A stretch of DNA of 40,383 nt from Perkinsus chesapeaki ATCC PRA-425 (GCA_013115145.1 JAAPAO010000313.1:1-40383); one strand, 5' to 3'; counted from the stretch's first letter, positions 1 through 40,383 are shown. Numbers and translations: made by a program. Notes: generated by a model not told the origin, from the letters alone.

Positions 1-103
1 TCCTATCAGACTCCTTTCTATTATATCTCCTCCTCCGTATCACTAGTAACATATTTCCTATCAAACTCCTTTCGATTATATCTCCTCCTTTGCACTAGTA
101 GCT
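1..103. repeat. Degenerate tandem repeat, ~55-nt period (TCCTATCARACTC...TTATATCTCCTCC...CACTAGTA), truncated by window start
   Basis: Two similar units start at 1 and 56; related units occur at 30496-30636. Confidence 0.7.
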
Positions 104-1988
104 CTAATCACTTAACAGCTGATGATCCTGAATAATTCCACGGACCTCTGGGGCGCAGTCGGGAACTTTAGTGTTTTACCCACTCCTACTCCTCCTCAGA
201 TGTGGGGAAGTACAGCTACTATGCTCGATATGTTCAGTGACGAAGGATGAGCCAGAGCATTGCCATCATCATCATCATCATCACCGTCACTCACGATGAT
301 AAGCTATCATCTTCTTTTACTTCGGTGCGTCTTTATGGCCTATATTTTCTGTCAAGGAGTCGTAGAGGAACATCGTACTCCCCACTGGGGAGTCCCCAGC
401 AGGAGTACGTTCCATTTTCCCTTTTGAAAAAATACTGCCGTGGAGAATTAGGCTTCTTCATTGCATCTTTTCACGGCCCAGCAAAATCGATCAATCTCAA
501 TCTCAGTTCTGTAGCATTGGATGAGACCATGTTTGATGTTCCATATTTTAGCCCATTTGAAGTACTTGTGCGTCATCAATGATGTTGTGTAAGCAGATGT
601 CATCGGTAGGGTACTACTTGGATCGATGATTTCACAGTCAGTTGCTTCCAGCAGCTTCTACGACTCTTACTGGTGGTTTGCGTTAGGGTGCCGTCGGTGC
701 TTCCATCTAAGGTAGCTCTTCTGTGGAAATCATAGATTGTATCGACTGAAGATCTACGCCACTTCCCGGTCAAGTTAGAGCATTTTTCAATCGATTTCAA
801 AAGACGGCGGCGGATTTGGTTTTTAACCCATTTTTAAAATTCAAATCACCCCAGCGCGGGTACACGGCGGTTGGCGTTAAATGAAATTGCATGGGAAGGT
901 GCATGGCTCAATTGAGGAGCAACTGAGATGGAGTGTTCATAGTGTGAATGGATATGATGGGAACATCATCAACGAGTAGACAGCCAAAAACTAAACTGAA
1001 GTACATTCCTTCTGTCTGGCCCAATATCTGATGACCTCCTGCGGTGCATAGCAACATCACTTGCTGTTGAAGTTGATAATATTAAACTGATGGGTGTACT
1101 GTACTCGATATAATAACTATGTTGAATGTTAAGACGACCTCGCAAACCTTTCCCCTGAGACTGCCTAGTTTGAAACTCGGCGTGTTGGATTGGGCGTCCA
1201 GAACCGGTGCGTCCAAGGCATCACGGTTGGAGGGAGAATGGTTTAGTCGGCAGTATACGACGAAGTTGGTGTTAAAGGAAGAGCTGTCCCACACATCGTC
1301 CTCATCATCATCATCCCAATGCGAGTCCCTTAATACTCGTTTAGACGATAATAAGCCTCTTCAGAAAGCAAACGTGGAGAAATGGAGAGGCAGCATCTTC
1401 CGCCCTTCATACATTTCCACAGGGAAGGCATCAAGGAGCATCGAGGGTCCCCATCCACCACTTTCCCATCCTTTCAGCGGCCTATTTCCAATTCATTATC
1501 GGTAGTGGTTACTATTAGTAACCATCGCGGTTAATAGTACATTATCACCAGAGGCTTCAACGATGATTAACATGCTCTATCGGCAATCACCAGTTGCGGT
1601 TGGCTTTATCTAATACAGATACCTGAAAATGATTCTGAAGCTTATCTATGAAAATTTAATGCTCAGTGGGGCAGCTCCGAGGAAACTAGGATTTTATGTC
1701 CTGGATTTGTCATGCCGGCTTTTGATTCATCTGAGGTCAATCGAACTGAGCGGATTTCGGGGCTTCAAAAAGGCTTTATTATTATTGTTGACAACCCTTT
1801 GTCGTCGACATCAGTGATGTCCATCGATGATCTCGGGTTTGCCGGTGATGTCACGTCACCGGCAGATTTGACATGAGATGGAGTCGGTGCAATGAACGGT
1901 GGTCCGCCCTGGGTGTGACGTGACGTAGAATGTGATAGTGTAGGACAGGCTGGGCTCGACCCGGTGGAGCGCATGCCAGTGACAGTTA

Positions 1989-2732
1989 TTAAAATATATC
2001 TTCAAGTCTGGTCTGCAAAGCTGATCTAGAGAAGTATCGGACGACAAAAGGATCCTGTTATCGTTTTGTCACCCGATTCTTCAGTTGCCACACTTGCCTG
2101 GTCAAACGGTCATTCCAGACTTGCTGTTCCGTGACGCCCCGATTGTCGGGCGCCTCGGAGTTTGTTGCATTATAAAGCATCGTCTTTGTGAAGTAGTGGT
2201 ACTGGAATCTGCCTACTCCATACAGCTCAGCTAGGCCTGGAAATTTCCCGATTTTTCCTCTGGTAAAGAAGATCATCTTGATTTGCTGCGGAAATCTGTG
2301 CTCGTGGCGCCAAACCAGTATGAGTCGGTCTCCGATTCATTTCCAGGTATTTTCTAGGGAAAGACCGCCTCGTTCCTCACCAACGCAATCATTTCCCGAT
2401 ACCCGTTGCTCTAGTAGCGACCTGGGAGGCTGTACCCCCTGAATTAGGCAATCCTTAAGCAGGATTGTAAGTAGGGGCGGTACTGGCCATTGGGACACGG
2501 CGCCCCGCCGAGCACAATAGGGCTCCTTGTCGGCCACAACAGACGACTTGCCTCCTTTCCACTTCTCTTGATCCATCAACCCTGCAGCAACTCGGGCCGC
2601 ATTGGCCACTTCATGCCGGATGTGCTGCGATATCTAGTAGTTTGCTGCCCCACCCGAGCTCTACAATTTCTTCGTCGATTCGTCATAGAGAACGCAGTTC
2701 TGACGTAAAACACGCAAAACGTAGACGGGCAT
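1989..2732 (-). CDS. Small spliced hypothetical protein (approximate model)
   Basis: Protein-like exon segments (MPVYVLRVLRQ..., RFPQQIKMIFFTRGKIGKFPGLAELYGVGRFQYHYFTK..., DPFVVRYFSRSALQTRLEDIF*) separated by GT-AG-like intervals; no family recognised. Confidence 0.4.
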
Positions 2733-3003
2733 TTCTCGGAAATTTTTTTCTTGGTCAAGTTATGTAGACGACCAACACGTGCAGATATGCCAACACTAAT
2801 TCCTACTACGAATTTCCTACGATACGTACCTTCACTCCGGCGATCAGAATCAACGGTCCGTAACTCAGGTTGTGAAATTCTACACTATGCATTCAGAATC
2901 TGAAATTCAAAGTCGCAGTTAGCGTGTTGAATTGAGAAAGTTAGAAACGGTCCCTTCGACATTTCGTTCGAGCTTCTCGATCGTTTTGCGCTTCAGTTTA
3001 ATT

Positions 3004-4209
3004 ATGACCCTCGGCGGTCATTTTATATCATTCCTCTTCTGCCTTTCTGTCGCGGATCGATGTAGCGCCGCTCAAGCTCAAAGCAATACTGTTCTCGTTC
3101 CTGAGGACACGGTGATTGCGGAGATCGCCAAATGGGCGTCGGCAAACGCCGCTGGTGCTCCTCGAGTGTCGGTTTTACTGCACACAAGGAGACTGGTCGA
3201 TCCTTCTCAATGCGAGTTGAATCGTCTCTTCCCTATTACGAGCGGTCTCGACCGAGAAGGCGCGCCTTCGGGGGTTGAGGCTGACCTGGACCGGGTCGCG
3301 GCTGCCGTTAAACAGGACGCTGACTTTGACCGTTTCCGGTTTTTCCGTTCCGACACTGTAACTTCGGCGCAAGCTTCCCTCACCGTCTTCATTGGTAAAA
3401 CCTGTCACGCCTCTCTACCAGTGACCAGAAGGACTCCATGGCACCTGGTACCCGACTGGCTCGGTGAAATCGATCTGCCGCTGGCCCATCAAGGCGACCT
3501 GCCCGAATGGCTTCTACAATCGGCGATTGAGAAATCTTTGCCGGTCCTGTTCATCGGTGACGAGGGAGCTGATAAGGTGTACACTGCCGCCTACGGCTTC
3601 CTCGGTGATATGAAGGCACATCGCCACTCTTGTTCTCGTGACCACTCCCACATGCACGCCAGCGCTGAAAGCAATGGTTTATGTGACCCGTTGAAGCTGG
3701 ACGAATCTGTCCCGTTGTGTCGTAGGCAGTATCTAATAGTGCATCCTAGCGCAGAAAACGGTACGCAGCTCCTCGACTATGCCGCGGAAGAGGCGTATTT
3801 CCTACGCGGTCAGCAAAATGTGACCGCCTGGCTTGAGGACTACTTCTACTCCAGACTCACCCCTGATGCCTCCGTAGTGATAGAGGGCGGCGCTGCCGAT
3901 CCTCACGAGCCTTCTTCTGACATCTTTCAAATCCTCTTTGTGGCATTACTTACATCTTTGCCGCATTATATCTTGCCGAATTTCAGTTTGGCCTCGGCGG
4001 CATCGGTCCTCGTAATAGCGTTGAGCGGCAATCTTCCCGGTGCGGTTATCGGCGGGCTGCTGGTGGCCTCTCACAGAACCCGAGAAGTGTCGTATCTTGC
4101 GGCACGTTTCAGTTCCTATTTAGCAGTCGGGATATCTTCCCTCCTTGTCTTTGGTAACAACGGTGCCTGCCTTATGTGCCTGACGGGAAGCTGCGCTGCT
4201 GGAGCCTGA
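3004..4209 (+). CDS. Intronless uncharacterised membrane protein with predicted signal peptide and C-terminal hydrophobic helices
   Basis: ORF 2932-4209; first ATG at 3004 is followed by hydrophobic GHFISFLFCLSVA; hydrophobic C-terminal third; His-rich HRHSCSRDHSHMH; ends CLMCLTGSCAAGA. Confidence 0.7.
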   Translation: MTLGGHFISFLFCLSVADRCSAAQAQSNTVLVPEDTVIAEIAKWASANAAGAPRVSVLLHTRRLVDPSQCELNRLFPITSGLDREGAPSGVEADLDRVAAAVKQDADFDRFRFFRSDTVTSAQASLTVFIGKTCHASLPVTRRTPWHLVPDWLGEIDLPLAHQGDLPEWLLQSAIEKSLPVLFIGDEGADKVYTAAYGFLGDMKAHRHSCSRDHSHMHASAESNGLCDPLKLDESVPLCRRQYLIVHPSAENGTQLLDYAAEEAYFLRGQQNVTAWLEDYFYSRLTPDASVVIEGGAADPHEPSSDIFQILFVALLTSLPHYILPNFSLASAASVLVIALSGNLPGAVIGGLLVASHRTREVSYLAARFSSYLAVGISSLLVFGNNGACLMCLTGSCAAGA

Positions 4210-4779
4210 CACTAGGGATGCTTCGACGTTGTTGTGATCTCATTTCCGACATGCTGAGATGATTTCAATACCGAATACGAATGAAGCCTCAACTTTAAAG
4301 CCGAGAGCGGCCCAGTAGAGGTTGATATGTCTCCGGGCTTTTTGTAGCATCACCGACTAACGCTTTACTATTTTTACTTATGCCGTTCGGCTCGAGTTAA
4401 GACAGTGCCTGATATAGCTGTGCGTAGGGTCGTTGTCTAACGCCGTGTATAGCTTAGTTAGATTATCCATCCTTTGTGCAACTTAAACCGAAAGGGTTTA
4501 ATACCTGTACTCTTATTCGCACCGTGTGGTTCGGCGAGTGTAACTAGGGTCAAGAGATGCTTCGCGAGGGTTGTTGTGAGCGCCGGGTTAGGCTTGAGGC
4601 ACAAATACAACAAAAGATGACCTCTGCACTCGTGTGCAGGCACATCGCCCGGTAGGTGTCCTAGGTTGACCTAGAGCGCGAACATGTTTTCCGTTCCGTT
4701 CTGGATCTTCTGTCATTGCTGATGATATGGTAGATCGTGATCGACTCGCTTTGACCAGCTCATAATCGACGCTCGACCA

Positions 4780-6025
4780 AGTTTGACTATGGTCGGGGAG
4801 ATTACCATCCTTTACGTAAATGTTTATTGAGTATTAAAGATGGCTCCTGGGCTTTTGATAGAAACAACGTCGTGTAAACTTCTGAGGACTTGGTTACATA
4901 ACTGTATCTGACGGTGGGAGGTCAGTTGTGCGCTAGCTTATCGTTGAAACACTTCTCGGCTAGCTCACGTCTCCAGTGTGTCGTTCAATGAATCAGAACA
5001 TCTATGAAGACAAGTATCTTCTCCAGATTAAAATAGGGAATCTACAGATTTAATAGCACAGTTCGTACCTTTGGTTGGTTCTGCCTGCCCAGAGCTTGAG
5101 CGCTTCTGCTATTTGAGTTATTTTCAAAGTGTCCTCTCCAGCTTCAGTAGACCTTAAGACCTTCCTTTCGGCTCCCATCAAGGCCGAGGCCCCGAGCGCG
5201 GCTGCGAGCACCTCTTCTCTCAAGGAGGTTGCCTTCGCAAGGAAACCCAGATGCGTGGTGTAAGCTCCGCCTGTCACGTTGTCGTCTTTCATATGTTTAT
5301 GAGCAGGTATCTGGTCCGTCGTCTTGGCTGAGGTTTATGTCAATTCGCAGCTCTGAGACTTTCCGCAATAGCGGAAGTAAGTGTTTTTGCAAGTGACTAC
5401 GAGTTAACCTTTTTTGTATCTTAGATGCTAGCTGCGGATTTCAACTGCGATCATGTCCTAGTGACATGGCAACAAGGCGACACTAACGCTTTGGAGAACT
5501 TCAACGACGCCAAGGTGGTCTCGCCAGCGTTTCGGTTTTTGCAGAGTCTCCTTCTCTCAGGTCTCCGATCCTGCTCGTCTGTTCTCCGCCTCTGATGACA
5601 AATTGTGAGCTTCTTATTTATTGGTTTGATTTAAATGTTTTCCCGCGAAGGTACCGAGCATGCAACGCTCATGGCTGTTGGTCAATGATGAAGACGTTGA
5701 CTCAAGGGGAGTTCATGAACAGGAGCTTTTTTAAGGTGGGTTCGGTAAAATCAGCAGATACGCTCTGCTGGAGTCTTCTATTATATGGCCTTGGTTTTTC
5801 CGGTGGGTTTGGCCAATTTTTGCTCAATAATCTCTTCACTTCAAACCTTAAGTATGTGTATACTCTATTATCCGTAGATTCTGTATTGCTCTTTCGAAAC
5901 GTTACTGCTTATTTCAGAAACTCGGCGCCTTTAATCACAACTATAAAGGTGCAAGTCTCAACGGATCTGCAGTGGTGGTCCTCGAGAGCGACGATAAAGC
6001 CACTGACGGAGCGAGAGTTCTGTAA
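4780..6025 (+). CDS. Multi-exon hypothetical protein (both ends uncertain)
   Basis: GT-AG-bounded segments join in frame: ...LRLSAIAE|MLAADFNCDHVLVTWQQGDTNALENFNDAK|VPSMQRSWLLVNDEDVDSRGVHEQELFK|KLGAFNHNYKGASLNGSAVVVLESDD...; no family recognised. Confidence 0.45.
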
Positions 6026-7026
6026 GCTTCTATACAAGTGTCCATGCCTGATTCCTTCGTTTGACAGCTACTCTGTGGTCAACAGTGAATCGCTTGATTC
6101 TGGCGCGGTTATCAAGTCATTGGGTGGAACTGAAGAGCAGTCTTCAAATGCCTCGAAGATGGCAGAAGAAGCTGTTGATAAGTAAGGGGGTCGTACTCTT
6201 ATCAGCTGGAATGTGACCAAATTTATCGGCCGCAGCGTAGAATAGCTCAGTTGTCGCGTGCTTGAATTTGTTTGTATTTACTTTATTTCATTCCTTTCAT
6301 AATTTTCAGTTCAATTCGTTCGATTAAGTGCGACTCAAGTTGGGGCTGAATTTATAAAGCAAGCTTTACGCACGTTGAAACTTCCATCTTGAAATAAGTG
6401 GTGTGTATCCAAATGTTCAACAGCATGCTTCGTGGGGCTCAATGGTGAGTGTTATTCCGTACGATGTCCACCTGGCAGGTATGTCGCTGAGCGTTCTTAA
6501 GAAGCGATGATGCGGTGGTCGATCGAGAAGAAAGACGAACTCGTGTTTTTGAACGAATGAAACAAGGCAGTGAATTCCAGCCTATGGAGACTGTCTTGAT
6601 GATTGTTTCAACGCACAGAAGTCTCGGACTTCCTTTCGGCGGACTGCTTGTTCTTGAAATGTTTTACTCGAGTTTTTCAAACCAGTTGTTGTTTGGTTAT
6701 GTAGTGATGAGTCTATAGAAGATGTGGGAAAGTGTGATCCCGCCCCAATCAAATCCGTCTCACAGCCTTTTGGCCTCGGACAGGAGACAGGCAGTAAACG
6801 CACTCCTGCAAATCTTAGCAGCGCGTGACGGGTTTTGTTCTGCTGGAGTAATGCGTTTTATGCCCTACTAGGGATCCTTTCACTAAAAAGACGGTGAGGA
6901 ATGTCGACTTTGAACCTTCTGCGGGACTTTCTCTCCCCGATTTATGATCCTTCTTGATAATCTGCTGGCATACTATCCTTGAACATGCTGTGCAACTCGG
7001 GTCTATGAAAGATATGAATCGTTAAT

Positions 7027-7098
7027 GGGCTGAGCCGAGAATCGAACCCGGGACCTCGCGCACCCGAAGCGCGAATCATACCACTAGACCACACAGCC
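7027..7098 (-). tRNA. tRNA-Pro (anticodon CGG)
   Basis: Reverse complement GGCTGTGTGGTCTAGTGGTATGATTCGCGCTTCGGGTGCGCGAGGTCCCGGGTTCGATTCTCGGCTCAGCCC: 72 nt, full cloverleaf, eukaryotic tRNA-Pro pattern; one U6-U67 mismatch in the acceptor stem. Confidence 0.95.
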
Positions 7099-7477
7099 AC
7101 TCAACGACAAATCTCAGTTCTCAGACCTGACCTGATACTTCGCGCATTTTTACAGTTGCTTTTCTGTCTCGTCTCGTTCGGACTGTTGACCAATAAGCGC
7201 TTCTCTTGAAAGCTCCTGTAGAAGTGTAATCGGTGAACTCGTTTTCAGTCAACGCAATCTTGGGGCCTTCAGGGGCGTTCTTTGAGGAGGCTCTTTCTCA
7301 GGGGAGGTCTACGAACAGCCCGTTTGATTCCGTGAGATTGTACCGCTAAAATTGTTAGAATTACCGCTATCATTCCTAACGCAAAGCGACCCCCTGTTTC
7401 ATTCTTTTAATCTCCACTGCTTCTCCTTTGCAGTTTTTTTTCTTTCATTAAATAACACTAATAAAGGTATCTTAACT

Positions 7478-10400
7478 ATGGCACATCGGCGTGTAAAGAA
7501 TATCGTCTTTGATGAGGACTTACACGGTGACTATGACGACTATTATGATGATGCTGATTATTGGGGGGAAGGTGGAGACTATGATGAGGACTGGTAGTAC
7601 TGGGAGGACAATAAAAAGGATGCCTACCACCTGACGGGCTTCGGCGTGTTTCGTTTGCAATTCGTTTGATGGTGCACTATGTAATAATTGTTGCACTACC
7701 CTGGAATAAGCTCGTGGTACATATAGAGCTGTGGAAGCAGCAGCAGGACGCGAATGCTTTTATATAATAGTGCTATTTTAGTATGCTACTTTAATAATAT
7801 CTATTCTCCTTGACTAGCAGCTTCAATCAGGTCCTATCAAGCTCAGCCCAAAGCAGCAGCAAAATCTAAAAATAAAGCGAAAGGTAGAATGGTCTGATAT
7901 TTCAGAAATGCCGTCGGTGCAATATAACTGAATCTGTTACGAAATGACTCAAAGTCTCGCTAGAAGTTATAGGATAGTATTTTCTCCTTCTTCCCATAAG
8001 ATTCACTGTGACGATTCGTTTGATAAATGATGCAATGATCGCCAAGTTCTCTCGTCGGAAAATCGGGTTCGCAAGTCAAGAGCGGGCTATCCTCAAAATC
8101 GGAATATATCCACTCGTTTGCAAGGAAAGAACTGCAATTTGTGAAAATCATCGTTAGTGTCGGTGGCAGTACTTAAGGAGGATACATGCATTCTCCATGA
8201 CTAGTCGATGGGGGAAGGGTAGATCTCGATGAAGGACAAGAAGCGGATATTTCAACGTTGTGTATAGTAATAGTAGCCGGGAGTCGTCTGACATCAGCAG
8301 AATAGGTTCGTAGAAAATCGAAAAATGGTTCAATAGAACCTCTTTTCAGCTGTGGAGTTTTATTGCGGAGGAGATACATTGGAAATTTACCGCAATTTGC
8401 AGTGAATTTTACCGGAAATTTTACCGGAAATTTTCTGGGGGGAATTTTGCCGAAAATTTTACCGGAAATTTTGCCGGAATTTTTGGGGGGAGAATTTGTT
8501 CGCGGGAGAAAATCAAATATGAAATGCACATCTCTCTCGCTATTATTCTATGACCGGTACTGTCTTTAATTACATTGTGTTCATCTGTCAGCCAAAGCGG
8601 AATCTAAACCAGCGCCAAAGGTGAAGAAGGCAACGTCATCTCAGAAGCAGGCAGCATCAGCAGGAGGAGGAGGAGGAGAAGGAGGAAGCCGAATGGGTAG
8701 TCATTCACTGGGGGGAGGGAGAGTTGGAGTATATGGTTATGCTCTCCTACACTTATACAGCAAAAATATGGATAGCGATTGATGCTCCTACCACCGTCAC
8801 ATTCGCTCGCTTATGTTGCTGGGGAAACGATACAGATCTCGAGAAAAATACGGTATGAGTTTAAACCTCCGAAGTAGGCTAGTATTTTCTATAATGGTCT
8901 GGGTATGCCATCGCTAAGCAGAAGTGGTGGAGGCAGCAGTCGGCATCGGTGTTAAGGGGTCAAAGGAAAAGCGGAATATTTTTGTCAAGTGTGGCAATGC
9001 ATTTTATTTTTCTTCTTTCACTTATAAAATATTTTTTTTGGATCTCATGAAGATTCCCTGCCTGATTTCATCAGTGCATGATGACATGCGGTACGCTCTA
9101 GGCTGTCTTAGCATCAGCAGGCAGAACTCGCCTCCTCGGAATGGGTTTATAAAGCAGTATTGGAGATTGTGCGTGTTAGCCTGCACGCCGAAGTTGGTCA
9201 GTGTGATGCCCGTTTTGTCATATTTGGGAATGCTCGATCTTGGTGACTGTCAGGGGGAGGGGAGGGTAGCAACACTTTCGATTGGTCACCGTCGGTACAT
9301 CCGGCGTTGCCCGGAAAGTAAAGTTGCAAAGCTCCTCTGCTGTCGCTGGTTACTCCCTGGCTCCAAAGAGATATATCGCCCTTTTCTTCTTTTCCGTGTC
9401 GTTGGTTGCCGACATTGTTATAGGAGAAATCATCTCCTATTAATTGATTGTTGATGCTTAGCTGGCTGAATGTTAGGGGGTTGGTGAAGAAGCATTCTTT
9501 AGGTAGCCAAAAGCATGCTGAAAAGAGTCACGAGGAAGTTGTAGAGGAGGTGAACGAGCGGGTTAAAGACGCTGGGCTGTTGCCTAAGGAAAGGGTGAGA
9601 AAGATGGGCAGCACATGGGAGACCGGGACGGAGGGTTTGAATGGGATGCGGTTAGATAGATTGCAAATATATCTATATGAACGCTAAGTAACTTTGGTAG
9701 GAGTTATACTCGCATTGGAAGGATCATGAGACGCGCTTCTTAGGCATGGCGTGGGTTCGAACCCCGGCGAGGGTATTTTAATTTTCCAGGTGAACCAGCT
9801 GGTTCGGCAGTCGTCACGATCGTTGTCTCGGGCGGAGGAGTTGGTTAAGCAAGATGTGGATGCAATGAAGTCAAAGCATGAGGAATTGTCGGAAAAGGTA
9901 TCTTAGGTTGAAGCGTGCAAGGTACAAAATGGGTTAAGTTTCAGGCCCCTCACGTGCCAAAGATGTGTTTGGTTGTTGTTGGTCACGTTGATTCCGGCAA
10001 GAGTACCCTGATGGGTCATCTTCTAGTTGAACTGGTAAAATGTCATCGCCGAGGATCGAACCCGTGACCGTCTTCCTCAGGGCCATGTATCCTCCAGAGA
10101 AATGCATCGTTTCACTCGAGATGCTGCCGCCTGTGGGAAGCAAAGCTTCGAATACGCCTGGGTAAGTTGAAGAGCTCTGATCGCCAATACCTAGACTGAT
10201 TAAATCATCCCTGCTGAGGTGCAGTGCCCGCTGGAGACAAGAAATTTGCTCTTAATACGGAGGAAATAATGCAATGCAAATTAGGTTGGAGAATAGGTTA
10301 CTGGGCCACAAGGAAGCATGACATGGCACTTCCGACAACTCTTGCGTGGGCCCCGATCGTATGGCGTTCGGAAGCTCTAGAGAGAGGCTCGCTGATGCTG

Positions 10401-13400
10401 TGAATTGGAATTCGGTTTTTGGATTTGCAAAATAATTTCGGATGTGTCCGAGTGGACGATTACGATACCGGGAAAAGATTTTTTCATAAAAATGTGTTCT
10501 AATCAAAGAGTCGTAGAAGATGATCGGATGCGCCCCTCTGAAGGAATGAAATTCATGATGCTTCTTCCTTTTGCCCTTGGAACCAACAGATATGATCTCC
10601 TTTACAAGTATATGTTGTATATATAAATTACTGTATTATATCTTGCTATATCCATACATCTTTGAGCGCTAACTACTAACGAGAAGGAGTCGGGACTTGA
10701 ACATTTGTGAGAAGAATAGTTTTTATAATAGTGATATAAACTGGCATGTGATAGCGCACAATATTATATTAGATATATTCCACCACAATTCGCATTCTAC
10801 GTCCGCATTAGGGACGTTTTCCGGCCCTGGGGAACGCATTTCTCTGAGGGCAGGGGGCTTCCGGGTTCTAGCAGAGATGGTAAATGTTTCACGGTCCGGG
10901 ATGAAGCATTGAACCATTGAAGGGAGGATAATATCTATCATGAACCCTTTGTTGAAGCAAGAAGCCGCGCGAGATCAACTACCGACTAAGTCGTCTCGAT
11001 CTGTCGCAATTGGGGAACACCCGGAACATGCCATTTTTGTGTTGTCGTAGTTGCGGTAATTGATAGGGTTAATGTTTAGGTTCTTGATGAGGGGTCAGAT
11101 GAGAGAGAGCGAGGCGTCACCATTGATGTTTGTGTGAAGCATTTTGCAACACCGAAGGGGACGACGGTATCTTAGCTTCAAGCTTGCATCTTAAACTGGA
11201 GTATCTTAGGTTACTTTGCTTGACGCGCCCGGCCATAAGGATTTCGTTCCTAATATGTTGCTTGGGGCGGTTCAAGCCGATTTTGCGATTGTATTGGCTG
11301 ATGTGAAGGACTTCGATAAAGGGTTCACTCGAGGAGGTAGGCGAGGGATAATCGAACGCTGTGGACCCGAGTTGCTCTTTGGAACTGATTTTGTTGAGCT
11401 TGGTAATGCACTTGAGCTTGGCGGCCAAGGAGATTCAAACCCGGTATTGAACTACTGTAGAACGATTGATTTTGAAGAGAAGGGCCTTGATTGGTATAAC
11501 TTCCTCAGAAACGTGTTGTTGTCGTTGTTGAGGGGAAGCATCGTTGCGTAGATCTCTGGGATAGGAGATCAACAGACCCAGGCTGGCACGTAGTTCGATA
11601 AAAGACGAAGAAGAAATAATTTTTGATGAAAAATACTATAACAATCAAATTGCATTATAAGATTGTTGATCATAATATACGGTTGCCTCGGCTAGTGAGC
11701 ATAATTATATAGAGGTGTACGATAACACTTCCTGGTGGATGCGAGTCCTATACGGGAAAAGATTCTCGAGGTTCATCGAAATGCACTCTTGGCTGGTGAG
11801 TATGTTTGGAGTCAGGTCAAACGAAGGAGCATATTCGACTTCTCCGAGCGTTGGGTATTAGCAAGATTATTGTTGCCATTAATAAGATGGATCTTGTGGG
11901 TAAGCGGGGTAATTAGTCTAGTGGTTAGTTCCTTTGGCTTACTAACCGTTTCACCCTGGTTCTATTCCCGCATGGTGTGTTTTTAGATTATTCCCAGGAG
12001 CGGTACGATAGGGTACATGACGAGCTTGAAACGTTTATTGAAGGCGAATGTGGATTCAAAAAGGGAAATGTTTTCTATGTAAGCATCTTCGCTAGCAAAG
12101 CGAGATTGATGAACTTGATTAATGGAGGAATCTTCGTAGACTTAATTAACTCGGTAAACTACTCGTGGAGTAGCTAATCGTAGTTGATTAATAAACTGAT
12201 TATCGCTCAGTATCCCACCGATCATTCGTCCTTCATATTTCAGCTGTTAGTTACCAACTGCTGGATTTGTTGGAGAGAATCTGGTAGAGAGGAAAGACCC
12301 GAGGCTGACGGCATGGTGGCATGGTAGGCAGAAATAAAAGTCTCCTAGTGCTTTTGGAAACAGCTCCAACAATTCAGCGATGTTAACTGCTCAAGACAGT
12401 TCAGAGGGCCCACCTCGATCAATGTGTCCATTCTTCAAAAACGCTCGCGGAGAGATATTCCCGAACTTAGAATTTCTTTAAATTGTCAATGGAAGAGATG
12501 TCGGTGGCTCTCCCTTATGCACGCCGCTCTGCTTTGCATTTGGCGAGTTAGGCTCTTCTGAATCTTCTCTTGTCGTGTGCTGGTCAGGTTGAAGAAAATC
12601 TGCTTAGGGTGACAATAGAGCGAATTTTCAGGCGTTAGTGACTTTAACTCATCAGGTGATACGTTGGTTACCGCTATTGATCGATTGGCGGAGTCTTCTA
12701 GTGCGGAGGGAGCGGCTGCCAAAGCATCGCTTTCTGCACCACTCAGGATAGCTGTAGCAGATGTGTACAAATCTAGCAGCGGAGCACAGGTGAGATCCGA
12801 GCTTCAAGCGTGCAAGATACGTGTGAGGTTGCTTAGATATCTGGTAGAGTCGAGCAAGGCATGTTCAAAAGTGGTCAGAAGGTTATTGTTCTACCTGGTC
12901 GAGGGGATGATTCGAGCGCATGCACCATCCGAAATGTGTAGGCCATGGAAGCGAGCAACTCGGGAGATTGGAAGTGCGAACTTTTACTTCCCGAACGATC
13001 GTCGATATATGAATCGACAAGACTTCCGGAGGCTTTGATATTTCCAATTCGATAAATTGGCTGATTACTATGTACAACTTGCCTCTATCAGGTATAGGAA
13101 TGGTGAGGCTATGCAAATGGGCCAGAACTCAGAAGGTTACCCTGGGGACTACATCGACTTGGCGACACTACAAGGTGAGAGGGGGGCAGTAGGGATTGGG
13201 GTACTCTCATTTTGATATACGATTAATGGTAGAACCATATGAAGGAATTTGATTATTTACTCATCGAATCTTTTATACTGTATATATTTACTGTTATACA
13301 GAGAAGCGAATATTCAGTCAGATGATGTACAATAGTGTTCGGTTATATAGAAGCCACACTGCAGCACTGTGCACAAGAATGCAGCACGCGTGCGTTAGAC

Positions 13401-14960
13401 CAGTACGCCCCTGTCCCCCTGGGCATCGTTATTTCGCGCTGCACGCAATGAGCTGTCTTCCACTACAGTGAAGGAACCCTAATGAAAACCAAGACCAGAC
13501 CATCTTTGTCTGAGTCATGTGAATCACCACCTATCTGTGTCAGGTTTGGACCCTAATATGGTTAATAGAGGTTCGGTCCTCTGCGCTACCAATTCTACAC
13601 CTTGTCGAGTCTCCGACGTGATTCGAGCCAAGATCATGGTCTTCGATACCACAGTACCGATAGTTAAAGGCCAGAAGGTGAGCGATGCAATCTCGATTTT
13701 CAGTGAGATTCAAAGCAAAAGAGCTCAAAGGGTGCGTTAGAGACTTGTCATCGAGACGCGGCTTTGAGCTCTTTCTGGAGTTACGGAAGCTCGTATGGTT
13801 TTGAAGACAACATTGACGAGAAGTTTGGTATAATTTATAGTTTACAGAGAAGAGGAGTTATGAGGATATGAGTGTATAAATTTTATACCAAACTTCTCCC
13901 CAAAAAATTTTTGTAAAATTAATACCGGCCCGTATTTTATACAGTATAATTTTTGGCAGTAAATCACACCGTATAAAATGTATTCTTAGAAACATTAAAT
14001 GGATTGTTTTTTCTGATTTGTCATTTGCTATGTCAGGTTATGTTATATGCTCATGCATGTGTAGAGTCGGCCACAGTATCCCGGTTTATAGTGTTAGAAG
14101 GCAAGAAGGCTCCTGTGCCAGGGACACGCCCGAAACCTATCAAGTGAGAATGACCCCGTGTATTCGATTGCAAATAAGCAATTTGCCGGCGCTGGAATGT
14201 ATGCATCTGCTCGTCTACGTACGTTGGCGATGGAGAGAAATTTCGACATAAGAGGGCTACGGTGTTACTTAACACCAGTCACATTCTTCTGGGTCAATCA
14301 TACAGTGACAAAAAGAGTATAGGAATTAAACTCTCCCGGCAGCAGTTGCACATAGTATGGATAGTCTGGCGTTGGACTATAAACTCACACACAAGGCTAC
14401 GGTGTTCTTGCGATGACGAGGGAGCTGTAGACCTTCGGAAAGAAAGGTTCAGAAATATCTCAACATTGCATTGTTTGTTTTATAACACATCAATGCTGTC
14501 ATTCCCTGTTGACTATCTCATCACGTCACCTATGTAGAACTTCTACAGAAAAATGTAGACCACAAAGGCTTCTACAGTCTTTGTGGTCTACATTTTTCTC
14601 ATCTTTACAGTCTGTGAACTTTCCCGATTGGGCCAATGTCTGTCTCTCCGTGCTGATGCTTTGAATCCGTACTTGTACCTTTGGGAGGCTGAAAATGCCA
14701 TAATTACCACTTAACGAATGTTCAAGGCTATTGGATGCTTTTCCTCGGTCAGGTGTTTGACGAAAGGAGACTGTTGCACGGTTGAGCTTAGACTGGAGCA
14801 TCCAATATGTACGGATCCTATAGGTAAGTTTGTCACTCGCCACATAATGTGACCTGTTATCATTTCAGACCAGAAAGGTTCCATGGGTAAGGCCACTAGT
14901 TTATCAAGAATAGTTTTAAGAGATCGAGGCGAGACTGTGGCAGCTGGGATGATTGTGTAA
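7478..14960 (+). CDS. HBS1: HBS1-like translational GTPase (eEF1A/eRF3 family), many introns
   Basis: N-terminus [23 protein letters not shown]; exons give [18 protein letters not shown] (G1), GKQSFEYAW|[31 protein letters not shown] (G3), IIVAINKMD (G4), [10 protein letters not shown], and [17 protein letters not shown] at 14960. SFxYAWVLD favours HBS1 over eRF3. Confidence 0.9.
8381..8497. repeat. Intronic low-complexity tandem repeat, ~12-nt CCGGAAATTTTR units
   Basis: Repeated ggaaattttaccggaaatttt... within an HBS1 intron. Confidence 0.75.
9754..9769 (+). other. tRNA T-arm/B-box-like fragment in or at the edge of an HBS1 intron
   Basis: GGTTCGAACCCCGGCG about 20 nt upstream of the ttccag acceptor. 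Confidence 0.6.
10035..10080 (-). other. 46-nt HBS1 intron containing an antisense tRNA 3'-half-like fragment
   Basis: GT-AG intron splits VEL|GHV in frame; its reverse complement contains GGTCACGGGTTCGATCCTCGGCGATGACA. Confidence 0.7.
13818..13898. repeat. Intronic inverted repeat (16-bp perfect arms; MITE-like or hairpin)
   Basis: GAGAAGTTTGGTATAA (13818-13833) is the reverse complement of TTATACCAAACTTCTC (13883-13898). Confidence 0.75.
14547..14599. repeat. Intronic perfect 21-bp inverted repeat (hairpin)
   Basis: AGAAAAATGTAGACCACAAAG (14547-14567) pairs with CTTTGTGGTCTACATTTTTCT (14579-14599). Confidence 0.85.
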
Positions 14961-15530
14961 AGTGTGCTGTTGTTTTCAACTAATACTGTTACATTGCTTT
15001 GGAGCTTCCATTAGTCTTATTCCGATTGTGTTCATATAGTTGTCGGTCGACAAGAACCACACAAAAGTGAAGAAAGAGAAGTCGCTTTCAATAACCGCCA
15101 CAACCTTCGATACATTTAATGTTCCTGACAATTCGGGCGATGTGAGAAACGCTGAATGTTGCTCTCGGCAATGCCACAAGAGGAACTATTGTTATTCCCG
15201 AATCGCTCAGGAGTAATAGCGCGATTGTGGAGTGTTGGCGAGAATGTCGAATAGGGTCAGTTAAGTTCATCAGAGGACATTAATGAGGCAAAAGTAACAC
15301 CTTCGAGTGTCATTCCATAACAGCGAAGCCTAGCTGGTCGCTATCACTATACTACGAAAATAGGTACCAAATCATCATGGAAAAATGAGATAGGTTCCCG
15401 AGACTGCAAACTAGCCTATTTGCTAAGTAACACGACATATGCTATCAACACCCGAGAAAGAGCGTTCACTGAAAGAATATCAGTAATGAGCACACCAGTT
15501 CAGTTCACTGGACTTCAGAGCTGAGAAGAC

Positions 15531-17693
15531 TCAGCACGTACACACAACATCAGAACCCCAACAAAGTGATGGGGACTTCCAATACATACAGTACGACCCT
15601 GCAACCAACTTGGAACACTGGAGGTCAGCTTGGTGGCAATCAGGAGCAGTAGTGGACCTCTGTGTGGTAACCTCGCCACTCGTTGGAGTGGGCGATTGAG
15701 TGGTGGAAGTTGACAACCCTCCGCTACATTGACAAGGCACGTTGCTTCCCCAACAGACGGGTGGATACTGATCGATTTTACAATAGGACCCAGGATAACC
15801 TTCCGCGCATATTGCATCAGCCATGGAACAGTCCATTCCAGTGGTCGGTGTCGTCGAAGTCGTGGAAGTAGTAGTGACAGGATAGGAACTTGTCGTTGCT
15901 GCAGTGGTTGTAGTGGTGGTAGCAGTTATGGTAGTAAAAGGCAAGGTAGCTGTTGTTGTGGATGGAGTAGTTGTTGTTGCGAACGGAGTGGTTGTTGTTG
16001 TTGTTGTGGATGGAGTAGTTGTTATGGTTGTTGCGAAGGGTGTGGTTGTTGTTGTTGCCTTCCGGCCACAAATCTCATCGTCAATCTGAATAGTCATATT
16101 CTTAATAGAGGGGAAGGCGAACATATCAATGCTATTATACTTGCACTTCACCTGCTGCAGCCTAGCATAGGTCTCGCTGTTTGGGAAGTACTGGTCGATC
16201 CACTCAAAGTCGGTGCTGAGGTCAGAGTCGATGTAGTTCTGATAAGCTTGATGAAGCGATACAGGCAGCACCGTACTATAGGCTTTGTGGAGCCACTGAA
16301 TTCTCTCCTGTGGAGGAGCTTGGTCAGGATACCAGCTTGCTATCATTTGCAGATGCCACCCGTCGACTCTGTGATCGAAAGCAGTGCACTTGCGGCCAGA
16401 ATGAGCGTCACAATCCTTGGGCTCTTCTGCCATGGCGTGACCATAGAAATCAAACTGAAGCACGCAGTCGGTATTCCACTTGCAGATGGGATCGAGGCTG
16501 AGCTCTGCCATGGTTTCGAGAGTAGCGATGTCGATGTCTTTGTCGAAATAGAGGGACTTTGCCTTATAAGGACTAGCCAGACTGTGAGTGTTCCAATCCC
16601 AGCACTCATTCATCGACTTCTTAAGTTCACTCTCACTGCATTTTTGGACACCATCGGGAGGATAGAAATCCATCCAGGACGCCGCAGTGCAGTCTGCCCA
16701 GAACCACATGGCCTCACCGAAGCTTTGCTCCAGGATAGAGTACTTTTCAACACCAACAGAATCAGCTAATGCCTGCACTTTCCCCTGGCAGGATGAGCAG
16801 TCGCCAGACGCATCGCAAATGCACTGCGCGCTAAACTGAATTGCGCCACCACCAAGGAACTTGCCGATTCCGAACATCTCCGGGCCGGCCGCCGAAGAGT
16901 GCATGAAGGTCTGGAAGGCTTTGATGCGTTGTGCTTGCAGGGAAGGATTCACGTCGGAGCTCTTCCCAGATATCACGACCACATTAGTGACTGGGAAGGC
17001 CTTATATCGCAGTGTGACGATGACGCCGTAATTACCACCCATACCACCCCTCAAGGCGAAGAACAGATCAGAGTGCTCGTTGAAGCCTGTGGCGGTCACT
17101 AGCTCGAATTTGCCGGTGGATTCGTTATACACCACAACATCAGCGGAGACCAACCTATCAGCGGTAATGCCGTACTTGGCAGAAGAGAGACCATGTCCCC
17201 CACCAGAGAGCAGACCGGCGATACCAACTGTTGGACCGGAGCCGGCTGCTAGACCGAGTGGAGGGTCGTGGCGGGCCAACCGAGAATATGCTTCAAGCAA
17301 GCGTAGGCCGGCACCCATTGAAGCGATGTAGTCACCGTTGACTTCGGATACACTGAAACCAGTTAGCCTCTCCAAATCGATAACAATACCATTATTAACA
17401 GTGGACTGGCCGATATACGAGCTTCCCTGATTGCTGCGAATCGCCACTGGCGCAACCTCCTCGTGACAAATTTGAAGCGCGGCGATGATGTCGTCGGCAG
17501 AAGTGACATTGACCATGGCAGCTGGCGAGTAACCGTGAGCTTGATCGAAGCGTTCGTTGTAGGGCGGTGGAATATCGGTGGTTTGCACTTGGCCAGGGAG
17601 GGCTGAGATTAAACGGGAGACAGCTGACTGGACATCACCGGTGGCCACCGCGCAAAGGGAGAAAATGGCAAGTATATAGGAAAACCACACCAT
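15531..17693 (-). CDS. Secreted berberine-bridge-enzyme-like FAD-linked oxidase (FAD_binding_4 + BBE) with Thr-rich stalk and two Cys-rich C-terminal modules; intronless
   Basis: 737-aa ORF; likely start MVWFSYILAIFSLCAVATG (signal peptide, ATG 17693); PTVGIAGLLSGGGHG, DLFFALRGGMGGNYGVIV, BBE tail YQNYID...YARLQQVKCKYN; poly-Thr tract; two GSYC...CWGS modules. Confidence 0.88.
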   Translation of the reverse strand: MVWFSYILAIFSLCAVATGDVQSAVSRLISALPGQVQTTDIPPPYNERFDQAHGYSPAAMVNVTSADDIIAALQICHEEVAPVAIRSNQGSSYIGQSTVNNGIVIDLERLTGFSVSEVNGDYIASMGAGLRLLEAYSRLARHDPPLGLAAGSGPTVGIAGLLSGGGHGLSSAKYGITADRLVSADVVVYNESTGKFELVTATGFNEHSDLFFALRGGMGGNYGVIVTLRYKAFPVTNVVVISGKSSDVNPSLQAQRIKAFQTFMHSSAAGPEMFGIGKFLGGGAIQFSAQCICDASGDCSSCQGKVQALADSVGVEKYSILEQSFGEAMWFWADCTAASWMDFYPPDGVQKCSESELKKSMNECWDWNTHSLASPYKAKSLYFDKDIDIATLETMAELSLDPICKWNTDCVLQFDFYGHAMAEEPKDCDAHSGRKCTAFDHRVDGWHLQMIASWYPDQAPPQERIQWLHKAYSTVLPVSLHQAYQNYIDSDLSTDFEWIDQYFPNSETYARLQQVKCKYNSIDMFAFPSIKNMTIQIDDEICGRKATTTTTPFATTITTTPSTTTTTTTPFATTTTPSTTTATLPFTTITATTTTTTAATTSSYPVTTTSTTSTTPTTGMDCSMADAICAEGYPGSYCKIDQYPPVCWGSNVPCQCSGGLSTSTTQSPTPTSGEVTTQRSTTAPDCHQADLQCSKLVAGSYCMYWKSPSLCWGSDVVCTC

Positions 17694-18799
17694 TACGGAC
17701 GTTAAGACATAGTGCGATGTTCGCGGTAACCAAGTCATTCCCAAGGGGACAGGCTTTGTGTGCTGTGGCGCTAGGAGATAGTTTCATCGTTATTAGTCGA
17801 GTTCAGTGCCCTGAAACATGCCAAATGAGCCTGTGAGTTAACTACCGGGCTGAACCCCAAACTTCAGCGGTTCCGGCTCCAGCCAATAATAAGGGATGCT
17901 CTCGCGGTGCTCACAAAGCTACCGAGGGCCTGCGAGGAGGCCATTTCATCCCAACTTGATCTGGTCAAGTTGACCACTAGTCAATGACTATTGGGATAAT
18001 ACCGCAGTGTGACGGCGGCTGACGGTGATAGTCAACAACTATTCCGGACACCCGCACTTTATGGGGCTGCTGTTCGGACTAGATCGGTAATACCGATTCG
18101 GAGGGGAGGGGGCTCCGACGGAGCCGCTCCGCTTGGAACGGCTTTTCGCTGGATAATGCGGTTGCCCAACTTAATCGACAACATTGACGGCGTAAACAGT
18201 TGTACACTGTACGATTAAGCTTCAAGCAACTTGAACCTTGATCGTACATTGATCACCCTCGAATCAAGTGTGAATGCCGGATACCAGCGGCTGAAAGTAG
18301 TACATCATTACAGTGCGTAACTCCGAAGGAAACGAAATAGGTGTAGGAGACATAGGGCAATATGCCCCTATGGGGGGTATGTTTTTAGTAACATTCTTTA
18401 GATGGAAATTCCTCGTGATGCTTCGGCTCACCAAGCGAATTCGGCGATTAGAATAGTTTGATAAACATACAATAAAATATCAAGAAATATCATCGCCTTG
18501 ACAATGCTCGAGTTGGCCGAGTTGGCTGGCTGTCGATGACTCGAGAATCAGGACGAAGTCTGTTTAGCAGGAAGATGTTGTTCCCTCGGTACCATCTATG
18601 GCCTATTTTGATAAAAGTATTTCCAAGGTGATCGAGTTGCCTTTCTTACAGGGAAGTCGGTCATATGTCTTCTTGGACATTTTATTAGATATTCCCAAAG
18701 GACATCGCGTAAAGTATTTCCTCTCGAGGTTTGTTCCTTATGATACAGTTTACTGTATAAAACAACACGCAACAGTTGGAAAATATTAAAAATTATAGT

Positions 18800-19872
18800 T
18801 CAACGCCAATGCTTTGATAATGATCGAATCGCTTTGCTCAACGAGGAGCCGTGCTTCTTATGTCGCTTCCGTTGACCAGACGAACGACTTCGCCGCTTGC
18901 TTATTTTGACGCCACCTGGAGTCTTTCTGTGAGCTGCTTCTGCTACAGCTAGGAAAACATCCCATACACCATCGCCGGTCAGCGCGGAGGTGGGATAGAA
19001 GCCCAAAAGGGGGTTCATCGACGACAGCGAAGGTGCTCCGGATGAGTCGAAGGAATGGAACAACTGAAAGGGAATTTGGACGCCCGAGGAAATCGCTGTC
19101 ACCGTGGCGCCGTTGTCTGAGATGGCCGAGCCGAGATCTGATTTGCTGGCAGCGAACGCTACAGGAATACCAGGCTCTATGTCGTGGACGAGATTGAGCA
19201 TTCTGAGAAGAGATGCCGGCACCGAGGATCGAACCTGCGACCTATCTTACTTGTGCACTTCTGTGTAGTTGTTGCTTTCCTCATCGTTACTGTTGTCGTA
19301 GACTATTACAGCGCCACTTGCACCGTGCAAAACGTGTGGCATCATACTGATCAAATCCTCTTTGAAGTTGATAGCCCACACCTGAGGGAACGGTATGCGA
19401 GACGGAGCGCCGAAAGCAGAATTGAGGAGGAATTCAATAATGAAAGAAGACGGCAACATAGAACTAGAAATCAAGGGACGAAGGCGTACCAAAATGAACC
19501 TAGAAATGGATAGAATTTGCGGAGTAAAAAAGGTTTTGAAAACCACTTTAAACTGTAGAGTCATACTGAAGTATATCAAACTGTAAAGTGACTCCATTAG
19601 AATCGGGCTCGGTAATAGTCGACTGGAGCCAACAGGCCTGGCAGTCGGTGGTGACTGCTAGCTGGTCACCGGAGCTCGCGTCGAATGAGACTTCCACACA
19701 TGGCGAGCCTAATTTCATGGCCCTATCATGGCACTAGGCTAAGCCATTGACAATTAGCCGTGGTTGTGCAGAACTGACTTTGAGCATGATGTGAACTCCA
19801 GGAGGAATTGCAACTGTCTTCCGCATGAACGAGACCCCAACTTCACACTCGTGATCGTCCGCGGTGAGGAAG
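18800..19872 (-). CDS. Divergent Rab/Ras-like small GTPase, probably a pseudo-GTPase; 5' exons unresolved across the gap, possibly up to ~21583
   Basis: Exons: EVGVSFMRKTV (switch-I-like), VWAINFKED (G3 position), GASGAVIVYD, FAASKSDL (G4), TSALTGDGVWDVFLAVA (G5), polybasic tail. Confidence 0.6.
19203..19250 (-). other. 48-nt intron containing a sense tRNA 3'-half-like fragment
   Basis: GTAAGATAGGTCGCAGGTTCGATCCTCGGTGCCGGCATCTCTTCTCAG; removing it joins EVHK|MLNL in frame. Confidence 0.7.
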
Positions 19873-20007
19873 CTGAAACACGAGCAATACTCTCTAGCAC
19901 TAAAATTCCGNNNNNNNNNNNNNNNNNNNNNNNNNNNNNNNNNNNNNNNNNNNNNNNNNNNNNNNNNNNNNNNNNNNNNNNNNNNNNNNNNNNNNNNNNN
20001 NNNNNNN

Positions 20008-20131
20008 AGGAAAATTTAGGGAAAAAACTGAGAAATTCGGAAAATTTAGGGAAAAAACTGAGAAATTCGGAAAATTTAGGGAAAAAACTGAGAAATTCGG
20101 AAAATTTAGGGGGAAAAACTGAGAAATTCCG
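20008..20131 (+). repeat. 30-bp tandem repeat (AAAATTTAGGGAAAAAACTGAGAAATTCGG) running into the assembly gap 19911-20007
   Basis: Three identical units plus one variant; array probably collapsed in the N gap. Confidence 0.9.
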
Positions 20132-21789
20132 CGCGGTTTTGCATCACTATAGGTGGGGACACTCAGATCTTCGACTAAACCCCAACAGTGTGACATTCGC
20201 GACCGAAGCTCCAGTGATCGCCCGAGAGTGTACTCTACGTTTGAATAACACATTGATAATTATAAAATTTAGATAGTCTTGAAAGAAGAGTATCTTCTTC
20301 CCTTGTTCCCAGAAGGAATGTGGTGGACGTCTCCTTCTGGTCTAGGACACAATCGGCACTCATGTGAGCCTGAATGACTCCTACGTCGTACTTGATCAAC
20401 TGCAAGGTGAAAGTGTAATTATTGGGCGCATAATAGTTAAACCTTAATTCCTCGGACTCTACCAGAGTCCATCGGCGAAGTGTGGACTATCCGATACGAC
20501 TAGGTTTTTCACTGGGAAAATATCTTACACTTCCCGCACTATAAAGATTCCGTGCTACTTCGAAGGTCACTTACCGATCAGTAACGAAACGATGTATTAG
20601 CGCGTTCTTGCCCGCGGAGGGTGGGCCTATGACGACAATCTTAAATTTGGGCAAATCCATTGGCCCGGGGGAATCTATCTCAGATGGGCAGGAAGAAACA
20701 GAGGAAGATGAGTCGAGGTCTCCTTTATGGGACATTATTAGTAATGGAAATTCAAAATACTCAACAGTGAATGGGAGCCTACCAGACTGTCAGCTCTGTC
20801 GGATTTTCTCATTTAAAACCGCGGGAATATTTCCCCTCCAGCAGAGACATGTAGCACGATTCCCACAAATCCTATTTTGCCGTGAAAGTTCCAAGGGGAG
20901 GATAGTAATTCGTGAATCTATGAACAACATAGTTGCCGAGCTCTTGGAGGCCTCGAATTCTCCATGAAATGTTTACTGTTGGTCCGAGGATGAAGAGATT
21001 TCGGCACTGCACGCATGTACACGGGGAAATTCCCCGGTTGGTTGGTCGGGGGAAACATCTGACGTTCCGACAAGGAATGTGGTTAGTGTTTCCTTGTGGT
21101 ATAGAAAAATACTTTATGGCAACCGTTGAATCTCCTCTGAGTTAGGAACACCCTTTGATCCCCGACGAACGCATTTTTGTGAGGCGGGCTGACTTCCCGT
21201 TGGTCTTCCGAATTCACCCATGGCCACCCAAGTCAGCTTCTAATTCACATTAATCGTGATCAACCCGACGCTCTTTCCAAGACAGATAAAACAAGCCATG
21301 TTGTCAACCGAAGAATTCCACGACGATTCTGTGTTCCTTTTGGAGCTTCTCGATCGATACGTTACCGACAATCTCCCTGACAGCCGCGAGAACCTAACAA
21401 GAGTACAAATGCTGCAGTAAATGGGAAACAACATCCATAGACAGGTCGTTCAATAAACCGGTTCTCAAATTCAGAATCGACTCCAGAACTGCTTTTCGAA
21501 AGCAAAATGTGATGCTTGAATCGATTCTGAAGGCCAGAATTGATTTTTCGGACAGGGGGAGGATCGGAATGCGTCTTTGCCATTAAACTTCGTTGTGTTA
21601 CGTTGTGGGACTTTACTACCCAGAGTAAGCGAAGAAGATTTTTTTAGGGTTAGAACGGACGAATCCGCGGCGAGGTAAGCTGAAGCCGCCAGGGTCGGGA
21701 CATTAGCGGTGATATCGGCTAACTTAAGTTGAGCTTCACAAACTTGCCGTTTACTCAACCAACTTATAACTATAATCCATCAGGATAAT

Positions 21790-24700
21790 CACCAGCACAC
21801 TTTCGCTGCAATCTCTCTTGAAAAGCCCCTCCCTGGCATATCTTCAATTCTTCCCCATCAAAGCCTGGCATTTCCCTTTTTCAAGCTCACATCTTTGCAC
21901 ATATTAGTTTGCCCGCAAACCATAACAATGCCAGCCGTATTGCTATCGGCCAGTCCGTCGGCGATGGCCTTTTTGACGACCTCGGATGATCGCAAAATCT
22001 ACATAGTGCGAGATCATGGGTATCTAAGGTTGGAGCTTACATCTTGGACGTATGTTTTATCAGTTTCGAGCTCTCGTGAAAGTGCTAAATGCAATGTAAT
22101 GCTGTCCTTGGCCGCTTCCACCTCCGCACTATAAAGAATATCTTCGCGAGTGCGACAACCATATACGAGATGAATCCTAGGATTGACGGCCCTCTGCAGC
22201 TCGGGGAGCATCGCCCTGAAGTAAGCTTGCTGGAAATGTAGTTTGATAATAGCTGCACTTCAATCTTACCGAAAAGGCGCAATACCAGCTCCAGTGGCCA
22301 CCATCACAATAGGCCCGAGAGGAAGTGGTTTCGGTAGTTTAAAAGTGGATGGCCGAGTCAATAACCGGCTGACACAAAAAATCTGCACGCATGCGCACAT
22401 GACAATGGCTTACATTTCATCACCAGCTTTGATTGATTCACAAAGATATGTGCTAGCCATTCCAAAATAGCTATCAGACCGAGGTGTGATTCGACCTAGT
22501 TCACGGTCGAGCAACGTGAGCTGGCAGGAACGGATGAACTTCGGAGGCAGCTTGGCTGGGAGCGCAGCCGATAGAAGGGAGCAACAGATACCTATCGAAC
22601 CTGAGGAGATACCGAGATTGAATATTAGCAAATAACATGGCATAGACTTCTGATGTGTCGTCTTTCTGTGATTTCTCGTTATGAGTGTGCAAGCCTCAGT
22701 ATGGGTTAAATCATTCCCATTGACTGTAGTAAAGTTTAACTTCTTTCGCAGCGCTCGCAGCGGTAAAGCCTACCAGATCCTCCAGAACTCGCTCCAGTGA
22801 AACTCCTAAGTTTTTGCTTCGCGCATATCTTTGCGAAATCGACCAAGTCGAGGGCCGACACGTCAACTTTGAATAGGTCAAAAAACTCCACGAGTGATAG
22901 ATGAACCTGCAGAGAAGTCACAGAAAACCTTCAGTACCGAACCCTCCCGGTTTAAGTTGCAATGCAACTGTTGCATGTAGCAGGGACAGGCTAAAAAAGC
23001 ATTATTTAGCCTTGGACTATAAACCCACATATACAGGAAACTACTGACGACAAGCATATCACATCTTGTAACGTTTCAAGATTCCAACTACAAACCTCAA
23101 AGGTCTGAGAGCTTCGTGTAAATTATCGAGGCTTGTAAGTCTTTCAGTCGCATATCCAGGTCCCGCTGGTTGGAGTGTCAAACGAACTGGAGACTTCAAC
23201 TTCGATAATGAGACGAGATTATCAAACGAAATGTCATTCCTGGTTCTCGTACCGTCATGAGAGTAGATTCCAGCGTTGTTGCTTACCTCACTAGAATGCA
23301 TTTGTTTATGCAAACCAACTACTTCCCGTAATGCGGGATCGAAGTGTGCTAAAGATGTTATCATTTGCCGAGTCGGAGGAGATCTCAAGTCAAGATAACT
23401 GAATTGAAGCTGAAAGCTTCTATCGTTTCATCGGCCTACTAAAACAGGACGTCCCGAACGGTGGCTGGGACGGGAAAAGGAAACCTAAACAAACAATCCG
23501 GGTTTTCCTTTAGCGGGTTTCGGGTTTCCTGTCTTGTACGTATGACGAGTGCGATGTCTCACCTGCCATCAGTAGATTCGAAATCGATCCAGTAATCGAT
23601 TTTGTCCTCGATTCCGAAAGCCTTTACGAAGTAGTCCACGTCTGCTTTCGAGTTCGCAGGTAGAATCTCTATCGTGTCCGCAGTATCGTAACTGATGACA
23701 GGAAAATACCACGAGTTGGATTATTCAACGTGAATCTACCGTAAGGTGTTTTAGTGAATGGTAGCCTACCATTCACTCATACATGCGAGAATGGTATGGC
23801 GAATAGCCATCCAAGATCCCAGTGGGATAATCCCACCCATTTTAGAGCGGAAAATTCTCCGCTGGTTTGATCAAACTGATCCAACCAGTCCGTGATTTTT
23901 CTAGGTGGAAGCGAGCGCCTGTGCTTCCCCAGTGGCGGTTACCTCATATCTTCAGGCATACTTATGTCAACGTGAACTGCTCGCGACCCCATTTTCGAGA
24001 CTGACAAGACCTTCGCTTTGCAACACTTGAAAATGGCCTTCGATAGGGTATCATCTCCATCGATCGACACTAAAGGAAATGAGAGATCAATTACAGCAGC
24101 CACTGAGTTCCACGAATCGGTAATGATTCACTGTTAGTGAAGGACAATCACTCATCAAATTTCTAAGTGAAAAGAGAGATGAAGAATTATTTTCTAAAAT
24201 TTATTCCCCACGCCAGCTACTGGCTGCCAGCAGTTGCAACTTGCAACTTGTACGTACGTCGTGGTACAAAGGGATCAACACAAAGCCATGTAAATAAATT
24301 ATTATGCAATTAAAGGAAGATCTAGAACGATCTACACTTTTGCAGGTTATCTCACACCGCTTCTAAGGTCCTTACGGTAAGGTATGCTGGTAAACATACT
24401 CTGAAAATTAACCGGCCCATGACTACACAGACCTGGGATTTAACGCTGCGAGCCTCGGAGTCCGAGGTGTGACACCTGAGGTGTCTATCAATATGATTGA
24501 GTGGTAACATACGAAATACACAATATTTCGTCACGAAATCTTCGTGTATCATATCAGTTGTATTTTGATGAATCTAGCAGGTTTATCCCGGTCAAGCACA
24601 TGTAGGCTGATTACCATCAGCCTCGATATTTTCGAAGTTCAATTCGAAGAAAGTCATGATAGTTCGGCCATCCATGTTGCTAGCTGTCATGCCTTTCCAG

Positions 24701-27700
24701 GTGAGAAATACACTCACTGGCCTATACACGTGAATCAGGGAAGTAGTGCCGGTGCCGGCATAGCCCGTTATAAATAATCCTCGTTGTCTTGTAAACAAGC
24801 TCGCTCACAGGTGACCATTCTGCGAGCATAATCCTGCGGCGGGATTCCTGCCATCAGCGAGGAGGAAGCGCAAGGATATTATTCCGGGTACTAGGTTGGT
24901 ACCCGGTAGGTTCTACCAGCTAACACCGGCCCGGTGTCACCGGGTAAAGGTACTGTACTGCAGCATAACAGTGGGCACAGGGACTCGCATCATCTCTATG
25001 CCAAATACTAGCGGGAAGGCTCGTATTAGCAACTTGCTACCAGCTAGTTTAAGCGCCACATTGTACGACTTGGATACGGGAACTTGGATCCGTAACGGAT
25101 CATCCATAACGGATGATCCGTTATAGGTATTCCTTTGCCTAGGAGGTCTAGGCTTAGGCTAGTAGCCTACGAGTAACTTACTCGTAGGCTACTCGGAGTA
25201 AGTGACTCAGTTTAAGTCCGCAACGAGATGCGAGGAAAATCTTCTGCCGAAGACGGCAATCCATTGTCCTAGCTTTCTTTCCTTACTTCGATCACTTTTA
25301 GGGCATTCCTTCGTTATACGCCCATGCTCAATCCTTCTAGGCTCCTCTTCGCCCGCCTTTTTCCCTAGTCCATCAATAACAGTGCTGTGCAGCTCCTCTG
25401 AAAAACTCACAGTTTGCATCGCGTTATGAATAACGATAAGTTAAGACAAGAACGAAATGAAAAGAATTGCCTCCAAAAAACGAAACAGTTTCTACATAGT
25501 TGGACGTAGCTCCTCGACAAGTTCGATACTGTGAGTATATGCTAATAAATATGTGAATATTTTCGACTAGGAATACCTGGATACCGCAACATTTGTACAC
25601 CAGGGGTGCAACCGTTGCCCCCTTGCACCGTTGCAACGTTGCAGTGCAACGTCAAACCGTGGCCAAACCAGACTGGTTTGACCGTGACAAGTTCACAGGA
25701 AGGAAGTTATTCCGACTTGCAATTTTCTTGAGCTTCTCAAAAACTCCGCTGGTGTCGATCCATTTGCGAAAGTCCTCTTCAATGTCTTGTGAGTCGTCAC
25801 CGATGCCTCTGAAAAAGTAGAGAAACTGCCATGGGATCGGGACCTCCATTTGGAGGCCTGGTGAAATAGCGGGAAAGCTTGAGCGAACACGAATGTCCAC
25901 GCGCAAGTGAGGTTTAGTGCTGCTCCTGATTCAGAAGTCCTGGAGGTTGTTTCGATTCAAATAAGCACGAAGCAGGCGCTGCCTGCTCGTCTCTTATTGC
26001 ATTCTGCTCAAGGACCGAGTCGAGTCATAAACCGTGATGACTCGGCCGCTACTCAGTAACGGCAGTAGCGTCTACTGCAGCTGTCGGTGCTACGAAGGCC
26101 GGGAATGCTGATTATGGGTAACAACCAGGCTTAGTTGGATATGGACGTAATGGTGGTCGCCAGCGAATTAGGGCAGCATGCTCATGTTCGTAGAAACTGC
26201 CCACAAAAGAAGCGGGATTATGCTGCCATCATACTAGTGTCACAGGTATGCTGGCAGCATATCATGTCACTGGTCCAGTGACGATACAGATGGTGGTGTA
26301 TGGCATACTGTATGCCGCATACACTGATTGAGGCTGAGCAGCCTCAATCTCGTACAATGACTAATGCTGGTAGTAATATTACCGTAATATTAGGTCTGCT
26401 GGCGTTGAAAATGACGTGGTGTCTTCAGTTCGACACACAACTCTTCCTGGCTCATGCTTGTATTCGTCTGAGCACTGTGTGTCTACTACTGGCACAGGTA
26501 GTCAAGTTTCTTCGCTTTCTTCTGGTCTCTTGAAGCGATTGTCCTTAGCGCATGTCATTGAATCTGCTTGTATTTTTCAGTCTCCTTCTCTAACCGCCGT
26601 TGATGGGTCACAGCTTGCTAGTAGCAAGTTGCTACTGCTGGTTACGTAATCCTGGCTTTCCATCTTAAAGACGATAGATCGGTTTCTCAGAAGTTTTACA
26701 AAACTCTTTTAACCCATCTATCACTCTCAGTGAGAGTCTTTCACCGATCCCTAATTCCTACTCTCAAAAATGTCCGTCGCGCACTAATTCCACATTTTCT
26801 CATTTTTTCACTAACAACCCTTCTTTTATTTCTCTTTATTGATCACACAGCTTTCCGAAATCAGGCAATCGCGCCCCGGTCATTTTTTGTTCCGCGTTGG
26901 ATCATACTTCCATGACTACACGGGTATCTCATGTGTAGCGCTAATGTGTAGCGCTTGTTGATCTTCGTAGAGGTTACGCCCATATGCTTCTTACGTAACA
27001 TGGCCTCTCAGCGCGAGCATTCCAGTTGACATCATACTCCCTTATCGCGATGCGACAGTCTATTTTGTTCCCATGGATCAGTTGAAGAAAGGCCTCACCA
27101 AACGGCCGGCGTCCGTACCTTGAACCCCTTTCCCCATCTAGAGAATTGATTCAATTTGTTGCTGGTTCACGTGAGCCACCCCTTGCATGGGGTCTCCAAG
27201 CGGAGGCTGCGCCATTGCACCATCCAAAGGAACGTGCAGGACATGGGAAACTTGATGGAAGCCAAAAAGAGCGAGTTGCTTAGCAGAGGAGTGAAAAAGC
27301 CAGTCGCTCCCAAGCGACAAGCACATACTACGGATGATACCAGCAGTCCATTTCCAGCGGTTCGTAAGGAGAAGGATACGCGAGGCAGGGGAGATGGACA
27401 GACTAATATCGGCGTTGCTTTACAGTTCAGTGATCCGATTGAGTGTCAGGACAGATAGAGTGTCCAGGGACAAGAAGTCTGCCGACGCGTCCCGGTTGCG
27501 CAGGCTGATCCGGCGCAACGGGCTAGGCCGCAGCAAGTTGCTGCCAGCTGTTGATGCCCCAGATGACCGATTGTGTAATGCGGTGTCCCAGTGGGGACAG
27601 TGTAGTGTCTATCACAAAGCTTATTGATCTGTAGCGTAGTTGTATCCATATTTATAGATTGTATTATCCCTTAATCTCCCTCTTGAGTTAATGACCTTTG

Positions 27701-28705
27701 CTACACCAACGGACAATAACACCAGCAACCAAAATAGGTTTTGACTTGTAACTATTGTCTCAAAAATACCGAGTCGAAGCCAGTAATATTGGCCCAGTAT
27801 AATTGTCCTAGAATGAGGCCACGCATCACGTGCCTCGAATGAGGAATATATATAATATCATATACATTATACAGCGATGGTGTGAGGCATACACTGTAAG
27901 CTCCGCAGTGCGGAGCCGTGCACGCGCGTGCGGAGTCAGCACGAGCGATAGGAGGCTTCTTAAACAAAAAGTATTCAGAGTCTGAATTTTAAACGGCATC
28001 ACCTTTCGAGTATCTTATTCGCCCCAACTCGCTGCATGGCGGCATCGGTCCTCCTAGCCATACCGTTAAACTGAATGTAGTTCAGATCGCCGAGGCCGAA
28101 AATGCAGTAGTTTACACCACTAAAGGTATCTTTCTGAGTGCCGCAAGAGTGCCTCAACCTCTGAAAGATTCCTACCGGAGTCGTCTTAAGATTGATAAAC
28201 TTATCAAATTTAATAGCATTGTCCGTGGCATCACCCTCACCAGTAGTTGCCAGTATCAGTACCTTCTCATAGAAAAAATGCTTTCCAGGAATGACCTTCA
28301 CCTTATACCACGAGCTTATGCTCACGAAAAACTTCCGGCTCGAAATCGGCCAAGTCACAAACCTTATTGGGGATGCCTTCAACAGTGGCCTCATCACCTG
28401 TGAGATACTCTCGCGGTAGATTCCGGGAAGAAAAATCTATACCAAATTGGATCGCGAAGGCTTCAGCTGTGCCGCTCTGCGAACCAAAGTAGATATAGGT
28501 TGTAGCTGAAACAGAGTAATTGAGTTCGAATGGTTTCACGATGTGACGAGTCGAATCTAGGCGCATTTAACACCAAGGGAGAAAATGCATCGCGCTGTAG
28601 GTTTGTGGACTTCTCCAACGCGAGCGAGGTAAATCATTTGAGAATGCCTTTCATATCGCGCCAAGACTCTTTGCCTAGGAGAATCGAAGCAGCAAGAAGT
28701 GTCAT
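21790..28705 (-). CDS. POR: NADPH-cytochrome P450 reductase (diflavin reductase), multi-exon; 3' end approximate
   Basis: YFGSQSGTAEAFA, ATTGEGDATDNAIKF, YCIFGLGDLNY, ER|GIGDDSQDIEEDFRKW (FMN domain); YDTADTIEILPAN; VMVATGAGIAPFR, LVYGCRTREDILY, LALSRE...KTYVQD, VMVCGQTNMCKD (FNR domain); putative start MTLLAASILL at 28705. Confidence 0.85.
24884..25193. repeat. Palindrome-dense tract inside the reductase gene span
   Basis: Perfect inverted repeats at 24884-24906 (8 bp), 24923-24937 (7 bp), 25093-25123 (13 bp) and 25161-25193 (16 bp, 1-nt loop). Confidence 0.75.
26160..26649 (+). mobile_element. Decayed Ty3/Gypsy-like gag-protease relic inside reductase intron 25809-28002
   Basis: Degenerate zinc knuckle (GQHAHVRRNCP, ~26171) followed by retropepsin-like (G)TGSQVSSLSSGLLKRLSLAH...TAVDGSQL (26491 onward; catalytic D reads as G). 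Confidence 0.55.
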
Positions 28706-28711
28706 ATGTTT

Positions 28712-28726
28712 CTGGTAGGGTTAGTA
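28712..28726 (-). promoter_or_regulatory. Branch point and acceptor (TACTAAC-CCTACCAG) 6 nt upstream of the putative reductase ATG; cis-intron end or trans-splice acceptor
   Basis: Minus strand reads TACTAACCCTACCAG|AAACATATG. Confidence 0.5.
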
Positions 28727-28729
28727 ATA

Positions 28730-30300
28730 CAGCCCTCCCCAATGAAATAGAATATTTCGTTTTTTAACGATTTCTCGTCTGCTACTGAGTGTACGACCTT
28801 AAAATTCTGTAGCATAGTACTAGAAGACACAGCAAGGAAGAACATGTAAATCGATCAACCGTTTCATGCCTGGGTGCAAAGATACCGGCGCGCGAAATTT
28901 TCCGCGCGCGCAGAACTGCCTCGGTAAAATAGAATACTTTCGAAAGACACGCGATACCAGCCACCGCCACGCAGTTCCTTCGTTGTTTCTCAAACATGGG
29001 CCGCTCCACACACGTTTCTACTGAAGATCGCGAAAAGATCAAGCCCATCCTGATGGCCGCAAGAAGTTCACACAGAAAGATTTGGCCGCTGCCTTCCAGC
29101 TCAGCCAAAGTGCGGTCAGTAAGATCATCAAGGAAGGCCCGAAGGACACGCCGGAGAGGAGGGGAGCGAAGCCGAAGCTTTCCCCGGCCCATAAAAGGCG
29201 GATCGTGCGTTCCTTGGTACAGGAGCCGGGGCTTAGCTGTGCGGGACTGGTCAGGGAACTGGGTTTGGATGTAGGTAGGGAGACGGTAAGGCGGTTTCTA
29301 GACTCCGAAGCAGCAGAGTGGGCCTCCGTGAAAGGGGCACCGGTCTTGAAGGCCACTCATAAGGCTGCTAGAGTGGCGTGGGCGAATAAGTATCTTGTTG
29401 GCGGGACAGATTTCAAGACCTTCGTTTTCACTGATGAGAAGAAATTTAATCTGGATGGTCCAGATGGCGTGTATCACTACTGGAAGCTCCCGAAGTCCGC
29501 TGACATCGTCAGGTCGAAACGTAGCTTCGGTGGTGGGTCGGTAATGGTCTGGGGTGCCATATGTGGTAGCAAGAAGCTTTCCTTGGCGGTGGTCGACACC
29601 CGCCTCAACTCTGCCAAGTACCAAGAGCTTCTGGCCGCCCACCTTCTACCCGTTCTGGAGCCAGGGATGACCTTCCAACAAGACAACGCGTCCTGCCACG
29701 CTTCCCGAAGCACTAAAAAGTGGTTGGAGGACCACGATGTACCGACTTGTACCTGGCCCTCGCTTAGTCCAGATTTGAACCCCATCGAAAATGTGTGGGG
29801 AAAGCTCGCTATGATGGTCTATCGGCCTGGTGGCCCCTCATATTCATCGGTGGAGCAGCTACGTGCTGCTATATTCCAGGCTTGGGAAGAAATGGAAGAA
29901 GAATTCGTGGGTAAGTGCACAGATTCCATGCGGAAAAGACTGTGTGCGGTTCTCGAGAGGGGAGGGAAGGTAATTGACTATTAAGTTTCTGATTTGTGAG
30001 TAGCATGTCAAAGCGTGTCTTTCATAGTACCTAGTATCACATTATGGAGTATTGAGTTGTCCAGCAGGGCGAGTAGCATTGGCTAGTATAAAGTATTCTA
30101 TTTTACCGAGGCAGTTCTGCGCGCGCGGAAAATTTCGCGCGCCGGTATCTTTGCACCCAGGCATGAAACGGTTGATCGATTTACATATTCTTCCTTGCTG
30201 TGTCTTCTAGTACTATGCTACAGAATTTTAAGGTCGTACACTCAGTAGCAGACGAGAAATCGTTAAAAAACGAAATATTCTATTTCATTGGGGAGGGCTG
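28730..30300 (+). mobile_element. Tc1-family DNA transposon, 1,571 bp, 211-bp TIRs, TA target-site duplication
   Basis: TIRs 28730-28940 and 30090-30300 differ at one position (28843/30187); begin CAG; TA at 28728-29 and 30301-02; internal transposase. Confidence 0.95.
28996..29984 (+). pseudogene. Tc1 DD34E transposase with one apparent frameshift near codon 16
   Basis: MGRSTHVSTEDREKIK (ATG 28996) is in a different frame from AHPDGRKKFTQKDLAAAFQLSQSAVSKII...FTDEKKF...FQQDNASCH...SPDLNPIENVW; 34 residues between the second D and E. Confidence 0.88.
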
Positions 30301-30495
30301 TATATCCTTCAATTCTTCTGTTAATTGTAATAGGGCGTTTATCACTTCATATAATATTTGACGACAGAATTGCCCTTTATCAATGCCGACATGCGCCATC
30401 GGATCATCCATGATGTCCCAAAGGAATATCGAAGCCCAAGAGGAATACATTATCCGTTTTCTTCAATTCCATTACAACTCCCTCAGAATCTTATT

Positions 30496-30636
30496 TCCTA
30501 TCGAACTCTTCATTATATCTCCTCCGCACTAGTAACATTCTCTCTATCAAACTCATTATCGTATCTTCGCACTGGTAGCATATTCTCTATCGATCTGTAT
30601 TATATCTCCGCACTAGGAAAATATGCTGTATCGAAC
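30496..30636. repeat. Degenerate tandem repeat (~41-46-nt units) related to the repeat at 1-103
   Basis: Three to four units of TCYCTATCRAACTC...TATCTCCGCACTRG. Confidence 0.7.
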
Positions 30637-31320
30637 TTTTTTCTCAGCATGAGGCAGAGAATTGACCCGCTGCATCACACCCCACATCGCCGGAAATCCA
30701 TTTTTATTTTCATTTCTGCAAAATTCTGCAAACTTTATACAACCCAGTCGCTTGAGCACATACGCGTCATCGTGTTTGGTTAACCGAATTACTGTCCCTC
30801 CCCCTACTTCCCGAATACTACTATCACATTCCGTTAATGCCGCCGTAGGCTCCTTTTGGGCAGGGTCGGGCTCTTCGCGATTTGGTGATGCTGGGGGCTT
30901 GAGTTTCGGCATGATATGTTTTACGAGCACACCCCTGAGCTTGAGTATCTGCTCTGATCATCTCGCTATATATCAAAATCCATTATATGATAGGGTCGCT
31001 ACCGGTGAACCCTGGACAGAGCTTGAGTTGCTAAGATTCACGAAGCTGTAGTCCTACTACAGCCCCTGAGGGCCCTATACTCTCTGGAAAGAAAGTGCAG
31101 CGAAATAATAAAAAATATCATATAGCAAGGGCAATATATTTGTTAAATACTTTATTGATTTATTTAGTCTCTTTTGAACAGCGTTTCCACCCCATATTCC
31201 CCGAGCCCGTGTGCCCAGCCCGAGCAACTCAAGAGTGTGAAGTTTGGAAGTGGTCGCTAACAGAAAATTTGTAAAATTTCCGGAAGTACCATCGATGCCC
31301 TCTATTTGGTAGCTGCCTGA

Positions 31321-31429
31321 GGAAGCTCCACAGGCCCACCTCCCTGAACTTTTAAGAGTAGGAAGCTCCACAGGCCCACCTCCCTGAACTTTTAAGAGTA
31401 GGAAGCTCCACAGGCCCCCCTCTCTGAAC
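31321..31429. repeat. 40-bp head-to-tail tandem repeat, 2.7 copies
   Basis: GGAAGCTCCACAGGCCCACCTCCCTGAACTTTTAAGAGTA twice exactly, plus a partial copy; no spacers. Confidence 0.92.
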
Positions 31430-32599
31430 GAAGGCAACGAAACATTGAGTAACATTACGCAACGCACAGGATAAGCTAGAGACGGACTATTAACCACTTC
31501 ATGTGGTACGTCATGCTGGAGCCGACATTTTTGTAGGATACTGCTGGTATGTTCCCTACCAACAGAAACTACCACAAGAAACTATTACGCTTTACTCTGC
31601 AACGTTCAGGAGATTAGCATGCATTAGCCATCCAAAAGTGGTTCATTCGAGACTACCGGCACTGTCGGTGGGTCAGCCCTGTCGAGCGGAGCAGATACGG
31701 GCCCTCCGGCAGGAACTTATGTCGTAAAGGAACGAACACCTCGGGACTCCTAGGGCCTTCCCGAGGCGCTGAGAATGGGCGGCCATGTGAGTCGATTGAG
31801 GAAATCAAACTCCTGCGTACATTACAAGGCACTGGTCCGAATGTACACACCTTCGACTGTCCCTCCATGTGGTCTTTACTTTCCTGATTGGGCGGAGAGC
31901 TTATCTGAGGAGAGTAAGGAGTTCACCAAGGTAACACTAATGCTGCTGCAAAGCTCACTAGACATGACCGATTACAACTTAAGTCTGCTCGAGGGACTCC
32001 ATATAGTGCATAATTGGTAAAACACCGAGGCTGGTTACCAAGTCACAAGGTGAAGCCTGTCTTCGTCTTCTACTACGTGCAGATGGTACTGCATGGTGCG
32101 CGCATCATCAAAATCGATCAAATTGGCGTGCGCTTTTTACAGCGCATGATGCCCTACGGTCGCATCGTTGCGTTTGATAAGGCCTTATCGTCACGTCGGC
32201 CCTAATAATGATTCTAATAAACCCTCTGAGCTCCGCGTGTGGTGGTTCTGGCCCTACTGGTGCACTGTGCTTTCAGCTATTACCTCACTTTATCAACTAA
32301 ATGCACTTTCCGACTGCCATCATCACCATTTATGGGGTCACCACCATCAACACCATTGAAGTAAGCTCGTCGCTGAATTATTATCCTCCTCTCTTAATTA
32401 ACCCCGCCTCTCAAATCTGCATTTGTCTATGCATGCTATCGTCTATTTTGTTGGCATCTGAAGGGTATTAAGCCATTTTATCTCCCCGTTGGTCGTCCCC
32501 CTTGCCCTACTTGGAGTGATTCTCTAAAGCGTCAAGTAGAGCCACACTAGCTCTACTCGACCCATCTCTTCGCTCGGTTGTGCCCTTTTACGTATTCCC

Positions 32600-34814
32600 T
32601 CCGCCTATGGTCGAAACACTCCTCTGTTTTCAGGCCCGATGCGATCGAAGTTCCTCTGGCCAGTTCCGCGGCTCATCGGCAACATTGAAGCCCGACTCCG
32701 AGGGCGTATCTTTCATCCAAGAGGGGGCTCAGGTTAGTTACACACTATGAAGATTTTCAAGAGGTTCTCCTCAGGCCAGCAGCGAAAGCCGAATGATGGC
32801 GTGGCCGGTCGCCTCGGTAGGCCAAAAACTGCCCTGATAGATTTTTTGTGGATGCTGACTATTTCAGGTTGCCGAGATTGCCTTTGGCCAAGGCCACTAC
32901 TTCAACGTACAATGCATGGAGAGCCATTGTGGAGCTCAATTGAACGACTGCCTGGATGAGACCGATGGCAGCATCGAACCAACTTTCAACAAGTAGGATT
33001 CGCTCTGACCATGCTTGCTCAGCGCCGACGAGAAAATCGAAGGAGAGGTGAAATTCGTTATTTCAGGGACAAAAAGACTCTGCACCAGTCTCAATGTGGA
33101 ATAGTGCTGACTTGCCTTTGGCATGAGGAGCAGGCTGAGGAGAAGACGGAACAGACCGAGAACAAGCAGAACCCGGTAGGTTCTCACCAGGGATCGAACC
33201 CGGGTCGCCTGATGGTTAGTTTCAGGGCAAGCTCTCCGCCCTGGCGACCAAAGCGCTGGAGTTCGCCAGAAGCGCTAGAAGGATGCAAGGCGCCGACCAC
33301 TGCACGGACGGCATCAACCGCCTTGATGAGTCCCCTATGGAGGGAAGTTTGATGAAGTGTGCGGCGGACTTTGGCTGTCAGCGCATCAAGACGTAGGAAA
33401 CTGTCGAGGACTGTTCAGCTGTTTCATTGGCTTCTCTTTAGGGACGACCTGGCAGAGCAAGCAGCTAGTGGTGCCGTGCCGGGGGAGAAGAAAGTGCTGG
33501 AAGAAGTTGCTGAGGTGAGCTAGGCGTTGGGCGGCGGCACTTGGCAGAAAATACGCGGTGCTGCATGCGGAGTGGATGAGGGAATTTGATGTGCATCATC
33601 ATCGGTTTATCAGCCCCCTAGGGAGTAAATGAGGTGATTTACAAATGCTGCGTATTCATGCATATTTCTTTATTACTTGTCTAAGTTAGTCGTGTATGTA
33701 CGCTTTTAGTGGACACTTGACACGATCATTTTTGTGACACTTGAAATGAGTTTTACTCACCTTTGTTGTTTTATTATTATCTTCTGTATTAGGGCAAATC
33801 GATGATGGAAATAGAGTCGTCGGAGCCTCAACTACAACCAGCTTTCGTCAGCTTTGATGCCATTGATCCCGAGTGCTGGCAGAGCAATTGTGATCTCGAG
33901 CTTGGCAACTGCGACCAAGGTGAGCAATGTCTCGTTGCTTCCAGCGGTGCGTTTAATGAAGCCTTACGGAATGCCTGTGGACGTCGTTATATTGTAAACC
34001 TGTAGATGTGGATAGATTTTCAAAGATGTAGCTTACAATAGTAAGCTCATCTGTTTACTATGATCGGTGTAGTGTGGTCGGATCCAAGGTGGTCAGATGC
34101 TCAGGTGGCCACTAGGGGGCGCCGCGTAAACATTAAAGATATAAACATTTATCACTCATCGGGATAACCTGCTTTTTCATATAACTGCACATCTTTACAG
34201 TTTATATGAGATTGACGACTGTATTATCACTTGTGAAGTGAATATAGTGTCATACCTATTGGGGGAATAGTACTCGATACAAGTGAATTGGAGAAACCAA
34301 TGTGGGCTGAAGATTATTTACATTCATACCTTCAGTTGGTTTTGTACAGCTCAAACGGCTGACTAGTGCAACCGATATATCCTCATCGAGTTCGACTCTG
34401 CTGCCTTTTCCCTGTCAGATATCGAGTGTCATTCAATGGTCGAGTGTCTGGAGATTCGGCAGTCCCGAGGGGAGGACGAAAACGAGTGCACGAAACATCT
34501 GTATAAGCTGGACAAGTACAAAAGCGATGTGCTGACTTGTGGAAAAAAGTCGAAGTGTTTTAAGGTGAGCACGCATGGCTCTGGAGTAGAAAGTCATAGA
34601 GGAAATATCAAACACAAATGGAATGCACTTCTTGTACTTTAACAGTTATTATTAGCAAATACTGACTTTAACCTATTTCAAGTTGATCCATACCTTTCAC
34701 GCCTATCATACGTCTCAAATGGAGGAGTTATCGGTTGTTTTCAAGAAAAACTTTCCTACCGCCGTTCCTGGTGATATCTCACTCGCTTCTTCGGGAACAA
34801 TTTTCGATGCCTGA
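32600..34814 (+). CDS. Multi-exon protein with two Cys-rich modules and SFIQ/SMME motifs (ends approximate)
   Basis: Exons join as ...EGVSFIQEGAQ|ASSESRMMAWPVAS|VAEIAFGQGHYFNVQCMESHCGAQLNDCLDE...SQCGIVLTCLW...|GKSMMEIE...ECWQSNCDLELGNCDQ|DIECHSMVECLE...KSKCFK|...GTIFDA*. Confidence 0.55.
33176..33225 (-). other. 50-nt intron containing an antisense tRNA 3'-half-like fragment
   Basis: Reverse complement GGCGACCCGGGTTCGATCCCTGGTGAGAA forms a complete T-stem-loop; intron removal joins KQNP|GKLS in frame. Confidence 0.7.
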
Positions 34815-34949
34815 GGGATGCGTTGTCGTGTGACTAGATAAGTCGACGCCGGTAACGTGTCGTGTATGAAGCTCTCTATTTGCAGCACTTGTTAGCCCTG
34901 GACGCAGCCGGATGCATAATCGTTGCTTTAATCGGGGGTCTCCTTGTAG

Positions 34950-37900
34950 GCGAGCTCATCTCCGGTATCGTTCCTGGAGCTGTCGGAGACCGCAGCCAGT
35001 CCGAGTTCGTTTTTTCAATTGTCGGCCAAATCTTCGAGCGAGAGGAGCCTTGATGAGACGCGAAAGAAGACTGATGAGATGGTCGAGAAGGTGAGTTCCG
35101 AAGGTCTGTAGGAGGAGGAGGCCAATGCGGGTAGACAGTAGTATAATATATTATCACGGTATTACTAGTGCTATCAACTTTCTGAATATCTATAGTCACT
35201 TCACTGATGAAATAGTTTTCAAGTAAGTTATTGTATGTATAGCTGACATTAAGGAGCACTTAATGCATGTTGGCCTCGGTGATGCAAAGTCGCCATGCTC
35301 CGTTATCTTCCCTAAATCCTGCTAAATCTGTTTGTGATTCACTGGGACCGTGTTGAGGCGATGCGTGCACACTATTGATTGGAGTAATTAGTCGACGAAC
35401 GGTGGATCGGTTATTTTACCGAGCGCGAAAGTGGTATTATTTTTCCCAGTAAGGAGTTGTCGTTTTTGTCAGCTGAACGCCAAGATGGCCGAACTCAACA
35501 AGGAATTCGCCGACACTGAAACGGAAGAGAAAAACGACTTTAATAAGCTGGAGAAAGCCAAGGAGGATTCTGACAAGTAGCATAATTTCGTGGCGCGTGA
35601 AAGTTTATGTACTGTCCAGGAAAATGGAGGAATCTGAGCACAACTTTGAGATGCAGGAAGAGAAAATTATGGATGATCCTAGTGGGGCGCGCGGTCATCT
35701 GATGGCCTCGGAATTTCGCCATTTTCAGTGCCCTCGGCGTCCGGTCCTTCTGGCACGTCCAGCTTCATGCAGTCCTCGGACGGCCCGGCTTTCTTGGAAC
35801 CGCTGAGGAAGATCGCAAAAGAGGCGAGATCGTTCTCCATGAGCATGAGGCAGGAGGCGCAGCAAATGGAAGAGTTTGCTAGGAAAAAGTGTAAGAATCG
35901 AATGGCTACTTTCGCGGGGGCAGGAATGTCTTCATTTTCTTGATGGGAATTTTCGCTAAATTTTTTGTGCATTTCTGTATCCGGAGGGACAATAATTAAT
36001 GGTGGACGAATTCGGACAGTGCGGCAGATTTTTATTACGGCACTTTGATTTCATGACGACTCGTTTTCATATCGGACGGCTCCGTTAACTCCGCAAGTAG
36101 GAATCCGACTTGCGAAGTTAATAGATCTGTCCGATAATAATGATAATAATGGTGTAATAATAGATCCTACTGCAGTATACGGTGCAGTCGATTCTGAATA
36201 AGAATTGTTGGCCGCGGTCTCGAGTTGGGACTTTACCGCTCATTCGGAGGGTTTTGGGAGTCCTTTGACTTTCAGCCAAGAATTTGAAGCACCCGCACCG
36301 ATTGGATTCGGCCTTCGCTCCACTCTCGCTGCTGCAAGTTGGGGACACGGCCGACTATTCGACGGCGATGAAGGCGGAGAGCGACGATGATGCTAAAGTC
36401 CAGGAGAGCTTGGCGAAGGCGCAGAAGGCAGTAGGAAGGCAGTGGTGGTGCAGCAGGAGTTCATACCGCATTTTCATTTCAGTTGGCAAGTTTGAAGGAC
36501 GACGTTCAAGCCCAATCTGCGGAGTTGAGCAAACAACAAAAGGAGGATGCCGCTGAGGAGGCGGCGGCGGAGAAAAATCAGCCAGCGCCGCCGATCGGTG
36601 CTCCGGGAAGTTTCGTCCAGACCGGATCTGGCAAGCATGTGGATGTTTCAGGATGGGTTAACAGGTAAGAAATTCGTGGCGCGCGGGAATAGGGATTGGG
36701 TACTGCAGATTCCGCGAACGGTTGAACAATATTCACGGTGGTTCGGCGGAGCGAAGCGATGATTCTTTGACGGATTTCGGCTCCTCCTCTTCGGATCTCG
36801 ATGACGGTATGTCCCTCCTCGAAACTAAGGCGAAGAGCAAAAAGTCCTTTGATGATTTTGAGGAAGATGGCGGTAACGTCGGCTTTGGCGAGGGCAGCGG
36901 TCTGGCCTTGACCGAGGGAGACATTTTCAAGGATCCCGAGGTCAAGGATGAGACTCCGAGGTTCGTGGATCCTGCGGATGCACCAATCGATACGGACAAG
37001 AGCATTATTGCTGAGCCGGGTGATGACGTGCCGACTCCGGAAGTCGAGCCTGAGTCGTCTTTCTTGGAAGCGAAGGCGAAGGGACCGATTGGCTTGGTGG
37101 GTTGACCTGTTTTGTATCATGCAGGCTTTGAGGTAAGATATGTCTTTTGCTTTTCTCAGGACAGCGATGAGATGAATTCTCGTGAGCGTGAAGTTGCCCG
37201 ACTTGATGATGCCTTCACCGCACAGTTTGCCAAACTTAAAGCGAAGAATCTCGAAATGCAAGCGGAGGCCAAAGCCGAGGTGGGCAGCGAATCGATCGTT
37301 TACAGATTTACAATTGGGCCCCGTGGTATTGGACGGTGACTATTCACCTAGCGGCGTCTGGTCAATCGTCGCGCGCCACGAAATTAAGTACGTTCTTGCT
37401 CAGCTCGATAAGGCTCTGGATGACCAAGCGAAGTTTGAAGCGGAAAATCCGAACATTGGCAACGATATTACATCGTTAATGCAGCTGAATGACCGCGCGC
37501 CATTTAATTTGGAGAAGCACGCGGATGAGATCAGAGAGCTGGAGAGCAAGTGGGAGAGGGAAGCGAAGAAAATCGAGGTGAGTTTGGCAAGTACTTTTCG
37601 ATAGAAGTATTATTTCAGGCGACTCCGGACACTTCCGAGGTAGATTCTGAGTGGCAGAATAAGATTGAGAATTTGAAGGAACAGAAGCAAGAGAAGGACG
37701 CGAAGTTGCAGAAAATTGAGCAGAGAATGTCAGCTAGTGTTGCCGCGTTGAAGCAGGTAAGGATAGCATCTGTACAGCTGCTGTGAGTGAGCTGTTATTT
37801 GCATCAGGACTCGCATCAAATCGGTGATATTGTGAAGCAGCGCAGCCTGCACCGCGACGACGACGGTGCATCCTTTTTTGAGATGAGCGGCAAGCATAGC

Positions 37901-38321
37901 AGCAAAGTGGCCCAGAGCCTTCATCAGTAAGAAAAATTGAGGAAAAGTTGGTATGAGATGCACTGCTGCGGACAGGTTGAGCAATATGATAGACGAGAAC
38001 TTGGCCAAGACGAGGGCAGAGGAGTTGACACTTCGAGATGAGGAGAAAGGCTTGGATCAGAACGCTATGGGGGGAGTCGAGTTGGCCAGCCCAGTCGGCG
38101 ATGGAAGCATCTCGTCATTCATGGAAGAGAAGAAGGCGAGGCAGGATGCTATTTTCGGCGATAGGGTAAGGATGCATTATCGATCACTTGATCGATTTCG
38201 TGTTCAGAATCTTTCCCCTACTCTGAGATCTGCTCTTGCCAAGGCGGACGCTACTCTGGCGGCTCTCCAGGAGCAGATCAGACACTCCAAGTTTACTCCG
38301 TTGAAGCCGGCAGATATCTGA
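34950..38321 (+). CDS. Multi-exon acidic coiled-coil protein with ten S-hydrophobic-hydrophobic-[E/Q] motifs; 5' end unresolved
   Basis: In-frame exon chain from ASSSPVSFLELSE... to ...KFTPLKPADI*; helical E/K/A-rich blocks separated by motif-containing linkers. Confidence 0.7.
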
Positions 38322-38527
38322 TAGATGAGCAACACCATGGAATCATGCTGCTGCTGCTATCAGTTGGATGTGGTCATATGTGGAGATCTCGAACGGTGTG
38401 GCGTTGGTTAATTATGAGGCGCGCGGTAAAATAGATGATATGAGCTTTATTCCAGGGATACTTTCAATCAGTCGAAGGCATTTTCAGTTCGGTTGGAACT
38501 TTCAATTTTTTTATCTTTTCTTCTGCG

Positions 38528-38597
38528 GGGAAAATTTCCCTTTTTCCAGAAATTTTCCTTTTTTTCAGAGATTTTCCTTTTTTTCGGAAATTTTCCT
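38528..38597. repeat. Low-complexity GAAATTTTCCTTTTTTT repeat (~20-nt units)
   Basis: About four degenerate units; the reverse complement resembles the 30-bp unit at 20008. Confidence 0.65.
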
Positions 38598-38747
38598 CCT
38601 CTCTCTGTCCCACACGGGAGGCAGTCTACGGCTGGTGAATATAGGTGCGCTCTTGAGGAAGTTGTATTTCTGGGGGTTAAAGGAGTAGTCGGGTGCAGGT
38701 GGTGTCGACGGTTATGTTATGATCAGCTATTACCACTTACAAATAAT

Positions 38748-40383
38748 ATGCACTTCGTTCTGATCACTTCATCCCTCACAGCCGTCTTCACCGCTGGAGC
38801 CAGACATCGCAGTAAAGCTGAGATTGACTGGGATAAGAGCCAGAAGGACACTGATGAGCTGGTTGCAAAGGTGAGTGTTGTCTTAATTAGAGGAATAAAT
38901 ACTGTTTTGGACCGTGGGGGATGTGGTCCGTAGATTCTGAAGGGGATCTGCAGAATCGTAGTTGATTAGTCTAGTCAGCAAACAAACCTTCTAGAGTTGC
39001 TCGATAGAGAGAAGTCGATGGTGCATATTTGGTGGCGCAGTGACTTTGTCTTTGTAGGTCAACGCGGAAATGAAGGTACTTGGGAACGACCTGGACAGGA
39101 CTGCCAAGCAAGACAGGAAGGATTTGGCCCTTTTGGAACAGAGCAGGCGTTCTGAGGATATGTAACAAACGCAGGTTCGATCCCCGGCGCCGATTTTTTT
39201 TTCATTTTAGGACCCTCGAAGAGACCGAGGAAAGTCTGAGGAGGCTGGCAAAGCAGGAGAGCAAAGACGACGCCAGTGAGCCGAAGATTATCCGTTCCTT
39301 CAGCTGTCATTGCGGCGTTCTTGTCAGTTCCGTTTTCGAGCTTTTTTCAATCGCATAACAATAACGATACTGCCATTCCCGTCAGTGGCCCGCCAGCCTC
39401 CTCCACGACAGGAGGCTCACTTCTCGAGTCTGGCATTAATAAGGCGAAGGAATGGGCATCATCTATGGTGGACAGCGTGAAGGCGGCAGGTCGGTCGAGC
39501 TGCTGCTGCTGCTCATGAACAGTTGACTCGGTTGAGTTGCGATTCCCTAGTTTCACCGCTACGTCTATTGCGCCCCTCGGAAATATAGCGTAGCTGAGAG
39601 TAGGGTGTAGGAGAGTGGTCCACCACATAGTGGTAGACTGGCAATAGCGTGTTGCTGTGGGCCCTCGTTGTTGAGGTGATCCGGACAAGTGCGATGTTGT
39701 CGAAAATGGAGAAATATGTGTATAGTTCTGTGTAACCTTTTTCACTTCGAGAATCTTCGTGAGGATAATTTTATCGTTCTCAGGTGCCAGTTTTTTACAA
39801 ATACACAATGACGACAGCATCGAAGCCAACAGCGAAAAGGCGCAGCAGAGCATCAACGTCGCTCAGGAAGCGGTAGAATTACCAAAGCCCGTCGGCCTTG
39901 GTTATGCCGGTTTTCAGCTTAGCAAGTTGAACGTGGATTTGGCAAACCAACAGAGAGTTCTAGAGTCTGAGCAGAAGGAATTCGCGAAGAGCTCCGAAAC
40001 CAGGCCGACGCTCAGTTTCGAGGGTCACGAGGCGGCAGGCGTCGCTCCGCTGGATTTCGGCGACTCTGTCGGAGCGTCGTTTTTACAGACTGGCGAGGCC
40101 AAGGGGCCGATCACTCCCGATATGCTGCAGGAGTGGTATGCTAAGTAAGCAGCATAATAATTTCGTGGCGCAGTGACAATACATCGAGTAGGTTTGAAGA
40201 TTCGTTGAGCAAAGTCAGAGCTGACGCTGGTCTTCCGGATATTCCGAGGAGTTCATTTCTCCAGAAGGGGATCAACTTCGCTAGCATGGCTGTAGAATGA
40301 CCGGCGGCGGCGGGGATTCGGAGAGGCAATTGTTGGTTAGGCGAACGAGAAGGTGAAGAAGGACCAGCGAGATGTGGAGCATT
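38748..40383 (+). CDS. Secreted coiled-coil paralog of the 34950-38321 gene; runs off window end; start uncertain
   Basis: MHFVLITSSLTAVFTAGA (signal-like); KDTDELVAK|VNAEM aligns with KKTDEMVEK|LNAKM; AQEA|LSKL aligns with AQKA|LASL; SLLE, SFLQ, SFLQ motifs; one GC-AG intron 39147-39210. Confidence 0.65.
39147..39210 (+). other. 64-nt GC-AG intron containing a tRNA T-arm-like fragment followed by T9
   Basis: ...GCAGGTTCGATCCCCGGCGCCGATTTTTTTTTCATTTTAG; removal joins EQSR|TLEE in frame. Confidence 0.65.

What the first reader, a model, noticed from the sequence alone, without database searches (positions are those of the whole stretch)
32700..40383. Gene cluster with 15 S-hydrophobic-hydrophobic-[E/Q] motifs: candidate polyproteins for an alveolate secretory maturase
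Seen: SFIQ 32709, SMME 33799; SFLE 34968, SFFQ 35007, SFMQ 35761, SLLQ 36326, SFVQ 36609, SLLE 36812, SFLE 37058, SLMQ 37473, SFFE 37871, SFME 38115; SLLE 39417, SFLQ 39789, SFLQ 40077. They sit in G/S/P-rich linkers between coiled-coil or Cys-rich blocks, ten in one protein. Established: S-phi-X-E/Q-type sites are processing sites of apicomplexan rhoptry and microneme proteins (Toxoplasma ASP3, Plasmodium plasmepsin IX/X), and ciliate trichocyst matrix proteins are processed coiled-coil precursors. Inference: these are extrusome or rhoptry cargo precursors chopped into many helical peptides, encoded as a cluster.
Basis: partly seen in the sequence, partly recalled or inferred. Interest (0 to 1): 0.75.

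Follow-up and report, generated by a model that had tools for sequence, protein, structure and literature searches.

The report
Secreted parasite proteins with repeated cut-site motif
Two neighbouring genes of the clam parasite Perkinsus chesapeaki encode secreted, mostly helical proteins whose flexible linkers each carry a short motif that matches the cutting site of the malaria and Toxoplasma secretory maturases. This suggests, but does not show, that they are chopped into many small helical pieces.

Summary
All 15 motifs are at the stated coordinates on the + strand, and three more lie in frame.

The gene count does not hold. There are two tandem genes, not three:
- Gene 1 (32301-38321, 22 exons) is the public hypothetical protein KAF4663568.1 of Perkinsus chesapeaki. 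It has a signal peptide, a Cys-rich region and a helical module, and carries 13 motifs where shuffling predicts 0.74.
- Gene 2 (38748 to the contig end) has its own signal peptide and a paralogous helical module with 5 motifs.

The motif is [G/P]-[S/A]-S-[F/L]-[L/V/M/I]-[E/Q]. In AlphaFold models it sits in every low-confidence linker between the long helices.

It is kept at aligned positions in several sets of relatives:
- the P. olseni ortholog;
- a second paralogous locus present in three Perkinsus species;
- the two modules, which are 25% identical;
- about 20 intronless relatives from metagenomes.

The tetrapeptide matches published plasmepsin X sites (SFIQ, SLVQ) and the Toxoplasma S-phi-X-E site.

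Several things remain open. Cleavage itself, the organelle and the protease are unknown. Of the 126 pepsin-family matches in the genome, 7 were tested and none is closest to plasmepsin X.

Verdict: an uncharacterised family and a plausible multi-site proprotein.

The scan had noted an intron motif in this same stretch (s1-232779).

The parts
32301..38321 (+). Gene 1, the public hypothetical protein KAF4663568.1 (FOL47_005687), 998 aa, 22 exons: 32301-32360, 32634-32732, 32775-32816, 32868-32992, 33067-33175, 33226-33392, 33442-33514, 33793-33919, 34419-34564, 34950-35090, 35473-35576, 35620-35681, 35729-35890, 36276-36430, 36483-36664, 36709-37096, 37160-37279, 37404-37577, 37619-37756, 37808-37926, 37976-38165, 38208-38321 (stop).
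   Evidence: The spliced translation equals P0001 residue for residue, and all introns are GT..AG. P0001 was found with one exon given by reference.
32301..32360 (+). Exon 1 of gene 1: signal-peptide-like N-terminus MHFPTAIITIYGVTTINTIE, followed by A-R-C.
   Evidence: by inspection; no signal-peptide predictor was available. The ortholog P0003 starts MSTAITALALLALGSEA.
32868..34564 (+). Cys-rich N-terminal region of gene 1 (residues about 75-315). Its 17 Cys residues are all invariant across the 24 family members.
   Evidence: Invariant Cys columns in alignment A4. No Pfam family at the curated cut-off.
34950..38321 (+). Helical module 1 of gene 1 (residues 316-998): ten long helices separated by G/S/P-rich linkers.
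   Evidence: AlphaFold2 models.
32709..32720 (+). Motif SFIQ (residue 46), between the signal peptide and the Cys-rich region. SLVE in P. olseni.
33799..33810 (+). Motif SMME (residue 228), in a linker inside the Cys-rich region. SMVE in P. olseni; absent from the paralogs.
34433..34444 (+). SMVE (residue 273). It lies inside a confident Cys-rich helix (CHSMVECLE) and is probably structural, not a linker site.
34968..34979 (+). Motif SFLE (residue 323), in the linker after the Cys-rich region.
35007..35018 (+). Motif SFFQ (residue 336). It is kept in 7 of 7 aligned relatives and directly precedes module 1.
   Evidence: (column 365).
35761..35772 (+). Motif SFMQ (residue 430), kept in 6 of 7 relatives. 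It is followed by the most conserved block of the family, (D/A)F(L/F)xPLR.
36326..36337 (+). Motif SLLQ (residue 490), kept in 6 of 7 relatives.
36609..36620 (+). Motif SFVQ (residue 567), kept in all 5 Perkinsus members.
36812..36823 (+). Motif SLLE (residue 620), in the long acidic linker 594-710.
37058..37069 (+). Motif SFLE (residue 702), kept in all 5 Perkinsus members.
37473..37484 (+). Motif SLMQ (residue 778), kept in 4 of 5 members.
37871..37882 (+). Motif SFFE (residue 880), kept in 7 of 7 relatives. S880 and F881 are invariant in all 24 sequences.
38115..38126 (+). Motif SFME (residue 945), near the C-terminus of gene 1.
38322..38747 (+). Intergenic spacer between gene 1 and gene 2. 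It holds a 19-nt tandem repeat at 38530-38597.
38748..40383 (+). Gene 2, cut by the contig end. It has a signal-peptide-like start (MHFVLITSSLTAVFTAGA) and helical module 2. My exon model: 38748-38870, 39058-39161, 39211-39275, 39328-39489, 39784-40144, 40192-40291 and onward. The remainder lies on contigs C731 and C1031.
   Evidence: The splice model reads through in frame. It is collinear with residues 900-1163 of the P. olseni protein P0003. A signal peptide directly before module 2 is also seen at the paralogous locus C2818.
39339..39350 (+). Motif SFFQ in gene 2.
39417..39428 (+). Motif SLLE in gene 2.
39789..39800 (+). Motif SFLQ in gene 2; it aligns with SLLQ/SLLE of module 1.
40077..40088 (+). 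Motif SFLQ (context GASFLQTG) in gene 2. It is kept in the P. olseni protein and in the metagenome relatives.
40253..40264 (+). Motif SFLQ in gene 2. SFLE in P. olseni.

Best explanation
The locus holds a tandem pair of paralogous genes for secreted proproteins.
- Gene 1: signal peptide, Cys-rich region, helical module 1.
- Gene 2: signal peptide, helical module 2.

Each flexible linker between the long helices carries one or two copies of a conserved linear motif, [G/P]-[S/A]-S-[F/L]-[L/V/M/I]-[E/Q].

The most likely reading is that these are endoproteolytic processing sites used in the secretory pathway. The enzyme would most probably be a pepsin-family (A1) protease with the same subsite preference as apicomplexan ASP3 and plasmepsin IX/X. 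Gene 1 would then be cut into about a dozen fragments and gene 2 into perhaps eight to ten. Most would be single helical peptides of 50-100 residues, apart from a 13-residue spacer and the Cys-rich region (182, 45 and 50 residues).

What is shown: the genes, the signal-peptide-like starts, the motif's enrichment, its place in linkers, and its conservation.

What is inferred: cleavage, the class of protease, and any storage in an apical or extrusive organelle.
For: (1) Enrichment. P0001 has 13 motifs against 0.74 expected. This is about 26 times the density in 21 other secreted Perkinsus proteins.

(2) Position. All 10 motifs of residues 315-998 lie in non-helical, low-pLDDT linkers. Those linkers cover about 40% of that stretch, and every major linker has at least one motif.

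(3) Conservation.
- Every motif except the last is kept in the P. olseni ortholog, with only E/Q and F/L/I/V/M swaps.
- Sites align between paralogs at about 30% identity.
- Sites align between module 1 and module 2 at 25% identity, E = 3e-12.
- Nine sites are present in 18-19 of 19 metagenome relatives.

(4) Extended logo from 77 instances: G/P at -2 (53%), S/A at -1 (57%), F 25-fold enriched at +1, T/L then G/S/A after E/Q.

(5) Secretory entry. Six independent signal-peptide-like N-termini were seen in the family.

(6) Match to known sites. Plasmepsin X cuts Rh2a/b at 'SFIQ' and 'SLVQ', and plasmepsin X and IX share the consensus (PMC7146544). Toxoplasma ROPs and RONs use S-phi-X-E, for example ROP1 SFVE, and depend on ASP3 (PMC5595437). 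The first site here reads SFIQEG, as in the Rh2N assay peptide HSFIQEGKEE.

(7) Swap argument. In gene 2, and in its counterpart on C2818, module 2 starts right after a signal-peptidase site. In the one-ORF metagenome relatives it follows a motif. A free N-terminus at that place is therefore made either way.

(8) The enzyme class is abundant: 126 PF00026 matches in the genome. An aspartyl cathepsin is needed for proprotein processing in ciliate granules (PMC4142616).
Against: - There are no protein-level data. Cleavage is inferred from sequence alone.
- No ASP3 or plasmepsin IX/X ortholog was identified. Of the 7 A1 proteases tested, 5 are closest to pepsin, cathepsin D, candidapepsin or renin, and 2 matched no solved structure at E <= 1e-6. 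The other roughly 119 were not tested.
- Dogga et al. found no clear ASP3 consensus by TAILS, so a motif match is weak evidence for a particular enzyme.
- No RNA evidence for the gene models was available. The P. olseni models fuse the two genes.
- No other motif cluster was found in the few other loci examined, so a general Perkinsus 'maturase code' is not shown.
Confidence: 0.45

Rival explanations
1. The motifs are cleavage sites, but for an unrelated protease. Candidates are a subtilisin, as was first proposed for Toxoplasma S-phi-X-E sites, or a protease that takes Gln or Glu at P1 and cuts after E/Q.
For: E and Q are interchangeable at the fourth position, and small residues follow (T, S, G, A). 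This is also what a Gln/Glu-specific P1 pocket would select. Mature Toxoplasma ROP1 and ROP13 start after the E (SFVE|APVR), and SUB2 was the earlier candidate. No plasmepsin X-like enzyme was found among the 7 proteases tested.
Against: For Plasmodium the same tetrapeptide is cut by purified plasmepsin X. F then L/V/M/I is the classic hydrophobic P1-P1' pair of pepsin-family enzymes. The A1 family is hugely expanded here.
Confidence: 0.2
2. The motif is not cut. It is a conserved short linear motif in the linkers with another role: docking to a sorting receptor, strand-like contacts that zip the helices into a higher-order assembly, or a modification site.
For: The conservation and linker position fit any linear motif. 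The motif at residue 430 is part of a longer conserved block (SSF[ML][EQ]..DFLxPLR), which could be a binding element.
Against: - It is hard to see why 10-20 copies per locus of one docking motif would be needed, one in each linker.
- S-x-x-E/Q with two bulky hydrophobic residues does not fit the secretory kinase site S-x-E (my own knowledge).
- The equivalence of a motif and a signal-peptidase site in front of module 2 points to the making of an N-terminus.
Confidence: 0.25
3. The motif is structural (an S-x-x-E helix N-capping box), or a by-product of composition or repeat ancestry, with no function of its own.
For: S-x-x-E is the textbook capping box (my own knowledge). The modules are ancient duplicates, so some shared motifs are inherited.
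Against: - In the models the motifs lie 6-14 residues before the next helix, not at its cap; residue 945 is the only exception.
- They are followed by G/S/T, not by helix formers.
- Shuffles that keep the composition never exceed 5 motifs, against 13 seen.
- At 25-30% identity the flanks have diverged, while the motif class is kept at aligned sites.
Confidence: 0.05

Closest known systems
Substrates of apicomplexan ASP3 / plasmepsin IX and X (ROPs, RONs, MICs, Rh, EBA, SUB1, AMA1)
   Same: Both are secretory proteins with a tetrapeptide S-[F/L/M]-[hydrophobic]-[E/Q] in exposed segments. The exact strings SFIQ and SLVQ-like occur in both.
   Different: - Known substrates have one to a few sites, usually to remove a prodomain. 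Here there are 10-13 sites per protein, one per linker.
- The organism is a perkinsid, outside Apicomplexa.
- There is no sequence homology to any known substrate.
- Neither the enzyme nor the organelle has been identified.
Ciliate dense-core granule proproteins (Paramecium trichocyst matrix proteins, Tetrahymena Grl) processed with the aspartyl cathepsin CTH3
   Same: Both are alveolate, signal-peptide-bearing, helix-rich precursors. Conserved motifs at their processing sites have been reported, and an A1 protease is required (PMC4142616).
   Different: No detectable sequence or profile similarity. The ciliate precursors give about two products each. No trichocyst-like organelle is linked to this protein.
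Classical polyprotein or propeptide precursors, such as neuropeptide and antimicrobial peptide precursors (my own knowledge)
   Same: One secreted precursor with many similar units, separated by a repeated short processing signal.
   Different: Those use dibasic sites and furin- or Kex2-type enzymes. Here the units are long helices of different sequence, and the site is hydrophobic and acidic.
Cys-rich N-terminal domain of violaxanthin de-epoxidase (Pfam PF07137, positions 3-74)
   Same: The second Cys-rich unit gives weak matches in 2 of 24 members (E = 0.005-0.008).
   Different: The matches are below the curated cut-off. They are absent in the other 22 members, including the window's own protein. 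No VDE match exists in the genome. This is a lead only.

Membership tests
ASP3 / plasmepsin IX-X substrate (S-phi-X-E/Q proprotein) | Enters the secretory pathway (signal peptide). | tested here: met
   Hydrophobic N-termini followed by small residues, seen in gene 1, gene 2, both C2818 genes, the P. olseni orthologs and 18 metagenome relatives. This is by inspection; no predictor was available.
ASP3 / plasmepsin IX-X substrate (S-phi-X-E/Q proprotein) | Carries the tetrapeptide S-[hydrophobic]-x-[E/Q] in an accessible segment. | tested here: met
   13 + 5 sites. 15 of the 18 lie in predicted disordered linkers or, for gene 2, in the homologous positions.
ASP3 / plasmepsin IX-X substrate (S-phi-X-E/Q proprotein) | Is cleaved at the motif in a protease-dependent way. 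| not testable with these tools
   This needs N-terminomics, immunoblots, or inhibitor or knock-down experiments.
ASP3 / plasmepsin IX-X substrate (S-phi-X-E/Q proprotein) | The genome encodes an ortholog of the clade of ASP3 / plasmepsin IX/X. | tested here: inconclusive
   There are 126 PF00026 matches. Of 7 ORFs compared with solved structures, 5 are closest to pepsin, cathepsin D, candidapepsin or renin, and 2 gave no match. No apicomplexan reference sequence could be brought in for a tree.
ASP3 / plasmepsin IX-X substrate (S-phi-X-E/Q proprotein) | Resides in rhoptries, micronemes or exonemes. | not testable with these tools
   There are no localisation data, and no paper names these accessions.
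Ciliate trichocyst / mucocyst matrix proproteins (TMP, Grl) | Sequence homology to TMP or Grl proteins. | tested here: not met
   Searches with the protein and with two profiles against 5.8 billion proteins returned only Perkinsus proteins and unnamed metagenome relatives. One exon searched against 1.84 billion representatives returned only itself. No Pfam family matched.
Ciliate trichocyst / mucocyst matrix proproteins (TMP, Grl) | Signal peptide plus helix-rich precursor with conserved processing motifs. | tested here: met
   This is a likeness in how the protein may work, not homology.
Violaxanthin de-epoxidase Cys-rich domain | Match to PF07137 above the curated cut-off. | tested here: not met
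   The best score is 16.7 bits against a cut-off of 25.7, in 2 of 24 members. There is no match in the genome.

The most novel reading that the evidence does not exclude
The S-[F/L]-[hydrophobic]-[E/Q] maturation code of apicomplexan invasion organelles would predate Apicomplexa. In perkinsids it would be used at an extreme: a dedicated two-gene precursor, kept in two paralogous loci, is diced at about 20 sites into single-helix peptides. These would form the stored content of a secretory organelle or wall layer, and one or more of the 126 expanded pepsin-family proteases would act as the maturase.
Probability: 0.3. Interest if true: 0.75.

Novelty: new variant of a known kind. Interest (0 to 1): 0.58.

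Why it matters
If the sites are really cut, three things would follow.
- The substrate code of the druggable ASP3 / plasmepsin IX-X maturases would be older than the apicomplexans.
- Perkinsus, a culturable and transfectable relative and a serious shellfish pathogen, would offer a natural multi-site reporter substrate for this kind of processing.
- A family of about 30 uncharacterised proteins would gain a function.

The family includes a diverse group of unidentified compact-genome eukaryotes that are common in metagenomes.

If the sites are not cut, the family is still a clean example of a linker motif kept under strong selection, and it needs another explanation.

Tried and rejected
- Own-genome searches with two single exons found no paralog. 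The paralogous locus C2818 appeared only later, through a profile search.
The public model solved this: it is the continuation of the 'first gene'.
- A DNA pattern for S-F-L-[E/Q]-T-G gave 7 genome hits against 1 for the control. The six loci outside the window have no motif clusters.
- The helix N-cap reading is rejected on the models.
- The PEXEL/TEXEL (RxLxE) reading is rejected: no Arg precedes the motifs.
- The secretory kinase S-x-E reading is rejected on spacing.
- Pfam, the PDB sequence profile, Foldseek on the model and the ESM Atlas gave nothing usable.
- The VDE lead is unsupported.
- Seven PDB look-ups failed to find a plasmepsin X-like protease.
- The taxonomy of the metagenome relatives could not be settled. 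Their RPB2 is only about 63-83% identical, exon by exon, to that of Perkinsus, and a CCT piece is 69% identical.
- No paper mentions the accessions, or links Perkinsus with ASP3 or plasmepsin IX/X.
- The joined model of gene 2 has no reference, so it was not sent to any search tool. It was used only inside scripts to count motifs.
Full report
**Organism and locus**

The window is a whole contig (C2328, 40,383 bp) of a 41.7-Mb assembly. A protein encoded here is identical to KAF4663568.1, 'hypothetical protein FOL47_005687 [Perkinsus chesapeaki]'. This agrees with earlier notes of the scan that name the organism. The DNA is eukaryotic, with many short GT..AG introns.

**Observation**

A six-frame scan finds all 15 listed tetrapeptides at the listed coordinates on the + strand. 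I built exon models by hand from splice signals and reading frame. One long exon, given by reference, then retrieved the public 998-aa protein P0001.

A 22-exon model (32301-38321) reproduces P0001 exactly. It carries 12 of the listed motifs plus SMVE at 34433.

A second gene starts at 38748 with its own signal-peptide-like exon and runs off the contig. It carries the other three listed motifs plus SFFQ 39339 and SFLQ 40253. Its remaining exons are on contigs C731 and C1031.

The joined model of gene 2 has no reference. I did not send it to any search tool and used it only inside scripts.

**Is it more than chance?**

- P0001 has 13 motifs against 0.74 expected from 20,000 shuffles. The largest shuffle count was 5; Poisson p is about 2e-12.
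- The P. olseni ortholog has 21 motifs against 1.1 expected.
- Twenty-one other secreted Perkinsus proteins (A1 protease ORFs, 8128 aa) have 4 strict motifs, roughly 26 times lower in density.
- Six other loci show only scattered six-frame hits.

**Anatomy**

Gene 1 encodes, in order:
- a signal-peptide-like start (MHFPTAIITIYGVTTINTIE);
- a short linker with SFIQ;
- a Cys-rich region of about 240 residues, whose 17 Cys residues are invariant in all 24 aligned relatives;
- about 680 residues of long helices.

With a 24-sequence alignment, AlphaFold2 gives helices of pLDDT 85-94 separated by non-helical linkers with pLDDT below 50. The linkers are at 318-346, 417-436, 477-498, 561-578, 594-710, 773-790, 876-889 and 928-948 (the same picture appeared with 4 sequences).

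All ten motifs of this part lie in these linkers, and every one of the eight linkers has at least one. The linkers cover about 40% of the stretch, so ten out of ten by chance is about 1e-4.

Pooling 77 instances from the family gives the logo [G/P]-[S/A]-S-[F>L]-[L>V,M,I]-[E>Q]-[T/L]-[G/S/A]. Cutting at every motif would give fragments of 50-100 residues, mostly one helix each and acidic.

**Relatives**

A search with P0001 found the P. olseni ortholog P0003 (64% identical) and two distant metagenome proteins. Profile searches added:
- a second P. chesapeaki paralog, P0007, on contig C2818;
- its P. olseni and P. marinus orthologs, P0006 and P0008;
- about 20 metagenome proteins of 880-914 aa.

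The metagenome proteins are intronless. They lie on compact eukaryotic contigs next to histone, RPB2, CCT, VPS9 and MutL genes. Their organism is unidentified: RPB2 is about 63-83% identical, exon by exon, to that of Perkinsus. No Pfam family, solved structure, fold match or Atlas look-alike was found. No paper names these proteins.

**Conservation of the motif**

- All sites but the last are kept in P. olseni, with only E/Q and F/L/I/V/M exchanges.
- Between paralogs about 30% identical, the sites at P0001 residues 336 and 880 are kept in 7 of 7. Those at 430 and 490 are kept in 6 of 7. Those at 567 and 702 are kept in all 5 Perkinsus proteins.
- Identity at motif columns is 0.38-0.46 against 0.21-0.26 elsewhere for the Perkinsus paralogs.
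- The two helical modules are ancient duplicates (25% identical over 470 residues, E = 3e-12), and their motif sites align.
- In 19 metagenome relatives, nine sites are present in 18-19 sequences, again with class-conserving swaps.

**Two genes or one?**

The P. olseni models fuse both modules. In P. chesapeaki, however, gene 1 ends at a stop. The paralog on C2818 ends at a stop whose C-terminal peptide is shared with the P. marinus model. About 160 nt downstream on C2818 there is a new ATG with a clear signal peptide (MRTLITFIVTTSTVPLALA) directly before module 2.

The same arrangement holds in the window (MHFVLITSSLTAVFTAGA, then module 2). I therefore read both loci as tandem gene pairs.

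In the metagenome relatives, both modules are in one ORF and module 2 is preceded by a motif. The same boundary is thus served either by a motif or by a signal-peptidase site. This is what one expects if the motif produces a free N-terminus.

**Comparison with what is known**

- Favuzza et al. report that plasmepsin X cuts Rh2a/b at 'SFIQ' and 'SLVQ'. They also report that each position of the tetrapeptide matters, and that plasmepsins IX and X share the consensus (PMC7146544).
- Mukherjee et al. list NFLD, SSIE and IALE as self-cleavage sites (PMC9352755).
- Dogga et al. give S-phi-X-E as the rhoptry consensus (ROP1 SFVE, ROP13 SFTE) and show dependence on ASP3. They note that no clear consensus emerged from TAILS (PMC5595437).
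- In Tetrahymena, the aspartyl cathepsin CTH3 is needed for processing of granule proproteins, and conserved motifs at ciliate processing sites have been described (PMC4142616).

The motif here fits the plasmepsin X-type tetrapeptide well. The first site even reads SFIQEG, as in the Rh2N assay peptide.

**What is missing**

There is no evidence of cleavage or of location. The genome has 126 matches to the pepsin family, many as intronless ORFs with almost no prodomain. Of the seven I compared with solved structures, five are closest to pepsin, cathepsin D, candidapepsin or renin, and two match nothing. None is closest to plasmepsin X. Orthology of a maturase is therefore open.

I found no paper linking Perkinsus with ASP3 or plasmepsin IX/X.

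**Rivals**

- A different protease class, for example one that cuts after E/Q, would fit the same data.
- A non-cleaved docking or assembly motif cannot be excluded. It explains the one-per-linker pattern and the signal-peptide swap less well.
- A helix-cap role is contradicted by the models: the motifs lie 6-14 residues before the next helix and are followed by G, S or T.

**Verdict**

This is an uncharacterised family found in Perkinsus and in unidentified eukaryotes from metagenomes. It consists of secreted helical proteins with a strongly conserved linker motif that matches a known class of apicomplexan processing sites. The many-site architecture outside Apicomplexa makes it a new variant of a known kind. 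Whether it is really cut, by what, and where it goes all need experiments.

Noticed in passing
window 35585-35596, 36671-36682, 37373-37384 (- strand), 40160-40171: A 12-nt motif (A)ATTCGTGGCGC occurs four times where 0.15 is expected. All four lie inside introns of gene 1 (three) and gene 2 (one). In two cases they sit in homologous introns of the two modules. This is the motif another reader noted (s1-232779).
   Followed up: partly
window 39173-39195 (intron 2 of gene 2) and 33185-33215 (intron 4 of gene 1, reverse strand): These short introns contain tRNA T-arm / 3'-end-like strings (GGTTCGATCCCCGGCGCC and its like on the other strand). This fits earlier notes on tRNA-derived introns in this genome. 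Rfam called only one full tRNA in the window, at 7027-7098.
   Followed up: no
G000 genome-wide; loci L001-L008 and L022-L033: There is a very large expansion of pepsin-family (PF00026) genes: 126 matches, often in tandem arrays. Many are intronless ORFs whose first DTG is only about 58 residues from the start, so they have hardly any prodomain.
   Followed up: partly
G000:C2818:1-6509 (- strand): This is a paralogous tandem pair: FOL47_006742 followed by a second gene with its own signal peptide. It has the same architecture and motif sites. The P. olseni public models (P0003, P0006) fuse the two genes of each pair, probably through annotation errors.
   Followed up: yes
L034 (ENA ERZ19569877 scaffold_5, 376 kb), L035, L012: The relatives of the family sit in very compact, intron-poor eukaryotic genomes of unknown identity. 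The genes are 80-200 bp apart, in a syntenic block of ABC1 kinase, this gene, CCT, cytochrome b5, RPB2 and DSS1. About 20 diverged versions occur in ENA, JGI and Logan metagenomes.
   Followed up: partly
P0007 residues 206-277, P0008 residues 201-271 (counterpart in window: about 33850-34564): There is a weak match of the second Cys-rich unit to the start of Pfam PF07137 (violaxanthin de-epoxidase), with E = 0.005-0.008, below the cut-off. It is seen in only 2 of 24 members, and there is no VDE match in the genome.
   Followed up: partly
window 29082-29984 (+): An intact-looking Tc1/mariner-type transposase ORF (DDE_3 plus HTH_Tnp_Tc3_2).
   Followed up: partly
window 15531-17744 (-): A secreted FAD-linked oxidase of the berberine-bridge type. 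It has a long Thr-rich, mucin-like tail and two Cys-rich C-terminal repeats.
   Followed up: partly
window 38530-38597: A 19-nt tandem repeat (3.6 copies) in the spacer between the two genes.
   Followed up: no
window about 19900-20000: A run of N (an assembly gap) inside the window, next to a repeated ENLGKKLRNS-coding unit.
   Followed up: no
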